NCBI RefSeq assembly: GCF_003018235.1
Contig: NZ_CP027437.1
From: Escherichia coli
GTDB taxonomy: Bacteria; Pseudomonadota; Gammaproteobacteria; Enterobacterales; Enterobacteriaceae
Direction: 5' to 3' (one strand)
Length of the DNA stretch: 64,000 bases
The translations under genes and the position numbers were made by a program. Positions within the stretch are counted from its first letter, which is position 1, and each line of letters begins with the position of its first letter. Positions 1-64,000 of the stretch are shown piece by piece. The notes beneath the pieces were generated by a model. That model was not told the origin of the DNA. It searched no databases and worked only from the letters and a program-made list of their open reading frames with translations.

Positions 1-872
<872 letters not shown>

Positions 873-934
873 TTACCAGATTTAGACATCTGTTTCCGAT
901 AGCCCGTTCTGATGCTACACTTTTTGCTATTTTC

Positions 935-1621
935 ATGAACCTCATAAACACATTTATGACTGTTGCTGATTTCAAACGCCCCAAATTGGAGCTCCCAAAC
1001 GGGGCAAAAAAACTATTACTGCACTCTTGCTGTGCTCCATGTTCCGGTGAAGTGATGGAGGCGCTTCAGGCCTCGGGAATCGACTACACCATCTTTTTCT
1101 ACAACCCGAACATTCATCCTCAGAAAGAGTATTTAATTCGTAAGGATGAGAATATTCGCTTTGCTAAACAACACGGCGTGCCATTTATTGATGCTGATTA
1201 CGACACAGACAACTGGTTTGAGCGAGCCAAAGGAATGGAATGGGAGCCTGAACGAGGGATCCGTTGTACCATGTGTTTTGACATGCGTTTTGAGCGGACT
1301 GCGCTGTATGCCGCTGAAAATGGTTTCAGTGTGATCAGTAGCTCACTGGGCATTTCACGCTGGAAAAATATGCAGCAGGTTAACGACTGTGGACGGCGAG
1401 CCGTCGCGTATTATCCGGGCATGGTGTACTGGGATTATAACTGGCGAAAGCAGGGCGGCTCTTCCCGCATGATTGAAATCAGCAAGCGCGAACAATTCTA
1501 TCAGCAGGAATATTGTGGCTGCGTGTATTCACTGCGCGATACCAATCTACACCGCAAATCTCAGGGACGCCCTCTAATCAAAATTGGTCAACTCCACTAC
1601 GGTAAAGAAGGGCAGGAATGA
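935..1621 (+). CDS. DUF208 / QueH-like epoxyqueuosine reductase (start uncertain; ORF is open from a GTG at 842)
   Basis: [11 protein letters not shown] and YNPNIHP motifs plus several downstream Cys, as in DUF208/QueH proteins; about 230 aa. Confidence 0.6.
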
Positions 1622-2236
1622 TTTTATATTATGCCAACAACGGAGCGTAGCAGTGTTTCTATATATAGTACGCCTACCTTAATTTTCAAATAATCATGAT
1701 TAATGAGCAGGTCATCAGTGCAAGCAATGACCTGCTCATCTTGTTGAAATTAGAGGAAATCTTGAAGCCATGATATGGCTTAAAATAACGTTTGATTATT
1801 TTACCTGCTGTTTGTCCCTGGTTTAAAGTCGGTTGTCTGATTTGATTACGCGCAACTGACGCTTACGTATTGAAGTAACGAGCACGAAGACACATATTTA
1901 TCAGTGCCTGTATACGTCAAGAGCAGGAGATTTATGTGCTGGTTCTCAAATGCACGCTGGCTATTGTGGCTGTAATGGCAATTTATTGTCTTGTTATTGT
2001 TCTTATGGATCACCTTACTGATTGATTTCATATTGGCGAGGTAACGGTAGTTAAGTAGAATGGCTGCGGGTGCTTGAGGCTATCTGCCTCGGGCATGAAC
2101 ACCAACGGCAGATAGAGAAAAGCCCCAGTTAACATTACGCGTCCTGCAAGACGCTTAACATTAATCTGAGGCCAATTTCATGCTAGACACATGTAGGTTA
2201 GCCTCTTACGTGCCGAAAGGCAAGGAGAAGCAGGCT

Positions 2237-2392
2237 ATGAAGCAGCAAAAGGCGATGTTAATCGCCCTGATCGTCATTTGTTTAACCGTCATAGTGACGG
2301 CACTGGTAACGAGGAAAGACCTCTGCGAGGTACGAATCCGAACCGGCCAGACGGAGGTCGCTGTCTTCACAGCTTACGAACCTGAGGAGTAA
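2237..2392 (+). CDS. hokD: Hok-family type I toxin HokD (RelF), 51 aa
   Basis: Translation MKQQKAMLIALIVICLTVIVTALVTRKDLCEVRIRTGQTEVAVFTAYEPEE; SD aaggag 6 nt upstream of the ATG. Confidence 0.9.
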   Translation: MKQQKAMLIALIVICLTVIVTALVTRKDLCEVRIRTGQTEVAVFTAYEPEE

Positions 2393-2462
2393 GAGACCCG
2401 GCGAGGGAGAAATCCCTCGCCACCTCTGATGTGGCAGGCATCCTCAACGCACCCGCACTTAA

Positions 2463-2490
2463 CCCGCTTCGGCGGGTTTTTGTTTTTATT
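2463..2490 (+). terminator. Rho-independent terminator after hokD
   Basis: Hairpin cccgc-ttcg-gcggg followed by tttttgttttt. Confidence 0.7.
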
Positions 2491-2608
2491 TTCAACGCGT
2501 TTGAAGTTCTGGACGGTGCCGGAATAGAATCAAAAATACTTAAGTAGCGCGCAGGGATAAGAGGGATGGTCCCTTAAAGGGGAGAGCTAATTATCCGGAA
2601 GGATTCTG

Positions 2609-2860
2609 ATGATGAACATCGAAGAACTGCGTAAAATTTTTTGTGAAGATGGCCTCTATGCTGTGTGCGTTGAAAATGGAAATCTTGTTAGTCATTACCG
2701 CATTATGTGTTTGCGAAAGAATGGGGCTGCGTTAATTAATTTTGTGGATGGTCGAGTGACAGACGGATTTATCTTGCGCGAAGGTGAGTTTGTCACTTCA
2801 TTACAGGCACTGAAAGAGATCGGAATAAAAGCAGGCTTTTCAGCTTTTGCAGAAGAATAA
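2609..2860 (+). CDS. rem: Qin prophage small protein Rem
   Basis: 83-aa ORF MMNIEELRKIF... in the conserved hokD-rem-ydfU-Q order. Confidence 0.8.
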   Translation: MMNIEELRKIFCEDGLYAVCVENGNLVSHYRIMCLRKNGAALINFVDGRVTDGFILREGEFVTSLQALKEIGIKAGFSAFAEE

Positions 2861-2926
2861 ACTCATCTACAATCTTGCGCGGGGCTGAACTCCCGCTGAG
2901 TAACACCGTGCCACCGGAGAAAACCG

Positions 2927-3205
2927 ATGGCACGCAACGTAAAATATTACAATTCTGATAATTCGCCCGTTCTTGCCTGCACGCACGAGCGGTATTCTCA
3001 CGCATTCAAGTCTGAATGGTTCCAGCACCCTCCATGCACTGAAGAGCAGGCTGAATGGATAATTCAGTGTTACCGCAGGCGCGGATACGAGGTTAAGAAA
3101 GCCCTTAGTCTCGACTACCGTCACTGGATAATCTCAGTCAGATTGCCTTACTCCGAACGCCCACCGCGTCCGTCCCGTACATTCCAGCAACGCATCTGGA
3201 GGTAA
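2927..3205 (+). CDS. Hypothetical Cys/His-rich protein (92 aa) directly upstream of ydfU
   Basis: ORF ends 1 nt before the ydfU GTG start; no recognisable family. Confidence 0.4.
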   Translation: MARNVKYYNSDNSPVLACTHERYSHAFKSEWFQHPPCTEEQAEWIIQCYRRRGYEVKKALSLDYRHWIISVRLPYSERPPRPSRTFQQRIWR

Positions 3206-3206
3206 C

Positions 3207-4256
3207 GTGCGGGTATTACTTCGACCTGTTCTGGTACCGGAACTCGGGCTGGTGGTCGTTAAGCCGGGCCGTGAATCCATGCCGGTATTCCACAATACCC
3301 GGGTACTGGTGGAGCCGGAACCGAAAAGCATGCGTAATCTGCCGTCCGGGGTCGTTCCTGCCGTTCGCCAGCCGCTGGTGGAAGACAAAACATTGCTGCC
3401 GTTTTTCAGTAACGCACGGGTAATTCGTGCTGCTGGTGGTGCTGGTGCATTGTCTGACTGGCTGTTGCGCCATATTAAATCCTGCCAGTGGCCACACGGC
3501 GATTATCATCACAGTGAAACCGTTATTCACCGTTATGGTACCGGCGCAATGGTGTTGTGCTGGCACTGCGACAACCAGCTGCGTGACCAGACATCCGAAT
3601 CACTCGAGCAACTTGCTCATCAAAACCTGTCAGCATGGATGATTGACGTCATCGGTCACGCAATAAGCGGTACGCAGGAGCGTGAATTATCTCTGGCTGA
3701 ATTATCCTGGTGGGCGGTCCGCAATCAGGTGGCGGACGCGCTACCGGAAGCGGTATTACGTCGCTCGCTGGGATTACCAGCGGAAAAAAACTGCTCGGTG
3801 TACCGCGAAAGCGACATCGTACCGGGAGAGCAGACCGCCACCAGCATATTGAAACAGCGCACAAAAAATCTTGCACCGTTGCCTCACGCCCACCAGCAAC
3901 AAAACCCATCACAGGAAAAGACGGTGGTAAGCATCACCGTTGATCCAGAGTCTCCGGAATCTTTCATGAAGCTGCCTAAACGTCACCGTTGGGTTAAGGA
4001 GAAATACACACGCTGGGTTAAGACACAGCCGTGTGCTTGCTGCGGTATGCCAGCCGACGATCCGCATCATCTGATTGGTCACGGGCAGGGCGGAATGGGA
4101 ACCAAAGCACATGATCTCTTTGTGTTGCCTTTGTGCAGAAAGCATCACGACGAGCTGCATGCGAATACCGTGGCATTTGAAGAGAAGTATGGCTCCCAGC
4201 TGGAGCTGATATTTCGTTTTATCGATCGTGCGCTGGCAATAGGCGTACTGGCGTAA
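3207..4256 (+). CDS. ydfU: DUF968 protein YdfU with C-terminal HNH-like Cys/His cluster
   Basis: 349-aa ORF with GTG start and SD ggagg; C-terminus CACCGMPADDPHHLIGHGQGG...CRKHHDELH. Confidence 0.85.
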   Translation: MRVLLRPVLVPELGLVVVKPGRESMPVFHNTRVLVEPEPKSMRNLPSGVVPAVRQPLVEDKTLLPFFSNARVIRAAGGAGALSDWLLRHIKSCQWPHGDYHHSETVIHRYGTGAMVLCWHCDNQLRDQTSESLEQLAHQNLSAWMIDVIGHAISGTQERELSLAELSWWAVRNQVADALPEAVLRRSLGLPAEKNCSVYRESDIVPGEQTATSILKQRTKNLAPLPHAHQQQNPSQEKTVVSITVDPESPESFMKLPKRHRWVKEKYTRWVKTQPCACCGMPADDPHHLIGHGQGGMGTKAHDLFVLPLCRKHHDELHANTVAFEEKYGSQLELIFRFIDRALAIGVLA

Positions 4257-4269
4257 GTGGAGAACGAGC

Positions 4270-5022
4270 ATGAACCTTGAAGCTTTACCAAAATATTACT
4301 CCCCAAAATCTCCAAAATTGAGTGATGACGCACCGGCGACAGGCTCGGGTGGTTTAACAATAACAGATGTGATGGCTGCGCAGGGGATGGTGCAGTCGAA
4401 AGCTCCGCTTGGTTTTGCCTTATTCCTGGCAAAAGTTGGTGTTGAGGATCCTCAGTTTGCGATTGAAGGTCTGCTCAATTACGCGATGGCAATGGATAAT
4501 CCGACATTGAACAAATTGAGTGAAGAAATCCGGTTACAGATCATCCCTTACCTTGTGAATTTTGCCTTTGCTGATTATTCCAGGTCTGCGGCAAGTAAGG
4601 CTCGCTGTGAGTATTGTGCTGGTACTGGATTTCATAATGTATTGCGCGAAGTGGTGAAACACTCCAGAAGTGGGGAATCTGTTATCAAGGAAGAGTGGGT
4701 GAAGGAACTATGTCAGCATTGCCATGGTAAGGGAGAAGTCAGCACAGCGTGCAGAGGGTGTAAGGGGAAAGGTATTGTCCTGGATGAAAAAAGAACCCGG
4801 CTTCATAGCACGCCTGTTTATAAGGTTTGTGGGCGTTGCAATGGAAACCGGTTTAGTCGTTTACCAACGACACTGGCGCGGTGTCATGTCCAGAAGCTGG
4901 TACCAGACCTGACGGATTATCAGTGGTACAAAGGATATGCAGATGTCATTGATAAACTGGTTACAAAGTGCTGGCAGGAAGAAGCATATGCTGAGGTGCA
5001 ATTAAGAAAAGTGACGAGATAA
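4270..5022 (+). CDS. quuQ: Late-gene antiterminator Q
   Basis: 250-aa ORF with Cys-rich zinc-finger region (CEYCAGTG...CQHCHGKGE...CRGCKGKG...CGRCNGN); sits upstream of the lysis genes. Confidence 0.85.
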   Translation: MNLEALPKYYSPKSPKLSDDAPATGSGGLTITDVMAAQGMVQSKAPLGFALFLAKVGVEDPQFAIEGLLNYAMAMDNPTLNKLSEEIRLQIIPYLVNFAFADYSRSAASKARCEYCAGTGFHNVLREVVKHSRSGESVIKEEWVKELCQHCHGKGEVSTACRGCKGKGIVLDEKRTRLHSTPVYKVCGRCNGNRFSRLPTTLARCHVQKLVPDLTDYQWYKGYADVIDKLVTKCWQEEAYAEVQLRKVTR

Positions 5023-5192
5023 ATGATTTTCACCGAACGATGGCGACATAACGATTGTATTTTCTAAGGAAACGTGCAAAGAGTTTTCCAATGATGAGCC
5101 TTATATGCATACCTGTGGAAAATATCAATAAGCCGCGCAGAGTGGTTTTTTTGTGGACATAAACTTTGTGCAGAACGGTAACCATTATGGTT

Positions 5193-5229
5193 GCCGTGAA
5201 TGCAGTTTTTTTACATTGCTGGCTTTTTT
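5193..5229 (+). terminator. tR'-like intrinsic terminator about 190 nt downstream of Q
   Basis: Imperfect hairpin gccgtgaatg...cattgctggc followed by tttttt; matches the lambda PR'/tR' layout. Confidence 0.4.
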
Positions 5230-6099
5230 AGATTTGTGTTAGTTATTGATATTAACAAGAAGGGGAAAAGACATGCTAAAACGGCAGGATATGAAGGAAA
5301 CGGTTATGCGTGAATGTTCCAGTGTGATTAACCATATCATCTGGAGAAGCCATCCTGATGCAGGGAAGAGGTAACAGTAACGCGCATCAATCAGGCTGCA
5401 AATAAATGGCTTACGCCGGAAATCTGGCTATCGATGTATTACCGGTTTGTTACCCATGAAGAAAATTAAGGTGATAACGAAACTGATTTTATAGGTGTCT
5501 TGTCAGAGTGTTGCGATGAAACTTGTGTTGGCAGTGCAGGGAAAACAGTAGGATGAAAATTATAAATTGCTTTAAATGAGCTTGATTTTCCTCATGTTAT
5601 GAGATATTTGTCTTATATTGCTGGTTAATTATGAAAATTTTTGTAAATCTACAGCAATAAAATCCATATTAATTAAAGCACTAGATGCGTTTCTGATTTG
5701 TGCATGAAACATACATATCATAATGATTAATTGCATCTATAATTACAGATACAGCATTGTGCTATTAAAAAACTGGAGTCCCCATGAATACATTATATGT
5801 AAGTGATTCAAATGAAAAATCTCATGACAGGAATAAAAACAATGAGGATAGTAAGGGTAAGGATAATAAAAAAGACAACCGGAAAGAGTAAATAATCTTT
5901 CCTGCATGAAAATACTAGGGTGGAATATGTCAGAACATCCAGATTTTGATGACCGTAAGCCTGATGATGAGCCCGTTGAGCGTCCTGATGAGGGGCAACC
6001 ATTGAACCCTTTTTCACCGGATGATAAAAGAGATCCTATTATTTAGATATAGCAGAATATAGCCGTTTAAAGTAGGTTGTGTTTTGTTGCTATCCTTAA

Positions 6100-6126
6100 A
6101 CCACCTCCACAGGAGGTGGTTTTTTA
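6100..6126 (+). terminator. Strong Rho-independent terminator
   Basis: Perfect 9-bp stem accacctcc / ggaggtggt with 3-nt loop, then ttttt. Confidence 0.8.
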
Positions 6127-6182
6127 CTAATGGAACATTAATTGGCAGATGTGATTGTGTACGACTTATGGGAGGCTTAAGA

Positions 6183-6368
6183 TTATTTTCTGCCAATAAT
6201 AAAACCAAGCGTTAACCCTATGCTTAGAGCAACCACCACGCTAGTCAGTGGATAATTTCTAAATTTATCTTTAACGTTTTCTTTGCCTCCCTGCAAAGCA
6301 TCGTCAGCACATGATGCATATTTTTTGACAGTATTAACTATTTCGTTTTCAGATTGATTTGAAGTCAT
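6183..6368 (-). CDS. Small tail-anchored membrane protein, DUF883 (YqjD/ElaB/YgaM)-like; 61 aa from the first ATG (ORF open to 6467 with a TTG)
   Basis: C-terminal NYPLTSVVVALSIGLTLGFIIGRK resembles the DUF883 membrane anchor; weak SD agga. Confidence 0.35.
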   Translation of the reverse strand: MTSNQSENEIVNTVKKYASCADDALQGGKENVKDKFRNYPLTSVVVALSIGLTLGFIIGRK

Positions 6369-6823
6369 GTTTGAAGTCCTGATGTTAAGTGGTTTTTTAA
6401 TTATAGCAGATATGCTTTCAATGATAGGGCGGAGAGTTGTTATTGAGGTGATACTATGACCACTCAATCAATATTACATAAAATGACGTTTACTCCTGTT
6501 TGGCACAGTAGCAGAATTTTGCTTCTGCTACTGAAGTCGCTTTAGCACTAGAATATGCAGATGGATAAAGCAGTTCAGCGTATGTACTGCGTCATGCATA
6601 TCGGTCTTGCAGATATGACGAGAAGGGGAGACAAGGTGTGTGTAATGTAGAAGTCTTTAAAGTGCTGTCTGGGATAACTCTATGCTGAAGTGCAATTGAT
6701 AAAAGTAACACGATAAAGGTTTTTCAATGAAGATGGTAACGTGATGCTTGCATTTTTCAAAAAATATGGATAAAATTTTTTCAAAGATGGGCTTTGTATA
6801 CCCGACGTTAAGAAAAAGTAGAA

Positions 6824-6852
6824 AACCCGCTGATGAGCGGGTTTTGTGCTTT
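6824..6852. terminator. Bidirectional intrinsic terminator (3' end of the cspF transcript on the - strand)
   Basis: Hairpin cccgct-gatg-agcggg flanked by T-rich tracts on both strands. Confidence 0.55.
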
Positions 6853-7137
6853 AAATGGGGCAATGGTAATGTTGAATCTCATCCCGGGACTCATGTCTGT
6901 TAACTTATTATTTAGCTGGTGACTTGGTTATTTGCCTGATGTTTAAAATGTTTTCTTCCAGTACAATGTCCCTAAACACAATGAGTCTGCTTATTATATT
7001 ATTAGCAGAGCTATTACGGCCAAAGTACAGCATAAGCTTTTAAAGCCAATCAACCAGTCATCAAGACAGACGGGGTTATTCATAAAAACTCTCCATGTGT
7101 GATCCGATGGGGCCTGAAATTAAAGCTTTAATATAGC

Positions 7138-7350
7138 TCATGAAAGGTAAACATTGGCAGCTGAAGGGCCACGCAGACCATTTATCCGGCAAAATTCCAC
7201 GCGTAATCCGGTGGTAATTTCTTCTGCATCGCGGAGATTGAGCGCTGAAACATGAAGCTGGACATCGATACGACCATCGGATGGGGTGATAAGACCCTTG
7301 CCGCTTTTGCCGTCAAAGGTTTTGACAATTCCTGTCATTTTACGGGACAA
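7138..7350 (-). CDS. cspF: Cold-shock-like protein CspF
   Basis: 70-aa translation [70 protein letters not shown]. Confidence 0.9.
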
Positions 7351-7650
7351 AAAAATTCCTTAATACTGATAACTTGGCGCACTATACACACGTTCCTGAA
7401 GAAAGCTATAGTTTTTTGATGGGGTTGAAGATGGCTGGATGTCTAAAATAAACATTGCTTCATATGTTCAACTATGCGTTAATGATTGCGTCGGTTTGAA
7501 GAACAGACGATATACGAAGTAGTTTACTAAAGCAGTTCTCATTTCAGGTGTTATTCACTTATTCCTTCTTTGAGTCTCTCCAATTAAGTACGAAGTCGTT
7601 TCTGTTATGCAAACCATTTATGCCGAAAGGCTCAAGTTAAGGAATGTAGA

Positions 7651-7866
7651 ATGTCAAATAAAATGACTGGTTTAGTAAAATGGTTTAACGCTGATAAAGG
7701 TTTCGGCTTTATTTCTCCTGTTGATGGTAGTAAAGATGTGTTTGTGCATTTTTCTGCGATTCAGAATGATAATTATCGAACCTTATTTGAAGGTCAAAAG
7801 GTTACCTTCTCTATAGAGAGTGGTGCTAAAGGTCCTGCAGCAGTAAATGTCATCATTACTGATTAA
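7651..7866 (+). CDS. cspB: Cold-shock-like protein CspB
   Basis: 71-aa translation [26 protein letters not shown]... with the CspA-family RNP motifs. Confidence 0.9.
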
Positions 7867-8147
7867 AATTCATCGCTCGTCTGTATACGATAACGAAGAA
7901 GGCTGATGCCTGAGTAGAGATACGGACAGAGTAGTGAATATTGGATCTCTTTAATAAAAAGTAAGGAGATCCAATACATGAAACAATGGCCAGCATATTT
8001 GGCAAAATCTTAATCAGGAAAAGTATGCTAACCATTGTGGTGAAGTGCAGGTTTGCTGCATGAATAGTTTCACAGCAGAAGCTAACTGCTGGCATCGCAA
8101 AACAAAGTGCGTAAGTGGATGACTCCCACAAAAAGCACCACAATCTC

Positions 8148-8172
8148 AAACCCGCTCAGGCGGGTTTTTTAT
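8148..8172 (+). terminator. Rho-independent terminator about 290 nt downstream of cspB
   Basis: Hairpin cccgc-tcag-gcggg followed by ttttttatt. Confidence 0.7.
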
Positions 8173-8229
8173 TATCTGCTTTAAATATATTATTAAAATA
8201 TAAAAAATACTTGTTACTAATAAAATCAA

Positions 8230-8400
8230 TCAGGCTACAGCTTTAAGATTTGTCTGGAATACTTTGTTGCAATGAGGGCAGATCAAAAGGGCACCTTTTT
8301 GTACTCTTGAAAAACTGTGTTCTGACTCTTGGGTGCAGTTTGGGCAGGAACATTTAACGAGATAATTACGGCGTGATTTTGAGTCTTTACGTTCTGACAT
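8230..8400 (-). CDS. ynfU: Small zinc-ribbon protein (56 aa), YnfU-like
   Basis: MSERKDSKSRRNYLVKCSCPNCTQ...CPHCNKVF with CxCPxC...CPxC motif; assignment to ynfU is from memory of the K-12 small-protein set. Confidence 0.5.
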   Translation of the reverse strand: MSERKDSKSRRNYLVKCSCPNCTQESEHSFSRVQKGALLICPHCNKVFQTNLKAVA

Positions 8401-8619
8401 AGGCTTTTCCTGTATAAATGGCCGTATACAGTACACTAAATATGAAAACATTTCTCGTATTATTATTTTATATATGACTTTCTTTCAAAATAATTACCCA
8501 CATTTTTAATGTGTATGTTTTTTTAGCGCCGTTGAGAACAACGTGTGCTGTCAAAACTACCCCGTAGACTCCGATCTTTTCAAACATATTGCACCATCCG
8601 TGTACATCGGGGTGAGGAT

Positions 8620-8835
8620 ATGAAATCAATGGATAAGTTAACAACAGGTGTTGCCTATGGCACATCGGCGGGTAATGCTGGTTTCTGGGCATTGCAGTTA
8701 CTCGATAAAGTAACTCCGTCACAGTGGGCTGCAATCGGTGTGCTGGGTAGCCTGGTTTTTGGCCTGCTGACGTATCTGACAAATCTTTATTTCAAGATTA
8801 AAGAAGACAGGCGTAAGGCTGCGAGAGGAGAGTAA
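8620..8835 (+). CDS. essQ: Class II holin (phage 21 S-type pinholin) with dual-start motif MKSM
   Basis: 71 aa with two transmembrane segments; Met1 and Met4 give antiholin/holin starts; followed by a SAR endolysin. Confidence 0.85.
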
Positions 8836-8839
8836 TCCA

Positions 8840-9147
8840 ATGACTCAAGACTATGAACTGGTTGTGAAAGGAGTCCGTAATTTTGAGAATAAAGTTACGG
8901 TAACTGTAGCCTTACAGGACAAAGAACGCTTTGACGGTGAAATTTTTGACCTGGATGTCGCCATGGACCGTGTTGAAGGAGCTGCGCTGGAGTTTTATGA
9001 GGCAGCAGCCAGAAGGAGCGTCCGGCAAGTCTTCCTGGAAGTAGCAGAAAAATTGTCAGAAAAAGTTGAGTCTTATCTGCAGCATCAGTACTCCTTTAAG
9101 ATTGAAAATCCTGCCAATAAGCACGAGCGTCCTCATCATAAATATCT

Positions 9148-9151
<4 letters not shown>
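8840..9151 (+). CDS. ydfR: DUF1327 protein YdfR
   Basis: 103-aa ORF between holin and endolysin, as in K-12 Qin. Confidence 0.8.
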
Positions 9152-10175
<1,024 letters not shown>

Positions 10176-10535
10176 GGTAATATTAAATCGGAACATTTAC
10201 ATCGCGGAATGTAAAATTTAAATAAAAAGGACTCTTCCATGAGCCAAAATTCCTGAAATCTTAAGGGTAAGAAAAGGTCTTAATCAGAATGACACGTTTT
10301 ATTAATAAATAAAGCTATTCTTTCATTGCTGTGTTTTTCTTTACAAAAGTAATCCTTGCTATGGGTGGTTAATCATGCGTTAATGGTGTTCTGGTTTGTT
10401 ACAAATTTATCTGAAGCAGTCATTGTTATAATTTTATTATTTGTACCTCTTGGGATTTCCTTGTTGGTTTTTCTCTCTGATATTTTTTTTCGGACCATTC
10501 TGCCCAAGGGCTAATTTCTTCAAAAGGTAATAATT

Positions 10536-10748
10536 ATGTCTAACAAAATGACTGGTTTAGTGAAATGGTTTAACCCTGAAAAAGGTTTTGGTTTCATCAC
10601 GCCGAAAGATGGCAGCAAAGATGTGTTTGTCCATTTCTCAGCAATTCAGAGCAACGATTTCAAAACATTAACTGAGAATCAGGAAGTTGAATTTGGTATT
10701 GAGAACGGACCTAAAGGTCCTGCCGCTGTTCATGTAGTGGCGCTTTGA
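10536..10748 (+). CDS. cspI: Cold-shock-like protein CspI
   Basis: 70-aa translation [26 protein letters not shown]... Confidence 0.9.
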
Positions 10749-10952
10749 GGTAGACAATATTACAAACCATATTCACTTTAGATGCCCGTGTTGTCATGGT
10801 TCCCAGTATAGAACATCATCTTTTGATGTTTCTGACATGAATCCTTTCGGGGCAAAATGTATCTTTTGTAAATCAATGATGATTACATTTGATAATATTT
10901 CACAATACTTAAATGCCAGCCGTCTGTCGTTGGATTTAAAAAAGTGAAAATG

Positions 10953-10976
10953 AAGGCTCCTTCGGGAGCTTTTTTG
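10953..10976 (+). terminator. Rho-independent terminator
   Basis: Hairpin gctcc-ttcg-ggagc followed by tttttt. Confidence 0.65.
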
Positions 10977-11019
10977 CTTGGTGTCTATTCGATGGATACT
11001 CACATACTACGGTAACATC

Positions 11020-11250
11020 ATGAAAAAAATCATAGTTTTTTTTAACTCTGAACCAGCAGTGGTAGTGCCAGCGATGACTGGAGTTAACACCATCATGCGT
11101 GAATATCCAAATGGCGAAAAAACACACCTTACTGTAATGGCCGCAGGGTTTCCATCTCTGACCGGAGATCATAAAGTCATTTATGTAGCCGCGGATCGAC
11201 ATGTTACTTCAGAAGAAATTCTGGAAGCAGCAATAAGGCTCTTGAGTTGA
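11020..11250 (+). CDS. Hypothetical protein (76 aa)
   Basis: ORF MKKIIVFFNSEPAVVV... on the late strand between cspI and gnsB; no clear SD. Confidence 0.3.
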   Translation: MKKIIVFFNSEPAVVVPAMTGVNTIMREYPNGEKTHLTVMAAGFPSLTGDHKVIYVAADRHVTSEEILEAAIRLLS

Positions 11251-11421
11251 TTTGATGCTATTGTATTGATAATTCAGGAAAATTCTCTTTGTCTGTTTGT
11301 GTAAAATTTAGACTATCGTATGTTGATTATTGCGATGTTTCATCTTATCTTTTACACGTTTGCACCATATAATCGACTTACTGTGTAACTGGAAAGTCAT
11401 AACAGGCTAAAAGAGGAAATG

Positions 11422-11595
11422 ATGAATATTGAAGACTTAAAAACAAAAACAGAAGCAGATATTTCTGAATATATAACAAAAAAAATTATTGAACTTAAGA
11501 AAAAGACCGGGAAAGAAGTTACCAGTATTCAGTTTACCGCACGGGAAAAAATGACGGGTCTTGAAAGCTATGATGTCAAGATTAATTTAATCTGA
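11422..11595 (+). CDS. gnsB: GnsA/GnsB-family small protein (57 aa)
   Basis: MNIEDLKTKTEADISEYITKKIIELKKKTGKEVTSIQFTAREKMTGLESYDVKINLI; SD aagagga; missing from the ORF track because under 60 aa. Confidence 0.8.
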   Translation: MNIEDLKTKTEADISEYITKKIIELKKKTGKEVTSIQFTAREKMTGLESYDVKINLI

Positions 11596-11623
11596 TGTAT
11601 TCAATAATAAAATTTATCCATAA

Positions 11624-11647
11624 ACCCCGTTTTTACGGGGTTTTGTT
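11624..11647 (+). terminator. Rho-independent terminator after gnsB
   Basis: Hairpin ccccgt-tttt-acgggg followed by tttt. Confidence 0.75.
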
Positions 11648-11746
11648 ATATTTGAATGGTTCCGAATATCTAAATCACAATTGTTGATGGTTTTTATTAA
11701 ACCAATGCAGTCCGGCTCAGGAGTGAGAGAAGCCGGACGTTATGGT

Positions 11747-12157
11747 TTAGCGTGGTAAGATCTGTGTAGTTTTCTGGATGCTTTCAGTAAATAGTAATGA
11801 GTTATCAAAGGCATAGTAATATCTTTGGTGTTCCTGGATATTTGTAACCCATCGGAAAACTCCTGCTTTAGCAAGATTTTCCCTGTATTGTTGAAATGTG
11901 ATTTCTTTTGATTTCAACTTATTATAGGAGGTCTCTATAAGATGTTTGTTTCTGGAGAATTTAACATTTACAACCTTTTTGAGTCCTTTTACTAACACTA
12001 TGTTGTCGTTTTCTAACACAATGTGAATATTATCTGTGGCTAAATAGTAAATATAAAGTGAGACATTGTGACGTTTTAGCTCAGAATAAAATAATTCACA
12101 GTTTAAATCTTTACGCACTTGATCGAATATTTCTTTAAAAATGGCAGCCTGAGCCAT
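11747..12157 (-). CDS. ydfO: DUF1398 protein YdfO (136 aa)
   Basis: Start taken at the second Met, which has SD gaagg; length matches K-12 YdfO. Confidence 0.75.
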
Positions 12158-12457
12158 TGGTAAACCTTCCATGTGATACGATGGCGCGTAGTTTGCATTA
12201 TCGTGTTTATTGTTTCAATCTGGTCTGACCTCTTTGTGTTTTGTTGATGATTTATGTCAAATATTAAGCCTGTTTTTAATGAATAGTGTTGATTGCGTAA
12301 CAAAGTTGAGCCTTGCTGGCATCCAGGAGGGATATGCAACCGACAGATGTATGTAAGGTCGATGTACTCAAACTTTCATACTTTTCCTCTTTTATGCAGA
12401 AAGATTTGAAGTAATATTTTAACCGCTAGATGACGAGCAAACGCATGGAGCGACAAA

Positions 12458-12664
12458 ATGAATAAAGAACAATCTGCTGATGAACTCTCGTTGGATCTGA
12501 TTCGTGTAAAAAATATGCTTAATAGCACCATTTCTATGAGTTACCCGGATGTTGTAATTGCATGTATAGAACATCAGGTGTCTCTGGAAGCATTCAGGGC
12601 AATTGAGGCAGCGTTGGTGAAGCACGATAAGAATTCGAAGGATTATTCCCTGGTGGTTGACTGA
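12458..12664 (+). CDS. Hypothetical small protein (68 aa)
   Basis: ATG with SD ggag 7 nt upstream; no recognisable family. Confidence 0.3.
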
Positions 12665-12999
12665 GCACCATAACTGCTAATCATTCAAACTATTTCACCT
12701 GTGACAGAGTCAATATCGCATTCTGTCACTGTCAGGCTAATACAGAGCTGCAATTCAACTACTGCAATGTCCTCGTAATTAGGTGAATTTACAATATCGT
12801 CCTGTTCGGATGCCGGCTGCATTGCTGAAGATGAGGCATTTATGGTTCGCATATTTTCCCCTCATGCTCGTCAGTCCTGTGCGTAGGAAGAAACAGGACA
12901 CTCACACTAATTTGTGTGGGCATGCTGTGATGTCCTTCTGAATTATTCCTATTCCATTATGTAAAGCGCTGTATCAGATGCTCGTCACGGCTGTCAGGC

Positions 13000-13100
13000 T
13001 GTCGGGTCCTCCCGGTGGGGGCCCCTGCCACGGGGCGGGAGCGTCGCGGAAAAAGGCTAGTTTTTGAAATTTTATTCGTCATCACCACTACTGTAATTGA
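13000..13100 (+). other. Putative cos site (cosN/cosB region) upstream of the terminase small subunit
   Basis: acggggcgggagcgtcgcgg...ttcgtcat resembles lambda cos acggggcggcgacctcgcgg...ttcgtcat at the equivalent position. Confidence 0.45.
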
Positions 13101-13218
13101 TTGATATTACAGTTGTTTTATTTTTATGGTGTCGATTCTGATTGTTTTTTGTTCATCACTAACACCGTTTGCCTAAAGTTGTTCGCAAGATGCATGTTTA
13201 AAACATTCTGGAGCGGGT

Positions 13219-13713
13219 ATGGATCGAGAGTTAAAAAATCTGACGCTGAATATCAGTCAACTGGCGGCATTGTCAGGTGTACATCGCCAGACTGCTGCGG
13301 CAAGGCTGCAAAATCTACCCGTTGCAGGGGGGCATGAAAGCAACCTCAAGCTTTATCGGGTGGTTGATATTGTGTCGGCATTTCTGGCATTACCACCGCC
13401 GGTTGCAGAAGGCGAAATGGACGCGCATGAGCGCAAAGCCTGGTATCAGTCTGAACGTGAGCGTCTTAAGTTCGAACAGGAAACGGCACAACTCATTCCG
13501 GCCAGTGATGTCAGACGGGAGTTTGCCATCTGGGCAAAAGCGGTCGTGCAGGTGCTGGAGACATTACCGGATATTCTTGAACGTGACTGCGGTCTGCAGC
13601 CTGCCGCTGTGAGCCGTGTTCAGTCCATTATTGATGATCTGCGCGATCAGATAGCCCTGCGGGTGACTGAAGCAGGTGCGGATGATGAGGAGGAATTACA
13701 GCAGGAGGAGTAA
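13219..13713 (+). CDS. Terminase small subunit (Nu1/Noh family)
   Basis: 164 aa with N-terminal HTH (LNISQLAALSGVHRQTAA); stop overlaps the large-subunit start. Confidence 0.8.
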   Translation: MDRELKNLTLNISQLAALSGVHRQTAAARLQNLPVAGGHESNLKLYRVVDIVSAFLALPPPVAEGEMDAHERKAWYQSERERLKFEQETAQLIPASDVRREFAIWAKAVVQVLETLPDILERDCGLQPAAVSRVQSIIDDLRDQIALRVTEAGADDEEELQQEE

Positions 13714-15815
13714 TGCTGAATCAGGAAACCGCAAAGGCAGCACGAACCGATTCAGGTTATATCCTTCGCGCACCGAGACGAATGCGGGTTGCTGATGCCG
13801 TTGCTCAGTATATGCGGGTGCCCATGGGGGCAGGGAACTCAGTCCCGTGGGATCCGCTGGTGGCACCGTATGTTATTGAGCCTATGAACTGCCTGGCCTC
13901 GCGTGAATACGACGCAGTGATATTTGTTGGCCCGGCACGAACCGGCAAGACTATCGGCCTGATTGACGGCTGGGTGATTTACAACGTGATTTGCGATCCT
14001 GCTGATATGCTGATCATTCAGATGACGGAGGAAAAAGCCCGCGAACACTCCAAAAAACGACTCGCCAGAACGTTTCGCGTCAGCCCGGAAGTGGTCAGTC
14101 GCCTGAGTCCGAACAAAAATGACAACAACGTTTATGACAGAACATTCCTTGCTGGCAACTACCTGAAAATCGGCTGGCCGTCAGTCAATATCATGTCTTC
14201 ATCAGATTATAAATGCGTGGCGCTGACGGATTATGACCGTTTTCCGGAAGATATTGATGGTGAGGGGGATGCCTTCTCTCTTGCCTCAAAACGTACCACC
14301 ACATTTATGTCCAGTGGTATGACGCTGGTGGAGAGTTCCCCCGGCAGGGATGTGAAGGATGTGAAATGGCGACGGACTTCACCGCATGAGGCTCCACCAA
14401 CCACGGGGATCCTGTCGCTCTATAACCGTGGCGATCGCCGTCGCTGGTACTGGCCCTGTCCACACTGTGGTGAGTATTTTCAGCCCTGCGGCGATGTGGT
14501 TGCTGGTTTCCGTGATATTGCCGATCCTGTGCTGGCAAGTGAGGCGGCTTATATTCAGTGTCCTTCCTGTTCAGGACGGATTTTGCCTGAACAAAAACGC
14601 GAGCTGAACGGACGTGGGGTCTGGTTACGGGATGGTGAATCCATCAATGCAGATGGCAGTCGTTATGGTGATCCCCGGCGTTCACGTATTGCGTCATTCT
14701 GGATGGAGGGGCCGGCAGCTGCTTATCAGACACTCTCGCAACTCGTTTACAAACTGCTTACTGCAGAACAGGAATACGAGACAACCGGAAGTGAAGAGAC
14801 ACTCAAGACGGTTATCAATACCGACTGGGGATTACCTTATCTTCCCCGCGCCAGCATGGAGCAACGAAAAAGTGAATTGCTTGAGCAGCGGGCAGAGCCA
14901 GTTCCTTCCCGCAGTGTGCCGGATGGCGTTAATTTCCTTGTGGCGACAGTGGATGTGCAGGCGGGACGTCATCGCCGTTTTGTGGTTCAGGTAACGGGCT
15001 ATGGCAGCCGTGGCGAACGCTGGATTATTGATCGTTACAACATCACGCAGTCATTGCGCGGTGACAGCGACGGGGAGAGCCAGCGAATTGATCCGGCCAG
15101 CTATCCGGAAGACTGGGATGTCCTGCTGACGGATGTTTTTCATAAAAGCTGGCCGCTGGCCTCCGATCCTTCTCAACAAATGCGACTGATGGCAATGGCG
15201 GTGGACTCCGGCGGTGAAGACGGGGTCACTGATAATGCCTATAAATTCTGGCGTCGTTGCCGTCGTGATGGCCTTGGTAAACGTATTTACCTGTTTAAGG
15301 GCGACAGCATCCAGCGCGCAAAACTGATCACCCGTACATTCCCTGATAACACCGGACGAACGGGCCGACGGGCGCAGGCCGCAGGTGATGTACCGCTCTG
15401 GCTTCTTCAGACGGATGCCCTGAAAGACCGGGTGAATAACGCGTTATGGCGTGACTCGCCAGGTCCCGGCTATGTGCATTTCCCTGACTGGCTGGGGAGC
15501 TGGTTTTACGACGAACTGACGTATGAAGAGCGGAGCAGTGACGGGAAATGGAGTAAGCCGGGTCGCGGTGCCAACGAAGCTTTTGACCTGATGGTGTATG
15601 CCGAGGCTCTGGTCATTCTGCATGGATACGAAAAGATCCGCTGGCCGGATGCACCGGAGTGGGCGAGCCGGGAAACCTGGCTGGAGTGTGTCCCGGACAG
15701 TACCGAACCGTCACCCACACCGGAACCGGTATCCACGCCTGTTAAAAAACAAAAACGGAAGAAAACAGTAACTGACGATGTTAACCCCTGGCTGACTTCC
15801 GGAGGATGGTTATGA
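13713..15815 (+). CDS. Terminase large subunit (lambda gpA-like)
   Basis: 700 aa with Walker A VGPARTGKT and C-terminal nuclease region. Confidence 0.92.
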   Translation: MLNQETAKAARTDSGYILRAPRRMRVADAVAQYMRVPMGAGNSVPWDPLVAPYVIEPMNCLASREYDAVIFVGPARTGKTIGLIDGWVIYNVICDPADMLIIQMTEEKAREHSKKRLARTFRVSPEVVSRLSPNKNDNNVYDRTFLAGNYLKIGWPSVNIMSSSDYKCVALTDYDRFPEDIDGEGDAFSLASKRTTTFMSSGMTLVESSPGRDVKDVKWRRTSPHEAPPTTGILSLYNRGDRRRWYWPCPHCGEYFQPCGDVVAGFRDIADPVLASEAAYIQCPSCSGRILPEQKRELNGRGVWLRDGESINADGSRYGDPRRSRIASFWMEGPAAAYQTLSQLVYKLLTAEQEYETTGSEETLKTVINTDWGLPYLPRASMEQRKSELLEQRAEPVPSRSVPDGVNFLVATVDVQAGRHRRFVVQVTGYGSRGERWIIDRYNITQSLRGDSDGESQRIDPASYPEDWDVLLTDVFHKSWPLASDPSQQMRLMAMAVDSGGEDGVTDNAYKFWRRCRRDGLGKRIYLFKGDSIQRAKLITRTFPDNTGRTGRRAQAAGDVPLWLLQTDALKDRVNNALWRDSPGPGYVHFPDWLGSWFYDELTYEERSSDGKWSKPGRGANEAFDLMVYAEALVILHGYEKIRWPDAPEWASRETWLECVPDSTEPSPTPEPVSTPVKKQKRKKTVTDDVNPWLTSGGWL

Positions 15816-16024
15816 ATCAGAATGATATTGAAGCCATGATTCAGCGTTATACGGAAGCTGAAATGGCAGTGCTGGACGGAAAATCCGTCACTTTTAATGG
15901 TCAGCAGATGACCATGGAAAACTTATCTGAGATCCGGCAGGGGCGGCAGGAGTGGGAGCGCCGCCTTGCGGCTCTGATTACACGACGACGGGGGCATCCC
16001 GGGTACCGGCTGGCGAGGTTCTGA
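15812..16024 (+). CDS. Head-tail joining protein gpW-like
   Basis: 70 aa; C-terminus ITRRRGHPGYRLARF resembles lambda W; ATGA overlap with terminase stop. Confidence 0.7.
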   Translation: MNQNDIEAMIQRYTEAEMAVLDGKSVTFNGQQMTMENLSEIRQGRQEWERRLAALITRRRGHPGYRLARF

Positions 16025-17532
16025 TGGCAATTCTTGATGATGTGATTGGCGTTTTTTCACCAGGATGGAAAGCGGCAAGGCTGCGTTCCCGAGCGGTGAT
16101 CCAAGCTTATGAGGCCGTAAAAACGACGCGGACACACAAAGCCCGACGGGAGAACCGAACTGCCGACCAGTTAAGCCAGTACGGGGCCGTGTCGTTACGT
16201 GAGCAGGCCCGTTACCTTGATAACAACCACGATCTGGTCATTGGTGTATCTGACAAGCTGGAAGAACGGGTGGTGGGGAAAAACGGGATTATTGTCGAGC
16301 CACATCCGGTATTACGCAATGGTGCCATTGCCCGTGACCTGGCAGCGGAGATACGTACCCGATGGAGTGAATGGTCTGTCAGTCCGGAAGTCACCGGGCA
16401 GTTTACCCGTCCGATGCTGGAACGTCTGATGCTGCGTACCTGGCTGCGCGATGGTGAGGTGTTTGCCCAGATGGTTTCCGGGCGCATAAACAGCCTGACG
16501 CCTTCTGCCGGTGTTCATTTCTGGCTGGAGGCGCTCGAGCCGGACTTTATTCCCATGACCAGTGATGAGAGCAACAGGCTGAATCAGGGCGTGTTTGTTG
16601 ATGACTGGGGGCGTCCCGAAAAATATCTGGTGTATAAAAGTCGTCCTGTATCCGGACGGCAGATGGAAACCAAAGAAGTGGATGCAGAGCGAATGCTGCA
16701 TCTTAAATTTGTTCGCCGTCTGCACCAGATGCGCGGGACGTCTTTATTGTCCGGTGTGCTGATCCGCCTCAGCGCCCTGAAAGAGTATGAAGATTCTGAG
16801 CTGACTGCAGCAAGGATCGCCGCTGCTCTGGGGATGTACATCCGGAAAGGCGACGGACAGAGCTATGAAACGGATGGTAATGACAGCAAGGAGAATGAAC
16901 GCGAGCTTACCATTCAGCCAGGCATTATTTACGACGATCTGAAACCCGGCGAAGAAATCGGAATGGTGAAGTCGGATCGTCCCAATCCTAACCTTGAAAC
17001 TTTTCGTAATGGTCAGTTGCGTGCCGTGGCGGCGGGCAGTCGTCTGAGTTTTTCCAGTACGGCACGCAACTATAACGGCACTTACAGCGCCCAGCGTCAG
17101 GAACTGGTTGAGTCTACTGATGGCTACCTGATCCTGCAGGACTGGTTTATTGGTGCCGTCACCCGCCCGATGTATCGTGCCTGGCTGAAACAGGCTGTGG
17201 CATCCGGTGTTATCAGGCTACCCCGCGATCTTGACCGTTCTTCACTGTATACCGCGGTGTATTCCGGACCAGTGATGCCGTGGATTGACCCTGTTAAGGA
17301 GGCTGAGGCCTGGAAAATCCAGATTCGTGGTGGAGCGGCGACAGAATCAGACTGGGTACGTGCTGGTGGTCGTAATCCGGATGATGTCAAACGTCGGCGC
17401 AAGGCCGAAATTGATGAAAACCGCAAGCTGGATCTGGTATTTGATACCGATCCGGCCAGTGATAAAGGAGGCAGCAGTGCCGCAACGAAACGACAGGAGC
17501 CGCAGCACACCGACGACCAGTCCGAAGAATAA
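16024..17532 (+). CDS. Portal protein (lambda gpB family)
   Basis: 503 aa, start overlaps gpW stop by 1 nt; position and size fit a portal. Confidence 0.88.
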   Translation: MAILDDVIGVFSPGWKAARLRSRAVIQAYEAVKTTRTHKARRENRTADQLSQYGAVSLREQARYLDNNHDLVIGVSDKLEERVVGKNGIIVEPHPVLRNGAIARDLAAEIRTRWSEWSVSPEVTGQFTRPMLERLMLRTWLRDGEVFAQMVSGRINSLTPSAGVHFWLEALEPDFIPMTSDESNRLNQGVFVDDWGRPEKYLVYKSRPVSGRQMETKEVDAERMLHLKFVRRLHQMRGTSLLSGVLIRLSALKEYEDSELTAARIAAALGMYIRKGDGQSYETDGNDSKENERELTIQPGIIYDDLKPGEEIGMVKSDRPNPNLETFRNGQLRAVAAGSRLSFSSTARNYNGTYSAQRQELVESTDGYLILQDWFIGAVTRPMYRAWLKQAVASGVIRLPRDLDRSSLYTAVYSGPVMPWIDPVKEAEAWKIQIRGGAATESDWVRAGGRNPDDVKRRRKAEIDENRKLDLVFDTDPASDKGGSSAATKRQEPQHTDDQSEE

Positions 17533-17545
17533 TTCCTGGTTCAGG

Positions 17546-19504
17546 ATGCAGGCTGGTCACCAGAGTGACGCGGATATTTATATTTATGACGAGATTGGTT
17601 TCTGGGGTGTTACAGCGAAGCAGTTTATCAGTGATCTGAATGCACTGGGCGATATCACCCACATTAATCTCCATATTAATTCACCGGGTGGCGATGTCTT
17701 TGAAGGCATCGCCATTTTTAATGCGCTGAAAACACATGGTGCGTCCATTACCGTTTATGTCGACGGTGTGGCGGCGTCAATGGCGTCGGTCATTGCGATG
17801 GTGGGAAACCCGGTCATTATGCCGGAAAACACTTTCATGATGATTCATAAACCATTTGGCTTTACGGGCGGTGATGCGGAGGACATGCGCACCTATGCCG
17901 ACCTGCTCGATAAAGTTGAGGCGGTTCTGTTACCCGCTTATGCACAGAAAACCGGGAAAACCACCGATGAAATTGCTGCCATGCTGGCGGATGAGACCTG
18001 GATGTCCGGTGCCGAATGTCTGGCACATGGATTTGCTGATCAGGTAACGCCAGCCGTTAAGGCAATGGCATGTATTCAGTCAAAACGTACAGAGGAATTT
18101 AAAAAGATGCCGGAATCCATTCGAAACATGATTACTCCGCCACGCAACAGTGCTCCACGCGTACAGGATGATGAACCTGCAGCCTCCCGGACGCCAGTGC
18201 AGGCAGCAGCACCCGTGGTGGATGAAAACAGTATCCGTGCGCAGGTACTGGCAGAGCAAAAAGCGCGTGTAAACGGTATTAATGATCTGTTTGCCATGTT
18301 TGGCGGGCGTTATCAGACTCTGCAGGCTCAGTGTCTTGCCGATCCTGAATGTTCGCTGGAGCAGGCCCGCGAAAAGCTGTTGAACGAGATGGGGCGCGAG
18401 TCCACGCCATCCAATAAAAATACCCCGGCTCATATTTATGCCGGTAACGGTAATTTTGTGGGGGACGGGATCCGCCAGGCGCTGATGGCGCGTGCCGGAT
18501 TTGAAAAAACCGAACGTGATAATGTCTACAACGGGATGACCCTGCGTGAATATGCCCGTATGTCACTGACTGAACGGGGTATTGGGGTTTCCAGTTATAA
18601 CCCGATGCAGATGGTCGGTGCGGCGTTCACACACAGTACGTCTGACTTCGGTAATATTCTGCTGGATGTTGCGAACAAAGCCATTCTGCAGGGCTGGGAA
18701 GATGCTCCTGAAACCTATGAACAGTGGACGCGGAAAGGTCAGTTGTCTGATTTTAAAATTGCCCATCGTGTGGGTATGGGGGGCTTCAGTGCTCTGCGTC
18801 AGGTGCGTGAAGGGGCGGAATATAAATACGTCACCACCGGAGATAAACAGGCCACTATTGCACTGGCGACCTATGGCGAGCTGTTCAGTATCACCCGTCA
18901 GGCCATTATCAATGATGATCTGAATATGCTGACCGATGTCCCGATGAAGCTGGGCCGTGCGGCGAAATCCACCATTGCCGATCTGGTTTATGCCATTCTG
19001 ACGTCTAACCCGAAAATCTCCACAGATAATGTAAGTCTGTTCGATAAAGCGAAACATGCAAACGTACTGGAGAGCGCTGCAATGGACGTGGCATCGCTGG
19101 ATAAAGCCCGCCAGTTGATGCGCGTTCAGAAAGAGGGGGAGCGTCATCTGAATATTCGTCCTGCGTTCGTACTGGTACCGACGGCGATGGAGTCTGTTGC
19201 TAACCAGGTCATTCGCTCCTCAAGTGTCAAGGGGGCTGACATTAACGCCGGTATTATTAACCCGGTGAAAGATTTTGCGACCGTTATTGCAGAGCCTCGT
19301 CTTGATGATAACAGCCAGACCACCTTCTACCTGGCTGCGTCCAAAGGCTCCGATACGATTGAAGTGGCTTATCTCAACGGTGTGGATACGCCATATATTG
19401 ATCAGATGGAGGGCTTCAGTGTGGATGGCGTGACAACGAAAGTGCGTATTGACGCCGGTGTCGCGCCAGTTGATCACCGCGGTCTGGTGAAATGTACGGC
19501 GTAA
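17546..19504 (+). CDS. Fused ClpP/S49-like prohead protease, scaffold region and HK97-fold major capsid protein
   Basis: N-terminal ClpP-like region, Ala/Pro-rich linker, C-terminal capsid-like domain; 652 aa from the first ATG after the portal stop. Confidence 0.8.
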   Translation: MQAGHQSDADIYIYDEIGFWGVTAKQFISDLNALGDITHINLHINSPGGDVFEGIAIFNALKTHGASITVYVDGVAASMASVIAMVGNPVIMPENTFMMIHKPFGFTGGDAEDMRTYADLLDKVEAVLLPAYAQKTGKTTDEIAAMLADETWMSGAECLAHGFADQVTPAVKAMACIQSKRTEEFKKMPESIRNMITPPRNSAPRVQDDEPAASRTPVQAAAPVVDENSIRAQVLAEQKARVNGINDLFAMFGGRYQTLQAQCLADPECSLEQAREKLLNEMGRESTPSNKNTPAHIYAGNGNFVGDGIRQALMARAGFEKTERDNVYNGMTLREYARMSLTERGIGVSSYNPMQMVGAAFTHSTSDFGNILLDVANKAILQGWEDAPETYEQWTRKGQLSDFKIAHRVGMGGFSALRQVREGAEYKYVTTGDKQATIALATYGELFSITRQAIINDDLNMLTDVPMKLGRAAKSTIADLVYAILTSNPKISTDNVSLFDKAKHANVLESAAMDVASLDKARQLMRVQKEGERHLNIRPAFVLVPTAMESVANQVIRSSSVKGADINAGIINPVKDFATVIAEPRLDDNSQTTFYLAASKGSDTIEVAYLNGVDTPYIDQMEGFSVDGVTTKVRIDAGVAPVDHRGLVKCTA

Positions 19505-19590
19505 ACGTCGCAGACAACAACTCTGATGGCCCGTAAGGGCTTTTTTTGTACCTGAAATCAGCCTCTGAACGGGGCTGTGCGGAGACAGTT

Positions 19591-19914
19591 ATGGCAAAGA
19601 ATTTTGTAGAAGAAGGAAAAACGGTGGCGATTGTTGCCAGTGCAGCCATCAGCAGCGGAGATCTGGTGCAGGTGGGTGATGTTTTTGCGGTGGCGCTGAC
19701 CGATATTCCACAGGGTGAAACAGGCGACGGCATGACCGAAGGTGTGTTTATCCTGCCTAAACTGAAAACGGATGACATGAAAACGGGTAAGAAGGTTTAT
19801 CTGAAGTCCGGAAAAGTTCAGCTGACTAACAGCGGCTCTGATCCGCTGGTCGGGGTTGTCTGGGCAGATGCCGGAACCAGTGCAGAAGAAGTGCCGGTAA
19901 AACTCAATGTCTGA
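19591..19914 (+). CDS. DUF2190-like small head protein (putative decoration/cement)
   Basis: 107 aa immediately after the capsid gene; SD ggag. Confidence 0.5.
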   Translation: MAKNFVEEGKTVAIVASAAISSGDLVQVGDVFAVALTDIPQGETGDGMTEGVFILPKLKTDDMKTGKKVYLKSGKVQLTNSGSDPLVGVVWADAGTSAEEVPVKLNV

Positions 19915-20182
19915 TCCCTTTTCCCGGCTGGCAGCGCGTATGGATGCGATCACGGTCAGAAAGATGGGAAAGACAGCCTCGATTAATGATGTCGATATGG
20001 CTGTGATCCCGGGCGAAACACTGGCAGAGCTGAATGCTCTGTCCGGACCTGCGGTCTCTCTGGTGGTGTTTTCTTCGGGATACCGCCCACGGCGCGGGGA
20101 TCGCGTTGTTTATGACGGACAACAATGGACGGTCACACGGCATGAACGTTTTAACGGTAAGCCAATGATCTTTATTGAGTAA
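19907..20182 (+). CDS. Head-tail attachment/adaptor protein
   Basis: 91-aa ORF overlapping the preceding stop, between head and tail genes. Confidence 0.5.
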   Translation: MSDPFSRLAARMDAITVRKMGKTASINDVDMAVIPGETLAELNALSGPAVSLVVFSSGYRPRRGDRVVYDGQQWTVTRHERFNGKPMIFIE

Positions 20183-20193
20183 AGAGGTGTGGG

Positions 20194-20772
20194 ATGAAGG
20201 GGCTTGAGAATGCCATCCGCAATCTGAACAGCCTTGATACCCGTATGGTGCCACAGGCCAGCGCATGGGCGATAAACCGTGTGGCACAGAAAGCGGTCTC
20301 GGTTGCCACCCGGCAGGTTGCCGGGAATACCGTTGCGGGAGATAACCAGGTGAAAGGGATCCCCCTGAAACTGGTACGTCAGCGTGTCCGGGTGTTTAAA
20401 GCCAGTCCGTCAGGAAAAATGACGGCCAGGATCCGCGTTAACCGGGGCAATCTGCCCGCCATTAAGCTGGGGACAGCCCGGGTCAGACTGGCCCGGCGTG
20501 GTGGAAAACTGCAGTACCGTGGCAGTGTGCTGAAGGTGGGTAAATATCTTTTCCGGGATGCGTTTATTCAGCAACTGGCGAATGGTCGCTGGCATGTGAT
20601 GCGGCGTATTGATGGCAAAAATCGTTACCCCATTGATGTGGTGAAAATCCCGCTGTCCGGACCGCTGACACAGGCATTTGAAGATGCCCGCGACCACATC
20701 ATTGCTGCGGAAATGCCGAAACAGCTGGGGTATGCACTGAAACAACAACTGAGGTTATGGCTGACCCGATGA
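20194..20772 (+). CDS. Minor tail protein Z-like (tail completion)
   Basis: 192 aa, same size and position as lambda gpZ. Confidence 0.7.
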   Translation: MKGLENAIRNLNSLDTRMVPQASAWAINRVAQKAVSVATRQVAGNTVAGDNQVKGIPLKLVRQRVRVFKASPSGKMTARIRVNRGNLPAIKLGTARVRLARRGGKLQYRGSVLKVGKYLFRDAFIQQLANGRWHVMRRIDGKNRYPIDVVKIPLSGPLTQAFEDARDHIIAAEMPKQLGYALKQQLRLWLTR

Positions 20773-21170
20773 ACCGGCATACACAAATCCGCCAGGCCGT
20801 ACTGGCACGCCTTCGGGAACAGTGTGGAGACAGCGCCACGTTTTTTGACGGGCTTCCGGCATTTATTGATGTGCAGGAACTGCCTGCCGTGGCGGTGTGG
20901 CTGAGTGATGCTCAGTACACCGGAAAAATGACGGATGAAGATGACTGGCAGGCTGTTCTGCATATTGCCGTCTTCATCCGGGCACAGGCACCGGATTCAG
21001 AGCTGGATATGTGGATGGAGAGCACCATTTTCCCTGCCCTGAATGATATACCGGCACTTTCCGGACTCATCGACACCCTGATCCCACTCGGTTTTAACTA
21101 TCAACGTGATAATGAGATGGCCACCTGGGCGATGGCGGAAATCACGTACCAGATCACGTACACGAATTAA
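20757..21170 (+). CDS. Tail terminator protein U-like
   Basis: 137 aa between Z and the major tail protein. Confidence 0.7.
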   Translation: MADPMNRHTQIRQAVLARLREQCGDSATFFDGLPAFIDVQELPAVAVWLSDAQYTGKMTDEDDWQAVLHIAVFIRAQAPDSELDMWMESTIFPALNDIPALSGLIDTLIPLGFNYQRDNEMATWAMAEITYQITYTN

Positions 21171-21180
21171 GGAGGTGGTA

Positions 21181-21924
21181 ATGACCACACCAAATCCACT
21201 GGCAAAGACGAAAGGTGCGGGGACGACGTTCTGGATGTATACCGGCAACGGCGATGCGTTTGCGAACCCTTTGTCGGACACTGACTGGCTGCGTCTTGCG
21301 ATGGTGAAGGATCTGCAACCTGGCGAAATGACCGCTGATGCAGAAGATGACACTTATCTCGATGATGAAGATGCAGACTGGAAAACGACAACCCAGGGGC
21401 AGAAATCCGTTGGTGATACTTCGGCGACGCTGGCCTGGCGTCCGGGTGACAGCGGGCAGAAAAAACTGGTTCAGTTGTTCGACTCCGGTGAAGTCTGCGC
21501 GTTTCGTATCAAATATCCCAACGGCACTGTTGATGTTTTCCGTGCCTGGCTGAGCTCACTGGGTAAAACCATTGCCTCAAAAGACGTGATGACCCGCACT
21601 GTGAAAATCAGCGGTGTGGGGCGTCCGTATCTGGCAGAGGAAGGCACTGAAACCGTGAGCGTTACCGGGCTGACAGTATCACCGGCGTCTGCCAGTGTAA
21701 AAGTGGGAGCAACCACCACGCTGACCTTTACAGTAAAACCTGACGGAGCCAGTGACAAAGCGATCAGTGTGCATTCGTCAGATCCACAGACTGCCACGGT
21801 TACCCTGAACGGACTTGTGGCCACGGTAAAAGGCGTGAAGCAGGGCAGTGTCAGCATTGTGGGCATGACCGCTGACGGGAATTTTGTGGCTGTGACTGCG
21901 GTGACTGTCAGCGCAGCAGGTTAA
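21181..21924 (+). CDS. Major tail protein V with C-terminal Ig-like (Big_2) domain
   Basis: 247 aa with SD aaggagg; C-terminal VTGLTVSPASASVKVGATTTLTFTVKP... is Ig-like. Confidence 0.85.
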   Translation: MTTPNPLAKTKGAGTTFWMYTGNGDAFANPLSDTDWLRLAMVKDLQPGEMTADAEDDTYLDDEDADWKTTTQGQKSVGDTSATLAWRPGDSGQKKLVQLFDSGEVCAFRIKYPNGTVDVFRAWLSSLGKTIASKDVMTRTVKISGVGRPYLAEEGTETVSVTGLTVSPASASVKVGATTTLTFTVKPDGASDKAISVHSSDPQTATVTLNGLVATVKGVKQGSVSIVGMTADGNFVAVTAVTVSAAG

Positions 21925-21944
21925 CAGGACGATACTCATCATTT

Positions 21945-21968
21945 GCCCCGGTTATGCGGGGCTTTTTT
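21945..21968 (+). terminator. Intrinsic terminator/attenuator between V and G
   Basis: Hairpin gccccg-gttat-gcgggg followed by tttttt. Confidence 0.6.
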
Positions 21969-21984
21969 GCAGGTGGAGAACATG

Positions 21985-22371
21985 ATGTTTCTGAAACAGG
22001 ACACGTTTAATTATGAAAAACAGTCCGTGGTGCTCAGTGAGCTGTCCGGGCTGCAGAGAATTGAATATCTGACGTTTGTTCAGCAGCGAACGGCAAAGTT
22101 TGATGCCGGGGAGGGAGAACTGCCGGAGGCTGAACGACAGATTGCTTTTCTGCGGATGGGGATGGATATCAATGCCTGGCTGGTTTCCCGCTCACTGTGG
22201 AATGCGGATCAGTCTAAGGATGTAGAGACGCTTTGCGCATCCGTTATTACAACATGGTCGTATGATGCCCTGGGTGCGGGGGCGGAGATGGTTCTGTCGC
22301 TGAGCGGTATGGGGGCCATTGATAATGCCGTGGATGATGAGCATGAGGCGCTGACGCCGGAAAAGTCCTGA
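21985..22371 (+). CDS. Tail assembly chaperone G
   Basis: MFLKQDTFNYEKQSVVLSELSGLQRIEYL... resembles lambda G (MFLKTESFEHNGVTVTLSELSALQRIEHL). Confidence 0.85.
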   Translation: MFLKQDTFNYEKQSVVLSELSGLQRIEYLTFVQQRTAKFDAGEGELPEAERQIAFLRMGMDINAWLVSRSLWNADQSKDVETLCASVITTWSYDALGAGAEMVLSLSGMGAIDNAVDDEHEALTPEKS

Positions 22372-22709
22372 CGCGGGAAATGCAGTTTGTCATGCGGCTT
22401 GCCCGGGAGTTCCGGCGGGCAGACTGGCGGCGGATGCTGTCGGAAATGTCGGCCACTGAGCTTGGTGAGTGGGGCGATTATTTCCGGATGCAGAGCTTCA
22501 GTGATGTGTGGATGGATGCGCAGTTTGCCTCGCTGAAGGCATTGATCGTGATAATGGTGTCCGGCAGCAGTGATGCTGCGGTGGCTGATTTCAGCCTTTT
22601 ACCGGAAGAGAACGGGATACCGGAGCGAACGGACGAAGAACTGATGCATCTTGGGGAAGGTATTTCCGGAGGTGTGCGTTATGGAGCAGATAGCCAACCT
22701 GGTCATTGA
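21985..22709 (+). CDS. Tail assembly chaperone G-T, made by a -1 programmed frameshift near the end of G
   Basis: The T frame (22347-22709) is -1 relative to G and overlaps the last 8 codons of G; candidate slip site ggaaaag at 22359-22365. Confidence 0.6.
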
Positions 22710-25700
22710 TTTGGGGATTGATGCGGCAGAGTTTAAAAATGAAATTCCCCGTATCAAAAACCTTCTGAATGGTGCAGCCAGCGATGCAGAACGGTCTTCT
22801 GCCCGTATGCAGCGTTTTATGGAGCGTCAGACTCAGGCCGCCCGGCAGACAACGCAGGCAGCTTCTTCGGCTGCAACAGCCGCATCCGTCCATGCGCAGA
22901 CGGTGGAGAAGAACGCACAGGCTCATGAACGCATGGCCCGCGAGGTGGAGAAAACCCGCCAGCGCATGGAGGCACTGAGCCAGAAAATGCGCGAGGAACA
23001 GGCGCAGGCCATGGCTCTGGCGGAGGCTCAGGATAAAGCGGCTGCTGCGTTTTATCGTCAGATTGACAGTGTGAAACAGGCCAGTGCGGGGCTGCAGGAA
23101 TTACAGCGTATTCAGCAGCAGATCCGACAGGCCAGAAACAGTGGCGGGATTGGTCAGCAGGATTATCTGGCGCTGATTTCTGAGGTTACTGCGAAAACCC
23201 GTGTTCTTACACAGGCTGAGGAAGAGGCTACCCGACAGAAAGTGGCGTTTATCCGTCAGCTTAAAGAGCAGGCAACCCGCCTGAATCTTTCATCTTCTGA
23301 GTTGCTTCGTGCTAAGGCAGCCCAGCTGGGGGTAAGCAGTGCTGCAGAAGTGTATATCCGCAAAATGGAGCATGCAGGAAAAGCCACGCATTCGCTGGGT
23401 CTGAAAAGTGCATCAGCCCGCCAGGAGATAGGCGTTCTGATAGGTGAACTGGCCCGCGGCAATTTAGGGGCGCTGAGGGGATCCGGGATAACGCTGGCTA
23501 ACCGTGCCGGATGGATAGACACACTGATGTCACCGAAAGGCATGATGCTTGGCGGGGTTATTGGCGGTATTGCCGCGGCCGTCTATGGTCTGGGTAAAGC
23601 CTGGTATGACGGTCAGAAGGAGGGGGAAGAATTTAACCGCCAGTTGTCGCTGACGGGGCATTATGCCGGAGTCACTGCCGGGCAGCTGTGGACGCTCAGT
23701 CGTGCTATTTCCGGGAATGGTATCACGCAACATGCTGCAGCCGGTGCGCTGGCTCAGGTGGTGGGGAGTGGTGCATTTCGTGGAAACGATATCGGTATGG
23801 TGGCGAGAGCTGCCGCACAGATGGAGCGATCGGTTGGCCAGTCGGTCAGCGATACCATAAATCAGTTTAAGCGGCTGAAGGATGATCCTGTAAATGCCGC
23901 GAAGGCTCTGGACAATGAGCTGCATTTTCTTACTGCCACTCAGCTTGAGCAGATACGCGTCCTTGGGGAGCAGGGGCGGTCCAGTGATGCTGCACGGATA
24001 GCCATGTCTGCACTGGCAGAGGAAACCGGTCGGCGTACTGCGGATATTGATAATAACCTCAATGCGCTTGGCAGTACGCTGAAGTATCTGTCTGATTTGT
24101 GGAGTCGTTTCTGGGATGCGGCCATGAATATTGGTCGTGAAGACTCGCTGGATGAACAGATTGCCGCTTTACAGGAGAAAGTGTCGCGGGCGAAAAGACT
24201 CCCCTGGACGGCATCATCTTCTCAGGTTGAATACGATCAGCAGCGTCTTAACGATCTTCAGGAGAAAAAACGCCAGAAGGATTTGCAGGATGCAAAAGAG
24301 CAGGCAGAGCGGAATTATCAGGAGCAACAGAAACGCCGTAATGCTGAAAATGCTGCACTGAACCGGATGAATGAAACGGAAGCAGCACGACATCAGCGTG
24401 AAATTGCGCGTATTAATGCCATGCAGTACGCCGATCAGGCTGTCAGGGATGCGGCGATACAACGTGAAAATGAACGTTACGAGAAAGCCCTGGCATCCGG
24501 TAAGAAAAAAACACGCGAAACCCGTAATGATGAGGCCACCCGGTTATTGCTGCAGTACAGTCAGCAACAGGCACAGGTGGAAGGACAGATTGCTGCTGCC
24601 AGACAGTCAGTAGGCATTGCCACGGAAAGGATGACAGAAGCGCATAAACAGCTTCTGGCTCTGCAGCAGCGCATCAGCGACCTAGACGGGAAAAAACTTA
24701 CGGCAGATGAAAAGAGTGTGCTGGCCCGTAAAGATGAACTGATTCAGGCACTGACGCTGCTGGATGTAAAACAGCAGGAGCTTCAGAAACAGACGGCACT
24801 CAACGAGCTGAAGAAAAAAACAATTCAGCTGACCAGTCAACTGGCTGAAGAAGAGCGCGCTCAGCGTCAGCAACATGACCTGGATATCGCCACGGTGGGT
24901 ATGGGTGATCAGCAGCGACAGCGATATCAGGTACAACTGAGTCTTCGCCAGAAATACCAGCAACAGCTGGAGCAGTTGAGGCGGGATAGTGAGCAGAAAG
25001 GGACATATAACACGGATGACTACAGAAAGGCCGAGCAGGCGCTGACGGAGAGCCTGAACCGACAACTGAATGAGAATCGCCGTTACTGGCAACAGCTTGA
25101 AGTTGTGCAGGGTAACTGGAAAAACGGAGTCCTGCGTGCATTTCAGGATTTTACCGTGGATGCAGATAATACGGCAGAAACAGCAGAACAGGTGTTCTCG
25201 TCAGCCTTCAGCAACATGGGAAATGGCCTGGCAACTTTTGTCACTACCGGCAAACTCAATTTCAAATCCTTCACCTCTTCTGTGCTGTCAGATATGGCGA
25301 AAATCCTGGCGCAGGCAACCATGATGAAATCGATAAAAGGGATTGGCAGTGTACTGGGATTTGATCTCAGCAGCCTTTCCCTGAATGCCAATGGGGGGAT
25401 TTATCAGTCTGCTGATTTGAGTCGTTACAGTGGCACGGTGGTTAACCGTCCGACGTTTTTTGCTTTTGCAAAAGGCGCGGGTGTGATGGGGGAAGCGGGA
25501 CCTGAAGCCATTCTGCCATTGCGTCGTGGTGCTGACGGTAAGCTGGGGGTTGTGGCGGATATTGGGGGTTCAGGTATGGCGATGTTTTCCCCGCAGTACA
25601 ACATCGAGATCAATAACGATGGCACGAACGGGCAGATAGGTCCGGCTGCCCTGAAGGCGGTTTATGACCTCGGGAAAAAAGCGGCAGCGGACTTTATGCA

Positions 25701-25746
25701 ACAGCAGGCCCGTGATGGTGGTCGGTTAAGTGGAGCATATCGGTAA
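22681..25746 (+). CDS. Tail tape measure protein (gpH-like), 1021 aa
   Basis: Long coiled-coil-rich ORF; SD ggagg 8 nt upstream; start overlaps the end of T. Confidence 0.9.
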   Translation: MEQIANLVIDLGIDAAEFKNEIPRIKNLLNGAASDAERSSARMQRFMERQTQAARQTTQAASSAATAASVHAQTVEKNAQAHERMAREVEKTRQRMEALSQKMREEQAQAMALAEAQDKAAAAFYRQIDSVKQASAGLQELQRIQQQIRQARNSGGIGQQDYLALISEVTAKTRVLTQAEEEATRQKVAFIRQLKEQATRLNLSSSELLRAKAAQLGVSSAAEVYIRKMEHAGKATHSLGLKSASARQEIGVLIGELARGNLGALRGSGITLANRAGWIDTLMSPKGMMLGGVIGGIAAAVYGLGKAWYDGQKEGEEFNRQLSLTGHYAGVTAGQLWTLSRAISGNGITQHAAAGALAQVVGSGAFRGNDIGMVARAAAQMERSVGQSVSDTINQFKRLKDDPVNAAKALDNELHFLTATQLEQIRVLGEQGRSSDAARIAMSALAEETGRRTADIDNNLNALGSTLKYLSDLWSRFWDAAMNIGREDSLDEQIAALQEKVSRAKRLPWTASSSQVEYDQQRLNDLQEKKRQKDLQDAKEQAERNYQEQQKRRNAENAALNRMNETEAARHQREIARINAMQYADQAVRDAAIQRENERYEKALASGKKKTRETRNDEATRLLLQYSQQQAQVEGQIAAARQSVGIATERMTEAHKQLLALQQRISDLDGKKLTADEKSVLARKDELIQALTLLDVKQQELQKQTALNELKKKTIQLTSQLAEEERAQRQQHDLDIATVGMGDQQRQRYQVQLSLRQKYQQQLEQLRRDSEQKGTYNTDDYRKAEQALTESLNRQLNENRRYWQQLEVVQGNWKNGVLRAFQDFTVDADNTAETAEQVFSSAFSNMGNGLATFVTTGKLNFKSFTSSVLSDMAKILAQATMMKSIKGIGSVLGFDLSSLSLNANGGIYQSADLSRYSGTVVNRPTFFAFAKGAGVMGEAGPEAILPLRRGADGKLGVVADIGGSGMAMFSPQYNIEINNDGTNGQIGPAALKAVYDLGKKAAADFMQQQARDGGRLSGAYR

Positions 25747-26075
25747 TGGAGACGTTTCACTGGAAAGTGCGCCCGGATATGAATGTGGTATCAGAGCCGA
25801 AAGTGGTGACAGTGAAGCTGGGCGATGGTTATGAACAGCGTCGTGCGGCGGGACTGAATAACCAGTTGTCGACTTACAGCGTGACGATACGTGTTCGTAA
25901 ATGTGAACACCCATCTTTAAAAGCCTTTCTGGAACGGCACGGTGGCGTCCGTGCATTTCAGTGGACGCCACCTTATGACTGGAAACCGATCAGGGTGGTT
26001 TGTCGTAAATGGTCGGCAAGCGTGGGGGCGCTGTGGGTAACCATAACGGCAGATTTTGAACAGGTCGTGGCATAG
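25746..26075 (+). CDS. Minor tail protein M
   Basis: 109 aa, size and sequence match lambda gpM. Confidence 0.9.
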   Translation: METFHWKVRPDMNVVSEPKVVTVKLGDGYEQRRAAGLNNQLSTYSVTIRVRKCEHPSLKAFLERHGGVRAFQWTPPYDWKPIRVVCRKWSASVGALWVTITADFEQVVA

Positions 26076-26084
26076 GAGGCTCTG

Positions 26085-26783
26085 ATGCAGGATATTCCAC
26101 AGGAAACACATCATGAGACGACACGCCTCACTCAGTCAGCCCAGGTGGTGCTATGGGAAATCGATCTGGCAGAGGTCGGTGGTGAACGTTATTTTTTCTG
26201 TAATGAGCAGAACGAAAAAGGTGAGCCGGTTATCTGGCAGGGGCGGCAGTATCAGGTATACCCCATTCAGGGGACGGGATTTGAACTGAACGGCAAGGGC
26301 AGTGCTGCCCGTCCGACACTGACGGTTTCTAACCTGCACGGCATGGTCACCGGGATGGCGGAAGACCTGCAGAGTCTGGTCGGAGGAACGGTGGTCCGGC
26401 GTAAGGTTTACGCCCGTTTTCTGGATGCGGTGAACTTCGTCAACGGAAACAGTGACGCCGATCCGGAGCAGGAGGTGATCAGCCGCTGGCGCATCGAGCA
26501 GTGCAGCGAACTGAGCGCGGTGAGTGCCTCTTTTGTACTGTCCACGCCGACGGAAACGGACGGTGCCGTTTTTCCGGGACGTATCATGCTGGCCAACACC
26601 TGCACCTGGACCTATCGCGGTGATGAGTGCGGTTATCACGGTCCGGCGGTCGCGGATGAATATGATCAGCCGACGTCCGATATCACGAAGGATAAATGCA
26701 GCAAATGCCTGAGCGGCTGTAAGTTTCGCAATAACGTCGGCAACTTTGGCGGCTTCCTTTCCATTAACAAACTTTCGCAGTGA
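26085..26783 (+). CDS. Minor tail protein L
   Basis: 232 aa with C-terminal Cys cluster as in lambda gpL. Confidence 0.9.
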   Translation: MQDIPQETHHETTRLTQSAQVVLWEIDLAEVGGERYFFCNEQNEKGEPVIWQGRQYQVYPIQGTGFELNGKGSAARPTLTVSNLHGMVTGMAEDLQSLVGGTVVRRKVYARFLDAVNFVNGNSDADPEQEVISRWRIEQCSELSAVSASFVLSTPTETDGAVFPGRIMLANTCTWTYRGDECGYHGPAVADEYDQPTSDITKDKCSKCLSGCKFRNNVGNFGGFLSINKLSQ

Positions 26784-27532
26784 ATCCCATGACAGAGACA
26801 GAATCAGCGATTCTGGCGCACGCCCGGCGATGTGCGCCAGCGGAGTCGTGCGGCTTCGTGGTGAGAACACCGGAGGGGGAAAAATATTTTCCCTGCGTGA
26901 ATATCTCCGGTGAGCCGGAGGAGTATTTCCGGATGTCGCCGGAGGACTGGCTGCGGGCAGAGATGCAGGGTGAGATTGTGGCGCTGGTCCACAGCCACCC
27001 CGGTGGTCTGCCCTGGCTGAGTGAGACCGACCGGCGGCTGCAGGTGCAGAGTGATTTGCCGTGGTGGCTGGTTTGCCGGGGGGCGATTCACAAGTTCCGC
27101 TGTGTGCCACATCTTTCCGGGCGGCGCTTTGAGCACGGGGTGACGGACTGTTACACGCTGTTCCGGGATGCTTACCATCTGGCGGGGATTGAGATGCCGG
27201 ATTTTCATCGCGAGGATGACTGGTGGCGTAACGGTCAGAATCTCTATCTGGATAATCTGGAGGCCACAGGGCTGTATCAGGTGCCGTTGTCAGCGGCGCA
27301 GCCGGGCGATGTGCTGCTGTGCTGTTTTGGTTCATCGGTGCCGAATCATGCCGCCATTTACTGTGGTGACAGCGAGCTGCTGCACCATATTCCTGAACAA
27401 CTGAGCAAACGAGAGAGGTACACCGACAAATGGCAGCGACGCACACACTCCCTCTGGCGTCACCGGGCATGGCACGCATCTGCCTTTACGGGGATTTACA
27501 ACGATTTGGCCGCCGCATCGACCTTCGAGTGA
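26780..27532 (+). CDS. Tail tip protein K (JAB/MPN plus NlpC/P60 domains)
   Basis: HSHPGG metalloprotease-like motif and C-terminal Cys/His hydrolase region. Confidence 0.85.
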   Translation: MNPMTETESAILAHARRCAPAESCGFVVRTPEGEKYFPCVNISGEPEEYFRMSPEDWLRAEMQGEIVALVHSHPGGLPWLSETDRRLQVQSDLPWWLVCRGAIHKFRCVPHLSGRRFEHGVTDCYTLFRDAYHLAGIEMPDFHREDDWWRNGQNLYLDNLEATGLYQVPLSAAQPGDVLLCCFGSSVPNHAAIYCGDSELLHHIPEQLSKRERYTDKWQRRTHSLWRHRAWHASAFTGIYNDLAAASTFE

Positions 27533-28077
27533 AAACGGGGTCCGAAGCCATCCGGGCGCTGGCCATGCAGATCCCGGCGTTTCGTCAGAAACTGAGCGAC
27601 GGCTGGTACCAGGTACGCATTGCCGGGCGTGATGCAGGTGAAACCGAATTGTCTGCCCGTCTTAATGAGCCGCTGGCAAATGGTGCCGTGATCCACATCG
27701 TGCCGCGTCTGGCGGGAGCTAAAAGTGGCGGTGTGTTTCAGGTGGTGCTGGGGGCGGCGCTGATTGCGGTGGCATGGTGGAACCCTGTGGGCTGGCTGGG
27801 TGCCGCGGCTGTATCGGGCATGTATGCGGCAGGGGCCAGTATGATCCTGGGCGGAGTGGCGCAGATGCTGGCACCGAAAGCCAGGACGCCCACGGCAGCA
27901 AGTACAGATAACGGCAAACAGAACACCTATTTCTCCTCACTGGATAACATGGTTGCCCAGGGCAATGTTCTGCCCGTTCTGTACGGTGAAATGCGCGTGG
28001 GGTCGCGGGTGGTCTCTCAGGAGATCAGCACGGCAGACGAAGGGGATGGTGGTCAGGTTGTGGTGATTGGTCGCTGA
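27430..28077 (+). CDS. Tail assembly protein I
   Basis: N-terminus MAATHTLPLASPGMARICLYGDLQRFGRRIDLRV matches lambda gpI; overlaps K. Confidence 0.9.
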   Translation: MAATHTLPLASPGMARICLYGDLQRFGRRIDLRVKTGSEAIRALAMQIPAFRQKLSDGWYQVRIAGRDAGETELSARLNEPLANGAVIHIVPRLAGAKSGGVFQVVLGAALIAVAWWNPVGWLGAAAVSGMYAAGASMILGGVAQMLAPKARTPTAASTDNGKQNTYFSSLDNMVAQGNVLPVLYGEMRVGSRVVSQEISTADEGDGGQVVVIGR

Positions 28078-28137
28078 TGAAAAACGTTTTATGTGAAACC
28101 GCCTCCGGGCGGTTTTGTCGTTTATGGAGCGTGAGGA

Positions 28138-31100
28138 ATGGGTAAAGGCAGCAGTAAGGGGCATACTCCGCGCGAAGCGAAGGACAACCTGAAGTCCACG
28201 CAGTTGCTGAGTGTGATCGATGCCATCAGCGAAGGGCCGGTTGAAGGTCCGGTGGACGGATTAAAAAGCGTGCTGCTGAACAGTACGCCAGTGCTGGACA
28301 CTGAGGGGAATACCAACATCTCCGGCGTCACGGTGGTGTTCCGGGCCGGTGAGCAGGAGCAGACTCCGCCGGAGGGGTTTGAATCCTCCGGTTCCGAGAC
28401 GGTGCTGGGTACGGAAGTGAAATATGACACGCCGATCACCCGCACCATCACGTCGGCAAACATCGACCGTCTGCGCTTTACCTTCGGTGTGCAGGCACTG
28501 GTGGAAACCACCTCAAAGGGGGACAGGAATCCATCGGAAGTCCGCCTGCTGGTTCAGATACAGCGTAACGGTGGCTGGGTGACGGAAAAAGACATCACCA
28601 TTAAGGGCAAAACCACCTCGCAGTATCTGGCCTCGGTGGTGGTGGATAACCTGCCGCCGCGCCCGTTTAATATCCGGATGCGCAGGATGACGCCGGACAG
28701 CACCACAGACCAGCTGCAGAACAAAACGCTCTGGTCGTCATACACCGAAATTATCGATGTGAAACAGTGCTACCCGAACACGGCACTGGTCGGCGTGCAG
28801 GTGGACTCGGAGCAGTTCGGCAGCCAGCAGGTGAGCCGTAATTATCATCTGCGCGGGCGTATTCTGCAGGTGCCGTCGAACTATAACCCGCAGACGCGGC
28901 AATACAGCGGTATCTGGGACGGAACGTTTAAACCGGCATACAGCAACAACATGGCCTGGTGTCTGTGGGATATGCTGACCCACCCGCGCTACGGCATGGG
29001 GAAACGTCTTGGTGCGGCGGATGTGGATAAATGGGCGCTGTATGTCATCGGCCAGAATTGCGACCAGTCGGTGCCGGACGGCTTTGGCGGCACGGAGCCG
29101 CGCATCACCTGTAATGCCTGGCTGACCACACAGCGCAAGGCGTGGGATGTGCTCAGTGATTTCTGCTCGGCGATGCGCTGTATGCCGGTATGGAACGGGC
29201 AGACGCTGACGTTCGTGCAGGACCGGCCATCGGATAAGGTGTGGACCTATAACCGCAGTAATGTGGTGATGCCGGATGATGGCGCGCCGTTCCGCTACAG
29301 CTTCAGCGCCCTGAAGGACCGCCATAATGCCGTTGAGGTGAACTGGATTGACCCGAACAACGGCTGGGAGACGGCGACAGAGCTTGTTGAAGATACGCAG
29401 GCCATTGCCCGTTACGGTCGTAATGTCACGAAGATGGATGCCTTTGGTTGTACCAGTCGGGGGCAGGCACACCGCGCCGGGCTGTGGCTGATTAAAACGG
29501 AGCTGCTGGAGACGCAGACCGTGGACTTCAGCGTGGGCGCAGAAGGGCTTCGCCATGTACCGGGCGATGTCATTGAAATCTGCGATGATGACTATGCGGG
29601 GATCAGCATCGGCGGGCGCGTGCTGGCGGTGAACAGCCAGACCCGGACGCTGACGCTCGACCGTGAAATCACGCTGCCATCCTCCGGTACCACGCTGATA
29701 AGCCTGGTTGACGGAAGTGGCAATCCGGTCAGCGTGGAGGTCCAGTCCGTCACCGACGGCGTGAAGGTGAAAGTGAGCCGTGTTCCTGACGGCGTTGCAG
29801 AATACAGCGTGTGGGGGCTGAAGTTGCCGACGTTGCGCCAGCGCCTGTTCCGCTGTGTGAGTATCCGTGAGAACGATGACGGCACGTATGCCATCACTGC
29901 CGTGCAGCATGTACCGGAAAAAGAGGCCATCGTGGATAACGGGGCGCACTTTGACGGCGACCAGAGCGGCACGGTGAATGGTGTCACGCCGCCAGCGGTG
30001 CAGCACCTGACCGCCGAAGTCACCGCAGACAGCGGGGAATATCAGGTGCTGGCGCGCTGGGACACGCCGAAGGTGGTGAAGGGCGTGAGCTTCCTGCTCC
30101 GTCTGACCGTAACAGCGGATGACGGCAGTGAGCGGCTGGTCAGCACGGCCCTGACGACGGAAACCACATACCGCTTCAGGCAACTGGCGCTGGGGCGTTA
30201 CACGCTGACGGTCCGGGCGGTAAATGCGTGGGGACAGCAGGGCGATCCGGCATCGGTATCGTTCCGGATTGCCGCACCGGCTGCGCCGTCGCGGATTGAG
30301 CTGACGCCGGGCTATTTTCAGATAACCGCCACGCCGCATCTTGCGGTTTATGATCCGACGGTACAGTTTGAGTTCTGGTTCTCGGAAACGCGGATTACCG
30401 ATATCAGGCAGGTTGAAACCACAGCCCGCTACCTTGGCACGGGGCTGTACTGGATAGCCGCCAGTATCAATATCAAACCGGGCCATGATTATTACTTTTA
30501 TATCCGCAGTGTGAACATCGTTGGCAAATCGGCATTCGTGGAGTCCGTCGGTCGGGCGAGCGATGATGCGGAAGGTTACCTGGATTTTTTCAAAGGCAAG
30601 ATAACCGAATCCCATCTCGGCAAGGAGCTGCTGGAAAAAGTCGATCTGACGGAGGATAACGCCAGCAGACTGGATGAGTTTTCGAAAGAGTGGAAGGATG
30701 CCAACGATAAATGGAATGCCATGTGGGCTGTCAAAATTGAGCAGACCAAAGACGGCAAACATTATGTCGCGGGTATTGGCCTCAGTATGGAGGACACGGA
30801 GGAAGGCAAACTGAGCCAGTTTCTGGTTGCCGCTAACCGTATCGCGTTTATTGACCCGGCAAACGGGAATGAAACGCCGATGTTTGTGGCGCAGGGCAAT
30901 CAGATATTCATGAACGACGTGTTCCTGAAACGCCTGACGGCCCCCACCATTACCAGTGGTGGAAATCCACCGGCATTTTCCCTGACACCGGATGGGCGGC
31001 TGACGGCGAAAAATGCCGATATCAGCGGTAACGTGAATGCGAACTCCGGGACGCTCAACAACGTCACGATTAACGAGAACTGTCGGGTTCTGGGAAAACT

Positions 31101-31533
31101 GTCCGCGAACCAGATTGAAGGCGATCTCGTTAAAACAGTGGGCAAAGCTTTCCCCCGGGACTCCCGTGCACCGGAACGGTGGCCATCAGGGACCATTACC
31201 GTCAGGGTTTATGACGATCAGCCGTTTGACCGGCAGATTGTTATTCCGGCGGTGGCATTCAGCGGCGCTAAACATGAGAGAGAGCATACTGATATTTACT
31301 CCTCATGCCGTCTGATAGTGCGGAAAAACGGTGCTGAAATTTATAACCGTACCGCGCTGGATAATACGCTGATTTACAGTGGCGTTATTGATATGCCTGC
31401 CGGTCACGGTCACATGACGCTGGAGTTTTCGGTGTCAGCATGGCTGGTAAATGACTGGTATCCCACAGCAAGTATCAGCGATTTGCTGGTTGTGGTGATG
31501 AAGAAAGCCACCGCAGGCATCAGTATCAGCTGA
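28138..31533 (+). CDS. Host specificity protein J (central tail fibre), 1131 aa
   Basis: Size and position as lambda gpJ, following M-L-K-I. Confidence 0.95.
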
Positions 31534-31599
31534 ATTTTATAACCCATATACGGGCACCAGAAATGGTGCTTTTTTTTTGCAGAAAAGCGAGAGGTAATT

Positions 31600-32199
31600 A
31601 TGCGTAAACTTTATGCCGCCATTTTGTCCGCAGCCATTTGTCTGGCCGTATCCGGTGCGCCTGCATGGGCATCTGAACATCAGTCCACGCTGAGCGCGGG
31701 GTATCTTCATGCCTCGACGAACGTTCCCGGCAGCGATGATCTTAACGGGATTAACGTGAAATACCGTTATGAGTTTACGGACACACTGGGGCTGGTGACG
31801 TCATTCAGCTATGCAGGAGACAAGAATCGCCAGCTTACCCGTTACAGCGATACCCGCTGGCATGAAGATTCCGTTCGTAACCGCTGGTTCAGCGTGATGG
31901 CGGGGCCGTCTGTGCGCGTGAATGAATGGTTCAGCGCGTATGCGATGGCGGGTGTGGCTTACAGCCGTGTGTCGACTTTCTCCGGGGATTATCTCCGCGT
32001 AACTGACAACAAGGGGAAAACGCACGACGTGCTGACCGGAAGTGATGACGGTCGCCACAGCAACACGTCTCTGGCGTGGGGAGCTGGCGTGCAGTTTAAC
32101 CCGACCGAATCCGTGGCCATTGATATTGCTTATGAAGGCTCCGGCAGTGGCGACTGGCGCACTGACGGTTTCATCGTGGGTGTCGGTTATAAATTCTGA
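31600..32199 (+). CDS. lom: Lom-like outer membrane protein (Ail/Lom family)
   Basis: Signal peptide, beta-barrel alternation and C-terminal GVGYKF. Confidence 0.9.
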
Positions 32200-32226
32200 T
32201 TAGCCAGGTAACACAGTGTTATGACA

Positions 32227-32252
32227 GCCCGCCGGTTCAGGCGGGCTTTTTT
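32227..32252 (+). terminator. Rho-independent terminator after lom
   Basis: Hairpin gcccgcc-ggttca-ggcgggc followed by tttttt. Confidence 0.75.
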
Positions 32253-32263
32253 GTGGGGTGAAT

Positions 32264-35200
32264 ATGGCAGTAAAGATTTCAGGTGTACTGAAAGACGGCA
32301 CAGGAAAACCGGTACAGAACTGCACAATCCAGCTGAAAGCAAAACGTAACAGCACCACGGTGGTGGTGAACACGCTGGCCTCAGAAAATCCGGATGAAGC
32401 CGGGCGTTACAGTATGGACGTTGAGTATGGTCAGTACAGCGTTATTCTGTTGGTGGAGGGATTCCCGCCGTCACATGCCGGGACTATCACCGTGTATGAA
32501 GATTCTCAACCCGGTACGCTGAATGATTTTCTCGGTGCCATGACGGAGGATGATGCCCGTCCGGAGGCACTGCGCCGTTTTGAAGTGATGGTGGAAGAGG
32601 TGGCGCGTAACGCGTCCGCAGTGGCACAGAACACGGCAGCCGCGAAGAAGTCAGCCGGCGATGCCAGCACATCAGCCCGTGAGGCGGCAACCCATGCGAC
32701 TGATGCTGCAGACTCAGCACGCGCAGCCAGCACGTCAGCCGGACAGGCCGTGTCGTCGGCTCAGTCAGCGTCTTCCAGCGCAGGAACTGCATCAGCAAAG
32801 GCCACTGAAGCATCAAAAAGTGCTGCCGCTGCAGAGTCCTCAAAAAGCGCGGCGGCCACCAGTGCCGGTGCGGCAAAAACGTCAGAAACGAATGCTTCAG
32901 CGTCACAACAATCAGCAGCCACTTCTGCATCCACCGCGACCACGAAAGCGTCAGAAGCTGCCACCTCAGCCCGGGATGCGGCGGCCTCAAAAGAGGCAGC
33001 GAAATCATCAGAAACGAACGCATCCTCGAGCGCCAGTAGTTCCGCTTCCTCGGCAACGGCGGCAGGAAATTCCGCGAAGGCGGCAAAAACGTCCGAGACG
33101 AACGCCAGGTCTTCTGAGACGGCAGCGGGACAGAGCGCCTCAGCTGCGGCAGGCTCAAAAACAGCGGCTGCATCATCTGCCAGTGCCGCGTCAACAAGTG
33201 CCGGGCAGGCCTCAGCCAGTGCCACTGCCGCCGGAAAATTGGCAGAAAGCGCTGCATTGTCCGCTTCAACAGCCACAACGAAGGCTGGCGAAGCCGCTGA
33301 ACAGGCCAGCGCAGCAGCGAGGTCTGCATCCGCAGCGAAGACATCCGAAACGAACGCGAAAGCGTCGGAAACCAGTGCAGAATCCTCAAAAACGGCAGCT
33401 GCATCGTCCGCCAGTTCGGCGGCGTCATCGGCATCATCTGCGTCTGCTTCAAAAGATGAGGCGACCAGACAGGCATCAGCAGCGAAAGGCAGCGCCACGA
33501 CGGCATCCACGAAGGCGACAGAGGCTGCTGGCAGTGCGACGGCGGCAGCACAGAGCAAGAATACGGCAGAATCCGCAGCAACGCGCGCCGAGACAGCAGC
33601 TAAACGGGCAGAGGATATTGCATCCGCCGTGGCGCTTGAGGATGCAAGTACGACGAAAAAGGGGATAGTACAGCTCAGCAGTGCGACCAACAGTTCGTCT
33701 GAAACGCTGGCGGCAACGCCAAAGGCAGTAAAATCAGCCTATGACAATGCAGAGAAACGTCTGCAGAAAGACCAGAACGGCGCTGATATACCCGATAAGG
33801 GACGCTTCCTGAACAACATTAACGCGGTCAGTAAAACAGACTTTGCTGATAAGCGTGGTATGCGTTATGTGCGGGTTAACGCTCCTGCAGGTGCAATATC
33901 TGGAAAATATTACCCTGTTGTTGTTATGCGTTCTGCTGGCTCAGTAAGCGAACTGGCATCAAGGGTCATTATCACCACGGCAACGCGAACCGCAGGCGAT
34001 CCGATGAATAACTGCGAGTTTAACGGATTTGTTATGCCTGGTGGCTGGACTGACAGGGGGCGTTATGCTTATGGAATGTTCTGGCAATATCAAAACAATG
34101 AACGAGCCATCCACTCAATAATGATGAGTAATAAGGGCGATGATTTGCGCTCTGTGTTCTATGTTGATGGCGCTGCTTTCCCTGTTTTTGCGTTTATCGA
34201 AGATGGCCTGTCAATATCCGCACCTGGTGCTGATCTCGTTGTTAATGATACGACCTATAAGTTTGGGGCAACAAATCCGGCGACTGAATGTATCGCGGCG
34301 GACGTTATCCTTGATTTTAAGAGTGGGCGTGGTTTTTATGAGTCTCATTCGTTAATTGTTAACGATAACTTGTCGTGCAAAAAACTTTTTGCCACAGACG
34401 AAATTGTAGCGCGTGGTGGTAATCAGATTCGAATGATAGGTGGGGAGTATGGTGCATTATGGCGTAATGATGGCGCTAAAACTTACCTGCTGCTTACCAA
34501 TCGAGGTGATGTTTATGGTGGCTGGAATACATTAAGACCGTTTGCTATTGATAACGCAACCGGCGAACTGGTTATTGGAACCAAACTGTCCGCAAGTCTG
34601 AACGGTAATGCATTAACAGCAACAAAGCTGCAAACGCCAAGACTGGTTTCTGGTGTTGAGTTTGATGGTTCCAAAGATATTACTTTAACCGCCGCGCATG
34701 TGGCTGCTTTTGCCAGAAGGGCAACGGATACATATGCCGATGCGGATGGTGGCGTTCCCTGGAATGCCGAATCAGGCGCTTACAATGTCACCCGCTCTGG
34801 CGACAGCTATATTCTGGTTAACTTCTATACCGGAGTCGGAAGTTGCCGGACCCTGCAGATGAAGGCGCATTACAGAAATGGTGGTCTGTTCTACCGTTCT
34901 TCAAGAGATGGCTATGGTTTTGAGGAAGACTGGGCAGAAGTTTATACCTCGAAAAATCTTCCACCAGAAAGCTACCCAGTCGGCGCACCAATCCCGTGGC
35001 CATCAGATACCGTTCCGTCTGGTTATGCCCTGATGCAGGGGCAGACTTTTGACAAATCTGCCTACCCGAAACTTGCAGCCGCTTATCCGTCAGGCGTGAT
35101 CCCTGATATGCGTGGCTGGACGATTAAGGGCAAGCCCGCCAGTGGTCGTGCCGTATTGTCTCAGGAACAGGATGGCATTAAATCGCATACCCACAGCGCC

Positions 35201-35677
35201 AGCGCATCCAGTACGGATTTGGGGACGAAAACCACATCGTCGTTTGATTACGGCACTAAATCCACGAATAACACCGGGGCGCATACGCACAGTCTGAGTG
35301 GCTCTACGGGGTCTGCCGGTGCTCATACTCATGGTAATGGTATTCGTTGGCCAGGAGGCGGCGGTTCTGCGTTAGCATTTTATGATGGCGGTGGGTTCAC
35401 TTATGTCCAGGATTCACAGTATCAAGTAAGCCCGGGGACTTCTTCCAGTAGATCGTATTATCAACGTATTCAGACACAGTCAGCAGGTGCTCATACCCAC
35501 TCGCTGTCTGGTACTGCAGCAAATGCTGGCGCACATGCACATACTGTAGGTATTGGTGCGCATACGCACTCGGTTGCGATTGGGTCACATGGACACACCA
35601 TCACCGTTAACGCTGCTGGTAACGCGGAAAACACCGTCAAAAACATCGCATTTAACTATATTGTGAGGCTCGCATAA
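32264..35677 (+). CDS. stf: Side tail fibre protein Stf
   Basis: N-terminus [26 protein letters not shown]; ~330-residue Ala/Ser/Thr-rich repeat region; C-terminal GAHTHS His-x-His repeats. Confidence 0.9.
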
Positions 35678-36252
35678 TGGCATTCAGAATGAGTGAACAA
35701 GCACGGACCATAAAAATTTATAACCTGCTGGCCGGAACTAATGAATTTATTGGTGAAGGTGACGCATATATTCCTCCTCATACAGGTCTGCCTGCAAACA
35801 GTACCGATATTGCACCGCCAGATATTCCGGCTGGCTTTGTGGCTGTTTTCAACAGTGATGAGGCATCGTGGCATCTCGTTGAAGACCATCGGGGAAAAAC
35901 GGTCTATGACGTGGCTTCCGGCGACGCGTTATTTATTTCTGAACTCGGCTCATTACCGGAAAATGTCACCTGGTTATCCCCGGAAGGGGAGTTTCAGAAG
36001 TGGAACGGTACAGCCTGGGTGAAGGATACGGAAGCAGAAAAACTGTTCCGGATCCGGGAGGCGGAAGAAACAAAAAACAGCCTGATGCAGGTAGCCAGTG
36101 AGCATATAGCGCCGCTTCAGGATGCTGTGGATCTGGAGATCGCAACGGAGGAAGAAACCTTGTTGCTGGAAGCCTGGAAAAAGTATCGGGTGTTGCTGAA
36201 CCGTGTTGATACATCAACTGCACCGGATATTGAATGGCCAGCCCTACCGTAG
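35677..36252 (+). CDS. tfa: Tail fibre assembly protein Tfa
   Basis: 191 aa; start overlaps stf stop (ATAATGG). Confidence 0.85.
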
Positions 36253-36349
36253 GGTAAGATATATAAATTCTATAATTAGAAGTATCTTTCCATTTAAGGC
36301 TAGGAAGGGGGGCTTGGAAAACGTAAGGAATCTCACACCGAGATTATTT

Positions 36350-36940
36350 TTATATATCAGGTGTCTGATTTTTTGCTTTAGCTCTTAAAATGGTTTGCCG
36401 CGAGGTTTTGAATTCTTGGGCAATGTCACTTATATTTATACCTGACTTAATTTGCTCTAGTACCCTCTGTATTTGTTCATCATTTAACACAGGTGGGCGA
36501 CCAAATCGCTTTCCTGCGCCCCGTGCTCTTAATATCCCTGAATGAGTACGCTCAAGTAAAAGGTCTCGCTCAAATTCAGCGACTGCTGAAATTACTTGCA
36601 TCATCATTTTTCCAGGTGGACTGGTCAGGTCAACGCCCCCCAATGCTAAGCAATGCACTTTGATACCTGCTTTGGTCAGTTGTTCCACCGTTTTACTGAT
36701 ATCCATTGGATTACAACCGAGGCGATCCAGTTTTGTGACAATCAATGCATCACCTCTTTTCAGTCGATCAAGCAACTGGTTAAAACCAGGACGCTCACTG
36801 GTTGCTGCTGAGCCGCTAATTTGTTCTTCAATTATTTGCTGAGATTTGATGTTAAAACCTGCACTTTCGATTTCCCGACGTTGATTTTTGGTTGTCTGTT
36901 CCAGAGTTGATACCCGACAGTAAGCATAAATTCGAGACAT
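36350..36940 (-). CDS. pinQ: Serine recombinase (Pin/Gin-type DNA invertase homologue), 196 aa
   Basis: N-terminal catalytic YCRVSTLEQ and C-terminal HTH; matches K-12 PinQ in size and position. Confidence 0.85.
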
Positions 36941-37258
36941 AGTGAGATCTTCTATACGAAATTGGTGTACATATCATAATGCATCTCAGAAAATAATTTT
37001 GATTATTTTTGTACATATTTGTATGTACACGTTCGAAAATAAACGAATGCGTATGCAACCCCGTAATTTTGGTGAGACCCAAAATCGATTTTGTGAAAAA
37101 TGGCCTTAACTCGGTTTGTTTTTCGAGTTCCGGGGGGACTCAAGGAAGAAGAATAGTGTTGCGTGTTATTTTAACCAGATTTCAAGTTGTTTGGTCGTGA
37201 AAAAGTGGAGCAAAATGTTGTTAAAGTGGAAAAATGATAAAAAAGTAAGTTTATTATA

Positions 37259-37492
37259 TTACATTTTACCATTTAAATTTTTGTTGTCTTTAAGAACTGA
37301 TATCGCTGTTTGTAATAATTCTTTGTTATCCAGCCATGACTTTTTCTTTATGTTTCCTTCAATGTAATCAAGCAATGTTCTGGTATTGATAGGTCTTCCC
37401 TGTTTTGCTACTTCCACTACAGCATCCCCTAGGATAATTCTTACTTCAGGAAGCTGCGCAGGGAACCACTTTAGGGTGTCTTTTGATTTCAT
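37259..37492 (-). CDS. ydfK: Small protein YdfK (YnaE family), 77 aa
   Basis: MKSKDTLKWFPAQLPEVRIILGDAVVEVAKQGRPINTRTLLDYIEGNIKKKSWLDNKELL... Confidence 0.85.
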   Translation of the reverse strand: MKSKDTLKWFPAQLPEVRIILGDAVVEVAKQGRPINTRTLLDYIEGNIKKKSWLDNKELLQTAISVLKDNKNLNGKM

Positions 37493-38277
37493 GAAGATAT
37501 TCCTTAAAATATTATTGATTTTCATTGCGATATTGTATGTCTGATTCAGGATATGTTGACTTATACATCGGTTTTGTCTGGGTTATTGGATATGCCAATC
37601 CCTAATTTTATTAGAGCATGACTAAAAATGCTGAATATGATAAGGAGCGAAGTGATTATCAGTATGCTGTTCATATAGCCTCGAATTAGTAATGTGTTAT
37701 ATATGATATAGTTGACAATTTTTATCCTGGGTGTTCTTAAAGTTCGTAGATAAACATTGTCGTTTCAGGTATACAGGAATGCTAACAGGTGGCGGCAAAA
37801 ATCAGGCGGTTTATGGCGCAAGCTGAAGTGGCAACTGCAAACTATCTTATGCAGAGACTCTACACGGATTGGGTTTAAAAGTATACATAGATAACAGTTT
37901 TTATCTGAAGAAGAAAAATATCAAGGTGATATAGCCTATATGCCTTTGATGCGGAGGAATGAATGTGATGGGAGTGATGTATCTGAATAGTTGAAAAACC
38001 GCAGACACGCCTTATGCAAGAACGTGCTGCGGTTGGCTGGTAAATTTTTCGATAGTGCGAGTATTGAATGATTTCCAGCCGTTATTGATTTTACGCGTAA
38101 ATCCATGAAAAAACTACTTATCTGTTGGGGAGTTTTTTTGGGGCATATATGGGACAGAAATAGGCCCCAGATAGACACTGAGATCGAACTTAGGATGCTT
38201 TTTAAAAAATGCAACTATCTGAAAAAACCTAGAAAACGCCAAGGAAACCACAGGATGGGAAAAAACACCTGTGAATT

Positions 38278-39561
38278 ATGGATTTCCAGTTATATTCGCT
38301 CGGCGCAGCGTTAGTGTTTCATGAAATATTTTTTCCTGAATCATCAACGGCAATGGCGTTAATTCTGGCAATGGGAACCTACAGTGCAGGTTATGTGGCG
38401 CGTATTGTCGGAGCATTTATTTTCGGCAAAATGGGCGACAGAATCGGGCGTAAAAAAGTGCTCTTTATTACCATCACTATGATGGGGATCTGTACCACCT
38501 TAATTGGTGTGCTGCCGACCTATGCACAAATTGGTGTGTTTGCGCCAATTTTGCTGGTGACGCTGCGTATTATTCAGGGGCTGGGGGCAGGCGCGGAAAT
38601 TTCCGGTGCCGGCACGATGCTGGCGGAATATGCACCAAAAGGTAAGCGCGGAATTATCTCCTCATTTGTGGCTATGGGAACTAACTGCGGAACCTTGAGC
38701 GCAACGGCAATCTGGGCCTTTATGTTCTTCATTCTCAGTAAAGAGGAACTGCTGGCGTGGGGATGGCGTATACCGTTCCTGGCGAGCGTTGTCGTGATGG
38801 TCTTTGCTATCTGGTTGCGTATGAATCTGAAAGAAAGCCCGGTCTTTGAGAAGGTTAACGACAGCAACCAACCGACAGCAAAACCTGCACCTGCTGGTAG
38901 CATGTTCCAGAGCAAATCCTTCTGGCTGGCAACAGGGCTGCGTTTTGGTCAGGCTGGTAACTCCGGTTTAATTCAGACTTTCCTTGCAGGCTATTTAGTA
39001 CAGACGTTATTGTTTAACAAAGCAATTCCAACAGATGCATTGATGATCAGTTCGATTCTCGGCTTTATGACCATTCCGTTCCTTGGTTGGTTATCCGATA
39101 AAATTGGTCGCCGGATCCCGTATATTATTATGAATACCTCCGCGATTGTGCTGGCATGGCCAATGCTTTCTATCATCGTAGATAAAAGCTATGCCCCGAG
39201 CACCATTATGGTGGCACTGATTGTGATTCATAACTGTGCGGTGCTGGGATTATTTGCTCTGGAAAACATTACCATGGCAGAAATGTTCGGCTGTAAAAAC
39301 CGCTTTACCCGGATGGCCATTTCTAAAGAAATTGGTGGTCTTATCGCTTCCGGTTTTGGTCCTATCCTGGCGGGTATTTTCTGCACCATGACGGAGTCCT
39401 GGTATCCGATCGCCATTATGATCATGGCATATTCAGTGATTGGTTTAATCTCTGCGCTGAAAATGCCAGAAGTGAAAGACCGTGATTTAAGTGCGCTGGA
39501 AGACGCTGCGGAAGATCAACCGCGTGTTGTCAGAGCTGCGCAACCTTCCAGAAGTCTTTAA
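38278..39561 (+). pseudogene. ydfJ: MFS metabolite:H+ symporter YdfJ, N-terminally truncated by the prophage insertion
   Basis: 427-aa ProP/KgtP-like transporter ORF; in-frame stop 2 codons upstream of the first Met. Confidence 0.8.
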
Positions 39562-39649
39562 ATCCTCAATCCCTTCTCTTACCGGAGAGGGGATTTTTAT
39601 TCATATAACAAAACATGTAGCTTGCCATATTTAAATTTAAGGAATTGTT

Positions 39650-41110
39650 ATGGGAAATAATTTGTTATCAGCAAAAGCGACGCTCCCTGTTTATGATCGT
39701 AATAACCTGGCCCCAAGAATTGTTCATTTAGGCTTTGGCGCATTTCACCGTGCGCATCAGGGCGTGTATGCCGATATTCTTGCTACAAAACATTTCAGTG
39801 ATTGGGGATATTATGAGGTCAACTTAATCGGCGGCGAACAGCAAATTGCCGATTTACAACAGCAAGATAATCTTTATACCGTTGCGGAAATGTCGGCCGA
39901 TGCGTGGACGGCTCGCGTCGTTGGCGTCGTTAAAAAAGCCTTGCACGTACAGATTGATGGCTTAGAAACCGTGTTGGCTGCGATGTGTGAACCGCAAATC
40001 GCGATTGTCTCTCTGACAATCACCGAAAAAGGGTATTTCCACTCTCCGGCGACCGGACAGTTAATGCTCGATCACCCGATGGTCGTTGCCGACGTACAAA
40101 ATCCCCACCAGCCGAAAACTGCAACAGGGGTGATTGTCGAGGCGCTGGCTCGCCGTAAAGCGGCAGGACTTCCCGCATTTACCGTCATGTCATGTGACAA
40201 CATGCCAGAAAACGGTCATGTTATGCGTGACGTTGTCACTTCCTACGCGCAAGCTGTTGATGTAAAACTGGCACAATGGATCGAAGAAAACGTGACTTTC
40301 CCATCAACAATGGTGGACCGTATTGTGCCCGCAGTGACAGAGGATACGCTGGCGAAAATCGAACAACTTACCGCTGTGCGCGATCCTGCTGGCGTTGCAT
40401 GTGAACCTTTCCGCCAGTGGGTAATAGAAGATAACTTTGTTGCCGGACGTCCGGAATGGGAAAAAGCGGGAGCCGAACTGGTTAGTGATGTGCTGCCTTA
40501 TGAAGAGATGAAGTTGCGCATGCTCAACGGCAGTCATTCATTCCTGGCGTATCTGGGTTATCTTGCCGGATATCAGCACATTAATGACTGCATGGAAGAT
40601 GAACATTATCGTCATGCAGCGTATGCCTTGATGTTGCAGGAACAAGCGCCGACGTTGAAAGTGCAGGGCGTTGATTTGCAAGATTACGCTAATCGATTAA
40701 TTGAACGCTATAGCAACCCGGCGCTACGTCATCGAACCTGGCAGATTGCGATGGATGGCAGCCAGAAATTGCCACAGCGGATGTTGGATTCTGTTCGCTG
40801 GCATCTGGCGCATGACAGCAAGTTCGATCTGCTGGCGCTGGGCGTCGCAGGTTGGATGCGTTATGTCGGTGGTGTTGATGAACAGGGAAATCCGATAGAA
40901 ATCAGTGACCCACTGTTACCTGTTATTCAGAAGGCTGTACAAAGTAGTGCCGAAGGGAAAGCGCGCGTCCAGTCATTGCTGGCGATTAAGGCGATCTTTG
41001 GTGATGATTTGCCAGACAATAGCTTGTTTACTGCAAAAGTGACGGAAGCGTACTTGTCTTTATTAGCGCATGGTGCGAAAGCGACCGTGGCGAAATATTC
41101 CGTGAAGTAA
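39650..41110 (+). CDS. ydfI: Mannitol/mannonate dehydrogenase-family oxidoreductase YdfI
   Basis: 486 aa with N-terminal Rossmann motif GFGAFHRAH. Confidence 0.85.
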
Positions 41111-41145
41111 AAAAAGCAATGCCGCCATCGGCGGCATTCACACGC

Positions 41146-41349
41146 TTAGTTCATGCCGAGACGAATCAGGTCCAGAGGTGCCAGTTTCTCTTCACAACCT
41201 TCAACAACTACGGTTTTTCCGCGGCGGATTTGCTCAGCGGTCAGACCTTCAGTATCAATCGACAGGATCTTGCCAGTGTGACCGGTGCCGCTAACCATAA
41301 CACGGCTGCCAGTGGTGATTGCGTTACGGTTACGATCGTAGGTCGTCAT
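41146..41349 (-). CDS. ydfZ: Small protein YdfZ (67 aa)
   Basis: [67 protein letters not shown]. Confidence 0.85.
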
Positions 41350-41525
41350 AGGTGTTTTCTCCTTTCTGATTTACAGTCGAAGCCCACGTAACGGGCGCAA
41401 TATAAATACTCCTGTCGAGTGAAATATTTTTTGTTTTTGATCAAGCTCACATCTTTTTTGATGCATGCATGAGCCATAAGGCGGGGGGAAAGACTCTCAC
41501 CCCGGATGGGATGAGAGGAAATGAA

Positions 41526-42212
41526 TTACTCTTCGCTAAACCAGTCGCTGTTTTCCTGACGGATCTGGCGCACGGATTCGCTGATTTCCTGCAAATGTTG
41601 CGTCATTGCACGTTCTACCGCATCGCCATCACGTTTTTGCAGGGCAGAGAAAATCTCAAGATGCTGGCGTAACAGCATTTCTGGTGGAGAAACGTGGTCG
41701 AAACTCATATAGCGCACGCGATCAACGGTCGCTTTCAGGTTCTCAATGGTATCCCACGCCAGTTGACAGTCGGCAATCTGGGTCAGGAGTTGATGGAAGT
41801 TGTCATCAAGTTCAAAAAAATCATCCAGTTGCTTGCGCTCAATGGCAATGCGTTGCTGGTGAAGATTTTGTTCCAGTTGGTAGCACTGGCTTTCGGTAAT
41901 CATGCTCGCCGCCCGACGCGCCACCGCGCACTCAATGGCCTGACGGATAAAACTGCCGTTGCGCACCTGGGCCATGGAAATTTTGTTGACGTAGCTGCCA
42001 CGCTGCGGACGAATTTGAATCAGGCCGTTTTCCGCCAGTTTAATAAAGGCTTCACGAACCGGCTGGCGTGACACATTGAAACGAACAGAAACTTCTTTTT
42101 CCGACAACGGTGTGCCTGGTGCAATCAGGCAATGGACAATGTCGCGACGAAGAATACGATAAATCTGCTGATTGACAGGCTGTGTGGGATTAAGTTGCGT
42201 TTCGACGGTCAT
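41526..42212 (-). CDS. rspR: GntR/FadR-family transcriptional regulator RspR (YdfH)
   Basis: 228 aa with N-terminal winged HTH and C-terminal FCD domain. Confidence 0.8.
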
Positions 42213-42300
42213 TCGTTCTTGCTTGTGAGTGAGTTAACTGCATGAGTCTACCACTTTTTTGTGACAAGCAATAACCCGGCAGTTACGCCGGGTATAAAAA

Positions 42301-43047
42301 TTACTGACGGTGGACATTCAGTCCGGCATAGCTTTGGGTAACCGGCATCATTTCCAGGGTATTGATATTAACGTGAGCAGGCAGCGTTGACACCCACCAG
42401 ACGGCTTCGCTGACATCTTCTGGCGTCAATGCAACGGTATTTTGATAGGTTTTTTCCGCTTTACCGTCATCGCCTTTAAAGCGGACATTGGAAAACTCGG
42501 TACCACCCACCAGACCCGGTTCGATGTCGGTGACGCGCACCGCCGTACCATGCAGGTCCGTACGCAGATTCAGGCTAAACTGACGAACAAACGCTTTCGT
42601 CGCACCGTAAACGTTACCACCGGCATACGGCCAGCTACCAGCCGTTGAGCCAATGTTAATAATATGACCATGATTACGTTCAACCATACCCGGTAAGACG
42701 GCGCGCGTCATATATACCAGGCCTTTGTTGTTGGTATCAATCATCGTTTCCCAGTCTTCAACGCTGGCTTTATGCGCAGGCTCCATGCCCAACGCCAGAC
42801 CGGCATTATTTACCAGGATATCAATATTGCACCACTCGGCAGGAAGCGATGCCAGCATCTCTTCAATAGCGGCGCGGTTGCGAACGTCCAGTTGGGCGAT
42901 ATACAGATTATCTCCCAGTTCGTCTTTTAACTCCTGCAACCGCTCCTGGCGACGGCCAGTGGCGATAACTTTATGCCCTTGTTGAATAAAACGACGAGTA
43001 ATGCATTCACCAAAACCTGCCGTTGCTCCAGTTACTAAAACGATCAT
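42301..43047 (-). CDS. ydfG: NADP-dependent 3-hydroxy acid dehydrogenase YdfG (SDR family)
   Basis: TGATAGFG cofactor motif and YxxxK active site; 248 aa from the ATG with SD gagga. Confidence 0.9.
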   Translation of the reverse strand: MIVLVTGATAGFGECITRRFIQQGHKVIATGRRQERLQELKDELGDNLYIAQLDVRNRAAIEEMLASLPAEWCNIDILVNNAGLALGMEPAHKASVEDWETMIDTNNKGLVYMTRAVLPGMVERNHGHIINIGSTAGSWPYAGGNVYGATKAFVRQFSLNLRTDLHGTAVRVTDIEPGLVGGTEFSNVRFKGDDGKAEKTYQNTVALTPEDVSEAVWWVSTLPAHVNINTLEMMPVTQSYAGLNVHRQ

Positions 43048-43183
43048 CTCACTGTTCCTCAACGCTTTTGTGTGTCAATAACATAGCACGTGATGCTTAA
43101 GAGCGGGTAATACTGGTTTGCAAGATTGCACTCCGTTATCAGTAAGCCTACGCTATGGAACACCTCGCGTTCAGGAGAAGAAA

Positions 43184-45229
43184 ATGACAACAATGAATCC
43201 TTTCCTTGTGCAAAGCACACTGCCGTATCTGGCTCCCCATTTTGATCAAATTGCCAATCATCACTATCGCCCGGCATTCGATGAGGGAATGCAGCAAAAG
43301 CGGGCAGAAATTGCTGCCATCGCGCTTAACCCGCAAGCGCCTGATTTCAACAATACTATTCTGGCACTGGAACAAAGCGGAGAATTACTTACCCGCGTTA
43401 CCAGCGTCTTTTTTGCGATGACTGCGGCGCATACCAATGATGAATTACAGCGTCTTGATGAACAGTTTTCCGCTGAACTGGCGGAACTGGCTAATGATAT
43501 CTATCTGAACGGTGAATTATTCGCGCGGGTAGATGCTGTCTGGCAGCGCCGTGAATCTCTTGGGCTTGATAGTGAATCCATCCGCCTGGTGGAGGTGATT
43601 CATCAGCGTTTTGTCCTTGCCGGAGCCAAACTTGCGCAAGCTGATAAAGCAAAATTAAAAGTACTGAATACAGAAGCTGCGACCCTAACCAGCCAGTTTA
43701 ACCAGCGGTTACTGGCAGCAAATAAATCCGGCGGTCTGGTTGTGAACGATTTCGCGCAGCTGGCAGGAATGAGTGAGCAAGAGATTGCGCTGGCGGCAGG
43801 GGCGGCTCGCGAGAAAGGTCTGGATAACAAATGGCTGATTCCGTTGCTGAATACCACCCAGCAACCAGCGCTTGCTGAACTGCGCGATCGCGCGACGCGT
43901 GAAAAACTGTTCACTGCGGGCTGGACGCGAGCGGAAAAAAATGATGCCAATGATACCCGCGCTATCATTCAACGTCTGGTGGAGATCCGCGCGCAGCAGG
44001 CGAAACTGCTTGGTTTCCCTCATTATGCCGCATGGAAAATCGCCGATCAGATGGCAAAAACGCCAGAAGCAGCACTCAACTTTATGCGGGAAATTGTTCC
44101 AGCGGCGCGTCAACGTGCGAGCGATGAATTAGCCTCCATACAGGCGGTTATCGATAAGCAGCAGGGCGGGTTTAGCGCGCAGCCGTGGGACTGGGCATTT
44201 TATGCCGAGCAGGTAAGACGTGAGAAATTCGATCTCGATGAATCGCAGCTCAAGCTATATTTTGAATTAAACACGGTGTTGAATGAAGGTGTATTCTGGA
44301 CCGCGAATCAGCTCTTCGGTATTAAGTTTGTCGAACGTTTTGATATTCCTGTCTACCATCCTGACGTTCGTGTGTGGGAAATTTTTGATCATAATGGCGT
44401 GGGGCTGGCGTTATTTTACGGTGATTTCTTCGCCCGTGATTCAAAAAGCGGCGGTGCATGGATGGGCAATTTTGTTGAGCAATCATCGCTTAATGAAACG
44501 CATCCGGTAATTTATAACGTCTGCAATTATCAGAAACCCGCTGCCGGTGAGCCTGCGTTGTTACTCTGGGATGATGTCATAACCTTATTCCATGAATTTG
44601 GTCATACGTTGCACGGCCTCTTTGCCCGCCAGCGTTATGCCACACTTTCCGGCACCAACACGCCGCGTGATTTTGTCGAATTTCCGTCGCAAATCAACGA
44701 ACACTGGGCAACGCATCCGCAGGTATTCGCTCGCTACGCCCGGCATTATCAGAGCGGGGCAGCAATGCCTGACGAACTGCAACAGAAAATGCGTAATGCC
44801 AGCTTGTTCAACAAAGGGTATGAGATGAGCGAACTGCTTAGCGCCGCACTTCTCGATATGCGCTGGCATTGCCTGGAAGAAAACGAAGCAATGCAGGATG
44901 TCGATGATTTCGAATTGCGGGCGCTGGTGGCGGAAAATATGGATCTTCCCGCTATACCGCCACGCTATCGCAGCAGTTATTTCGCCCATATTTTTGGTGG
45001 CGGATATGCCGCAGGTTATTACGCTTATCTGTGGACACAAATGTTGGCCGATGATGGTTACCAGTGGTTTGTTGAGCAGGGCAGATTAACGCGTGAAAAT
45101 GGGCTGCGTTTTCGCGAGGCGATCCTTTCCAGAGGTAACAGCGAGGATCTGGAACGCCTGTATCGACAATGGCGCGGTAAGGCACCTCAGATTATGCCGA
45201 TGCTGCAACATCGTGGCTTGAACGTATAA
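43184..45229 (+). CDS. dcp: Peptidyl-dipeptidase Dcp (M3 metallopeptidase)
   Basis: 681 aa with HEFGH zinc-binding motif; SD caggag. Confidence 0.92.
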   Translation: MTTMNPFLVQSTLPYLAPHFDQIANHHYRPAFDEGMQQKRAEIAAIALNPQAPDFNNTILALEQSGELLTRVTSVFFAMTAAHTNDELQRLDEQFSAELAELANDIYLNGELFARVDAVWQRRESLGLDSESIRLVEVIHQRFVLAGAKLAQADKAKLKVLNTEAATLTSQFNQRLLAANKSGGLVVNDFAQLAGMSEQEIALAAGAAREKGLDNKWLIPLLNTTQQPALAELRDRATREKLFTAGWTRAEKNDANDTRAIIQRLVEIRAQQAKLLGFPHYAAWKIADQMAKTPEAALNFMREIVPAARQRASDELASIQAVIDKQQGGFSAQPWDWAFYAEQVRREKFDLDESQLKLYFELNTVLNEGVFWTANQLFGIKFVERFDIPVYHPDVRVWEIFDHNGVGLALFYGDFFARDSKSGGAWMGNFVEQSSLNETHPVIYNVCNYQKPAAGEPALLLWDDVITLFHEFGHTLHGLFARQRYATLSGTNTPRDFVEFPSQINEHWATHPQVFARYARHYQSGAAMPDELQQKMRNASLFNKGYEMSELLSAALLDMRWHCLEENEAMQDVDDFELRALVAENMDLPAIPPRYRSSYFAHIFGGGYAAGYYAYLWTQMLADDGYQWFVEQGRLTRENGLRFREAILSRGNSEDLERLYRQWRGKAPQIMPMLQHRGLNV

Positions 45230-45593
45230 ACACCACCAATGGCTGGCCTGGATTTATCGCCAGACCAGCCTCGTTATAGCAGTAATTGCAGCAGCTGGGT
45301 GAGGGCAAACTTCACCGCTAATGCGAATGCCGTTTCGCAGTCGCCAGCAAAATTACTTTTTTTGTATACCCTTCCGTTATAATAATTTTCAAATTTATAA
45401 ATCTGATTGTTCTGAAATATGTTTAAGACTCTTTAATCTTCTTCTTACTTTAGTGAGTAAAATTCTCTGAATATTTGACAGCTAGTTGCCTGATTTTAAA
45501 TGCCTTATAACAATTGGCAGTATTCTTATTTGTCAATTATAAAAATAGCAACCAGACTTAATAAGTCAAACCAAACGCAATTAAGGAGTCAGT

Positions 45594-45986
45594 ATGAAAT
45601 TTCAGGCCATTGTATTAGCAAGTTTTCTTGTCATGCCTTATGCGTTGGCAGATGACCAGGGCGGATTAAAACAGGATGCAGCGCCACCGCCGCCTCATGC
45701 AATAGAAGATGGCTATCGCGGAACCGATGATGCAAAAAAAATGACCGTTGATTTCGCAAAAACCATGCACGATGGCGCTTCGGTTTCACTGCGCGGTAAT
45801 TTGATTTCTCACAAAGGAGAAGACCGTTACGTTTTTCGCGATAAGAGCGGTGAAATTAATGTTGTTATTCCTGCGGCAGTCTTTGATGGACGAGAAGTTC
45901 AGCCGGACCAGATGATCAACATTAGCGGAAGTCTGGATAAGAAAAGCGCTCCGGCCGTCGTTCGGGTCACTCATTTGCAGAAATAA
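45594..45986 (+). CDS. ydeI: Periplasmic BOF/YgiW-family OB-fold protein
   Basis: 130 aa with signal peptide [19 protein letters not shown]. Confidence 0.75.
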
Positions 45987-46240
45987 AAATAAATTAGCCT
46001 GATGGCCTGAACTACTGGGCCATTAGGGTATTGGGTTATGCTATTTGTCATCCTTTTAATTGCGATAATGCAGGCTTAATTTACAGAATTAAACACTTTT
46101 TTATCTGCTGATTTTGTTTCAAATCACAATGTTATCTCAGAGATGACTCATAACTTAGGATTTCTATGAAAATATTGACGTAATTTTGCTTTTCTCTCGT
46201 TAGAATAGCGCGCACAAGGAACTGTGAAAAAGGAGTGGCA

Positions 46241-47131
46241 ATGATCAAGAAGACAACGGAAATTGATGCCATCTTGTTAAATCTCAATAAGGCTATCGAT
46301 GCCCACTACCAGTGGCTGGTAAGTATGTTTCGCAGCGTAGTCGCGAGAGATGCCAGTAAGCCAGAAATAACGGATAACCATTCTTATGGACTGTGCCAGT
46401 TTGGTCGGTGGATTGATCATCTGGGACCACTCGATAATGATGAATTACCTTATGTTCGGCTAATGGATTCTGCCCATCAACATATGCATAACTGTGGTCG
46501 GGAATTAATGCTGGCTATTGTTGAAAATCACTGGCAGGACGCGCATTTCGACGCCTTTCAGGAGGGGTTGCTTTCTTTTACTGCGGCATTAACCGATTAC
46601 AAAATTTATTTGCTGACGATCCGTAGCAATATGGATGTTTTGACGGGATTGCCGGGTCGTCGGGTTCTTGATGAATCCTTTGATCATCAGTTACGCAACG
46701 CTGAGCCTCTGAATCTTTATTTAATGTTGTTGGATATTGACCGATTTAAATTGGTTAATGATACCTACGGGCATTTAATCGGCGATGTAGTATTACGCAC
46801 CCTGGCAACTTACTTAGCCAGTTGGACGCGCGATTACGAAACGGTTTATCGCTACGGTGGCGAAGAATTTATCATTATTGTCAAAGCGGCTAATGATGAA
46901 GAAGCATGTCGTGCAGGTATCAGAATTTGCCAGTTAGTCGATAACCATGCCATCACACATTCTGAAGGGCATATCAACATTACCGTGACAGCAGGTGTGA
47001 GTCGCGCATTTCCTGAAGAGCCTCTGGATGTGGTCATTGGAAGAGCGGACCGGGCAATGTATGAGGGTAAGCAAACCGGAAGAAATCGCTGTATGTTTAT
47101 TGACGAACAAAACGTGATTAACCGAGTTTAA
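46241..47131 (+). CDS. dgcZ: Zinc-sensing diguanylate cyclase DgcZ (YdeH)
   Basis: N-terminal zinc-binding domain then GGEEF active site (RYGGEEF); 296 aa. Confidence 0.9.
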   Translation: MIKKTTEIDAILLNLNKAIDAHYQWLVSMFRSVVARDASKPEITDNHSYGLCQFGRWIDHLGPLDNDELPYVRLMDSAHQHMHNCGRELMLAIVENHWQDAHFDAFQEGLLSFTAALTDYKIYLLTIRSNMDVLTGLPGRRVLDESFDHQLRNAEPLNLYLMLLDIDRFKLVNDTYGHLIGDVVLRTLATYLASWTRDYETVYRYGGEEFIIIVKAANDEEACRAGIRICQLVDNHAITHSEGHINITVTAGVSRAFPEEPLDVVIGRADRAMYEGKQTGRNRCMFIDEQNVINRV

Positions 47132-47142
47132 GCTCCGTTTAA
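47126..47142 (+). promoter_or_regulatory. PhoP box (direct repeat GTTTAA-N5-GTTTAA) upstream of MgrR
   Basis: Perfect hexamer direct repeat with 5-nt spacer, overlapping the dgcZ stop codon. Confidence 0.6.
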
Positions 47143-47176
47143 CATTCATTGAGAAAACTGATGCTACTGTGTCAAC

Positions 47177-47274
47177 GATCCGTTATCAGTGCAGGAAAAT
47201 GCCTGTTAGCGTAAAAGCAAAACACAAATCTATCCATGCAAGCATTCACCGCCGGTTTACTGGCGGTTTTTTTT
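47177..47274 (+). ncRNA. mgrR: Putative PhoP-activated Hfq-binding sRNA MgrR (5' end approximate)
   Basis: PhoP box upstream; intrinsic terminator accgcc-ggtttact-ggcggt followed by tttttttt at 47247-47274; between dgcZ and mgtS. Confidence 0.45.
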
Positions 47275-47349
47275 CGCCGTCATAAAAATCAGGCCCCTTG
47301 TACACAGTTGTAACAAGGGGCCGGTTAGGTGAGGGATTATCTCCGTTCA

Positions 47350-47445
47350 TTAGTCATCCCATTTGTGGCTGAAATACGCGGCCAGAAAACCAGAAAATAA
47401 AATTATTCCCAGTACGGCCATAAAAACATTCATATTACCCAGCAT
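47350..47445 (-). CDS. mgtS: Small membrane protein MgtS (YneM), 31 aa
   Basis: MLGNMNVFMAVLGIILFSGFLAAYFSHKWDD; SD ggagg 7 nt upstream; hairpin terminator at 47281-47322. Confidence 0.8.
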   Translation of the reverse strand: MLGNMNVFMAVLGIILFSGFLAAYFSHKWDD

Positions 47446-47571
47446 TATTTGCCTCCGTTTATGGTGTGGTGTGTTTCCTCGCTTACCTTAATTTTCATCT
47501 CAATGAGAAAGATATTAGCAGAGGTAACCTAAACGAAGGCTGAATTAAATTTTTATTGTGTTCGACTTAAA

Positions 47572-48759
47572 TCAACAAAGCGCGGGCTGCCCCCACGGTC
47601 TTGCACGAATTCCTTTTAACATCAGCACCCACGCAGCAACGATCACCAACGCTAAGATGATAAACAGCGAGAAAGGCGGCAGACTGGTAAGTACTATGCC
47701 ACTCACTAATGGGTTAATCGCCGCACCAAGCCAGCCTAAAGACTGGGCGGAAAAATAGCTGGCTTTCATTCCTGGCGGTGCAATATGGTCAATCAACATA
47801 TACTCGCCCGGCGCATAAATGATTTCACCGACAGTAAATACCGCAGCTGACATACCCCACAATAGCAGGCTGTTGCCGGAAAAAATAAAACCAACCAGAC
47901 CGATGACGAAACAGAGGGTGCCTGCTGTCATCAGCGCGCGGATGTTAGCCGGGTTAAGGCGGCGGCCCACGGAATATTGCAACGTAACCACCATGGCAGC
48001 ATTCACCGGAAGAACAACCGCGACCACCTTTTCGGCAAAATCCCCATCAGCAATCACCATCACATATTGTGAAATGCACGAGGCAAATGCGCCGCTAACA
48101 AAGGAAGCCAGAAAACCAGAGCAGGTAAACCACAACAGTGCTTTATCTTGTAATAAAACTTTCGGCGACCAGGCACTGCCTGTTTCCGTGGCGATGATTT
48201 TCTCGCTGCGCTTTACCCAAATTTGAATGAAAAGCATGGGAAACGCGGAACAGATAGCTGCCAGCCAGAAGGGCAGATTGATGCTCTGCATCACCAACAA
48301 CGTGCCGAGCGGCGGACCGATGGTCCAGCCAATGTTTAGCATGGTGTAGTTGATTGAGAAGATTTTCGTTTTGCTGGTGGACGAAAGATTGTCGGCAAAC
48401 CAGGCTTTCAACACGGTAGCAAAAACGGAATAGGCGCAGTTAATGAGGGCAAAAAAGAGCACCACCAGCGTCACGTTATTCACTAAAGGAATGGCAATAA
48501 AACCGCTGGCGAAGGCGGTAATTGCCAGTAACATATAGCGTTTCTTGTCGAACTTATCCGCCAGGATACCAAAACCGAGGCTAAAAACGACGCCAATAGT
48601 GAGCGCAATTGTCATCGCATAACCGATTAGATCGACACTCAGGTTGTACTGGCGACTCAAGTAAATGGTCATAAACGGCAGCGTAGCGCCGCGTCCGATG
48701 GTTAATAACAACGACGAGGCAAGAAGGGCGCTGGTAGAGCGTCGGAGGGATAAGTTCAT
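47572..48759 (-). CDS. ydeE: MFS transporter YdeE
   Basis: 395 aa, about 12 transmembrane segments. Confidence 0.85.
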   Translation of the reverse strand: MNLSLRRSTSALLASSLLLTIGRGATLPFMTIYLSRQYNLSVDLIGYAMTIALTIGVVFSLGFGILADKFDKKRYMLLAITAFASGFIAIPLVNNVTLVVLFFALINCAYSVFATVLKAWFADNLSSTSKTKIFSINYTMLNIGWTIGPPLGTLLVMQSINLPFWLAAICSAFPMLFIQIWVKRSEKIIATETGSAWSPKVLLQDKALLWFTCSGFLASFVSGAFASCISQYVMVIADGDFAEKVVAVVLPVNAAMVVTLQYSVGRRLNPANIRALMTAGTLCFVIGLVGFIFSGNSLLLWGMSAAVFTVGEIIYAPGEYMLIDHIAPPGMKASYFSAQSLGWLGAAINPLVSGIVLTSLPPFSLFIILALVIVAAWVLMLKGIRARPWGQPALC

Positions 48760-48953
48760 TTGTCTGTCCGGCAGTGCGTTTCGTTATGTTTTGTTTTAGA
48801 GATGTAAAGAAATAGCATGGCAAAAATCCGAAGTATAGCGACTTATTTGCGCATTAATGCCGTCGTAATCGGCGACTAACGAATCAACTGTTAAAGAAAA
48901 GTAAATTCAGCTAAGTTGATTGCTTACAAAAGATGAAATTCAGAGGCGGTAGA

Positions 48954-49853
48954 ATGTCGCGAAAAGATGGGGTGTTGGCGCTACTGGTAGTGGTCGTATG
49001 GGGGCTGAATTTTGTGGTCATCAAAGTGGGGCTTCATAACATGCCACCGCTGATGCTGGCCGGTTTGCGCTTTATGCTGGTCGCTTTTCCGGCCATCTTT
49101 TTTGTCGCACGACCGAAAGTACCACTGAATTTGTTGCTGGGGTATGGATTAACCATCAGTTTTGCGCAGTTTGCTTTTCTTTTTTGTGCCATTAACTTCG
49201 GTATGCCTGCTGGACTGGCTTCGCTGGTGTTACAGGCACAGGCGTTTTTTACTATCGTACTTGGCGCATTTACTTTCGGTGAGCGGCTGCATGGCAAACA
49301 ATTGGCGGGGATTGCCTTAGCGATTTTTGGCGTACTGGTGTTAATCGAAGATAGTCTGAACGGTCAGCATGTGGCGATGCTCGGCTTTATGTTGACCCTG
49401 GCGGCAGCATTTAGTTGGGCGTGTGGCAACATCTTCAATAAAAAGATCATGTCGCACTCAACGCGCCCGGCGGTGATGTCGCTGGTAATCTGGAGCGCAT
49501 TAATCCCAATCATTCCCTTCTTTGTTGCCTCGCTGATTCTCGATGGTTCCGCAACCATGATTCACAGTCTGGTCACTATCGATATGACCACCATCTTGTC
49601 TCTGATGTATCTGGCGTTTGTGGCGACAATTGTTGGTTATGGGATCTGGGGGACGTTACTGGGACGCTATGAAACCTGGCGGGTTGCACCGTTATCGTTA
49701 CTGGTGCCCGTAGTAGGACTGGCAAGTGCGGCACTATTGTTGGATGAACGCTTAACGGGTCTACAATTTTTCGGTGCGGTGCTCATTATGACCGGGCTGT
49801 ATATCAATGTATTTGGCTTGCGGTGGCGTAAAGCGGTAAAGGTTAGAGGCTAA
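48954..49853 (+). CDS. eamA: Cysteine/O-acetylserine exporter EamA (YdeD), DMT superfamily
   Basis: 299 aa, 10-TM DMT fold; SD gaggcgg. Confidence 0.9.
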   Translation: MSRKDGVLALLVVVVWGLNFVVIKVGLHNMPPLMLAGLRFMLVAFPAIFFVARPKVPLNLLLGYGLTISFAQFAFLFCAINFGMPAGLASLVLQAQAFFTIVLGAFTFGERLHGKQLAGIALAIFGVLVLIEDSLNGQHVAMLGFMLTLAAAFSWACGNIFNKKIMSHSTRPAVMSLVIWSALIPIIPFFVASLILDGSATMIHSLVTIDMTTILSLMYLAFVATIVGYGIWGTLLGRYETWRVAPLSLLVPVVGLASAALLLDERLTGLQFFGAVLIMTGLYINVFGLRWRKAVKVRG

Positions 49854-49856
49854 ACC

Positions 49857-49900
49857 ATACGCACAGAATGTGATGCCAGCACTCTGTGCGTATGCTTTTA
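49857..49900. terminator. Bidirectional hairpin terminator between eamA and the PTS-islet regulator
   Basis: 12-bp stem catacgcacaga / tctgtgcgtatg followed by cttttat. Confidence 0.55.
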
Positions 49901-50596
49901 TCGCGGGAAAAAGTACTTTACCTGGAACTCGAAAATATTGCTGTAAAGTAACGAATAATCCAGCGGAATAGAGTTACTGTCCACAGCCTGGGTCTGAATT
50001 TTAAGTATGGGATCCCGTGGGCTGATCCGTAAAATACTGGCGATTTCTGGGGTAGGAAAAGTAGGGGAGAAAGTTTCAAAGGTGCCAATGATTTTGATCC
50101 CGCATTCGTTCTCAATATACGAAAATTTGGATTTTTGCATATGTGCTACGGTTAAATCAGGAAAACGTGCCACTGACATCCACGTTTCTTCTAATTGTGC
50201 TGCATTATCCTCAATGAATCGCAGTCTCTTTATGTAATAAACCTGCTCACCAGTCACTAAATTCAGCTCAGTCGCAATAGGGGGAGAAGCATCCTGCACT
50301 TCAAATTTCATAATCTGACTTCCTGCCTCCTTGCCGCTTTTATGCGCAATTTCACTGAAGCTGTTCATGTGATCAATGTGTGCAACAAAATTCTTTTTTT
50401 GAATATATGTTCCTGAACCATGCTTTCTATGAATAATTCCTTCGCCTTCCAGCAAGGATAATGCCTTACGCAGGGTATTACGCGAAACATTATAACGAAC
50501 AGCGAGTTCAGCTTCTGACGGCAACAAATCACCAACATGCCATGAATAGCCATTGATCTCGGATTTAAGTAAGCGGGCAATCTTTTGAAAAATCAC
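49898..50596 (-). CDS. GntR/HutC-family transcriptional regulator (probable repressor of the adjacent PTS operon)
   Basis: N-terminal winged HTH, C-terminal UTRA-like domain; GTG start with SD aaggtg; divergent from the PTS operon. Confidence 0.8.
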   Translation of the reverse strand: MIFQKIARLLKSEINGYSWHVGDLLPSEAELAVRYNVSRNTLRKALSLLEGEGIIHRKHGSGTYIQKKNFVAHIDHMNSFSEIAHKSGKEAGSQIMKFEVQDASPPIATELNLVTGEQVYYIKRLRFIEDNAAQLEETWMSVARFPDLTVAHMQKSKFSYIENECGIKIIGTFETFSPTFPTPEIASILRISPRDPILKIQTQAVDSNSIPLDYSLLYSNIFEFQVKYFFPR

Positions 50597-50794
50597 TTTT
50601 GCACCTTTTAAGAGCCATTGAAAACAAGGAGTTGAGTCCTGATTGGTTTATCGTATGGCCGAGTCGTTTAATTATTACCCTGATGTTGAACAACTTTATT
50701 GCTGTATTACTGTGATCAATGTACCAGGACGTATAGCTACTGCGGGATATGATATTTACACAATGTAATCTGTTATATACCAGTAAGGGAAAAT

Positions 50795-51106
50795 ATGAAA
50801 AAGATATTGTTAGTTTGCGCTGCGGGCATGTCAACCAGTATGCTGGTTAAACGTATGATTGATCATGCTAACGCTATTTCACTTGAAGTTAATATTTCCG
50901 CATTGGCGATTGCAGAGGCTAAAGGGAAAATTAAAAATAACGAAGTTGACGTTGTTTTACTTGGCCCGCAAGTTCGCTTTCAGAAACCAGAGATTGAAGC
51001 TGTTGCACAGGGGAAAATGCCTGTAGCTGTTATCGAGATGAAAGACTATGGCACCATGAACGGACAGGCAGTTCTTGAATTTGCGATGAAACTACTGCAA
51101 GAGTAA
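50795..51106 (+). CDS. PTS lactose/cellobiose-family EIIB
   Basis: MKKILLVCAAGMSTSMLV with phospho-acceptor Cys, 103 aa. Confidence 0.85.
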   Translation: MKKILLVCAAGMSTSMLVKRMIDHANAISLEVNISALAIAEAKGKIKNNEVDVVLLGPQVRFQKPEIEAVAQGKMPVAVIEMKDYGTMNGQAVLEFAMKLLQE

Positions 51107-51220
51107 GAATCTAATATTATTAAACTATTACCTGAACTAACTTTTCACACATCATAAAATGGATATGGCATACATGCTTTATTGGGATGTATAAATATCC
51201 AGAACAACACGTATAAAAAA

Positions 51221-52543
51221 ATGAGATTAATGACCTCATTCGAACGTGGAATGGAACGTTTTCTTGTTCCAGTTGCTATCAAGTTAAACTCACAAAAACA
51301 TGTTGCAGCGGTGAGAGATGGATTCGTTTTTACGTTTCCAATTATCATGGCAAGCTCATTAATTATATTAATAAACTTTGCCATATTATCGCCAGACGGC
51401 TTTATTGCCGGACTGCTGCATCTGAACAGCGTTTTTCCCAACCTTGAAAAAGCACAAGCTATTTTTACTCCGGTAATGAATGGCTCTGTAAATATCATGT
51501 CAATTATGATTGCTTTCCTGGTCGCCAGAAATATGGCGATTAGCTATGAGCAAGATGATCTTTTATGCGGATTAACGGCAATAGGCGCATTTTTTATTGT
51601 TTATACGCCATATCAGATGATAGATGGACAAGCATTCCTGACGACCAAATATCTCGGCGCACAGGGGTTGTTTGTTGCTGTTATCGTTGCATTAATCACC
51701 AGTGAAATATTTTGTCGCTTAGCTCGAAACCCAAAAATCACCATAACGATGCCGGCATCTGTACCTCCTGCGGTAGCGCGTTCATTTAAAGTTTTATTGC
51801 CAATATTTTTTGTCATGGTGTTCTTTTCCGCACTTAATTATTGCCTGACACTGATATCCCCGGCAGGATTAAACGATCTCATTTACACATTAATCCAGAC
51901 GCCGCTCAAACATATGGGAACGAATATCTTTGCGGTAATTATCCTGGGGGCTGTGGGTAATTTCCTGTGGGTGCTGGGGATCCACGGACCTAATACCACC
52001 TCGGCAATTCGAGAAACTGTTTTTTCTGAGGCTAATCTGGAGAATCTCTCCTGGGCCGCTCAACACGGCACTACCTGGGGCGCGCCATATCCGATTACCT
52101 GGACTTCTATTAATGATGCATTCGCCAACTGCGGCGGTTCAGGCATGACGTTGGGATTATTGTTGGCTATTTTCATCGCTTCTAAGCGTGCGGAATACCG
52201 TGATCTGGCAAAAATGTCATTTATCCCCGGTATTTTCAATATCAATGAACCGATAATGTTCGGCCTTCCTATTGTACTTAACCCCATCATGATGGTGCCG
52301 TTTATTCTGGTTCCCATTGTTAACTGTGCCATTGGTTACTGCTTTGTTTCGATGGAAATTATTCCACCGGTTGCTTATGCCGTGCCCTGGACTACGCCCG
52401 GACCTTTAATTGCTTTCCTCGGAACCGGGGGAAACTGGCTGGCGTTACTGGTGGGTTTTTTATGTTTAGGTGTGGCGACAATGATCTATTTACCTTTTGT
52501 TATTGCAGCCAACAAGGTCAATAACATGACAACTAACGGATAA
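51221..52543 (+). CDS. PTS lactose/cellobiose-family EIIC permease
   Basis: About 440 aa polytopic membrane protein resembling ChbC; start approximate. Confidence 0.85.
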   Translation: MRLMTSFERGMERFLVPVAIKLNSQKHVAAVRDGFVFTFPIIMASSLIILINFAILSPDGFIAGLLHLNSVFPNLEKAQAIFTPVMNGSVNIMSIMIAFLVARNMAISYEQDDLLCGLTAIGAFFIVYTPYQMIDGQAFLTTKYLGAQGLFVAVIVALITSEIFCRLARNPKITITMPASVPPAVARSFKVLLPIFFVMVFFSALNYCLTLISPAGLNDLIYTLIQTPLKHMGTNIFAVIILGAVGNFLWVLGIHGPNTTSAIRETVFSEANLENLSWAAQHGTTWGAPYPITWTSINDAFANCGGSGMTLGLLLAIFIASKRAEYRDLAKMSFIPGIFNINEPIMFGLPIVLNPIMMVPFILVPIVNCAIGYCFVSMEIIPPVAYAVPWTTPGPLIAFLGTGGNWLALLVGFLCLGVATMIYLPFVIAANKVNNMTTNG

Positions 52544-52570
52544 TCCCATTTACACAGGAAGGAGATGTTG

Positions 52571-52882
52571 ATGTTTGCAGATGAAGAACTTGTTATGGAG
52601 TTACTGATCAACGCGGGACAGGCACGTTCTGATGCGATGGAAGCCATACGTTGTGCCGGGCAAAAAGACTGGCAGGGCGCAACTCAGCTAATGGCCAGTT
52701 CGGAATTAGCCTGTCTTCAGGCACATAAGATTCAGACCGCGTTAATTAGTCAGGATGAAGGTTGTGGCAAAATAGTAGTTAATTTAATTCTGGTTCATGC
52801 ACAGGATCATTTGATGAATGCAATATTATGCCAGGATTTAGCCAGGGAAATTATTTCATTAAGAAAAGAGCTCCATGCCTGA
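52571..52882 (+). CDS. PTS lactose/cellobiose-family EIIA
   Basis: About 103 aa helical protein with conserved His, like ChbA; start chosen by SD spacing. Confidence 0.8.
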   Translation: MFADEELVMELLINAGQARSDAMEAIRCAGQKDWQGATQLMASSELACLQAHKIQTALISQDEGCGKIVVNLILVHAQDHLMNAILCQDLAREIISLRKELHA

Positions 52883-52934
52883 TTTTTTCCTCCAGTGCGA
52901 TAGCTGGAGGAAATTATTACACTCTTAAGGATAA

Positions 52935-55985
<3,051 letters not shown>

Positions 55986-56041
55986 GACTTCAGGAAGATA
56001 TTACGGAGATATCAGGCTCTGTGATCAGAGCCTGACAATAA

Positions 56042-56260
56042 CTACATAGCGTGTTGATTATAATAGGGCACGCCGAGCGCATCCGACTTATCACTGCCAG
56101 TACCCATGTGATTTAAATCAAACGGTGGTTGTTCCTGCGATGGGGGAACAACCACGACATTGGCACAGGAAGTAACAACCTGCTGCGTGGTTTGTTCCGC
56201 AATGCCCTGCGTGGAAAAGAGAATAAACGCAGCTGCTATTGCGGATAAAAGTGGTTTCAT
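56042..56260 (-). CDS. marB: Periplasmic protein MarB
   Basis: 72-aa MKPLLSAIAAAFILFSTQGIAEQ... Confidence 0.9.
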   Translation of the reverse strand: MKPLLSAIAAAFILFSTQGIAEQTTQQVVTSCANVVVVPPSQEQPPFDLNHMGTGSDKSDALGVPYYNQHAM

Positions 56261-56291
56261 GATTGCCTCAGTGACGTTGTCACGTTATCAA

Positions 56292-56675
56292 CTAGCTGTT
56301 GTAATGATTTAATGGATGTAAAAAGCGCGATTCGCCCTGCATATTGGTCATCCGGTATTTATGTGGCGGAACATCAAAGTAATTTTTGAAGGTTCGGGTC
56401 AGAGTTTGTTGCGACTCGAAGCCATATCGTTCTGCCAGATAGAGTATCGGCTCGTTACTTTCCTTCAGCTTTTGCGCGATTTCCGTCATCTTACGGCTGC
56501 GGATGTATTGGCCTAATGAATGACCGGTTTCTTTTTTAAACATCCGTTGCAGGTGCCATTTAGAGTAACCCGAACGCTCTGACACTTTCTCCAGTGACAG
56601 TGGCGATTCCAGGTTGTCCTCGATCCAGTCCAAAATGCTATGAATGGTAATAGCGTCAGTATTGCGTCTGGACAT
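56292..56675 (-). CDS. marA: AraC-family activator MarA (127 aa)
   Basis: [71 protein letters not shown]... Confidence 0.95.
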
Positions 56676-56695
56676 CGTCATACCTCTTTTATTGT

Positions 56696-57130
56696 TTACG
56701 GCAGGACTTTCTTAAGCAAATGCTCAAGTGTTGCCACTTCGTCCGCCGTCAGGTTTTTTGTTAATTCTTGATGCAGGTCCTGGCCAACTAATTGATGGCA
56801 TTGTTCACATATTGCCGCGCCGCTGGTGGTAAGTTTTACCAGTACGCCGCGCTTGTCATTCGGGTTCGGCAACCTTTCCACCCAGCCTTTACAGACCAGG
56901 CGATCCAGCATACGGGTCAGCGCCCCCAGGTCGACCGATAACACTTTTTTCAGTTCAACCGGAGTAATACACGCCGCGCAGCGGATAGAGCAGAGCACCT
57001 TAAACTGTGCCGCGGTAATATCCAGCGGAGACAGATACTCGTTAAGCAGGCGATCTTTCTTCTGATTAACCATATGGATTAAGCGACCCAATGGAATAAT
57101 TTCATTGAACAGATCGCTGGTACTTTTCAC
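56696..57130 (-). CDS. marR: Repressor MarR (144 aa, GTG start) with G103S and Y137H relative to K-12
   Basis: [62 protein letters not shown]... Confidence 0.95.
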
Positions 57131-57341
57131 ATTAGTTGCCCTGGCAAGTAATTAGTTGCAGGGGATAATATTGCCCAGGCAAGTATAAGTCAAATGAATG
57201 AATTGACCGATGCCACGTTTTGCTAAATCGGTTCAAGTTTTGGTCAGTGCGATGCAAGGTTAGCTAAAGAGTGACACTTTATCCTTGTTTACCCCTTATA
57301 CTTTTCGCTGATAACCCAGATACACAGGATAACAACCACCA
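57131..57341 (-). promoter_or_regulatory. marO: marO: marRAB promoter (-35 TTGACT, -10 TATTAT), MarR sites I and II, marbox; divergent marC promoter
   Basis: MarR palindromes TTGCCctGGCAA (57136-57147) and TTGCCcaGGCAA (57171-57182); marbox atttagcaaaacgtggcatc (57209-57228, - strand). Confidence 0.85.
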
Positions 57342-58007
57342 ATGTTAGATTTATTTAAAGCAATTGGCCTGGGGCTGGTGGTGTTACTACCGTTAGCTAA
57401 CCCATTAACAACTGTCGCGTTATTTCTTGGCCTGGCAGGCAACATGAACAGTGCCGAACGTAATCGTCAGTCGTTGATGGCCTCGGTGTACGTCTTTGCC
57501 ATCATGATGGTGGCGTATTACGCCGGGCAATTGGTGATGGATACATTTGGCATTTCGATTCCCGGTCTGCGAATTGCAGGCGGCTTAATCGTCGCGTTTA
57601 TCGGTTTTCGGATGCTCTTTCCGCAACAGAAAGCGATTGATTCACCGGAGGCGAAAAGCAAGTCGGAAGAGCTGGAAGATGAACCCAGTGCCAATATTGC
57701 CTTTGTACCACTGGCAATGCCAAGTACCGCCGGTCCGGGAACCATTGCAATGATTATTAGCTCGGCGTCCACAGTGCGTCAGAGTTCAACCTTCGCTGAT
57801 TGGGTACTGATGGTTGCGCCGCCGCTGATCTTTTTCCTGGTGGCGGTTATTTTGTGGGGAAGTCTACGCAGCTCTGGCGCAATTATGCGGCTGGTGGGTA
57901 AGGGGGGCATTGAAGCGATCTCCCGTCTGATGGGATTCCTGCTGGTATGTATGGGTGTGCAGTTTATTATTAACGGCATCCTGGAAATCATTAAAACGTA
58001 CCATTAA
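57342..58007 (+). CDS. marC: Inner membrane protein MarC
   Basis: 221-aa [24 protein letters not shown]... Confidence 0.9.
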
Positions 58008-58008
58008 A

Positions 58009-58030
58009 AAAGGCCCGAATGGGCCTTTCA
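58009..58030. terminator. Bidirectional terminator between marC and sotB
   Basis: Hairpin aggccc-gaat-gggcct flanked by A and T runs. Confidence 0.65.
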
Positions 58031-58031
58031 A

Positions 58032-59222
58032 CTATTGCGTCTGTTCTTCGAGTGTCACTGGCCAGCGGCGAAATATAATGATTGACCATATTAACGCGGC
58101 AAAAGCAGGCACCGCGCCCACATAACCAATCATCGACATTGACCAGTGCAGACTCACCTGATTACCTACCAACGCACCCGCCCCGATTCCAATATTAAAT
58201 ATCCCGGAGAATAGCGCCATCGCGACGTCGGTGGCATCTGGTGCCAGCGCCAGCACTTTAACCTGCATACCAAGCCCGATGATCATCATCGCGATCCCCC
58301 AGAAAATACTTAGCACCCCGAGGTGTATTTCACTGTTCGCCGCAGGTAGCAGCAGTGCGAGGCACACCAGCAACAACGCAATCGCCGTACTCACCAACGC
58401 AGACGCATACTGATTACCCAGTTTACCGAAAATCACGCTGCCAATAATGCCCGCACCACCGAGTAATAATAGTAATGCCGTGGCAAAGTTGGCGCTGAAT
58501 CCCGCAATGTTTTGCACAAAAGGCTCGATATAGCTGTATGCCGTGTAATGGGCGGTGACAACCACCACAGTTAACAAATAAATGCTCATTAATGCCGGGC
58601 GGCGGAACAATAGCGGGAGGCTTTTCAATGAACCGGAATGCTCACTGGGCAGCAAGGGAAGTAACTTAATCAGGCACAAAAGGGTAATAAACGCCCCGAT
58701 ACCAATCGCGAAGAAGGTCATTCGCCAGCCAAAATACTGCCCCACAATGCGCCCGAGAGGTAAACCTAATACCATCGCCAGTGCAGTACCGGTGGCAATT
58801 AAACTCAATGCCTGTGCTCGCTTCCCGGCCGGAGCCATACGGATCGCCAGAGACGCCGTAATCGACCAGAAAATCGCATGTGCAAAAGCCACACCAATGC
58901 GACTGATCACCAGAACGGTAAAACTCCACGATAAAAACGACAGTACGTGGCTGGCAATAAACACCACAAACAGGCAGATCAGTAATTTGCGCCGTTCAAC
59001 CTGGCTGGTCATTAACATAAAAGGCAATGACATTAGCGCTACTACCCATGCGTAAATGGTCAACATAATGCCGACCTGAGCGGTTTGCATGTGAAAACTT
59101 TGCGCAATGTCAGAGAGCAGGCCAACTGGGACAAATTCGGTGGTGTTGAAGATGAAGGCGGCGACTGCCAGCGTAACGACCCGTAGCCACGCCACTTTGC
59201 GGGAAACAGTGTTTGTTGTCAT
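58032..59222 (-). CDS. sotB: MFS sugar efflux transporter SotB (YdeA)
   Basis: 396-aa [30 protein letters not shown]... Confidence 0.9.
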
Positions 59223-59371
59223 AACAGATTATCGGGTGAGTTGCGAAAAAGTGATGAAATGATCTTAAAACGGTTAATGATGTGAATACAATGCATTTGT
59301 GATCTGGATCGCGTTTTCCGTTTCTCTGACGCTGATTCTTTCACGCGTCAGAGAGTCGGTCACATCACTGT

Positions 59372-60487
59372 TTAATGACGTTCAGGGAGGTCTGGCGTTT
59401 TGGCGGTTGCGGGTATAGGTGGTCTGACAGGGGAGCGAGGCCTGTTTTTCACCAGGTCTTCATGAGTAACTTTTGGCGGCGTTTCATTTTTTATAAAAAG
59501 TTTGAGGGTCTTGCGCGCCATATGTTTGATAATTTTATCATCACTTAATGATGCTGGCATCAACACGTCAATCAAATCACTTTCATTGGGATTCATAAAT
59601 TGGTGATAGTGCAATAACATATTGGCGAAAAATAAAAACAAGTCCTGAAAATGTGGAAAATCTTGTTCTGCTAAAATGGATAAAAAGCAGATGCAGACTT
59701 CGGGTAGTACATGTTTGTTAGAACCTAGTGAATCCATCAGACTTTGCAATAAATCCTCTTTTAATTCGCTGTCCGTTATATCGAGAATAGCGGTAAGCAA
59801 GTTAGGTTCTTTATTCCCGAACCATCTGTGAACCTCAGAGTTATTCCATAATCGGGGGAGTATGACAAAATTACCGCGAGAGATAAAATTCAGGACAAGC
59901 AAATCAAACTGGCGTAAGTAATCTGCAGCGGTATGGTGATCCGGATGCAGGGGTTCAATATGTGGCGTATGCGCTCTTTTGATAGGAACGCCAGGGTTGA
60001 TTATTGGGAATTGTTCAATAAAGTCATTCAGAAACAGAAAGAGTACACGCTCGACGCCGGTCTGAAATACGCGCCCCATAGTGACAGGCTTTGGGTTGGG
60101 AGCGCAAAAAATATTAATTTCTCCATCATGGCGGAAATTATCTAAATAAATAGGGCTTAAATTTATTACTACCTGAAATTCAATATTTTCTTTGTGTCTT
60201 CCATTCTTGACGGGATAAGTGAGTTTAAACTGAACCTTTTCATTGTATAGCGTGTCGTTACCCCGAAAAGAAGTCCTCTGAATATATGATAAGTTGTCAA
60301 GGTTATTAAATATCTTTTTTGTGGCTGAGTTGATGTTTAAAGACGTGCGCCACTCTTCATCACATATTATTGTACTTAGCGCATCAATAAAATCCTTTAA
60401 AACTTCTTTTACCTGAGGTGCAATATTACGAACGGGAAAATCATAAGGAAGAGATATGTAATTGCTGATGCTTACTGGCGTAACCAT
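59372..60487 (-). CDS. yneK: Uncharacterised protein, YneK by position (371 aa)
   Basis: Length and position between sotB and yneJ match K-12 yneK. Confidence 0.65.
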   Translation of the reverse strand: MVTPVSISNYISLPYDFPVRNIAPQVKEVLKDFIDALSTIICDEEWRTSLNINSATKKIFNNLDNLSYIQRTSFRGNDTLYNEKVQFKLTYPVKNGRHKENIEFQVVINLSPIYLDNFRHDGEINIFCAPNPKPVTMGRVFQTGVERVLFLFLNDFIEQFPIINPGVPIKRAHTPHIEPLHPDHHTAADYLRQFDLLVLNFISRGNFVILPRLWNNSEVHRWFGNKEPNLLTAILDITDSELKEDLLQSLMDSLGSNKHVLPEVCICFLSILAEQDFPHFQDLFLFFANMLLHYHQFMNPNESDLIDVLMPASLSDDKIIKHMARKTLKLFIKNETPPKVTHEDLVKNRPRSPVRPPIPATAKTPDLPERH

Positions 60488-60570
60488 ATTTGCCCCATAT
60501 AGTCATAAGTCATCGGAGCATCACTATATAGAGCATATTAGCCGCAAGAACTATCAAAAATAGCTCATTG

Positions 60571-61446
60571 CTAACTCTGTTTTGCCGAGTCAGACACATC
60601 CAGTAGTTGAATAAATGCCTCAAGCGGACGCGTTTTCGCACCGCGACGCCAGACCAGCCAGGTTGTTAACCAACGCCATTGCTCAGCTAACGGCCACGCT
60701 TCAACCTGGTGATGCCCCGGCATACTTTCCAGCATAGAGCGTGGAATAAGCGCAATGCCTGCTCCTGCGACCACACAGGCCAACATCCCGTGATACGACT
60801 CCATCTCGTGAATAGTTCCCGGAGCGGCACCGTCAGCATGAAACCAGCTCTCGAAGTGGCGACGATACGAACAATTGGCGCGGAAGGCATAAATGTTACT
60901 GCCATTAACCTGACTGGCACGGGTTACTGGCGCATGTCCTTGTGGCGTGACAATCATCAGCTCCTCGCGGTACACCGGTATCCCGTCAATGGCAGTATGG
61001 TTAATGGGCCCATCAATAAACGCCGCATTCAGTTTTCCCTCCAGCACCCCTTCCAGCATAGTGCCGGAAGGGCCGGTGGAAAGTGAAAACTGAATTTTGG
61101 GATAACGACGGTTAAATTCCGCCAGCGTGGCCGGAATGCGCACTGCTGCGGTGCTTTCCAGCGAACCAAGAGAAAATAAACCTTGCGGCTCATCGCCAGC
61201 GACAATGCTCCGCGCTTCATCCACTAATGCGAGAATTTGTTGGCTATAGCGTAAAAAGTTATGCCCGGCAGGCGAGAGACGTAAACGCTGATTCTCGCGA
61301 ATAAACAGATCAACCCCCAGTTCTGTTTCCAGCTGGCGTAGACGGGTAGTGAGATTCGACGGCACGCGATGCACTTTTGCTGCAGCCTGGGTTATGCTGC
61401 CAGCTTCGGCAACCGCGTTGAACATCTCCAGTTGGGTCAGATCCAT
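60571..61446 (-). CDS. yneJ: LysR-family transcriptional regulator YneJ
   Basis: N-terminal HTH and C-terminal LysR substrate-binding domain; divergent from sad. Confidence 0.75.
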
Positions 61447-61546
61447 AATATTCTCGATTCGTGAATAAGTGGCTTAATATTATTCATTTTAAAGCAAGAG
61501 TAAATCTGCGTATCTTCATACAATGACTCATAAAGGAGATACCCCG

Positions 61547-62935
61547 ATGACCATTACTCCGGAAACTCATGCAATTTCGATAAATCCTGCCACCGGTGAA
61601 CAACTTTCTGTGCTGCCGTGGGCTGGCGCTGACGATATCGAAAACGCACTACAGCTGGCGGCAGCTGGCTTTCGCGACTGGCGCGAGACAAATATAGATT
61701 ATCGTGCTGAAAAACTGCGTGATATCGGTAAGGCTCTGCGTGTCCGTAGCGAAGAAATGGCGCAAATGATCACCCGTGAAATGGGCAAACCAATCAACCA
61801 GGCGCGCGCTGAAGTGGCGAAATCGGCGAATTTGTGTGACTGGTATGCAGAACATGGTCCGGCAATGCTGAAGGCGGAACCTACGCTGGTGGAAAATCAG
61901 CAGGCAGTTATTGAGTATCGACCGTTGGGGACAATTCTGGCGATTATGCCGTGGAATTTTCCGTTATGGCAGGTGATGCGTGGCGCGGTTCCCATCATTC
62001 TTGCAGGTAACGGCTACTTACTTAAACATGCGCCGAATGTGATGGGCTGTGCACAGCTCATTGCCCAGGTGTTTAAAGATGCGGGTATCCCACAAGGCGT
62101 ATATGGCTGGCTGAATGCCGACAACGACGGCGTCAGTCAGATGATTAAAGACTCGCGCATTGCTGCTGTCACGGTGACCGGAAGTGTTCGTGCGGGAGCG
62201 GCTATTGGCGCACAGGCTGGAGCGGCACTGAAAAAATGCGTACTGGAACTGGGCGGTTCGGATCCATTTATTGTGCTTAACGATGCCGATCTGGAACTGG
62301 CGGTTAAAGCGGCGGTAGCCGGACGTTATCAGAATACCGGACAGGTTTGTGCAGCGGCAAAACGCTTTATCATCGAAGAGGGAATTGCTTCGGCATTTAC
62401 CGAACGTTTTGTGGCAGCTGCGGCAGCCTTGAAAATGGGCGATCCCCGTGACGAAGAGAACACTCTCGGACCAATGGCTCGTTTTGATTTACGTGATGAG
62501 CTGCATCATCAGGTGGAGAAAACCCTGGCGCAGGGTGCACGTTTGTTACTGGGCGGGGAAAAGATGGCTGGGGCAGGTAACTACTATCCGCCAACGGTTC
62601 TGGCGAATGTTACCCCAGAAATGACCGCGTTTCGGGAAGAAATGTTTGGCCCCGTTGCGGCAATCACGATTGCGAAAGATGCAGAACATGCACTGGAACT
62701 GGCTAATGATAGCGAGTTCGGCCTTTCAGCGACCATTTTTACCACTGACGAAACACAGGCCGGACAGATGGCGGCACGTCTGGAATGCGGTGGGGTGTTT
62801 ATCAATGGTTATTGTGCCAGCGACGCGCGAGTGGCCTTTGGTGGCGTGAAAAAGAGTGGCTTTGGTCGTGAGCTTTCCCATTTCGGCTTACACGAATTCT
62901 GTAATATCCAGACGGTGTGGAAAGACCGGATCTGA
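61547..62935 (+). CDS. sad: NAD+-dependent succinate-semialdehyde dehydrogenase Sad (YneI)
   Basis: Aldehyde dehydrogenase motifs LELGGSDP and catalytic Cys (QVCAAAKR); 462 aa; SD aaggag. Confidence 0.9.
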
Positions 62936-62998
62936 CGCTACATATTCAGCTCTGATATACTCGCAGGTCTTTTCAGACCTGCGGTCCAGGAGTAGAAA

Positions 62999-63925
62999 GT
63001 GGCAGTCGCCATGGATAATGCAATTTTAGAAAACATCTTGCGGCAAGTGCGGCCGCTCATTGGTCAGGGTAAAGTCGCGGATTATATTCCGGCGCTGGCT
63101 ACGGTAGACGGTTCCCGATTGGGCATTGCTATCTGTACCGTTGACGGACAGCTTTTTCAGGCCGGAGACGCGCAAGAACGTTTTTCCATTCAGTCTATTT
63201 CCAAAGTGCTGAGTCTCGTTGTCGCCATGCGTCATTACTCCGAAGAGGAAATCTGGCAACGCGTCGGCAAAGATCCGTCTGGATCACCGTTCAATTCTTT
63301 AGTGCAACTGGAAATGGAGCAGGGTATTCCGCGTAATCCGTTTATTAATGCCGGTGCGCTGGTGGTCTGCGATATGTTGCAAGGGCGATTAAGCGCTCCT
63401 CGGCAACGTATGCTGGAAGTCGTGCGCGGCTTAAGCGGTGTGTCTGATATTTCCTACGATACGGTGGTAGCGCGTTCCGAATTTGAACACTCCGCGCGAA
63501 ATGCGGCTATCGCCTGGCTGATGAAGTCGTTTGGCAATTTCCATCATGACGTGACAACCGTTCTGCAAAACTACTTTCATTACTGCGCTCTGAAAATGAG
63601 CTGTGTAGAGCTGGCCCGGACGTTTGTCTTTCTGGCTAATCAGGGGAAAGCTATTCATATTGATGAACCTGTGGTGACGCCAATGCAGGCGCGGCAAATT
63701 AACGCACTGATGGCGACCAGTGGTATGTACCAGAACGCGGGGGAGTTTGCCTGGCGGGTGGGACTACCGGCGAAATCTGGCGTTGGTGGCGGTATTGTGG
63801 CGATTGTTCCGCATGAAATGGCCATCGCAGTCTGGAGCCCGGAACTGGATGATGCCGGTAACTCGCTTGCGGGCATTGCTGTCCTTGAACAATTGACGAA
63901 ACAACTAGGGCGTTCGGTTTATTAA
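62999..63925 (+). CDS. glsB: Glutaminase 2 GlsB (YneH)
   Basis: 308 aa serine-dependent glutaminase (SISKV motif). Confidence 0.9.
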
Positions 63926-64000
63926 TGCAGTCTCTCGATCCACTCTTCGCGCGTTTATCCCGTTCAAAATTTCGCTCTCGGTTTCGTTTGGGCATGAAAG

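Follow-up and report, generated by a model that had tools for sequence, protein, structure and literature searches.

The best-described relatives of the locus analysed here are the hok/sok (parB) system of plasmid R1, which serves as the type I paradigm among toxin-antitoxin systems, and hokW-sokW, which is carried by Sakai prophage 5 (Sp5) and by 933W-type Stx2 phages. For R1, processing of the hok transcript at its 3' end to a translatable mRNA, cleavage of the duplex by RNase III and killing upon decay of Sok have been described (PMC9841398), as they have in part for hokW-sokW (PMC8621323), and the R1 system both stabilises plasmids and lowers the plating of T4 (summarised in PMC8621323). 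HokW is toxic and is neutralised by sokW RNA made from its own promoter (Takada et al., 2021; PMC8621323), this protection being abolished by mutation of the sokW -10 element (PMC8621323). Upon treatment with mitomycin C, sokW RNA is lost in a RecA-dependent manner and HokW is produced, and deletion of hokW-sokW halves the yield of Sp5 phage (PMC8621323).

The hok loci of Escherichia coli chromosomes have been described as well. In K-12, IS elements or rearrangements of the genome have inactivated all of them except hokB (PMC12214031; PMC1635323), and hokD (relF), which is gene three of the operon relBEF within the cryptic prophage Qin, is transcribed from the relBE promoter (PMC3598666). When expressed, the coding sequence of HokD is toxic (bioRxiv 10.1101/2025.08.07.668861). 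The same survey found hok genes to be four-fold enriched in prophages, with no enrichment beside defence systems, and it cites reports that intact hokA (E. coli C), hokB and hokC (ECOR24) gave neither post-segregational nor rifampicin-induced killing (bioRxiv 10.1101/2025.08.07.668861).

Here we analysed a hokD locus within a 64,000-nucleotide stretch of E. coli DNA (hereafter the window). Judged from its sequence, the segment 2049-2487 is very probably a hok/mok/sok type I toxin-antitoxin cassette of the R1 and hokW kind, complete and self-contained (Table 1). Every sequence and structural element of such a cassette is present, conserved and positionally homologous, and the cassette reads as the hokD locus of the Qin prophage in its intact form and as a close relative of hokW-sokW. 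By analogy with R1 hok/sok and hokW-sokW, transcription, processing, toxicity and trigger at this locus would be expected to resemble those of the two described systems.

Table 1. Features of the hok/mok/sok cassette and its surroundings (positions are those of the window)
Feature	Position	Strand	Description and basis
hok promoter	2033-2061	+	-35 TTGGCG (2033-2038), 17-nt spacer, -10 TAGAAT (2056-2061); consensus scan
Full-length hok mRNA, predicted	2068-2486	+	about 419 nt; 3' end at the T run of the terminator
tac (translational activator)	2068-2079	+	mRNA 5' end; folds; invariant in 58 variants
Hairpin, upper part of the tac stem-loop	2080-2115	+	arms 2080-2088/2107-2115; minimum free energy (MFE) folds and Rfam consensus
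Sok antisense RNA gene, predicted	2112-2188	-	77 nt; mapping of annotated K-12 sokC/sokB
ucb (anti-SD box)	2120-2128	+	AAGCCCCAG; folds; invariant in variants
mok Shine-Dalgarno (SD) sequence	2168-2171	+	GAGG; sequence and RF01794 match; pairs with ucb (full-length fold) or dcb (fold ending at 2432)
mok ORF	2180-2392	+	70 aa, in frame with hok, as K-12 mokC; ORF list
Sok-target hairpin loop	2183-2189	+	CUAGACA; complementary to the Sok 5' end; fold of the RNA ending at 2432
Sok promoter, predicted	2195-2223	-	-35 TTGCCT (2223 to 2218), 17-nt spacer, -10 TAACCT (2200 to 2195)
dcb (downstream complementary box)	2201-2205	+	GCCUC; open-form partner of the mok SD; Rfam and folds; invariant
hok SD	2223-2227	+	AGGAG, 9 nt 5' of the ATG; read in the sequence
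hok (hokD) toxin ORF	2237-2392	+	51 aa; ORF list, Pfam HOK_GEF
TadA editing motif	2375-2378	+	UACG at the Tyr47 codon; sequence and PMC12214031
3' stem-loop	2400-2421	+	GGCGAGGGA-GAAA-UCCCUCGCC; folds; covariation helix 19
fbi (fold-back inhibitory element)	2442-2454	+	CCUCAACGCACCC; 12 bp with tac, one bulged C; MFE and centroid
Intrinsic terminator	2461-2486	+	stem 2461-2478, then T run; compensatory changes in helix 21

A sequence-only reading of this DNA had identified an intact Hok toxin, hokD, with a strong SD and its own intrinsic terminator, encoded in a prophage, and all of this was borne out. The toxin frame matched Pfam HOK_GEF (PF01848) at 1.2e-23 (82.9 bits, cut-off 22). The encoded protein shows 100% identity to HokD of K-12 and shares 47 of 51 residues with HokW, 41 of 51 with K-12 HokC and 22 of 51 with R1 Hok. 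The mok frame is an N-terminal in-frame extension of hok that overlaps it from the 5' side and carries an SD of its own. Mok and MokC are identical at 51 of 70 residues, the ATG of mok aligns with that of mokC when the locus is compared with K-12 hokC and hokB, and the ORF matched PHROG 251 ('MokW-like host killing') at 7.7e-33; from this homology, translation of hok would be expected to be coupled to that of mok. Recoding of Tyr to Cys by TadA has been reported for hokD mRNA (PMC12214031), and the corresponding motif is present in the toxin frame. Phage records annotate MokW or HokD at the cassette locus.

The conservation of the cassette was assessed in viral contigs (IMG/VR), which were scanned with the 70-aa Mok protein and returned at least 594 relatives. 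The best 80 of these loci all span Mok residues 1-70 at 94-100% identity and contain 58 distinct cassette sequences. Among the 58 variants, tac, the -35 and -10 of Sok, dcb, the mok ATG and the mok SD were invariant or near-invariant, and variation was concentrated at 2173-2187, in the Sok-recognition region, the Sok-target loop being the most variable spot. Codons 2-3 of mok occur as three alleles, CTAGAC, CTGAAC and CTTTGC. In many prophage contexts, homology between loci repeatedly sets in sharply near 2049 and breaks off near 2487, and the cassette behaves as a discrete, self-contained mobile mosaic unit with its own -10 at one end and its own terminator at the other.

The hok promoter matched the consensus at 9 of 12 positions in the scan, and its -10, near-invariant in the 58 variants drawn from the best 80 of at least 594 loci, aligns with the -10 of hokC, hokB and R1-type hok. 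We placed the 5' end of the predicted mRNA at 2068 because the Rfam model of the hok/sok leader (RF01794) begins there and because of the spacing from the -10. RF01794 matched 2068-2242 on the plus strand over its entire length (model positions 1-157 of 157), scoring 115.3 bits where the gathering threshold is 59. At the other end, the terminator forms the right boundary of the mobile cassette. Matches to the Rfam families isrK and rsmX in the terminator region fell below threshold and were taken as terminator look-alikes.

Folding of the leader, which the sequence-only reading had put forward as a check, yielded closed, open and metastable forms. The full-length RNA (2068-2486) has a predicted MFE of -171.6 kcal/mol (z = -7.9 versus shuffles), and in both its MFE and its centroid structure 2068-2079 pairs with 2442-2454 and 2122-2128 (within ucb) with 2166-2172 (the mok SD region), the mok SD being sequestered in the predicted full-length mRNA. 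For an RNA ending at 2432, the MFE structure flips to tac/ucb (2068-2075/2120-2126) together with mok SD/dcb (2168-2172/2201-2205), a fold that places CUAGACA (2183-2189) in a hairpin loop; this open form of the leader is the RF01794 consensus structure. RNAs ending at 2440, 2425 and 2421 gave the tac hairpin (2070-2079/2087-2096) with the mok SD still paired, the open form being the MFE at only one of the four trial 3' ends (2432). According to the folds, tac can pair with any of three segments, namely 2087-2096 (giving the metastable hairpin), 2120-2126 in ucb or fbi (2442-2454), and the partner of ucb is the mok SD when the leader is closed and tac when it is open. These are the same three states as in the model of R1 hok mRNA (PMC9841398). 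An inverted repeat (ctatctgcc/ggcagatag) that had been seen at about 2078-2116 and likened to the fold-back elements of hok mRNAs is real, lies at 2080-2088/2107-2115 and recurs in the MFE folds and in RF01794, but it is the upper tac stem-loop and not the fold-back element, which is the fbi at 2442-2454.

Covariation was examined in an alignment of 51 sequences, using a structure derived from one of the aligned sequences, and 97.4% of cells were paired over the full-length structure. Two-sided changes were found at 19 pairs, compared with 2.5 in shuffles (none of 500 reached 19) and 5-9 in slid controls, although many of the single two-sided changes stem from one divergent R1-type row, whose tac is absent from the alignment. 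Individual helices contributed compensatory changes: pair 2082:2113 of the hairpin is A-U in the window and G-C in 10 of the 51 related sequences, four pairs of the 3' stem-loop at 2400-2421 (helix 19) showed two-sided changes, and the terminator (helix 21) was likewise maintained by compensatory changes. The tac/fbi helix was paired in 99.3% of cells across the 51 sequences and is invariant among the 50 close relatives, so that covariation says nothing about it either way; by inspection of a separate alignment, one of its pairs is U-A in the cassette and C-G in the R1 type. By analogy with R1 (PMC9841398), the 3' stem-loop is expected to be the protective 3' end of the processed mRNA.

Control by a Sok-like antisense RNA or by mok had seemed not evident from the sequence alone, but both can be placed. 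When the window is aligned with hokC and hokB of K-12, sokC as annotated maps to 2188 through to 2112 and sokB to 2187 through to 2112. In its fold, the predicted Sok RNA begins with a single-stranded 5' tail, which is followed by a long stem-loop and finally by CUUUUCUCU as the other tail (-30.5 kcal/mol, z = -5.25 versus shuffles), and its gene carries an insertion of about 18 nt (2137-2154) relative to sokC, sokB and R1 Sok, which is present in 58 of 58 variants. The Sok promoter was located by homology and invariance; a consensus promoter scan did not list it because just 3 of the 6 bases of its -10 agree with the consensus. The -10 lies seven bases 5' of the inferred Sok start, and neither hexamer varies among the 58 cassette variants (best 80 of at least 594 loci). 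The promoter stretch is identical to the hokW probe YO-597 (2196-2225), and it was the sokW -10, at the same position, that was mutated to make a promoter-less construct (PMC8621323). The locus thus appears to hold in cis a Sok gene with its own promoter and with complementarity to the mok start region.

K-12 hokD is the orthologous locus, with the same gene order hokD-rem-ydfU-ydfT, and besides an identical toxin it has a 3' UTR, fbi and terminator that differ from those of the window by one base. Alignment with the K-12 relE-hokD region showed near-complete identity from 2223 to beyond 2620, with two substitutions, and none upstream of 2223. The homology starts 14 nt 5' of the hok ATG, and the window retains 155 nt of leader that are absent from K-12. 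The K-12 locus has relB-relE in place of the hok promoter, tac, ucb, the start of mok and the gene for Sok; its Sok promoter is gone save for one base of the -35, and what it retains is hok with its SD, the 3' UTR and fbi. The breakpoint thus falls inside a unit that the Rfam family, hokC, hokB, R1 and all IMG/VR relatives examined have whole, which makes K-12 the derived, rearranged form, in keeping with the published account of the K-12 hok loci (PMC12214031; PMC1635323). Of 5426 complete E. coli genomes, 4021 carried a 200-nt probe spanning the intact junction of leader and hok, and 1165 carried the K-12 relE-hokD junction, a genome being counted in either case at 80% or more coverage of the probe. 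The window form of hokD is therefore the majority form in E. coli.

These comparisons bear on the possibility, raised by the sequence-only reading, that the gene is an orphan Hok which has lost its relBE partners together with its RNA control and is expressed without an antitoxin. It is true that relBE is absent: tblastn searches with K-12 RelB, RelE, FlxA and YdfV gave no match anywhere in the 64 kb window, and the K-12-type relBEF arrangement, with relB-relE directly 5' and hokD as third cistron, does not occur there. In addition, RefSeq annotates the hokD CDS only, with no mok or sok feature. However, relBE is a type II module that is unrelated to hok control and is no functional partner of hokD, the full leader, mok and Sok are all in place, and it is K-12 that represents the form without leader, mok start and Sok, whereas most E. 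coli genomes carry the form of the window. We consider the probability of an uncontrolled orphan toxin to be negligible. The idea that the leader might be a decayed, inactive control region of the K-12 type was ruled out as well, K-12 having no leader at all and the leader in the window scoring 115 bits on RF01794.

The locus itself is already known: the identical sequence is annotated hokD in many RefSeq genomes, and the family, the RNA mechanism and a near-identical prophage member have been published. Since RefSeq marks the toxin CDS only and the relBEF operon of K-12 provides the textbook picture, intact prophage hokD loci can look like orphan toxins although they are complete modules under RNA control. 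The value of the present analysis lies in the corrected framing, and the element map (tac, ucb, mok, Sok, dcb, fbi) is transferable to thousands of identical or near-identical loci.

The closest characterised system is hokW-sokW, whose cassette is identical to that of the window at 390 of 416 nt (94%), as measured against the hok locus of the 933W-type Stx2 converting phage I. The Sok promoter region, tac, hairpin, ucb, dcb and fbi are identical, the same insertion of about 18 nt is found in the Sok stem, and both cassettes lie on the early-right strand of a lambdoid prophage, upstream of Q. By whole-cassette identity, the 18-nt insertion and the position upstream of Q, the locus falls within the hokW-sokW subfamily. 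The two nevertheless differ by six substitutions in the Sok recognition region at 2173-2187 (GAGGCCAATTTCATGCTAGAC in the window versus GAGGCTCAATCCATGCTGAAC in hokW; the loop reads CTAGAC and CTGAAC, respectively), and the Sok RNAs would not be expected to be interchangeable. They also differ at the C-terminus of the toxin, which is FTAYEPEE in the window and FVDYESEK in HokW, and in their flanking genes, those of the window cassette being QueH and rem. Stx2 converting phage I is matched exactly by the primers and probes with which hokW-sokW was studied, and most of them, including YO-597, also have exact matches in the window. The sokW probe YO-592 had no match in the window, because the recognition allele differs.

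Similarity to R1 hok/sok extends over the entire cassette. The elements follow in the same order and spacing, from the promoter through tac, hairpin, ucb and Sok stem to the terminator, with the mok SD, dcb, hok SD, hok, 3' hairpin and fbi in between, and the same alternative folds are predicted. In our own reading of an R1-type sequence, mok is out of frame with hok, whereas the two are in frame in the window, which further differs in a shorter hairpin loop, in the insertion of about 18 nt in the Sok stem and in its location, the R1 system being on a plasmid and the cassette in a prophage. The hokC/mokC/sokC (gef) locus of K-12 has an in-frame mok as well, its leader is about 76% identical and the ends of Sok map one-to-one. 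In contrast to the window cassette, hokC is interrupted downstream by IS186 with loss of the 3' end and fbi, is without the 18-nt insertion and is not in a prophage.

The surroundings of the cassette are those of a lambdoid prophage. Upstream of hok are a gene for QueH and the end of an element of the IS21 family (window 1-800), and directly downstream follow Rem, YdfU and YdfT, a Q-type antiterminator, at 96%, 91% and 92% identity (tblastn with K-12 queries), giving the context QueH-hok-rem-DUF968-Q with the cassette upstream of Q. The order QueH-hokD-rem also occurs in E. coli B REL606. Positions 801-13066 of the window are 99.6% identical to, and collinear with, a prophage that adjoins rspAB (the Qin attachment region) in strain FHI_NMBU_03. 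The cassette lies on the early-right strand between the gene for a cro-type regulator and Q, and its Sok promoter points upstream. An ORF of 29 aa at 1936-2025 had no match in NCBIfam or PHROGs.

Homology to R1 hok/sok and hokW-sokW suggests how the cassette may work. A weak constitutive promoter would give rise to a stable hok mRNA of about 419 nt, in which tac would be clamped to fbi and ucb would hide the mok SD, so that the full-length RNA would be neither translated nor bound by Sok. Slow trimming from the 3' end would strip fbi, whereupon the leader would refold to the tac/ucb and mok SD/dcb pairings and expose both the mok start and the Sok-target loop. The unstable 77-nt Sok RNA, transcribed convergently, would then pair with the exposed region, blocking translation of mok and the coupled translation of hok, and the duplex would be cleaved. 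Were Sok synthesis to stop, Hok would be made and would depolarise the inner membrane.

It could be argued that the locus is intact yet functionally silent or decaying, a hitch-hiking remnant like the chromosomal hok loci of laboratory strains that yields no effective Hok under any condition. Indeed, killing activity of the window locus should not be assumed, because the intact chromosomal hokA, hokB and hokC loci were reported to give none, neither post-segregational nor rifampicin-induced, and the hok loci of K-12 are regarded as inactive (PMC1635323; PMC12214031). The Sok and hok promoters are also weak by consensus, and an IS just upstream disrupts the prophage, which may not be inducible because of this IS21-family insertion. 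Yet the regulatory elements are invariant in the 58 variants while neutral positions vary, and the stems are kept by compensatory changes. Moreover, the 94%-identical hokW-sokW is a working toxin-antitoxin pair with a phenotype (PMC8621323), and the HokD coding sequence is itself toxic (bioRxiv 10.1101/2025.08.07.668861). We consider a silent locus to be very unlikely.

With respect to the role of such a functional cassette, analogy with hokW-sokW suggests that it most likely produces Hok on prophage induction and thereby aids lysis and phage release. The same mechanism might instead serve prophage addiction or abortive infection against superinfecting phages, in line with the post-segregational killing or abortive infection that the sequence-only reading had put forward. 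The stabilisation of plasmids and the reduced plating of T4 brought about by R1 hok/sok (PMC8621323) would fit such a role, as would the four-fold enrichment of hok in prophages (bioRxiv 10.1101/2025.08.07.668861) and the nature of the cassette as a self-contained mobile unit. But hokW-sokW, the only prophage member to have been tested, gave a lysis and phage-release phenotype (PMC8621323), hok genes are not enriched beside defence systems, and the chromosomal loci caused no post-segregational killing (bioRxiv 10.1101/2025.08.07.668861). Addiction or abortive infection is conceivable though less likely, and a contribution to lysis upon induction is, by analogy, our preferred reading of the role.

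A further proposal, which is speculative and which we think unlikely as it stands, is that the cassette acts as a sensor of induction: derepressed rightward transcription would occlude the Sok promoter and add hok-sense RNA, Hok would serve as an auxiliary, holin-like lysis factor, and the three Sok-loop alleles would keep the cassettes of co-resident prophages orthogonal, each timing its own Hok. If true, this would account for the unexplained RecA-dependent loss of sokW RNA in Sp5. Cassettes residing together in one genome could be compared for their Sok-loop alleles in four pairs only, of which two differ, one is the same and one is ambiguous.

Variation within the otherwise very conserved hok cassette, the type I toxin-antitoxin unit with its antisense RNA Sok, clusters at positions 2173-2187, that is, in the Sok-recognition region, when the window is compared with loci L006-L085, best matches of the viral-contig relatives of Mok. 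Codons 2-3 of mok, which lie in the loop of the target hairpin, occur as three alleles: CTAGAC, the type of the window (32 of the 68 loci scored), CTGAAC, the type of hokW from Stx2 phage Sp5 (22 of 68), and CTTTGC (14 of 68). On our reading of the sequences, a YUNR-type motif is retained by all three. Among four pairs of cassettes residing in the same genome, two carried different alleles, one carried the same allele and one was unresolved. The three loop alleles may represent orthogonal Sok specificities between co-resident prophages.

A second peculiarity of the cassette is an insertion in the Sok stem (see table), which forms a small GCGUC/GACGC hairpin on its own and extends the tip of both the Sok stem-loop and the corresponding hairpin of the hok leader. 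Because of it, Sok is ~77 nt long in the window, compared with annotated lengths of 59 nt for sokC and 57 nt for sokB in K-12. All 58 variants of the prophage cassette carry the insertion, as does hokW. Within hok itself, the Tyr47 codon falls within a UACG motif at 2375-2378, the context in which TadA carries out A-to-I editing; recoding of this residue from Tyr to Cys is described for the hokC, hokD and hokE mRNAs, with a level of 6% for K-12 hokD (PMC12214031).

Features upstream of and within the hok cassette (window coordinates).
Feature	Position	Strand	Details
IS21-family element, 3' end	1-800		IstB ORF 72-734, Pfam 2.9e-101
Epoxyqueuosine reductase QueH gene	956-1621	+	Pfam 4.3e-65
Perfect 13-bp inverted repeat	1703-1739		ATGAGCAGGTCAT, 11 nt, ATGACCTGCTCAT
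Strongly hydrophobic 29-aa ORF	GTG 1936, stop 2025	+	Product MLVLKCTLAIVAVMAIYCLVIVLMDHLTD
Insertion, ~18 nt	2137-2154		ACGCGTCCTGCAAGACGC; relative to hokC, hokB, R1-type hok and the Rfam consensus

A 29-aa ORF immediately precedes the hok promoter, with a strong SD (AGGAG, 1925-1929) at a gap of 6 nt from its GTG. It is absent from the RefSeq annotation and had no family match in NCBIfam or PHROG. In eight distinct variants the frame was unbroken and of unchanged length, and substitutions preserved hydrophobicity, but many changes were non-synonymous. Of the 80 loci compared, the best 80 of at least 594 relatives, about 20 carry the segment that holds it (1893-2048) together with the hok cassette. 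The ORF may encode an unannotated small membrane protein.

Further upstream, the IS21-family element terminates at position 800, and starting at 801 (L003:11162) the window is collinear with the prophage of strain FHI_NMBU_03 (L003), which is uninterrupted. This starting point falls in the truncated pseudogene of a methyltransferase, a short way upstream of QueH. The QueH gene itself sits in the prophage early region immediately upstream of the hok cassette, whereas K-12 Qin has flxA-ydfV-relBE in place of this region. The AT-rich spacer that follows QueH holds the 13-bp inverted repeat, ~80 nt beyond the stop codon. Terminator prediction did not flag the repeat, which lacks a T run; it may bind a protein or act as a weak terminator.

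Four more matches exceeded the threshold in the Rfam search of the window (7490-7913, 10390-10775, 36020-36218 and 47143-47356). These were two cspA-type thermoregulator leaders, belonging to prophage cold-shock genes, as well as IS009 and the Hfq-binding sRNA STnc560 (280 bits).

Follow-up and report, generated by a model that had tools for sequence, protein, structure and literature searches.

The window, by which we mean the whole 64,000-nucleotide stretch of Escherichia coli DNA analyzed here, carries a Qin-like prophage with a wide gap between its Q antiterminator gene and its lysis genes. Q (positions 4270-5022, + strand, 250 aa) ends with its stop codon at 5022, and the holin gene essQ/essD (8620-8835, + strand, RefSeq annotation), the first late lysis gene, starts at 8620, leaving an interval of 3,597 bp (5023-8619). 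Late lysis and structural genes then occupy the + strand between 8.6 kb and about 36 kb, and the prophage seems to retain a complete set of the structural ones. Q belongs to the lambda-Q family, defined by PF03589 (PMC9388147), and has an additional DnaJ-type zinc finger: Pfam PF03589 is matched twice (1e-27 and 8e-19), DnaJ_CXXCXGXG is matched once, and the protein falls in PHROG 127. Its amino acid sequence is 97% identical to SfV Q and 92% identical to K-12 YdfT. We found no functional study of the Qin Q protein (quuQ/ydfT) in the literature searched.

An earlier sequence-only reading of this DNA had described the interval as a 3.6-kb cargo segment standing in place of stx, in which Q-dependent read-through of terminators controls a set of small genes. 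The interval is real, and the positional analogy to the lambdoid slot between Q and the holin is right. As that reading also stated, the interval is free of tRNA genes; indeed, ARAGORN finds none in the whole 64-kb window. The interval lacks stx genes, and we found no toxin-like ORF in it using the ORF list, NCBIfam and PHROGs.

The distal 1.96 kb (6659-8619) is the quuQ-essQ interval of the K-12 prophage Qin. Window positions 6659-9000 are 98.6% identical to K-12, and the order and strands of ynfS (-), cspF (-), cspB (+) and ynfU (-), the late promoter and the terminator are all shared. Among the surveyed loci, 33 have this 1.9-kb K-12-type form. The two prophages differ in that the K-12 interval is about 1.9 kb long with a single promoter module, whereas the window has 3.6 kb with tandem modules and 1.64 kb extra between Q and the shared promoter. 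Additionally, the window prophage apparently has its full late structural genes, whereas the K-12 prophage is a remnant.

The genes in this distal segment are familiar ones. The 29-aa product of ynfS (6994-7083, - strand) is identical to K-12 YnfS, a protein detected by epitope tagging (PMC6001520). cspF (7138-7350, - strand) is annotated in both RefSeq and K-12, and cspB (CDS 7651-7866, + strand) is preceded by its own long cold-shock 5' leader, so that the feature as a whole spans 7490-7866. The leader belongs to the Rfam family RF01766 (cspA thermoregulator), whose match at 7490-7913 covers both the 5' UTR and the CDS and scores 158.9 bits (gathering score 78); Rfam searches at the gathering threshold, and also at E <= 1, otherwise returned chance-level matches. 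ynfU (8230-8400, - strand) encodes a 56-aa protein with two CPxC zinc knuckles that matches NCBIfam NF038384 at 79.8 bits (cut-off 36), and a promoter scan places a promoter-like TTGAAA-18-AATAAT at 8488-8459, outside its CDS. YnfU has been detected as a protein in K-12 (bioRxiv 10.1101/511675), and expression of both YnfS and YnfU is documented in uninduced K-12 (PMC6001520; bioRxiv 10.1101/511675). The cspF, cspB and zinc-ribbon genes of the sequence-only reading are thus present, the last being ynfU. One of its "unannotated short ORFs" is the known YnfS. K-12 work has thus already covered most of the content, namely cspB, cspF, YnfS and YnfU; RefSeq annotates just one further CDS in the interval, encoding a 61-aa protein. 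That reading gave no strands; cspF, ynfU, ynfS and the 61-aa CDS all lie on the minus strand. It also missed the K-12 identity of the distal segment and the module duplication described below.

A module made of a Q 3' end, a late promoter and a terminator occurs twice in the window, at 4966-5155 and 6659-6851, and a single K-12 segment matches both places by blastn. The distal module opens with the 3' remnant of a second Q gene (6659-6716, + strand, …YAEVQLIKVTR*), recognized from this double match and the module alignment. Behind the remnant, 1.7 kb downstream of the Q-adjacent promoter copy A, lies promoter copy B (6748-6788, + strand), which is canonical by comparison with K-12 and lambda PR'. 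It consists of a -35 TTGCAT (6748-6753), a 17-nt spacer and a -10 TAAAAT (6771-6776), with a predicted start at 6783; all three elements are identical to those of K-12 and 63 other loci. A sigma-pause element, AAAGAT (6783-6788), stands opposite the AACGAT of lambda PR' in the alignment. All Q proteins at least 92% identical to the window's Q are paired with the spacer TTTTCAAAAAATATGGA, and Q proteins at 65-69% identity are paired with other spacers. By analogy with lambda, and from this co-variation in a few divergent loci, the spacer of copy B is a putative Q-binding element. We rejected one further locus as another example of DNA inserted between Q and the promoter, because its Q gene is simply broken by IS elements.

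Copy A (5055-5095, + strand) is probably decayed, as judged from alignments to copy B and to related phages. Its -35, TTGTAT (5055-5060), begins 33 bp past the Q stop codon, as in every single-copy locus, and its pause-element homologue, AATGAT (5090-5095), aligns with the lambda AACGAT. The spacer is altered, and the -10 position (5078-5083) reads AAAGAG, the sole variant without T1 and T6 among 95 loci. In our promoter survey, single-copy promoters of this family always have TAAAAT, TAAGAT, TAGGAT or TATAAT as the -10, and AAAGAG was confined to tandem loci, where it sits in the copy next to Q. Copy A and the 1.64-kb insert always co-occur. Because two critical -10 bases and half of the terminator stem are lost, copy A is most likely a dead duplicate. 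It may have residual activity, since a TG one base 5' of the -10 position, the -35-like hexamer and the pause-element homologue are retained. Copy A is also invariant among loci whose flanks diverge by about 5%, which could mean constraint or merely recent spread of the block.

The interval is rich in intrinsic terminators. We scored + strand hairpins followed by a U-tract with dG <= -10 and used 60 dinucleotide shuffles as a control. Four strong sites were observed (5169-5204, 6099-6121, 6824-6843 and 8148-8167) against 0.67 +/- 0.75 in the shuffles, none of which reached four. The first is a hairpin in a conserved leader (dG -19.3, T-run 5206-5212), and the second (6099-6126, dG -15.9 then T6) lies 3' of two + strand mini-ORFs. 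The third is the tR' of copy B (6824-6851, dG -13.0 then TTTTGTGCTTT), whose position matches annotated SfV and Ayreon terminators, and the fourth follows cspB (8148-8173, dG -11.3 then T6). The copy A terminator (5130-5155, + strand) is a fifth, weaker site that aligns with the same annotated terminators; its weakened hairpin (5130-5148) has a dG of -7.3 compared to -13 for copy B and is followed by T7. The sequence-only reading's count of at least four strong terminators agrees with these data. It placed those at 6100-6126 and 8148-8172 correctly, but its 5193-5229 is just the 3' half and U-tract of the 5169-5204 hairpin.

The proximal 1.64 kb (5023-6658) is a rare recombination mosaic. We found it in 39 of 5,426 complete E. 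coli genomes, two isolated phages and five IMG/VR contigs, with a core about 99% identical wherever it occurs. Its parts are the extra, Q-proximal copy of the Q 3' end/promoter/terminator module, a conserved leader, an AT-rich orphan core, and gene scraps of orf-64-like, methylase, rha and Q origin. The leader (5136-5301, + strand) is a lambdoid late leader with ~76% identity to the post-tR' segment of related phages, among them SfV, mEp460, Ayreon and Stx1a/Stx2c phages, in 182 phage records altogether. A 33-aa ORF (5274-5374, + strand) proved by alignment and blastn to be a fusion scar. It starts with the first ~12 codons of an SfV orf47/lambda orf-64-like gene, joined to other sequence that includes a 53-bp methylase-gene fragment (5306-5358, 83% to SfV orf48 by blastn). 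Three related loci have a 32-bp deletion just 3' of this ORF. Toward the distal end of the insert lies a frameshifted pseudogene scrap, the 5' fragment of a rha-type phage regulator (6443-6650, + strand), whose DNA matches the beginning of PhiR26_1 Rha at 79% identity.

Between these scraps lies the ~1-kb orphan core (5400-6440, 27-43% GC), whose DNA matches are confined to the same 39 genomes, two phages and five contigs. On its + strand the ORF list offers two candidates, both hydrophilic and both recorded as hypothetical proteins in the two phages. One is a 35-aa ORF (5784-5891) with a GGAG Shine-Dalgarno (SD) sequence and a possible promoter TATAAT at 5738-5743; it has no family match in NCBIfam or PHROGs. 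The other is an acidic, proline-rich 39-aa ORF (5927-6046), and the ATG upstream of it at 5906 is a SNP specific to the window. Searches of NCBIfam, PHROGs and 5.8 billion proteins with the 33-, 35- and 39-aa ORFs gave near-identical E. coli copies only, with no diverged homologues of the two candidates. The insert ORFs differ at 1-3 sites per ORF among related copies, too little variation for dN/dS. The core's minus strand carries the convergent 61-aa gene (6183-6368, RefSeq CDS WP_000203370.1), with an extended -10 TGcTATAAT predicted at 6408-6400, outside the CDS, and an SD AGGA at 6380-6377. PADLOC gave no defence-system match for the orphan ORFs or for the 61-aa family.

This layout suggests where Q acts. 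The promoter at which Q would join RNA polymerase is the intact distal copy (6748-6788), which has kept a canonical -10, the spacer seen with all closely related Qs and a lambda-like sigma-dependent pause element. Since copy A is degenerate and the canonical copy lies 1.7 kb downstream, the terminators at 5169 and 6099, two of the three named by the sequence-only reading, are probably upstream of the real Q-loading site. Together with the one at 5130, they would not be Q targets and would instead shield the real late promoter from Q-gene read-through and from the insert's small transcription unit. Without Q, transcription from copy B would end at 6824-6851, giving a leader RNA of about 65-69 nt, for which the lambda 6S RNA and StxS are parallels (PMC7547250; PMC9388147). 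With Q, polymerase would pass this terminator and the cspB terminator at 8148, cross ynfS, cspF and ynfU antisense, and proceed into the holin gene and roughly 27 kb of late genes. To judge from the predicted hairpins, Q-modified polymerase would have to read through the slot's intrinsic terminators to reach the lysis and structural genes. Both isolated phages have this same layout, so it is consistent with a functional late switch.

Of the five credible cargo genes, only cspB has the orientation of the late transcript; ynfS, cspF, ynfU and the 61-aa gene are antisense to it. Because of these four, and because cspB has its own cold-shock leader, a Q-controlled cargo operon is supported only in part: the slot position and the terminators stand, and the control of the cargo set is undercut further by the degenerate copy A. 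The cargo genes would instead be expressed in the lysogen from their own signals, namely the cspB leader, the TTGAAA-18-AATAAT of ynfU and the extended -10 of the 61-aa gene. Late transcription would oppose, not induce, the antisense ones.

Phage morons are autonomous promoter-gene-terminator inserts in the late operons of lambdoid phages such as HK97 and HK022, and the cargo genes here look like autonomous morons within a late-operon leader. They are AT-rich compared to their flanks, sit between essential modules, and have their own terminators and predicted promoter-like sites, with lysogen expression documented for K-12 YnfS and YnfU only. The window differs in stacking several morons together with decayed fragments and a duplicated regulatory module. 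The Q-stx-S slot of Stx phages has the same position on the phage map, and the ~76% identity of the leader extends to it, but the window has neither stx nor tRNAs; its cargo is mostly antisense and would therefore not be co-induced with lysis as stx is. Compared to the lambda late cassette (Q, PR', pause element, tR'), the PF03589-family Q is shared, promoter, pause element and terminator follow in the same order as at PR', and intrinsic terminators (6824-6843 and 8148-8167) lie between copy B and the holin. In contrast, the window's Q is 41% identical to lambda Q with a 47-residue extra zinc-finger insertion, the module is doubled with a degenerate proximal copy, and the probable promoter lies 1.8 kb from the holin with antisense genes in between.

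We conclude that the interval is a known and largely ordinary cargo slot, found in a Qin-like E. coli prophage and lengthened here by a rare 1.6-kb patchwork. It is likely the late-operon leader of an apparently complete lambdoid prophage, a leader in which self-contained cargo and recombination debris have landed. K-12 catalogues already list the cold-shock genes, YnfS and YnfU, and the slot has no sign of a toxin or a novel regulatory principle. What it does indicate is that in a lambdoid prophage the late promoter in actual use can lie apart from the Q gene. A Q-adjacent look-alike may be a promoter fossil, and this alters the terminators and genes that get assigned to Q control.

The alternatives differ mainly in the role they give to copy A. 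If the entire 3.6 kb were one Q-controlled operon starting at copy A, with read-through of five successive terminators setting small-gene expression, the canonical position of this copy, 33 bp after the Q stop codon, its retained -35-like hexamer, TG and pause-element homologue, and the existence of five + strand terminators would all find a place. We nonetheless regard this, the model of the sequence-only reading, as very unlikely, given that the -10 position of copy A reads AAAGAG, without T1 and T6, the one such variant in 95 loci, that its spacer is unlike the one paired with Qs of 92-97% identity, that the opposite strand holds four of the five credible cargo genes, and that cspB is under its own regulated leader. 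The same degenerate -10 and altered spacer count against the idea that both copies are active and that Q loads at each, for instance weakly at the proximal copy, which would also drive the + strand mini-ORFs, and strongly at the distal copy for lysis. Two viable phages, and contigs with about 5% diverged flanks, retain both modules without change, as two working copies would predict. Such retention is explained equally well if the block, its core about 99% identical wherever it occurs, has spread recently, and we consider two active copies highly improbable.

The remaining alternatives concern the insert and turn on the 61-aa gene. That the 1.64 kb is wholly non-functional debris, with no ORF expressed or selected, including the 61-aa one, is unlikely in our judgment. 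At least four gene scraps, ORFan content without family or defence-system matches, and variation insufficient for a dN/dS test are what such debris would contain. The 61-aa ORF does not fit this description: 14 further viral contigs have intact homologues (34-53% identity) of conserved length, which lie in the late regions of other lambdoid phages and preserve a tail-anchor ending G-R-R/K, and the gene has a perfect extended -10 and an SD. The protein matches PHROG 11629 (E 5e-47), and in all 14 loci with visible orientation the family member is intact and runs antisense to Q, holin or lysozyme. The family's C-terminal 29-30 residues align over their whole length with the membrane anchor of YqjD, a tail-anchored stress protein of the DUF883 group YqjD/ElaB/YgaM (hhalign against YqjD 72-101: probability 86-88%, E 3-5e-6); Pfam DUF883_C is matched below threshold (E 0.2 to 7e-3). 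Unlike those proteins, the window's protein is just 61 aa long and phage-borne, and we detected no N-terminal DUF883 helical domain by Pfam or NCBIfam in its N-terminal 35 residues. The family has no significant relative among solved structures. These comparisons document a recurrent phage small-protein family of 61-82 aa, tail-anchored and always antisense to the late operon, that is cheaply testable. The fullest version of this idea is a family, not described before, of miniature membrane proteins whose tail anchor resembles that of DUF883, carried by lambdoid phages in late-operon slots (Q-to-holin or Rz-to-terminase), always antisense, and acting as a lysogen stress/membrane or exclusion factor that convergent late transcription switches off. 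We advance it as a tentative proposal and hold it to be distinctly unlikely; if it were true, the tandem, half-decayed late promoter would be a footprint of cargo swapping at PR'-tR'. In one phage, a member of the family adjoins a universal-stress-protein gene.

The Qin-like lambdoid prophage in the window separates Q (4270-5022, + strand, 250 aa) from the holin gene that begins its lysis genes (8620-8835, + strand) by an AT-rich interval of 3,597 bp, whose GC content is 27-43% compared with ~50% in the flanks. On the 3' side of the holin lie ydfR, lysozyme, Rz and cspI, and then ~25 kb of + strand structural genes. MG1655 Qin aligned with window positions 2223-5106 and 6659-12235 by blastn, with 98.6% identity across 6659-9000, and ynfS, cspF, cspB, ynfU and essQ are common to both on the same strands. 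Judged by these alignments, most of the interval is the K-12 Qin interval and most of its content is already catalogued. The YnfS protein has been seen via chromosomal tagging (PMC6001520), and YnfU was discovered via initiation-complex ribosome profiling and termed a zinc-knuckle protein of Qin (bioRxiv 10.1101/511675). The sequence-only reading had placed cspF, cspB and a zinc-ribbon small protein here, and all three are present: cspF (7138-7350, - strand), cspB (7651-7866, + strand) with a full cspA-type thermoregulatory leader (7490-7913; Rfam RF01766, 158.9 bits), and the zinc-ribbon protein, which is YnfU (8230-8400, - strand; NCBIfam NF038384, 79.8 bits against a cut-off of 36). It had also seen no tRNA-like sequence in the interval, and we found no tRNA in the entire 64-kb window. 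In the 280 nt that follow the cspB stop codon, up to the 8148 terminator, sits a tiny ORF, MKQWPAYLAKS (7963-8013, + strand), whose strong AAGGAG Shine-Dalgarno lies inside a 9-bp stem (7941-7975). Annotation of these genes varies: RefSeq PGAP names ynfS 'hypothetical protein' in strain CH4811 (7972-8061), and the GenBank record of phage HannyBb (PP925841, 4949-7710) annotates ~25 tiny + strand ORFs and omits cspF, cspB and ynfU, an annotation artefact.

The remaining 1.64 kb (5023-6658) is additional to the K-12 Qin interval. Because a single 141-bp K-12 segment is matched twice by blastn, the window holds two copies of a module made of a Q 3' end, a late promoter and a terminator: copy A (4966-5155), joined to the intact Q, and copy B (6659-6851). 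Of 5,426 complete E. coli genomes, just 39 carry copy A and the sequence between the copies, always together and at >99% identity. PhiR63_1 and HannyBb, both isolated temperate phages, have them too, as do five IMG/VR contigs; the 1.9-kb K-12 form was found in 33 loci in a survey of loci with the same promoter type. Its sequence marks this extra segment as a rare mosaic insert. A conserved leader (5136-5301) has ~76% identity to the post-tR' segment of SfV, mEp460, Ayreon and many Stx1a/Stx2c phages. A 33-aa ORF from 5274 preserves just the opening dozen codons of the SfV orf47/lambda orf-64-like gene before entering 53 bp left over from the SfV methylase gene. Further along are a frameshifted rha 5' fragment (6443-6650) and the final part of another Q gene (6659-6716), leaving 5400-6440 as the only stretch of the insert without recognisable ancestry. 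Three related contigs lack 32 bp of the window (5394-5425), a deletion consistent with an unconstrained segment just 3' of the 33-aa scar ORF. SNPs peculiar to the window are at 5114, 5764, 6393, 6472 and 6785, the last within the pause element of copy B.

The AT-rich core of the insert appears to hold two very small transcription units that converge. Its + strand has highly charged ORFs of 35 and 39 aa, each with a Shine-Dalgarno, ahead of the 6099 terminator; these candidates have no relatives other than near-identical E. coli copies. A 46-aa version of the latter rests on a window-specific SNP, G at 5908 creating an ATG where seven of seven related loci have A. On the - strand, a 61-aa ORF (WP_000203370.1; PHROG 11629, E 5e-47) sits behind an AGGA Shine-Dalgarno and a perfect extended -10 element (TGcTATAAT, 6408-6400). 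A word-indexed search with this protein returned E. coli copies only; exhaustive HMMER searching and a viral-contig scan recovered relatives of 64 and 82 aa (34-53% identity), all intact and with a C-terminal hydrophobic stretch followed by G-R-R/K. The gene is antisense to Q, holin or lysozyme in all 14 loci showing any of these, in either the Q-to-lysis-gene or the Rz-to-terminase gap. The C-terminal 30 residues of the 61-aa protein align end to end with the YqjD membrane anchor (hhalign 86-88%, E 3-5e-6). Since its Pfam DUF883_C match falls below threshold and it lacks the N-terminal DUF883 domain, the protein is best termed DUF883-like rather than a DUF883 family member. No defence-system model matched it. 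In one phage, the family gene adjoins a universal-stress-protein gene, and stress-protein paralogues (Csp, Usp, DUF883-like) seem to turn up repeatedly in the Q-to-lysis slot. One such slot, in the lambdoid viral contig L106, holds a universal-stress-protein-family gene (2305-2790) beside a 64-aa homologue of the 61-aa protein (1783-1977), both antisense to Q.

Scanning the + strand for a hairpin plus U-tract identified terminators at 5130-5148 (dG -7.3), 5169-5204 (-19.3), 6099-6121 (-15.9), 6824-6843 (-13.0) and 8148-8167 (-11.3). At least four strong terminators had been proposed, and four of these five reach dG <= -10, against 0.67 +/- 0.75 expected from 60 dinucleotide-preserving shuffles, none of which reached four. 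A second, built-in scan of both strands agreed in direction (12 sites versus 5.6 +/- 2.9). Two of the three terminator positions proposed earlier are exact; the third, 5193-5229, starts midway through the 5169-5204 hairpin and covers just its 3' half plus the U-tract.

Which of these terminators Q could act on depends on which late promoter works. Q matches PF03589 twice and carries a DnaJ-type zinc finger, placing it in the lambda-Q family, whose cassette comprises Q, PR', a pause element and a terminator (PMC9388147). Its amino-acid identity is 97% with SfV Q, 96% with Ayreon Q, 92% with K-12 YdfT and 41% with lambda Q. The copy B promoter, TTGCAT-N17-TAAAAT, is identical to K-12 in -35, spacer and -10, and is colinear with lambda PR', its AAAGAT aligning opposite the pause-inducing AACGAT of lambda. 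Across 95 loci, gathered by a degenerate-pattern scan of IMG/VR and from other searches, every single-copy promoter has a -10 of TAAAAT, TAAGAT, TAGGAT or TATAAT. The AAAGAG -10, which has lost both critical T positions, is confined to the Q-proximal copy of tandem loci, and a canonical copy follows it wherever the contig is long enough. In lambda, Q binds within the 17-nt promoter spacer. This spacer co-varies with Q, as every Q at least 92% identical pairs with TTTTCAAAAAATATGGA and those at 65-69% pair with other spacers; the copy A and copy B spacers match at only ~8 of 17 positions. Copy A also has the weaker terminator stem (dG -7.3 versus -13). Because of the canonical copy B, the AAAGAG element, the spacer mismatch and the weak stem, we infer on sequence grounds that Q loads at copy B and that copy A is a decaying duplicate. 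If so, transcription from the functional late promoter would begin beyond the terminators at 5130, 5169 and 6099, and Q-modified polymerase loaded at copy B would have to pass only those at 6824 and 8148 before the holin. Lambda 6S RNA and StxS (PMC7547250) offer a precedent for what the late promoter would be expected to make in the lysogen, a short leader RNA that ends at a terminator; the predicted leader has no match to any Rfam family.

The tR' hairpin AACCCGCCACTGAGCGGGTTTTTT is present twice in phage Ayreon (1802-1845 and 2481-2519) and likewise in an Stx2c phage, bracketing an inserted pair of ORFs (37 and 141 aa), and PR'/tR' duplications look like a trace that cargo insertion leaves repeatedly. 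An IMG/VR contig (L082, 2600-5850) has a Q gene of the same type broken by IS21-family (istA/istB) and IS3-family elements.

The sequence-only reading was right to liken this slot to that of stx, and Q-dependent read-through would have to occur in the interval. Two viable phages carry the identical arrangement. The reading's further proposal of a Q-controlled cargo set is only partly supported: of five credible cargo genes, four run antisense, and the remaining one, cspB, regulates itself; moreover, the working promoter probably lies beyond two of the three terminators that the reading named, and most of the content is catalogued. We conclude that the interval looks like an ordinary moron slot of a Qin-type prophage, for the most part already known, here in a rare and enlarged mosaic version. 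Its modest interest lies in a probable fossil promoter duplicate, which puts 1.7 kb between Q and its probable site of action, and in a small, recurrent, always-antisense family of tail-anchored proteins. Outside the interval, the Rfam matches above gathering score were the sok antitoxin RNA adjoining hokD (2068-2242), a second cspA thermoregulator belonging to cspI (10390-10775), IS009 (36020-36218) and the Hfq-binding RNA STnc560 (47143-47356).

Follow-up and report, generated by a model that had tools for sequence, protein, structure and literature searches.

A small minus-strand ORF that ends in a strongly hydrophobic stretch is very probably a shadow ORF of a purine-rich plus-strand tract, carried in a young, Escherichia-restricted mosaic cassette, and it most likely goes untranslated. 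If anything is translated at this place, it would be two small ORFs of the plus strand (ORF1 and ORF2), which are to be preferred because they have better Shine-Dalgarno (SD) sequences and a strong plus-strand terminator downstream. The window (the whole stretch of 64,000 nucleotides of Escherichia coli DNA that was analysed, from contig NZ_CP027437.1) is a Qin-like lambdoid prophage, and the features on which the analysis rests are collected in Table 1.

Table 1. Features of the prophage region around the minus-strand ORF (positions in the window; energies in kcal/mol)
Feature	Position	Strand	Remarks
hokD/sok	2068-2392		type I pair; sok 2068-2242, HokD 2180-2392
ydfU	3207-4256
Q	4270-5022		antiterminator gene, intact
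Q 3' end/late promoter/terminator, copy 1	4965-5160	+	contiguous with intact Q; AAAGAG at the -10 position
ren fragment, lambdoid, decayed	5374-5542	+	in-frame stops and a frame change; left part of cassette
ORF1	5784-5891	+	35 aa, MNTLYVSDSNEKSHDRNKNNEDSKGKDNKKDNRKE; GGAG 6 nt 5' of ATG; SD -5.9
Minus-strand ORF	5808-6017	-	69 codons from GTG 6017, 64 from ATG 6002; stop TGA 5808-5810
Hydrophobic tail of minus-strand ORF	5811-5891	-	LLFPVVFFIILTLTILIVFIPVMRFFI; C-terminal end of the 64-aa peptide
ORF2	5927-6046	+	39 aa, acidic, proline-rich, MSEHPDFDDRKPDDEPVERPDEGQPLNPFSPDDKRDPII; SD -7.3
Intrinsic terminator hairpin	6098-6125	both	AAACCACCTCC-ACA-GGAGGTGGTTT; 11 bp, about -18
61-aa ORF	6183-6368	-	C-terminal hydrophobic anchor; RefSeq WP_000203370.1, phrog_11629
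Promoter-like site of the 61-aa gene	6400-6427	-	extended -10 TGCTATAAT at 6408-6400; consensus match only
Fragment of a 202-aa phage gene (5' part), decayed	6456-6638	+	in-frame stops; right part of cassette
Q 3' end/late promoter/terminator, copy 2	6659-6848	+	TTGCAT-17-TAAAAT at 6748-6776, hairpin 6822-6845, as in PhiR42_1 and mEp460
cspF	7138-7350	-
cspB	7651-7866

The first-pass annotation had listed a minus-strand ORF of 64 aa from the ATG at 6002, with a weak aaggg SD and a hydrophobic ending. The ORF listing and its translation gave exactly this frame and this ending, and the AAGGG, placed 4 nt 5' of the ATG, is indeed weak, with an anti-SD duplex energy of -4.5 kcal/mol. The predicted peptide consists of a 37-residue head rich in His and Gln followed by a hydrophobic helix at the extreme C-terminus, a stretch of 27 residues whose best 19-aa Kyte-Doolittle window (3.08) equals that of HokD measured in the same way (3.07). 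Residue 32 is L, not S, in 37 of the 38 copies that were aligned, and the frame is uninterrupted in all 38. The same annotation described the ORF as fully antisense to two acidic ORFs. It does lie entirely within the span of ORF1 plus ORF2, but 35 nt of it (5892-5926) face the spacer between them, which is non-coding on the plus strand, and ORF2 alone is acidic (13 D/E vs 5 K/R); ORF1 is a mixed-charge peptide rich in K, N, D and E, with 8 acidic and 9 basic residues. Both plus-strand peptides look disordered.

The minus frame and ORF1 share exactly the same register, and the tail of the former is the codon-for-codon complement of ORF1 codons 10-36. It is known that complementary codons have opposite hydropathy (the rule of Blalock and Smith 1984, reviewed in PMC2206014), and by the codon table each residue of the tail complements a K, N, D, E, R, S or G codon (for example AAA>TTT, AAT>ATT, GAT>ATC and GAC>GTC). 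Read in register, AAA, AAT, GAT, GAC, GAA and AAG are complemented by TTT, ATT, ATC, GTC, TTC and CTT, a set that holds no stop codon and spells F, I, V and L; by this mechanism the minus frame would be open and hydrophobic solely owing to the content of the other strand, which is what is meant here by a shadow ORF. Minus-strand stops are absent because the sense strand has no TTA, CTA or TCA codon until the TCA at 5808-5810, which is itself the minus stop.

The composition of the plus strand is extreme at this point. Over ORF1 (5808-5891) it is 75% purine and 51% A, and no other 80 nt of the 64 kb is as rich in purine as the interval 5816-5895 (0.76, against a mean of 0.52 and a standard deviation of 0.06). 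To quantify how far the minus frame is a by-product, we kept both plus-strand peptides fixed and redrew their codons synonymously in 5000 trials: 79% of them left the minus frame open over 64 codons or more, and 85% gave it a hydrophobic window of at least 2.5. In the converse test, with the minus peptide fixed, both plus frames remained open in 37%. The earlier caution that hydrophobic antisense frames can arise without function was therefore sound, given the in-register complement of K, N, D and E codons and a tail reproduced in 85% of the recodings. The explanation offered with it, that AT-rich composition makes such frames common by chance, holds as regards a non-functional origin but is imprecise as to the cause: the driver is the strand-asymmetric richness in purine and A (76% purine, the maximum of the window) rather than AT richness as such.

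The length of the minus ORF is unremarkable and not beyond chance, ORFs of at least 64 aa being found in 28%, and of at least 69 aa in 21%, of dinucleotide shuffles of 5600-6200. Its hydrophobicity is uncommon when taken unconditioned, as only 4 of the 229 ORFs of 50-100 aa across the window reach 2.5 in a 19-aa Kyte-Doolittle window, and close to automatic once the composition of the plus strand is given. An internal control was available in the form of an 82-aa antisense ORF (24214-24462) with a Kyte-Doolittle window of 3.09, which lies within a 1031-aa tape-measure gene and faces the sequence ...QEKKRQKDLQDAKEQAERNYQEQQKRR... of that gene. The minus ORF resembles this and other shadow ORFs opposite charged or purine-rich coding sequence in being in register, lacking stops and showing inverted hydropathy. 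It differs from the usual ones in that its sense partner is only a 35-codon candidate ORF, and what is primary here may be the purine-rich tract itself. In size and hydrophobicity the ORF also looks like a type I toxin (small, under about 60-70 aa, with a predicted membrane helix), yet it owes this property to the opposite strand. We believe that a caution follows for annotation: a strongly hydrophobic small ORF is no evidence of a membrane toxin when it stands in register opposite a purine-rich stretch of charged codons. Since the window contains hokD/sok, a true type I toxin, as well as an artefact that can be demonstrated in the tape-measure gene, the two cases are open to direct comparison. 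The genuine hokD/sok pair is located 3.5 kb from the minus ORF.

Similarity searches disclosed no relatives of the minus ORF. A full HMMER pass over 1.84 billion representative proteins returned a single hit, the ORF itself, and a word-index search over 5.8 billion clusters, in which ORF2, the minus ORF and the 61-aa neighbour were the protein queries, likewise gave only the self-hit for it. By the word-index search and by tblastn against phages, neither ORF1, ORF2, the minus ORF nor the 61-aa protein had a relative below about 97% identity, and BLASTN in distant mode against E. coli genomes, phages and plasmids yielded just copies of about 97% identity or higher, or unrelated pieces of the flanks. 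Exact-pattern searches matched 6 viral and 2 metagenome contigs. No match to the minus ORF, ORF1 or ORF2 was obtained in Pfam, NCBIfam and PHROG (E up to 10) or in PADLOC (E up to 1), and none in Rfam at 5700-6130 (E up to 1 over 4900-7700; gathering thresholds over the whole window). As positive controls, the same scans matched HokD to HOK_GEF (3e-23) and detected sok with 115 bits. A literature search on the phage names and peptide strings gave nothing relevant. One member of a protein cluster, a permease of 292 aa (P0015), was discarded as an unrelated clustering artefact.

Gene calls are distributed very unequally between the strands. Other pipelines have called ORF1 and ORF2 on at least 1000 contigs. 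For the minus ORF the figure is 7, made up in total of three rare variants; neither its allele in the window nor its common allele is present among 15 billion predicted proteins. Both ORF1 and ORF2 are annotated in the records of phages HannyBb and PhiR63_1, and RefSeq/PGAP annotates nothing on either strand over 5700-6130. In the assembly collection the 61-aa protein locus is indexed in 4816 blocks, and the callers that accept this gene leave the minus ORF uncalled. Taken together, the minus ORF has a frame and a composition that are predicted by the opposite strand, and it has no homologues, no family and no gene calls for its common allele, which is the profile of a shadow ORF. At 99% identity or more, 39 of the 5426 complete E. 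coli genomes carry the cassette; it occurs as well in phages HannyBb and PhiR63_1 and in E. marmotae, and it is missing from phages PhiR42_1 and 2H10. The locus is an Escherichia-only cassette, with copies that are at least 98% identical.

The architecture of the region is that of a mosaic. The interval from Q to cspF measures 2.1 kb here and about 0.4 kb in phages PhiR42_1 and 2H10, and the extra DNA sits between two diverged copies of a segment that comprises the Q 3' end, the late promoter and a terminator (77% identity over a 73-nt repeat). Judging from its promoter and hairpin, copy 2 is probably the working late promoter region. A patchwork cassette of roughly 1.5 kb is lodged between Q and this probable working late promoter of the Qin-like prophage. 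Further landmarks of the prophage are ynfU and the essQ holin. Both decayed gene fragments of the cassette are oriented on the plus strand, the direction of rightward phage transcription, and about 240 nt without ORFs separate the ren fragment from ORF1. The sole annotated gene of the cassette is that of the 61-aa protein, which converges on the terminator. One source names this protein DUF883 (ElaB/YqjD/YgaM-type, tail-anchored); against Pfam DUF883_C it scored E = 0.14 and 12.3 bits, below the cut-off of 27. The cassette resembles the morons and mosaic cassettes of the lambdoid Q-to-lysis region (cspB, cspF, ynfS and ynfU in Qin) in being an AT-rich insert beside Q with its own terminator, in having at least one gene with its own predicted promoter and in occurring in some Qin-like prophages and phages only. 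Unlike them, it has Q on one side and, on the other, a second copy of the late promoter that is better preserved; diverged duplicates of the Q 3' end mark its limits, and decayed pieces of ren and another gene lie within it.

The balance of intrinsic signals is modestly in favour of the plus strand, or else of no coding on either strand, and on this point the opinion of the first-pass annotation that only one strand is likely to be coding was appropriately cautious. On the plus side the hairpin is followed by T6 and stands 52 nt past the ORF2 stop; on the minus side it is followed by TTTAAGG only, 58 nt past the stop of the 61-aa gene and upstream of the minus ORF. The plus ORFs have SD energies of -5.9 and -7.3 kcal/mol, which are as good as those of Q, cspB and cspF elsewhere in the window; the minus ORF has -4.5 and the 61-aa gene -4.0. 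No sigma-70-like promoter with a start at 6097-6018 on the minus strand appeared in consensus or weight-matrix scans, which as such are not proof of absence, and near the ORFs the scans picked up only weak sites on either strand. Codon-usage likelihood favoured plus over minus by 9 bits, the minus ORF being 3.6 bits under and the plus ORFs 5.5 bits above the non-coding model, in a crude model trained on just 41 long ORFs. RNA folding was more stable than that of shuffled sequences on both strands (z = -3.1 and -2.3), mostly through the shared hairpin, and is not discriminating. A hairpin at 91.5% identity to the terminator in 15 other E. coli genomes was set aside, as it belongs to an unrelated methylase/nucleotidyltransferase locus.

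The 38 aligned copies of the locus came from complete genomes and phages, from contigs of viral and metagenome origin and from look-ups in assemblies. All are at least 98% identical, and eleven sites vary at 5784-6046. Among these closely similar copies, the minus ORF from the ATG at 6002 has 6 non-synonymous changes and 1 synonymous one, with L>P and R>S both falling in the hydrophobic tail, and the plus ORFs have 5 non-synonymous and 2 synonymous changes plus one frameshift of ORF1. SNPs at 6007 and 6009 change AAAAAGGGTTCA to AAAAATGATTCA, by which the minus SD is lost in 2 of the 38 copies. The SNP density over 5784-6046 (about 0.042 per nt) does not fall below that of the flanking non-coding DNA (0.040 and 0.028). 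The variation looks neutral on both strands, and copies of 98% identity or more are too shallow a sample to separate selection from neutrality; the comparison does not settle the coding strand because all of them are this similar. Strain 04-00955 carries a 2-bp deletion that frameshifts ORF1, and predicted proteins include the indel variants P0042 and P0043; ORF2 is undamaged in all 38 copies. A 46-aa form of ORF2 from an ATG at 5906 requires the SNP 5908 A>G, which distinguishes the window from the other 37 copies, all of which read ATA; the 46-aa protein has nonetheless been recorded on 22 contigs.

Several observations count against regarding the minus ORF as a shadow. Its SD is at least as strong as the one of the annotated 61-aa gene, its frame is intact in every aligned copy, and the minus-side U-tract of the hairpin is short (UUUAAGG), so that read-through from the 61-aa gene could reach it. 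Moreover, many validated bacterial small proteins are single hydrophobic helices, in contrast to the disordered look of the two plus peptides, and the NCBI pipeline leaves both strands unannotated. Even so, we give the minus ORF very little chance of being a functional gene, of whatever kind.

What the plus strand does is a separate matter, and here two explanations, the whole stretch as non-coding leftover DNA and the plus ORFs as translated, appeared about equally likely. The first, to which we give slightly less than an even chance, is that nothing at 5784-6046 is translated on either strand and that the sequence is a non-coding leftover of the mosaic cassette, kept only through the youth of the latter. 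This would agree with its setting between decayed ren and 202-aa gene fragments and duplicated Q-end segments, with variation that bears no sign of constraint and includes frameshifts, and with three ORFs that have no homologues and are all ignored by PGAP. However, two consecutive ATG ORFs with good SDs and then a terminator amount to more order than junk predicts, and the codon likelihood slightly favours coding on the plus strand.

The second explanation, to which we give a somewhat smaller chance, is that ORF1 and ORF2 are genuine small phage proteins; they would be expressed off the phage's rightward transcript or a weak promoter nearby, and the transcript would end at the hairpin. This is compatible with the minus ORF being their shadow. 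The ATG starts preceded by SDs of -5.9 and -7.3 kcal/mol, the strong terminator 52 nt past the ORF2 stop, the calls on at least 1000 contigs together with the annotation in HannyBb and PhiR63_1, the integrity of ORF2 in 38 of 38 copies and a codon likelihood 5.5 bits over the non-coding model all point in this direction. Against it stand the lack of any homologue below 97% identity and of any family match, the silence of PGAP, the ORF1 frameshift in 04-00955 and the indel variants P0042 and P0043, a SNP density not below that of the flanks with 5 non-synonymous to 2 synonymous changes, and promoter-like sites that are weak only. ORF1 and ORF2 are thus possible, unproven small proteins.

Explanations in which the minus ORF is itself translated fared much worse. 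It is highly improbable that it forms the second cistron of the 61-aa gene transcript, reached by read-through of a terminator that is weak in the minus direction. Both ORFs are on the same strand, the minus ORF begins 81 nt downstream of a hairpin whose minus U-tract is only UUU, both products would be anchored by their C-termini, and the 61-aa gene has an extended -10 promoter-like site; but an 11-bp hairpin of -18 kcal/mol separates the two, the arguments from the mirror image and from the lack of homologues apply equally here, and the callers of the 61-aa gene do not call the minus ORF. Just as improbable is a minus ORF translated and repressed by the plus transcript, as a new type I-like pair without a family or as sense/antisense overlapping genes recently born in the phage cassette. 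Were the minus ORF translated, it would be an antisense gene born de novo, and very recently, in a prophage cassette.

Least probable of all is the small membrane or toxin-like peptide suggested by the first-pass annotation, that is, a C-terminally anchored membrane toxin whose complementary plus transcript would be the antisense antitoxin of a type I-like pair: the 27-residue stretch on a par with HokD, the ATG with AAGGG upstream, the frame intact in all copies and a plus strand that carries a terminator and is probably transcribed would suit it. Against this, mirroring of the plus strand fully accounts for the stretch; scans that did recover hokD (3e-23) and sok (115 bits) gave no described toxin family (such as Hok/Gef, Ldr, TisB, Ibs or ShoB) in Pfam or NCBIfam and no antitoxin RNA in Rfam; 1.84 billion proteins included no relative; promoter scans picked up no site from the hairpin to the minus start; two copies have lost the SD by SNPs 6007 and 6009; L>P and R>S occur in the tail; and the putative antitoxin would be an RNA of roughly 400 nt with two ORFs, unlike known type I antitoxins. 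The likeness to hokD/sokD of the Qin prophage consists in a small ORF with one strongly hydrophobic helix, a prophage location and a potential overlapping antisense transcript. The minus ORF differs from that pair in belonging to no sequence or RNA family, in having no promoter-like site, in placing its helix at the extreme C-terminus, in facing a long, ORF-bearing antisense partner and in being confined to one young cassette.

With the minus ORF read as a shadow of the plus-strand tract, ORF1, ORF2 and the 61-aa tail-anchored gene are the orphan candidates of the cassette, of modest interest for surveys of small proteins.

The cassette, a mosaic insert of about 1.5 kb (5160-6650), is flanked on both sides by copies of a segment comprising the 3' end of the antiterminator gene Q, the late promoter and a terminator. 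These copies (4965-5160 and 6659-6848) form a diverged direct duplication, with 77% identity over 73 nt, and only the downstream one retains a good promoter (TTGCAT-17-TAAAAT, 6748-6776). This arrangement suggests that recombination between two phages brought the cassette in, and that it now lies between Q and the promoter that Q targets. A weak Rfam match to isrK (E 0.88) covers 6753-6847.

Within the cassette we found two decayed phage gene fragments, one from ren and one from a hypothetical gene of 202 aa that an E. coli plasmid record also carries. The orphan 61-aa protein, whose C-terminus resembles a glycine zipper and is predicted to act as a membrane anchor, is very common across E. 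coli assemblies (4816 index blocks). A search for relatives below 98% identity found none, and the match to Pfam DUF883_C (E 0.14) was under the Pfam threshold. The terminator hairpin between ORF2, a plus-strand 39-aa frame, and the 61-aa gene recurs, together with its flanks and with 91.5% identity, at an unrelated locus (L040) in 15 other E. coli genomes, where its neighbors are an N-6 DNA methylase gene on one side and a nucleotidyltransferase/ThiF-family pair on the other. Judged by this recurrence, the terminator looks as if it were a shared mobile piece. Four cassette SNPs (5764, 5908, 6393 and 6472) were private to the window, being absent from 37 of 37 other aligned copies; A>G at 5908 creates a new ATG that lengthens ORF2 to 46 aa, a protein that is nevertheless recorded on 22 contigs.

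At 2068-2392 lies a genuine type I toxin-antitoxin pair, hokD/sok, and this pair served as the positive control for the toxin and antitoxin scans. Two other hydrophobic ORFs were found in the window. The 82-aa antisense ORF faces a K/E/Q/R-rich, coiled-coil-like stretch and is a clear case of the mirror effect, in which a hydrophobic frame arises opposite charged codons. The very hydrophobic 52-aa ORF, in pyrimidine-rich surroundings, is probably another composition-driven ORF; it overlaps, upstream of a cspI-like gene (10536-10748), a match to the cspA-type 5'-UTR thermoregulator (10390-10775). Two other Rfam RNA matches, STnc560 and IS009, are listed in the table.

Features of the cassette and of the rest of the window
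Feature	Position	Strand	Remarks
sok antitoxin	2068-2242		Rfam sok model, 115 bits
hokD ORF	2180-2392	+	Pfam HOK_GEF, 3e-23
Decayed ren fragment (3' part)	5374-5542		In-frame stops; 42-56% aa identity
Recurrent terminator hairpin plus flanks	6082-6128		L040 1501-1547
Orphan 61-aa protein gene	6183-6368	-	WP_000203370.1, phrog_11629
Promoter-like site of 61-aa gene	6400-6427	-	Consensus match
Decayed 202-aa gene fragment (5' part)	6456-6638		In-frame stops; 43% aa identity
Very hydrophobic 52-aa ORF	10356-10514	+	Kyte-Doolittle 3.18
Hydrophobic antisense 82-aa ORF	24214-24462	-	Within 1031-aa tape-measure gene (22651-25746)
IS009	36020-36218		Rfam gathering-level, 222 bits
STnc560, Hfq-binding sRNA	47143-47356		Rfam gathering-level, 280 bits

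Follow-up and report, generated by a model that had tools for sequence, protein, structure and literature searches.

Results

The prophage interval and the position of the gene

The window, the whole 64-kb stretch of Escherichia coli DNA that was analysed, represents a Qin-like lambdoid prophage, and its bases 5000–8000 are 99.1–99.5% identical to phage HannyBb and to PhiR63_1, a phage from ECOR13. The gene described here encodes a protein of 61 residues and lies on the minus strand between the gene for antiterminator Q and the lysis genes. Pfam searches identify Q, the holin, the lysozyme and the further cargo genes of the Q–holin interval. The features of this part of the prophage are:

4270–5022, plus strand: antiterminator Q (PF03589), 92% identical to K-12 YdfT
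5038–6731: ~1.69 kb of sequence that K-12 Qin lacks, inserted between Q and the lysis genes and carrying the cassette
5040–5150, plus strand: pR'-like unit A (TTGTAT...AAAGAG, with a poor −10), terminator at 5130–5148, upstream of the cassette
6745–6850, plus strand: pR'-like unit B of the K-12 type (TTGCAT-17-TAAAAT), hairpin at 6822–6845, downstream of the cassette
7138–7350, minus strand: cspF-like cargo gene
7651–7866, plus strand: cspB-like cargo gene
8230–8451, minus strand: ynfU cargo gene
8620–8835, plus strand: P21-type holin
9148–9681, plus strand: lysozyme

The insertion is flanked by a 73-nt imperfect direct repeat of the 3' end of Q (4965–5037 and 6659–6731, 77% identity). From 6659 onwards the sequence is 94.6% identical to K-12 Qin, where the match starts 58 nt before the end of ydfT and continues beyond that gene. 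K-12 Qin itself lacks the 1.69-kb insertion; of 5,426 complete E. coli genomes 39 have it, as do two phage records.

The initial annotation placed the gene against the late operon. Its strand is indeed opposite to that of Q, holin and lysozyme, but the homologous pR'-like units A and B flank the cassette, and late transcription modified by Q may or may not cross the 61-residue gene.

Coding sequence and start codon

The minus-strand open reading frame at 6183–6467 is confirmed, and its translation is the one first quoted, ending in KENVKDKFRNYPLTSVVVALSIGLTLGFIIGRK before the stop codon. Two starts had been considered for it, a TTG at 6467 giving 94 residues and an ATG at 6368 giving 61, and the relevant features are:

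6183–6368, minus strand: coding sequence of the 61-residue tail-anchored protein (WP_000203370.1; phrog_11629)
6377–6380, minus strand: Shine-Dalgarno-like AGGA, 8 nt 5' of the ATG at 6368
6397–6408, minus strand: predicted extended −10 region TG-C-TATAAT-TAA, ending 31 nt before the ATG
6444–6519, plus strand: relic of a P22AR-C (antirepressor-like) gene, 83% identity, comprising 12 nt of upstream sequence and the first 64 nt of the gene

Several observations converge on the ATG at 6368 as the start, and the longer form is rejected because of them. The N-termini of the homologues coincide with a methionine aligned at this position (MFNHS..., MFNKS..., MFTKS...), and where the E. coli gene has AGGA the homologues have GGAGG, GGAG or AGGAG. 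The putative extension from the TTG at 6467 would contain the conserved −10 hexamer (6400–6405) and would be antisense to the P22AR-C relic (6444–6519). Existing annotations agree, since PGAP (as a hypothetical protein, WP_000203370.1) and the phage records, including PhiR63_1, give the 61-residue form.

Homologues at 36–57% identity, together with dN/dS values of 0.04–0.25 across all informative between-lineage pairs, demonstrate at the level of sequence comparison that the 61-residue frame is more than a chance open reading frame and is a real coding sequence under purifying selection. The best between-lineage pair has 26 synonymous and 8 non-synonymous differences, corresponding to a dN/dS of 0.04.

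Predicted promoter

The predicted −10 region consists of a TG (6408–6407), a C at −13 (6406), the hexamer (6405–6400) and a following TAA (6399–6397), and agrees at 10 of 11 positions with KCTAYRCTTAA, the consensus for an extended −10 of sigma-S promoters (Weber et al. 2005, quoted in PMC5650638). A −10 of the form C-TAT-R-N-T-TAA occurs 29–32 nt before the ATG in all four lineages of the family (described below), the other three having aCTATAGTTAA (31 nt), aCTATACTTAA (32 nt) and gCTATGATTAA (29 nt) in upstream regions that have otherwise diverged; these elements, too, conform to the sigma-S consensus. The decamer CTATRRTTAA occurs once on the two strands of the 64-kb window, where 0.34 occurrences are expected. 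Host DUF883 genes have −10 elements of similar type: tCTATAGTTAg for elaB (33 nt before the ATG), tCTACACTgaa for ygaM (34 nt) and tCTATGATTAA for yqjC.

The site has no convincing −35, and a consensus promoter scan did not list it; it is for want of a −35 match that the scan missed the promoter, which was recognised by reading the sequence and by its conservation across lineages. The gene is thus predicted to be driven by its own promoter of stationary-phase (sigma-S) type.

A convergent cassette

From about 5740 to 6410 the window is collinear with the locus of the Enterobacter lineage (blastn, MAFFT), with about 61% identity over 383 nt in the region of the plus-strand open reading frames. 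The elements of this cassette besides the 61-residue gene are:

5737–5743, plus strand: C-TATAAT −10-like element, CTATAATTA, upstream of ORFa
5784–5891, plus strand: ORFa, a possible gene of 35 codons, K/N/D-rich product, upstream of ORFb; coding status uncertain
5927–6046, plus strand: ORFb, 39 residues, acidic and proline-rich (MSEHPDFDD...EGQP...PDDKRD), convergent and conserved
6098–6122: hairpin between the convergent genes, 11 bp, −18 kcal/mol, z −3.4 and −4.5

ORFb has a counterpart in a called 45-residue gene beside the Enterobacter-lineage homologue, from which it differs by an in-frame indel of six codons, with a dN/dS of about 0.34. The motifs PDFDD, EGQP and PDDKRD are kept, and ORFb is invariant in 11 Enterobacter-type loci. 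ORFa shares its conserved Shine-Dalgarno sequence and start (GGAGT.CCCATGAA) with the Enterobacter lineage, which has CTATAATAA at the place aligned with the −10-like element. Neither ORFa nor ORFb has a match in Pfam or PHROGs. In two lineages, then, a gene of the 61-residue type converges with the same tiny open reading frames across a common hairpin.

The hairpin lies 60 nt past the stop codon of the 61-residue gene and 51 nt past that of ORFb. Its T-run (6120–6125) is on the plus-strand side, and the minus-strand side has just UUU. Rfam has no match under or beside the 61-residue gene; its one solid match is to the cspA thermoregulator, at 7490–7913. The proposal that this is a cargo gene expressed in lysogeny fits the conserved promoter and the hairpin, as predicted signals of the gene's own.

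Family and distribution

The 61-residue protein is a member of phrog_11629, a small family found in enterobacterial prophages. It covers the whole 61-position profile of this family in PHROGs v4 with an E-value of 4.8e-47, and 10 of 10 family members match as well. In PHROG the family carries no assigned function and is not connected with DUF883; it is the present analysis that adds the promoter, the cassette and the DUF883 relationship.

When 1.84 billion representative proteins were searched exhaustively with HMMER, only a handful of true relatives emerged; a profile search yielded a few more, and IMG/VR gave 23 loci. Four lineages can be distinguished: that of E. coli and E. marmotae (61 residues), a Leclercia type (64 residues), a second 64-residue type, wrongly lengthened to 91 residues by gene callers, and an Enterobacter type (82 residues). 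A public assembly index lists the exact 61-residue protein in 4,816 blocks; among the 5,426 complete E. coli genomes only 39 have it, and among 50,697 phage records only 2. Topping the representative search were three large repetitive proteins, P0003, P0006 and P0008, which lack DUF883 domains and were set aside as artefacts of summed repeats.

Database names for the family vary. The UniProt entry for the exact protein, A0A193M168, is already called 'DUF883 domain-containing', JGI and NCBI label some relatives 'ElaB/YqjD/DUF883 family', and RefSeq has 'hypothetical'. NCBI names some 82-residue entries of the Enterobacter lineage 'CsbD family'. That family and this lineage are alike in being small, helical and, by name, stress-associated, but the label was rejected, since a Pfam scan of the 82-residue lineage gave no CsbD match at E-values up to 10 and placed DUF883_C at the top. 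For the 61-residue protein, NCBIfam and PDB sequence searches gave no meaningful match and PADLOC gave none.

In E. coli the gene always occupies the same slot, between Q and S. In Leclercia the family gene follows the tail-fibre genes at the prophage end, and in Enterobacter it lies between Rz and Nu1 with gnsAB as a neighbour. Two further slots are 3.7 kb past int, next to a Usp gene, and in the remnant of a prophage on the icd side, together with gnsAB and ynfU. Wherever late genes are visible nearby, the family gene is on the opposite strand.

In lambdoid phages a 'moron' is an autonomous promoter–gene–terminator unit in the late region, as exemplified by HK97 gp15 and lambda bor and lom. 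Judged by its predicted signals, the present gene has the marks of such a unit: its own promoter- and terminator-like elements, an atypical, AT-rich composition (36% GC in the gene region), small size, antiparallel orientation, and a patchy presence, in only some relatives and in varied slots. It differs from the known morons in forming a convergent pair with ORFa–ORFb around a single shared hairpin, and in having a product that resembles a host family of stationary-phase, ribosome-associated proteins rather than an outer-membrane or exclusion protein.

Protein architecture

The tail-anchored architecture originally proposed, with a soluble N-terminal part and one C-terminal transmembrane helix ending in basic residues, is borne out. 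Residues 41–59 are strongly hydrophobic, with a mean Kyte-Doolittle value of 2.19 over the 19 residues, and only Arg60 and Lys61 lie beyond them, as befits C-tail-anchored topology. A cytoplasmic helix is predicted for residues ~4–38, followed by a hinge at Pro40 and the transmembrane helix (41–59), along one face of which Ser43, Ala47, Gly51, Gly55 and Gly59 form a zipper of small residues (small-xxx-small/glycine, i+4). An AlphaFold2 model built on the family alignment, of moderate confidence (pLDDT 66), agrees: it is a rod of two helices (residues 4–38 and 40–60) without a hairpin, kinked at Pro40.

Pro40 is invariant in 10 of 10 family members. The position after it is Leu, Thr, Ala or Arg, never Trp, and the chain ends in RK in the 61-residue protein and RR in the other lineages.

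Relationship to the DUF883 family

YqjD, ElaB and YgaM are C-tail-anchored, sigma-S-dependent, ribosome-associated inner-membrane proteins (PF05957 plus PF19029), and it was to these that the initial annotation likened the protein. Pfam gives a single match for the 61-residue sequence, to PF19029 (DUF883_C), at 12.3 bits and an E-value of 0.14, far below the gathering score of 27; this is also the top Pfam family for all five family members scanned, with a best E-value of 0.0023. For PF05957, the N-terminal domain of DUF883, there is no Pfam match at E-values up to 10 in the 61-residue protein or in five members.

With a reference set consisting of YqjD, ElaB and YgaM from MG1655 and 14 non-redundant enterobacterial relatives, hhalign aligned residues 34–61 of the phage family with residues 74–101 of the enterobacterial DUF883 proteins (28 columns) at a probability of 94.9% and an E-value of 4.8e-8. 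Shuffling these last 28 columns 200 times never gave a score as high as the real one, 42.9 (mean 16.3, maximum 25.4), and neither did 200 shuffles confined to the 19 columns of the transmembrane core (mean 21.8, maximum 40.9). With 0 of 400 column shuffles equalling the actual alignment, the order of residues counts, and not their composition alone. The likeness to DUF883 thus stands at the profile level for the C-terminal 28 residues, but not by the Pfam gathering score or for PF05957.

A DUF883 HMM search, which had been suggested as a check, points the same way. Run unfiltered against 5,461 stop-to-stop open reading frames from the 64-kb window and 46 loci, the HMM placed family members alone in the top 40, spanning all four lineages, with a best E-value of 5e-5 and 0.025 for the 61-residue protein.

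In the alignment with YqjD, Pro40 falls opposite Pro80, and Ser43/Ala47/Gly51/Gly55/Gly59 fall opposite Gly83/Gly87/Gly91/Gly95/Ser99, over five turns and in the same register. With YqjD, ElaB and YgaM the protein further shares the single C-terminal transmembrane helix with a helix-breaking proline directly before it, a basic terminus (RK compared with RR) and an all-helical soluble part, and the helix–kink–helix of the AlphaFold2 model is the architecture described for YqjD. Comparison of sequences and profiles thus shows the hinge proline, in-register zipper and basic end of DUF883 in the C-terminal 28 residues. Significant similarity is restricted to these 28 residues, which are mostly transmembrane, and convergence on a glycine zipper is possible.

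The soluble part, of 39 residues, resembles DUF883 weakly, and its register is ambiguous. Aligned alone by hhalign, it gives a probability of 2% and a score of 14.2, reached by 5 of 300 shuffles. A soluble-only DUF883 HMM scores the four lineages at 4.6–8.5 bits, values reached by 1–11 of 1,000 shuffles. The 61-residue and 64-residue lineages align N-terminus to N-terminus, DDALQGG and DDALRSG corresponding to EEVLRSSG at the same residue numbers, whereas the 82-residue lineage aligns with HMM positions 27–71. The 61-residue protein may thus derive from a DUF883 ancestor by internal deletion or by N-terminal truncation, the registers differing between lineages.

The differences from the host proteins are also clear. 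YqjD, ElaB and YgaM have 101–109 residues compared with 61, and the new protein is ~40 residues shorter than YqjD, with a soluble part of 39 residues compared with about 79. [quoted passage not shown] The synteny with yqjE and yqjK that marks the archetype, YqjD, is not found, the neighbours being phage genes, csp, gnsAB, ynfU and small open reading frames. Prophages carry the present gene, whereas full-length DUF883 proteins are essentially absent from phage records. At the DNA level no similarity to host elaB, ygaM or yqjD rises above that of shuffled sequences, which rules out a recent derivation from any of these genes.

Discussion

The 61-residue product of this gene is probably a shortened and divergent relative of DUF883, a C-tail-anchored inner-membrane protein carried as moron cargo by lambdoid prophages of the Enterobacteriaceae. 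Among the papers of the library searched, none links DUF883 to prophages or mentions the protein. YqjD, ElaB and YgaM have been proposed to form an abundant class of membrane-bound ribosome-hibernation factors in a study that does not mention phages (bioRxiv 10.1101/2024.08.16.608256).

On the interpretation as a DUF883 relative, the lysogen would transcribe the gene from its own promoter, apart from the lytic programme of the phage, probably by sigma-S (and sigma-70) holoenzyme at entry into stationary phase, as for elaB, ygaM and yqjCDEK. The protein would insert post-translationally by its tail, leaving the 39-residue helix in the cytoplasm, and may self-associate through the zipper face. 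Its most likely role, although held with low certainty, is that of a membrane factor that serves the lysogen in stationary phase or under stress, in the YqjD/ElaB pathway, where it might act as a minimal ribosome tether or by pairing with the host paralogues through the shared zipper. An association of the protein with ribosomes is plausible but doubtful. Ribosome inactivation by YqjD needs the N-terminus, dimerisation mediated by the transmembrane helix, and the hinge proline (Njenga et al.); N-terminal deletions progressively abolish it, and a particular transmembrane helix is not essential for it (Njenga et al.). The best-conserved part of the phage protein, its anchor, therefore says little about ribosome binding.

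Could the anchor have arrived at this pattern by convergence? The gene would then encode a small prophage membrane protein functionally unrelated to DUF883, such as a superinfection-exclusion protein or a membrane-modifying moron, and we regard this as possible but rather unlikely. It would sit comfortably with a test-passing similarity that spans 28 mostly transmembrane residues, with the unmet thresholds of Pfam and NCBIfam, and with a PHROG family of unknown function, and, in the manner of a classic moron, the gene takes up slots in which genes for exclusion and host fitness are found. Yet when the 19 columns of the transmembrane core were shuffled with their composition kept, 0 of 200 shuffles attained the score, so that register matters besides hydrophobicity; the soluble parts, too, score above shuffles, the type of promoter parallels that of the host DUF883 genes, and PADLOC gives no match. 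A small toxin or an accessory of lysis, similar to type I toxins or to holins, is suggested by the presence of a small single-transmembrane protein between Q and the holin, near the lysis cassette, but is highly improbable, given that the gene is on the strand opposite to the lysis genes and far from them in other lineages, that its product has a long hydrophilic N-terminal helix and is not a short hydrophobic peptide, and that Rfam detects no antisense RNA family.

At the other extreme, the protein might be a full equivalent of YqjD, a minimal membrane-bound ribosome-hibernation factor added to the three host paralogues. The hinge, zipper and basic end are as in YqjD, the N-terminal similarity (DDALQGG/DDALRSG compared with EEVLRSSG), though weak, is collinear, and the promoter is of sigma-S type like those of the host genes. 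N-terminal deletions of YqjD nevertheless abolish inactivation, and the phage protein has 39 soluble residues compared with about 79; PF05957 is undetected, and the register of the soluble part is ambiguous. Full equivalence is thus decidedly unlikely. We consider it quite improbable, too, that the protein is a natural, N-terminally shortened mimic of YqjD, ElaB and YgaM that pairs with the host paralogues through the zipper in stationary phase and so tunes hibernation. Mixed dimers of this kind would be defective or altered in ribosome inactivation, because YqjD blocks the ribosome tunnel only if it dimerises through its transmembrane helix and its N-termini are intact; the ORFa and ORFb peptides could then be partners or regulators. 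If this were true, the prophage would tune ribosome hibernation in its lysogen, for example so that translation capacity is kept for induction.

Should the protein prove to be just a generic small membrane protein, the gene would be an ordinary uncharacterised moron. As the shortened DUF883 relative that we favour, it would offer a natural truncation with which to ask which parts of DUF883 proteins matter, the hinge and zipper anchor and the promoter having been kept and much of the soluble domain lost, and would be a candidate for the influence of a prophage on the dormancy physiology of its host.

Organisation of the insertion

K-12 Qin lacks the 1.69-kb segment that carries the gene for the DUF883-like, tail-anchored 61-aa protein, as do about 1,850 other E. 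coli genomes with the same flanks. The 3' end of the antiterminator gene Q is present as an imperfect direct repeat (73 nt, 77% identity), the second copy of which is the relic of a different Q allele.

Features in and near the insertion
4965-5037 and 6659-6731: imperfect direct repeat copies, Q gene 3' end
about 5038-6731: insertion, 1.69 kb between the repeat copies
5030-5185, minus strand: 51-aa ORF, annotated in PhiR63_1 only
5040-5150, plus strand: pR'-like unit A, -10 degenerate (AAAGAG)
5784-5891, plus strand: ORFa, candidate ORF of 35 aa, K/N/D-rich, unannotated, convergent with the 61-aa gene
5927-6046, plus strand: ORFb, 39 aa, acidic, Pro-rich (MSEHPDFDD...EGQP...PDDKRD), unannotated, convergent with the 61-aa gene
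6444-6519, plus strand: antirepressor-like gene relic, 76 nt, 83% identity to the P22AR C-terminal-domain gene
6745-6850, plus strand: pR'-like unit B, TTGCAT-17-TAAAAT retained, as in K-12
7490-7913, plus strand: cspA thermoregulator (Rfam RF01766), full-length, 158.9 bits

Two homologous pR'-like promoter-leader-terminator units lie in tandem on the plus strand, 1.7 kb apart. The antirepressor-like relic corresponds to the initial 64 nt of a P22AR C-terminal-domain gene plus the 12 nt upstream of it; 124 E. coli genomes carry an intact copy of this gene. No Pfam match was obtained for the 51-aa minus-strand ORF. Within the insertion, positions 5400-5900 are very AT-rich (27-33% GC) and contain short ORFs only, with no annotated gene. 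The RF01766 match takes in both the 5' leader and the coding region of the prophage cspB-like gene.

Convergent neighbours of the 61-aa gene

ORFa and ORFb, neither of which has a match in Pfam or PHROGs, are both conserved in the Enterobacter-lineage locus L007, where the counterpart of ORFb is a called gene of 45 aa. Between the window and L007, ORFb has an in-frame indel and a dN/dS of ∼0.34. The Leclercia-type lineage differs in its convergent partner, which is a zinc-ribbon ORF rather than ORFa/ORFb. This small ORF, which reads MRFICPACKSNRFFF...CSVCGT, lies downstream of the homologue in loci L003 (at about 6196-6800, minus strand) and L038; the L038 copy appears degenerate.

Sigma-S-type elements upstream of host genes

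In MG1655, the elements upstream of elaB (TCTATAGTTAG), ygaM (TCTACACTGAA) and yqjC (TCTATGATTAA) closely match the sigma-S -10 consensus. The elaB and ygaM elements lie at almost the distance from the ATG that is seen in the phage genes.

Follow-up and report, generated by a model that had tools for sequence, protein, structure and literature searches.

Expression of the CspA-family cold-shock genes is governed by mRNA structure and mRNA decay, and several kinds of described RNA element bear comparison with the 3' region of the phage-borne cold-shock gene considered here. The 3'-UTR-derived sRNAs, such as CpxQ and SroC, are processed from mRNAs, and wherever such processing is known the terminator of the mRNA is retained on the stable product. 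Sites of 3' stabilisation or retroregulation each consist of one hairpin or a short site; among them are lambda sib, the RNase E site of the cspA 3' UTR and the ProQ-protected cspE 3' ends. A further kind comprises riboswitch aptamers and the antiterminator RNAs that act in cis (HK022 put, EAR). Last, the cspA thermoregulator (Rfam RF01766) is found on the same mRNA as the cspB tail, matching its 5' UTR and coding sequence, but the model stops with the short cspA terminator just past the stop codon; its alignment to our sequence fails after about 7913 and leaves the tail uncovered.

The window, a 64-kb stretch of E. coli DNA, is a Qin-like lambdoid prophage. An earlier note, made from the sequence alone, had placed two divergent cold-shock genes in it, cspF and cspB, each followed by about 290 nt before a terminator; both gene positions are borne out, and the distances from stop codon to terminator measure 293 nt (cspF) and 282 nt (cspB). 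The RF01766 match spans 7490-7913 (158.9 bits in the Rfam search of the window, against a gathering score of 78), and the cspB 5' UTR and coding sequence of six divergent homologues also score above threshold. The layout of the locus is as follows.

6812-6845 (stem 6822-6845), both strands: hairpin after cspF-ynfS, a putative bidirectional intrinsic terminator (terminator scan on the - strand, Term-seq on the + strand)
6994-7083, - strand: ynfS (b4750), a hydrophobic small protein of 29 aa (translation identical to MG1655 YnfS)
7138-7350, - strand: cspF coding sequence (ORF list; annotated by RefSeq both in MG1655 and in a record with 99.9% identity)
7490-7866, + strand: cspB 5' UTR and coding sequence (CDS 7651-7866), a cspA-type thermoregulator mRNA (RF01766 match, ORF list)
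8148-8173 (stem 8148-8167), both strands: intrinsic-terminator hairpin on the cspB side, common to the convergent ynfU (terminator scan on the + strand, Term-seq on the - strand)
8230-8400, - strand: ynfU, a zinc-ribbon small protein, convergent with cspB and outside the tail RNA (RefSeq annotation; NCBIfam NF038384)

The tails of cspF and cspB are two unrelated things. That of cspB is a roughly 300-nt, non-coding and highly structured 3' UTR in four modules, namely domain I, hairpin II, P0 with a four-way junction, and the terminator. Its predicted fold (-105.7 kcal/mol, z = -7.0) was equalled by none of 100 shuffles. The earlier note had suggested a long, structured, sRNA-like 3' region after cspB, and the case for such a structure proves stronger than that reader could have seen: six helices covary, the RNA is conserved between genera, and it has an abundant 3' end in vivo. 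The parts referred to below, all on the + strand, are these.

7868-7939, +: domain I, a long hairpin (MFE fold; alignment of 14 lineage variants)
7879-7886/7920-7927, +: basal stem of domain I (MFE fold, alignment)
7887-7900 (ACGAUAACGAAGAA) and 7911-7919 (UGAGUAGAG), +: conserved purine-rich internal loop of domain I (alignment)
7901-7910, +: apical hairpin of domain I (MFE fold, alignment)
7939-7976, +: hairpin II, 14-15 bp, the hairpin of the earlier note (folds)
7978-8013, +: 11-codon ORF MKQWPAYLAKS (translation), judged not to be a conserved gene
7979/7981, +: major in vivo 3' end of cspB-sense RNA (Term-seq, MG1655 1641226/1641224 (-))
7983-7987, +: linker ACAAU (alignment)
7988-7997/8024-8033, +: hairpin P0, with a loop of variable length (4 of 10 pairs changed on both sides)
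8034-8144, +: four-way junction (alignment of 33 distinct sequences, RNAalifold, covariance model)
8034-8042/8136-8144, +: P1 (alignment)
8045-8050/8056-8061, +: P2 (alignment)
8073-8078/8086-8091, +: P3, with an invariant 7-nt loop AAGCUAA (alignment)
8104-8115, +: invariant strand AAAGUGCGUAAG (alignment)
8115-8119/8125-8129, +: P4 (alignment)

Phage-borne CspB-like genes of the Enterobacteriaceae carry the tail as a conserved and integral component. The element is present in 1,715 of 5,426 E. coli genomes, 91 of the places being on plasmids, and is carried by Qin-like prophages, phage PHB10 and the phage-plasmid Cyrano, as well as by genomes of Enterobacter, Kosakonia, Kluyvera, Phytobacter and Superficieibacter. 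Most of the recovered variants follow a CspB-like coding sequence on the same strand, with 129-238 nt from its stop codon to the P3 loop; for 8 variants our script did not find the coding sequence, some of these cases being explained by truncation of the contig, by divergence at the N-terminus or by a match due to chance. A search for loci related to CspB returned near-identical Qin copies only and added no diversity, and within the window neither a pattern search nor the covariance model finds a second copy. The neighbouring ynfU was considered as an obligate partner of the RNA and rejected: a Klebsiella phage has a ynfU-like gene by its holin with neither a csp gene nor a model match, and Cyrano carries the RNA in a genome where a ynfU-like gene was looked for and not found. 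In searches with Rfam 15 the tail gave no match up to E = 1 (window) or E = 10 (six divergent homologues), bar weak terminator look-alikes, and in the same sequences no covariance model of a known self-cleaving ribozyme or riboswitch matched it. ARAGORN finds no tRNA or tmRNA in 6500-8500, and a tRNA-like element was rejected on this result and because, by our reading, neither the sizes of the loops nor the joining strands of about 11 and 22 nt are those of a tRNA. Our literature search found no publication on an RNA from the cspB 3' UTR beyond the Term-seq tables, and none linking RIL-seq or ProQ data to it. E. coli K-12 is the genome most thoroughly searched for structured and regulatory RNAs, and this strongly covarying element of about 300 nt, spread across genera on phages and phage-plasmids, is without an RNA family or a name.

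The evidence for the structure is chiefly comparative. In the 14-variant alignment the basal stem of domain I has 82.9% of its cells paired, and 6 of its 7 pairs are changed on both sides; for domain I as a whole, 7 of 10 pairs are so changed and none of 500 shuffles reaches the covariation score. P0 and the junction form the conserved core (7983-8144), which lies 3' of the hairpin and mini-ORF start singled out by the earlier note. Here 12 of 36 pairs are changed on both sides and 93.6% of cells are paired across the 33 sequences, slid controls being only 24-55% paired, with the reservation that the number of lineages sampled is limited and cell counts overstate the number of independent events; the covariation score is again reached by 0 of 500 shuffles. 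RNAalifold, run independently, predicts the same helices as the structure drawn by hand, and a covariance model of the core scores 147 bits at the cspB tail, its sole match within the window. When P1 and P2 served as search anchors, 29 loci were recovered, and all 29 have the exact P3 loop and J3/4 strand; outside this test clade the apparent invariance of both is inflated by homologues gathered partly through exact-pattern searches. An all-against-all column scan for tertiary or pseudoknot pairs gave no usable signal, being swamped by lineage correlation, and a pairing between the cspB 5' UTR and the tail was dropped (best duplex -60.8 kcal/mol, shuffle mean -62.0).

All copies of the element are on related mobile elements, and relatedness can inflate shuffle-based scores, so it might be argued that the conservation reflects only the shared ancestry of mobile phage DNA and that the helices are non-functional. 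We regard this as extremely unlikely, as copies that have diverged to about 76% identity nevertheless keep the core paired to the extent given above, and single positions display many pair types (five at P4 pair 142-149, for example). Furthermore, the slid controls retain the relatedness yet fall to 22-55% paired, and the loops are free in length while the stems are kept.

The set of modules is not uniform, since the Enterobacter/Kosakonia lineage has a weak hairpin II or none and the PHB10 clade is without the GC-rich terminator hairpin; a U6-tailed terminator is found in the Qin, Cyrano and L014 lineages. The hairpin that the earlier note described as 8 bp (tggatctc/gagatcca, 7942-7973) is real and extends to 14-15 bp, and its place is taken by hairpins of unrelated sequence in the Cyrano, L014 and L047 lineages. 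The covariation which that note proposed to look for was found in the domain I stem and the core. Domain I covaries, and hairpin II is lineage-variable.

In P1, P2 and P4, G-U exceeds A-C by 43 to 10, an excess which favours the cspB-sense strand as the RNA. The tail is non-coding, because every lineage has stop codons in all frames of the core and because loop lengths differ between lineages by non-multiples of three, the stems being kept. The promoter scan predicts no promoter inside the tail, and none is conserved in the alignment. The earlier note had offered a coding role for part of this region as one possibility, with hairpin II partly burying the Shine-Dalgarno sequence AAGGAG of the 11-codon ORF in a regulated small-peptide element. 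The ORF, its translation, the AAGGAG and the hairpin are indeed all in the window. However, the ATG and the Shine-Dalgarno sequence occur only in the Qin lineage, the ATG being missing from all non-Qin lineages, where the surrounding nucleotides are conserved as RNA. The variants within the Qin lineage (MKQWLAYLAKS and ...AIT) read as amino-acid-changing, as judged from reading the sequences with synonymous changes untallied, and in the P-to-L variant a U-A pair in P0 replaces a C·A mismatch. The ATG(A) is itself where the major RNA ends; the ORF has no annotation in MG1655, although ynfS and ynfU are annotated there; and it has no entry in a small-ORF ribosome-profiling supplement, a weak negative in that control coordinates are likewise missing from it. 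An occluding hairpin over a conserved ORF was rejected, as neither the ORF nor its Shine-Dalgarno sequence is kept among relatives and the hairpin sequences are unrelated elsewhere, and we give the regulated-peptide reading very little credence.

The most informative in vivo data are from published Term-seq of E. coli K-12 MG1655, acquired at 37 °C in three conditions (Adams et al. 2021, PMC7815308, supplementary file 1); cspB is cold-induced, and low-abundance ends fall below the calling floor of that work. The earlier note had proposed 3'-end mapping, and for 37 °C these data place the dominant cspB-sense end inside the tail, at 7979/7981, with 604,404, 1,233,565 and 2,464,295 reads in the three conditions (PMC7815308). 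These counts are within the range of sroA or of the dksA terminator on that strand, the flanking sequence printed for the end agrees with the window, and the authors class it only as 'orphan' (PMC7815308). The end is situated about 115 nt past the cspB stop codon, flush with hairpin II and on the start codon of the mini-ORF. As for the strong terminators that the earlier note assigned to cspF and cspB, both hairpins exist in the sequence and consist of a G+C-rich stem-loop and U-run on the csp strand (6845-6822 (-); 8148-8167 (+), the latter with an 8-bp stem) in the terminator scan, but at 37 °C in the three conditions no csp-sense 3' end is called at either of them, and ends of the opposite strand are found instead. 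On the cspB side, this is a ynfU-strand end at window position ~8145 (-), MG1655 1641060 (+), with about 940-1,030 reads (PMC7815308).

We consider it probable, if well short of certain, that the two tails are explained by YnfS after cspF and by a conserved structured 3' UTR working in cis after cspB, and for the latter we infer a module of 3'-end formation and RNA stability, possibly bistable. The transcript would be cut, or would end, where a short single-stranded stretch separates hairpin II from P0; hairpin II would then protect the RNA upstream of it, be this the cspB mRNA, a fragment with domain I or both, against 3' exonucleases, and the junction domain would be removed and would not accumulate at 37 °C. 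The RNA ending at 7979/7981 could be the whole cspB mRNA or a 3' UTR fragment alone, and its end could stem from non-canonical termination instead of cleavage. By analogy with the stabiliser sites, a structure in the 3' UTR would fix where the mRNA ends and presumably how stable it is, and cspB belongs to a cold-shock family governed by mRNA decay. Unlike those sites, the tail is about 300 nt long and has invariant junction strands and an alternative pairing. It counts against the cis explanation that a junction which is simply discarded leaves its very high conservation poorly explained. A dedicated 3'-UTR module on cspB would add a regulatory layer to the control of the CspA family, and would show what phages add when carrying cold-shock genes as cargo.

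The same 3' end at 7981 would, in a different reading, mark the 5' end of a trans-acting sRNA cleaved off the cspB mRNA, comprising the junction and terminator (about 7982-8173) and acting on RNAs or protein through AAGCUAA and AAAGUGCGUAAG. These invariant unpaired segments and the U6-tailed terminator of the Qin, Cyrano and L014 lineages are consistent with such a product, and the tail shares with the CpxQ and SroC type an abundant discrete RNA end in a 3' UTR, conservation that extends beyond the coding sequence and the lack of a conserved internal promoter. Unlike that type, however, the abundant end is 5' of the terminator, at a hairpin without a U-run, and the terminator-proximal part was not detected at 37 °C; the tail is also much more elaborate, with a four-way junction and two further domains. 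No stable RNA ending at the cspB terminator was seen, as no cspB-sense end is called at MG1655 16410xx in the three 37 °C conditions, as against up to 2.5 million reads upstream, and the PHB10 clade is without the GC-rich terminator hairpin. To our knowledge a four-way junction of this size (about 35 pairs) is unusual among Hfq-type sRNAs. We consider a trans-acting sRNA quite unlikely.

The cis explanation also takes in the core itself. The linker (ACAAY) can pair with 8034-8038, excluding the lower half of P1, and the pairs of this linker:P1 helix are, in order over the 33 sequences, AU in 33; CG in 29 and UG in 4; AU in 33; AU in 12 and UA in 10; and CG in 24 and UA in 7. The predicted energies of the closed P1 state and the linker:P1-5' state are near-equal. 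These are mutually exclusive pairings, both conserved, as in a riboswitch or attenuator, and the competition of the linker and the P1 3' strand for one partner could set the exposure of the cut site. P0 and the junction may on this basis represent a new class of RNA processing element, bistable and acting in cis, on phage-borne cold-shock genes, whose switch between P1 and an extended P0 would expose or hide the cut site by hairpin II; we put this forward tentatively, and hold it to be unlikely. The core might also be what directs the cut, either because it is a ribozyme or because a structure-specific nuclease, RNase P for instance, recognises it as a mimic. If the bistable element is real, it would set the accumulation of a stable cspB RNA or domain I RNA, perhaps by temperature.

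The alternative pairing also invites comparison with riboswitches and antiterminators, to which the junction is akin in its several helices, its invariant joining strands and its position just 5' of a terminator. A ligand- or protein-sensing switch or antitermination RNA governing read-through at 8148-8173 into the lysis genes (essQ, ydfR, rrrQ) would be in keeping with this aptamer-like appearance, with the conservation of the alternative pairing and with the lack of a terminated cspB-sense product at the terminator. Unlike those systems, the junction is at the 3' end of its own gene and has no Rfam match. We regard such a switch as very unlikely, for the next annotated gene is convergent in the contexts examined (ynfU in Qin and PHB10, dnaE in Cyrano). 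Furthermore, it is the linker and P1 that form the alternative pairing, which by eye has no overlap with the terminator stem, and the PHB10 clade is again without the terminator hairpin. Control of a co-oriented downstream gene through the terminator, in the manner of a riboswitch or attenuator, was rejected on the convergent neighbours in the contexts examined and on the sparing, as judged by eye, of the terminator stem. If the junction turns out to act as a processing switch or as a platform for binding, it would constitute a new RNA class with easy genetics.

The cspF tail is of a different nature. The earlier note had described in it a 29-aa ORF with a ggag Shine-Dalgarno sequence and had suggested a small-peptide element co-transcribed with cspF, which is right and already known: the ORF is present as described (start 54 nt past the cspF stop codon; GGAG at 7091-7094, 7 nt 5' of the ATG), its 29 residues match the MG1655 annotation at 29 of 29 positions, and it is YnfS itself. 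YnfS protein has been detected by immunoblot via a chromosomal SPA tag (PMC6001520), and the ribosome profiling that the earlier note had proposed for the ORF exists as strong, published retapamulin/Onc112 peaks at the ynfS start codon (bioRxiv 10.1101/511675). This half of the result counts only as a check on the approach, which found a known, annotated and experimentally detected gene again. The suggestion of a long structured 3' region did not hold for cspF, the fold of its tail being ordinary (z = -1.1; 11 of 100 shuffles equally good). A csp gene followed by a small ORF is a theme repeated after cspI (cspI, ynfQ, ynfR, ynfN, with YnfQ/YmcF downstream of cspI), and YnfR has been reported to be cold-induced (PMC6001520); the cspB tail falls outside this theme, because there is no conserved ORF in it. 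The cspF-ynfS unit would finish at its hairpin (a 10-bp stem, scored on the - strand in the terminator scan), which also stops convergent transcription. This hairpin separates the unit from transcription arriving from the Q (ydfT) side, and a 3' end on the window + strand is found at ~6849 (MG1655 1642356 (-)) with 55,000-123,000 reads (PMC7815308).

The divergent cold-shock genes cspF and cspB belong to an E. coli lambdoid prophage that resembles Qin. In window orientation the gene order is ydfU, ydfT (antiterminator Q), additional DNA with a small - strand gene, ynfS (-), cspF (-), cspB (+), ynfU (-), the lysis genes and cspI. Several E. coli chromosomes match positions 6700-8300 at 99.9% identity, and most of this stretch is present in 1,411 of 5,426 complete genomes. 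An earlier note had described both genes as followed by long, structured 3' tails, each with an intrinsic terminator and a small ORF, and the csp genes, terminator hairpins, both ORFs and an inverted repeat are all in the sequence where it placed them (6824-8172). The features are as follows.

6822-6845, scored on the - strand: terminator-like hairpin of 10 bp, 293 nt from the cspF stop codon
6994-7083, - strand: 29-aa ORF, ynfS (b4750), with GGAG 7 nt 5' of the start; annotated in MG1655
7138-7350, - strand: cspF CDS
7651-7866, + strand: cspB CDS
7868-7939, + strand: domain I, a long hairpin with basal stem 7879-7886/7920-7927
7939-7976, + strand: hairpin II, the hairpin of the earlier note
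7983-8144, + strand: core, a hairpin P0 with a loop of variable length abutting a four-way junction of helices P1-P4
8148-8167, + strand: terminator-like hairpin of 8 bp with a U-run, 282 nt from the cspB stop codon

The inverted repeat at 7942-7973 is real, the predicted structure lengthening it to 14-15 bp, and the mini-ORF at 7978-8013 (+) does translate as MKQWPAYLAKS. That the tails are structured holds for the cspB tail (-105.7 kcal/mol, z = -7.0) but not for the cspF tail (z = -1.1), so that only the former is unusual as an RNA. The original observation is real, and its interpretation is half a rediscovery, of YnfS, and half a good lead; with the mini-ORF, which is not conserved, set aside, the 3' UTR of cspB in phages and prophages of enterobacteria is a candidate, and a well-supported one, for a new family of structured RNAs, the mechanism of which we infer.

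Covariation is present in the cspB tail. Among 14 variants of domain I, both partners differ in six of the seven pairs of the basal stem, and in the core both sides are changed in 12 of 36 pairs. Across 33 distinct core sequences, RNAalifold returned the helices drawn by eye and 93.6% of cells are paired; the covariation score was reached by none of 500 shuffles, and sliding the partners by 1-3 columns lowered pairing to 24-55%. Pure hitch-hiking of phage DNA accounts for neither the compensatory changes nor the slid controls. G-U outnumbers A-C by 43 to 10 in P1, P2 and P4, which favours the cspB-sense strand. Two parts of the junction are invariant, the 7-nt P3 loop (AAGCUAA) and the joining strand J3/4 (AAAGUGCGUAAG). 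Of the 29 viral loci retrieved by a search anchored only on P1 and P2, all 29 have exact copies of both, and in the clade tested this invariance is therefore not merely an artefact of the search. The internal loop of domain I is conserved and purine-rich (ACGAUAACGAWGA opposite CCUGAGURGA), and may be a putative protein-binding, loop-E-like platform. Hairpin II is matched in position by equally strong hairpins of unrelated sequence in the lineages of phage-plasmid Cyrano and the homologous loci L014 and L047, and is weak or absent in the Enterobacter/Kosakonia lineage.

A blastn search with the cspB tail returned Qin-like phages together with, at 76-82% identity, phage PHB10, in which the match lies 3' of an annotated cold-shock gene, and Cyrano, in which it lies 3' of an unannotated CspB-like gene. 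Scanning viral contigs, and a single genome for each species, for sequence patterns brought in further lineages, which come from Enterobacter, Kosakonia, Kluyvera, Phytobacter, Superficieibacter and a second Escherichia species. Most of the recovered variants are co-oriented with a CspB-like CDS, whose stop codon lies 129-238 nt 5' of the P3 loop; the few lacking a detected CDS are explained in part by contig truncation, N-terminal divergence and a chance match. The element occurs in 1,715 of 5,426 E. coli genomes, and 91 of its places are on plasmids. A covariance model finds a single copy in the window (7981-8145, 147 bits) and no match in a Klebsiella phage that carries ynfU without a csp gene. 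In every lineage all three reading frames of the core are interrupted by stop codons, and its loop lengths differ by non-multiples of three. Neither the tail in the window nor that of any of six divergent homologues matched an Rfam family, and ARAGORN found no tRNA-like gene in it. The cspB tail is a 3' UTR that accompanies cspB-like genes carried by phages, is conserved and covarying, and does not encode protein.

Several loci differ in their details. In Enterobacter sp. JUb54 (L153) P2 and P3 are separated by an inserted tandem array of the octamer CTGAAAGC, and in Escherichia sp. E1V33 (L162, about 700-930) hairpin II and P0 are missing and domain I nearly abuts P1. Cyrano (OV696614.1) has at 2131-2346 a full-length CspB-like gene, preceded by a 5' UTR of the cspA type (Rfam, 187.6 bits); the gene is missing from the deposited annotation and is flanked by hicAB and a convergent gene that the record labels dnaE (DNA polymerase III alpha subunit). 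STnc100 scores above the Rfam threshold near the csp cassette of PHB10 (3788-3989), as does a SraC/RyeA-SdsR/RyeB pair adjoining the Kluyvera locus (L163, 843-987).

Published Term-seq of MG1655 bears directly on where these transcripts end (Adams et al., PMC7815308, supplementary file 1; curated table; LB OD 0.4, LB OD 2.0 and M63, 37 °C). MG1655 coordinates equal 1649205 minus the window coordinate, a conversion verified with the cspB CDS and with sequences that the tables print. A cspB-sense 3' end, classed as 'orphan', is listed at 1641226/1641224 with 604,404, 1,233,565 and 2,464,295 reads (PMC7815308); for scale, same-strand entries in a portion of that table include sroA at 976,436, the dksA terminator at 3,097,035 and smallest values of about 23,000. 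By its printed flanking sequence this abundant in vivo end maps to 7979/7981, directly against the foot of hairpin II and within the short unpaired stretch 5' of a conserved linker and P0. The same work reports Rho-dependent attenuation in the cspB 5' UTR or ORF (PMC7815308).

The hairpins held to terminate the csp transcripts exist, but at 37 °C the ends called there lie only on the opposite strands. No cspB-sense end is called at the 8148-8173 terminator, where the only end is on the ynfU strand (1641060 (+), about 1,000 reads), nor any cspF-sense end at the 'cspF terminator', where the only end is again opposite (1642356 (-), window about 6849, 55,000-123,000 reads) (PMC7815308). Both hairpins are thus on record as ending the convergent transcripts, from ynfU and the ydfT/Q side respectively, and seem to terminate transcription in both directions between convergent units. 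With a cspB-sense end at 7979/7981 and none at the terminator, the predominant cspB RNA at 37 °C carries only about 115 nt of tail. The proposal that hairpin II occludes the Shine-Dalgarno sequence of the mini-ORF fails on two counts: the ATG exists only in the Qin lineage, while the surrounding nucleotides are conserved nonetheless, and the 3' end falls exactly on that ATG(A).

Since hairpin II lacks a U-run, the 7979/7981 end most likely reflects a cut by an endonuclease within the short single-stranded gap and subsequent trimming; non-canonical termination is a possible alternative. After such a cut hairpin II would serve as a protective 3' structure, the accumulating RNA would be the cspB mRNA or a fragment containing domain I, and the junction domain would be removed and would not accumulate at 37 °C. 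That the junction is so strongly conserved argues that it acts before or during the cut, or under conditions beyond those of the Term-seq, such as cold shock or phage induction. A trans-acting sRNA comprising the junction and terminator is plausible from the sequence, but the 3' end expected of it is missing from Term-seq. A riboswitch or antiterminator governing read-through into the lysis genes does not fit, as the downstream genes are convergent in the contexts examined.

Cleavage might itself be tuned by an alternative fold. The linker, ACAAY (7983-7987), lies directly 5' of P0 and is complementary to the 5' strand of P1 (8034-8038); over the 33 sequences the successive pairs are AU in 33, CG in 29 and UG in 4, AU in 33, AU in 12 and UA in 10, and CG in 24 and UA in 7. 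Linker pairing excludes the lower half of P1, which itself covaries with the same strand. In constrained folds the two states lie within -2.5 to +5.8 kcal/mol across 11 lineages (+0.5 in the window), with no consistent shift between them at 37 °C versus 15 °C. This is compatible with, and not proof of, the core being a bistable element, in which competition between linker and P1 could regulate access to the cut site.

The biology of the cspF tail is already known. Its ORF, which had been suggested to encode a small peptide, rediscovers YnfS, identical to the MG1655 product at all 29 residues; the tagged protein was detected by VanOrsdel et al. (PMC6001520), and strong ribosome peaks at the start codon were reported by Weaver et al. 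(10.1101/511675). Among the relatives, ynfS is retained only in the Qin lineage, at 93-100% nucleotide identity with a few amino-acid changes. In some Qin-like viral contigs (L117, L114, L111, L105 and L079) cspF is frameshifted, and its 3' end, ynfS and most of the tail are deleted, with the terminator left in place; their cspB tail is intact. At Kosakonia, Phytobacter and related MAG loci (L156, L159, L149, L154), the place of ynfS 3' of the cspF-like gene is taken by a same-strand gene for a 56-aa zinc-ribbon protein of the YnfU family. The placement of ynfU varies: it is convergent with cspB in Qin, and in a Klebsiella phage (L245) it lies beside a holin gene with no csp gene nearby. Term-seq also lists a 3' end antisense to ynfS (1642188 (-), window about 7017 (+), 87,904 reads, LB OD 2.0), directly 3' of the hairpin tctgcttattatattattagcaga (inverted repeat 6986-7011), and Q-side transcription therefore reaches antisense into ynfS.

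Relative to MG1655, about 1.7 kb is extra between ydfT and the cspF terminator (window about 5030-6820). It encodes a small protein with a hydrophobic C-terminus (6183-6467, - strand), annotated as hypothetical protein WP_000203370.1, which matched no NCBIfam model. Last, at 10536-11250 cspI is followed by several small genes on the same strand (ynfQ/YmcF-like, ynfR and ynfN, by the annotation of a near-identical record), and this stretch is another unit of a cold-shock gene with small proteins.

Follow-up and report, generated by a model that had tools for sequence, protein, structure and literature searches.

Does the reading frame directly behind the cold-shock gene cspI encode a protein and, if it does, at which codon does its translation begin? 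The question arises in a 64,000-nt stretch of Escherichia coli DNA (contig NZ_CP027437.1 of RefSeq assembly GCF_003018235.1), referred to here as the window, where a frame that is open from 10738 to 10947 (69 protein letters) shares its first 11 nt with the end of cspI. No ATG, GTG or TTG is present in it between 10738 and 10836, and the first such codon, ATG 10837, lies past the first cysteine pair. The original prediction, made from the sequence alone, had described the frame, its CPCC...CxxC motif, the single late ATG and a terminator at 10953–10976, all of which are present. It had offered two readings of them: a gene with a non-canonical or coupled start, or a recently inactivated zinc-ribbon gene, possibly the equivalent of ynfN. 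The elements of the stretch are as follows.

10536–10748, plus strand: cspI coding sequence, 70 aa, the upstream partner, with its TGA stop at 10746–10748 (open reading frame list; annotation of K-12 and of the RefSeq record with identical sequence)
10735–10737, plus strand: stop codon TAG that bounds the ynfQ frame on its 5′ side (sequence, translation)
10747–10751, plus strand: Shine-Dalgarno-like GAGGT, overlapping the cspI stop, 7 nt before the ATT (sequence; alignment A4)
10759–10761, plus strand: start codon ATT of ynfQ, as annotated and as conserved among relatives (CDS start in RefSeq and K-12; zero entropy at codon positions 1–2)
10759–10947, plus strand: ynfQ, 62 aa, YmcF-like with a predicted zinc-ribbon-like fold, stop TGA at 10945–10947 (RefSeq annotation; Pfam PF23641; homologues)
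10783–10794, plus strand: first cysteine knuckle, C9-P10-C11-C12 (alignment of 32 family members; third-position-only variation)
10837–10839, plus strand: internal ATG (Met27), lineage-specific and not the start (consensus K at codon 27)
10858–10869, plus strand: second cysteine knuckle, C34-I-F-C37 (alignment of 32 family members; pLDDT)
10950–11015, plus strand: ynfR, 21 aa, which starts 3 nt past the ynfQ stop (annotation)
10953–10976, plus strand: intrinsic-terminator hairpin with an 8-bp stem, UUCG loop and T6 tract, directly after ynfQ (folding)
11021–11250, plus strand: ynfN with the extent given by the identical record; in the K-12 annotation it is shorter, 11098–11250 (annotation; open reading frame list)
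8231–8401, minus strand: ynfU, of the YnfU zinc-binding family NF038384 (E 7.9e-23) (annotation; open reading frame; profile match)

The frame behind cspI corresponds to ynfQ

Of 5426 complete E. coli genomes, 2146 gave a megablast match to the region 10500–11300, and 2110 of these carry at least 80% of it; strain 95-3322 matches the window at 100% identity over 801 nt. In a 100% identical RefSeq record the gene order is cspI, ynfQ (named ‘cold shock small protein YmcF’), ynfR and ynfN, and the ynfQ CDS maps to 10759–10947 of the window with ATT as its first codon. The same 189-nt CDS, also with ATT as first codon, is annotated in K-12 MG1655 as ynfQ (b4724, YP_009518790.1) between cspI and ynfR in the cryptic prophage Qin, where the neighbors rzpQ, cspI, ynfR, ynfN and gnsB are the same. 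Aligned over 10700–11030, the window and K-12 are identical in the shared columns. Sequence identity and common flanks (cspI upstream; ynfR, ynfN and gnsB downstream) thus identify the gene as the orthologue of K-12 ynfQ, from which it differs in nothing of substance; the window represents a Qin-like prophage of another strain. It is highly probable that the frame after cspI is ynfQ, intact, conserved and starting at AUU 10759. The gene and its ATT start were previously annotated and are already known; they do not constitute a new kind of element.

The equation of this frame with ynfN, which had been proposed as a possibility, does not hold: ynfN is a separate gene of unrelated sequence, annotated downstream at 11021–11250. 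The identical record gives it a longer N-terminus than K-12 does, namely 76 aa from MKKIIVFF as opposed to 51 aa from MREYPNG, and a homologue of the long form is found downstream of ymcF in Raoultella. The name ynfQ also requires care, as VanOrsdel et al. (2018) used it for another gene, of 37 aa, that lies between ydfJ and ydfK; the gene listed today at those coordinates is ynfT.

Sequenced lambdoid phages, for example Tritos, 2H10 and mEp460, also carry the gene; it follows their lysis cassette and is mostly unannotated, presumably because gene callers ignore ATT starts. Phage records H32–H35 and H37 are complete lambdoid genomes with an intact homologue over which no CDS is annotated. Some database proteins of 70–71 aa have spurious upstream ATG or TTG starts inside the csp gene.

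The K-12 paralogue of ynfQ is ymcF (b4723), which lies behind cspG in the same arrangement: the csp stop is placed inside T(A/G)AGG (here TAAGG) and is followed by a 10-nt gap, an ATT and 62 codons. A terminator hairpin with a T-run (alignment A1) and then a gnsA/gnsB-type gene are located downstream in both cases. Between the window protein and proteins of the ymcF type (P0043) the identity is 65%. In contrast to ynfQ, ymcF is chromosomal rather than prophage-borne, it lacks Met27 and has its first methionine at residue 41, its C-terminal tail diverges, and its 3′ end is overlapped by ymcE where ynfQ has ynfR and ynfN.

YnfQ is a YmcF-like protein with a predicted zinc-ribbon-like fold

The 62-aa product matches the Pfam profile PF23641 (‘YmcF-like’) over its full length, with residues 1–62 corresponding to profile positions 1–62 (E 1.7e-32); the score of 111.8 bits against a cut-off of 27 shows that the reading frame is not due to chance. 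In an alignment of 32 family members C9, P10, C12 and C37 are invariant and C11 and C34 nearly so. YnfQ contains the cysteines of the C-P-C-C ... C-x-x-C pattern and the GSQYRTS / NPxGAKCIFCK core, and it retains every invariant column of the alignment (F7, C9, P10, C12, G14, S15, Q16, R18, P29, G31, A32, K33, C37, K38 and M41). The family is found in Enterobacteriaceae, with one Dickeya member and a homologue in a Morganella phage. About half of it (Enterobacter, Klebsiella, Raoultella, Leclercia and Lelliottia) consists of stand-alone genes that, unlike ynfQ, start with ATG behind a GGAG Shine-Dalgarno (SD) sequence.

The AF2 model of YnfQ has pLDDT values above 90 over residues 11–40, and its best structural neighbors are zinc ribbons, namely TFIIE-alpha (1vd4) and ribosomal proteins of the eL43 type. 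In the model, two cysteine knuckles (CPxC and CxxC), spaced about 25 residues apart, would be carried on short β-strands, much as in these proteins. From the model the fold looks zinc-ribbon-like, and zinc binding is predicted. A 2026 review describes YnfQ as rubredoxin-like with a metal site, on the basis of an AlphaFold-3 model with Fe2+ (PMC13348028). A putative role of YnfQ would be exerted on RNA, the ribosome or the transcription machinery in cold acclimation; we would guess, with little confidence, at a metal-stabilized adaptor that binds nucleic acid or the ribosome under these conditions.

The ynfU-like gene that had been noticed nearby is confirmed by annotation and by its profile match. 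YnfU resembles YnfQ in being a small protein with two cysteine knuckles encoded in the same prophage. No similarity between the two was detected by BLASTP at E values up to 100, and a search of YnfQ against NCBIfam gave no NF038384 match, only a sub-threshold hit to ECs_2282_CxxC (17.8 bits; cut-off 37). A relationship of YnfQ to YnfU was rejected, as neither the NF038384 match nor pairwise similarity was found.

The ATT start codon is conserved among relatives

No canonical start precedes the conserved core of ynfQ, and the codon at 10759 is a conserved near-cognate triplet at a proper SD spacing, beginning 10 nt past a cspI stop that is embedded in TGAGGT. Start codons were compared at the best 80 of 191 homologues detected in representative genomes, mostly one per Enterobacteriaceae species, to which the window, K-12 ymcF and two phage loci were added. 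All loci were anchored on the F-R-C-P-x-C motif, and codons were counted over 83 of them. At the position homologous to 10759 we found ATT in 42 loci, ATC in three and ATG in about 35 (34–35), and in three more an ATG lies 1–3 codons away. ATT or ATC is common to Escherichia, Citrobacter, Salmonella (ATC), Kosakonia, Yokenella, Trabulsiella, Siccibacter, Pluralibacter and others.

The type of start codon is associated with the genomic context. Where a csp open reading frame ends just upstream (41 loci, with a gap of 9–10 nt in 39), 39 loci have ATT or ATC and two have ATG at the position or within 3 codons of it, whereas among the 42 loci without an adjacent csp the corresponding numbers are six and 36; these counts are not phylogenetically independent, since the start type switched several times (about seven changes on a noisy NJ tree of 129 nt). 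The two csp-adjacent loci with ATG belong to Citrobacter sedlakii and a Morganella phage, and three Pseudescherichia-type loci have kept ATT without an adjacent csp, behind an AAAGGA motif. In two Atlantibacter loci, which have no adjacent csp, an ATT is followed at once by ATG (ATT ATG TTA CAT ...; L041 and L065, position 2492); these may be intermediate between the two start types.

The pattern of variation delimits the coding region at the same codon. In 41 distinct ATT/ATC-start sequences with a stop 10–14 nt upstream, the entropy of codon 1 is zero at its first two positions (ATH), all positions of codons –3 to –1 and 3–4 are variable, and variation from codon 5 to about codon 48 is almost wholly confined to third positions. 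On the 5′ side of codon 1 the wobble periodicity becomes that of the csp frame. In 31 aligned csp-adjacent loci the csp stop is held in T(A/G)AGG without exception (invariant columns T33, A35, G36 and G37 of alignment A4).

Judged by these comparisons, the ATT is the first codon of the ynfQ coding frame and is conserved as such; annotation and comparison together support AUU as the codon in use. The occurrence of ATT/ATC at 9–10 nt behind a csp stop, as opposed to ATG in stand-alone genes, provides independent support for the curated start. A non-canonical start had thus been correctly anticipated: it is the annotated ATT 10759, with ATT or ATC invariant among the 41 distinct sequences while the flanking codons are free to vary. 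The coupled start that had been proposed along with it is supported by comparison as probable.

The possibility that translation instead begins at ATG 10837, yielding a 36-aa peptide and leaving the upstream cysteine pair untranslated, is hardly credible, even though this is the sole canonical start in the frame. Codon 27 is mostly lysine in the ATT/ATC group (18 K, 8 R and 4 G) and arginine in ymcF, and no SD-like motif precedes 10837. The region before Met27, including C-P-C-C, is moreover the most conserved at the protein level, with variation in third positions only.

ynfQ is an intact gene under purifying selection

An ATG at the equivalent codon in homologues had been named as a sign that the ATT of the window is simply a mutated start. 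Such homologues do exist (about 34–35 loci have ATG at exactly that codon), but the ATT is not a local mutation, as it spans many genera. Decay of the gene, in which an ancestral ATG turned into ATT and the recently inactivated frame is no longer translated, would also agree with the poor initiation from ATT in E. coli, which is due to discrimination by IF3. We nevertheless regard it as very unlikely. All 45 loci with ATT or ATC, which come from many genera, have intact frames of 62–64 codons, the same length as in the ATG loci. The median pairwise dN/dS of the ATT/ATC loci is 0.086 for codons 2–26 and 0.103 for codons 27–48, indistinguishable from that of the ATG-start copies (0.073 and 0.071). 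The invariance of the start codon amid variable flanks, and the presence of the region at a coverage of at least 80% in 2110 of the 5426 complete genomes, also speak against decay. Because the ATT-start copies have intact frames and a dN/dS of about 0.09–0.10 both before and after codon 27, the suggestion of recent inactivation is rejected. ynfQ is under ordinary purifying selection along its whole 62-codon frame.

Possible coupling of ynfQ to cspI translation

The junction between the two genes has the layout of a coupled pair, with a 10-nt gap and an SD that overlaps the end of the upstream open reading frame; the gap is 9–10 nt in 39 of the 41 csp-adjacent loci. The GAGGU overlaps the cspI stop and the AUU follows 10 nt on, so ribosomes that finish cspI would be delivered beside a weak start. 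We propose that ynfQ would be co-transcribed with cspI from the cspI promoter and leader, in a transcript that would mostly stop at the hairpin right behind ynfQ. Translation of ynfQ would initiate at AUU 10759, which terminating cspI ribosomes would reach by translational coupling or re-initiation, and the AUU would hold YnfQ output proportional to, but far below, that of the very abundant CspI. Where the csp open reading frame is missing, the gene would carry its own GGAG SD and ATG. That the start codon goes with csp adjacency adds modestly to what is known of the gene and suggests coupling; whether YnfQ initiation depends on cspI translation, taken by itself, we consider evenly balanced.

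Coupling is not obligatory across the family, given the three Pseudescherichia-type ATT loci without csp and the two csp-adjacent ATG loci. A serious alternative, which we hold to be possible rather than probable, is that the SD drives AUU initiation on its own, independently of cspI translation, and that the weak codon merely sets a low level of expression. The near-optimal 7-nt spacing of the GAGGU, a consensus fold that predicts an unstructured start region, and the retention of ATT behind AAAGGA without any csp in the Pseudescherichia-type loci are all in line with such stand-alone initiation. It would be hard to reconcile, however, with the distribution of ATT/ATC, which is found with a csp stop 9–10 nt upstream in 39 of 41 loci against six of 42 elsewhere, or with the invariant stop-in-SD arrangement, if csp translation were irrelevant.

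The window sequence folded alone pairs the stop/SD region with codons 5–12. A structure masking the SD or the AUU is not conserved in the consensus fold of the 31 csp-adjacent loci, and the masking hairpin was dismissed as a candidate. Since it is not conserved, classical unmasking is not supported as the coupling mechanism.

A further feature of the junction is CTT TGA G at 10743–10749, which is the slippery heptamer of prfB. With the ynfQ frame lying at +1 and open from 10738, programmed frameshifting there could produce a CspI–YnfQ fusion with no separate initiation. We find such a fusion highly improbable, as CTT TGA occurs in only three of the 41 ATT/ATC loci, most of which have CTC TAA or CGC TAA, and no SD-like stimulator is located 3 nt upstream of the CTT. 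Coding constraint is absent from the spacer codons –3 to –1, and the stand-alone ATG copies show that the 62-aa protein works by itself. In Kosakonia, in addition, the gap is 9 nt and the csp stop is in frame with ymcF, which makes a frameshift fusion impossible there.

AUU starts are known in E. coli from infC and pcnB, and that of infC has been experimentally tied to autoregulation by IF3. As in ynfQ, the AUU of these genes is conserved across species, implying initiation that is deliberately weak or sensitive to IF3. In ynfQ and ymcF, unlike infC and pcnB, the AUU sits 9–10 nt past a highly translated upstream open reading frame. Returning to coupled initiation, we tentatively extend it to a broader proposal that we ourselves consider doubtful: the AUU may be a selected device paired with the csp stop-in-SD junction, by which the synthesis of YmcF/YnfQ would be slaved to the cold-induced burst of Csp through re-initiation and tuned by IF3, so that lineages without csp would have had to adopt AUG and a strong GGAG SD.

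Several loci illustrate what stands upstream of ymcF when csp is absent. The csp open reading frame is missing from loci of the Klebsiella oxytoca group and Raoultella (L016, L019, L021, L024, L026 and L027), which have a tiny Cys-rich open reading frame, (M)AKCPCGSECCSK..., about 60 nt upstream of position 2501, a candidate for a translated leader peptide; it ends 11–12 nt before the ymcF ATG or overlaps it (ATGA). In Enterobacter and Leclercia (L053, 2260–2500; L038, 2270–2500) ymcF is a stand-alone gene with a GGAG SD and ATG. Its neighbors in L053 are a large membrane-protein open reading frame on the opposite strand, which from its sequence may be cytochrome bd-II-like, and a downstream 474-aa open reading frame, which may be MocR-like. 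Upstream of ymcF in L053 and L038 there are short boxes, CATGCGTTAATGG and AAAGCAGTTCTCAT, that resemble the cspG/cspI promoter and leader. These boxes suggest that cold-shock control may have been kept there without a csp gene.

The terminator overlaps ynfR

The hairpin AAGGCUCC-UUCG-GGAGCUUUUUU at 10953–10975 folds as a terminator (minimum free energy of the 51-nt stretch, –14.9 kcal/mol; z –2.8). A simple terminator scan reported the 10953–10976 hairpin on the minus strand only, and direct folding confirmed it on the plus strand. It lies wholly inside the ynfR open reading frame. YnfR-SPA has been reported to be strongly induced by cold shock (PMC6001520), and since YnfR is made and the hairpin is inside its gene, transcription must read through the terminator and ribosomes must translate across it. 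The overlap of ynfR and the terminator could provide attenuation-like control of the downstream genes ynfN and gnsB.

Expression and implications

cspI, ynfQ and ynfN have been reported to be induced in parallel, with ynfQ tabulated as ‘cold shock induced’ (PMC11228462), and the expression of cspG, cspH, cspI, ymcF and ynfQ changes together (PMC11728337). In the literature that we searched, including the TetRP paper and the Onc112 preprint, we found no initiation profiling, N-terminal peptide or tagging of YnfQ or YmcF; mentions of the gene were confined to a structural review, tables of expression and a y-ome list, none of which maps the start.

The main value of these results lies in annotation. 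Very few genes of E. coli have an annotated ATT start; ynfQ and ymcF are two of them and are overlooked by ordinary gene callers. Within the cold-shock response YnfQ is a small item. The pattern of start codons in its family suggests a simple link of coupling to start-codon strength in a cold-shock operon, and if the doubtful broader proposal made above is true, the csp–ymcF pair would be a natural, repeatedly evolved case in which the choice of start codon tracks operon architecture.
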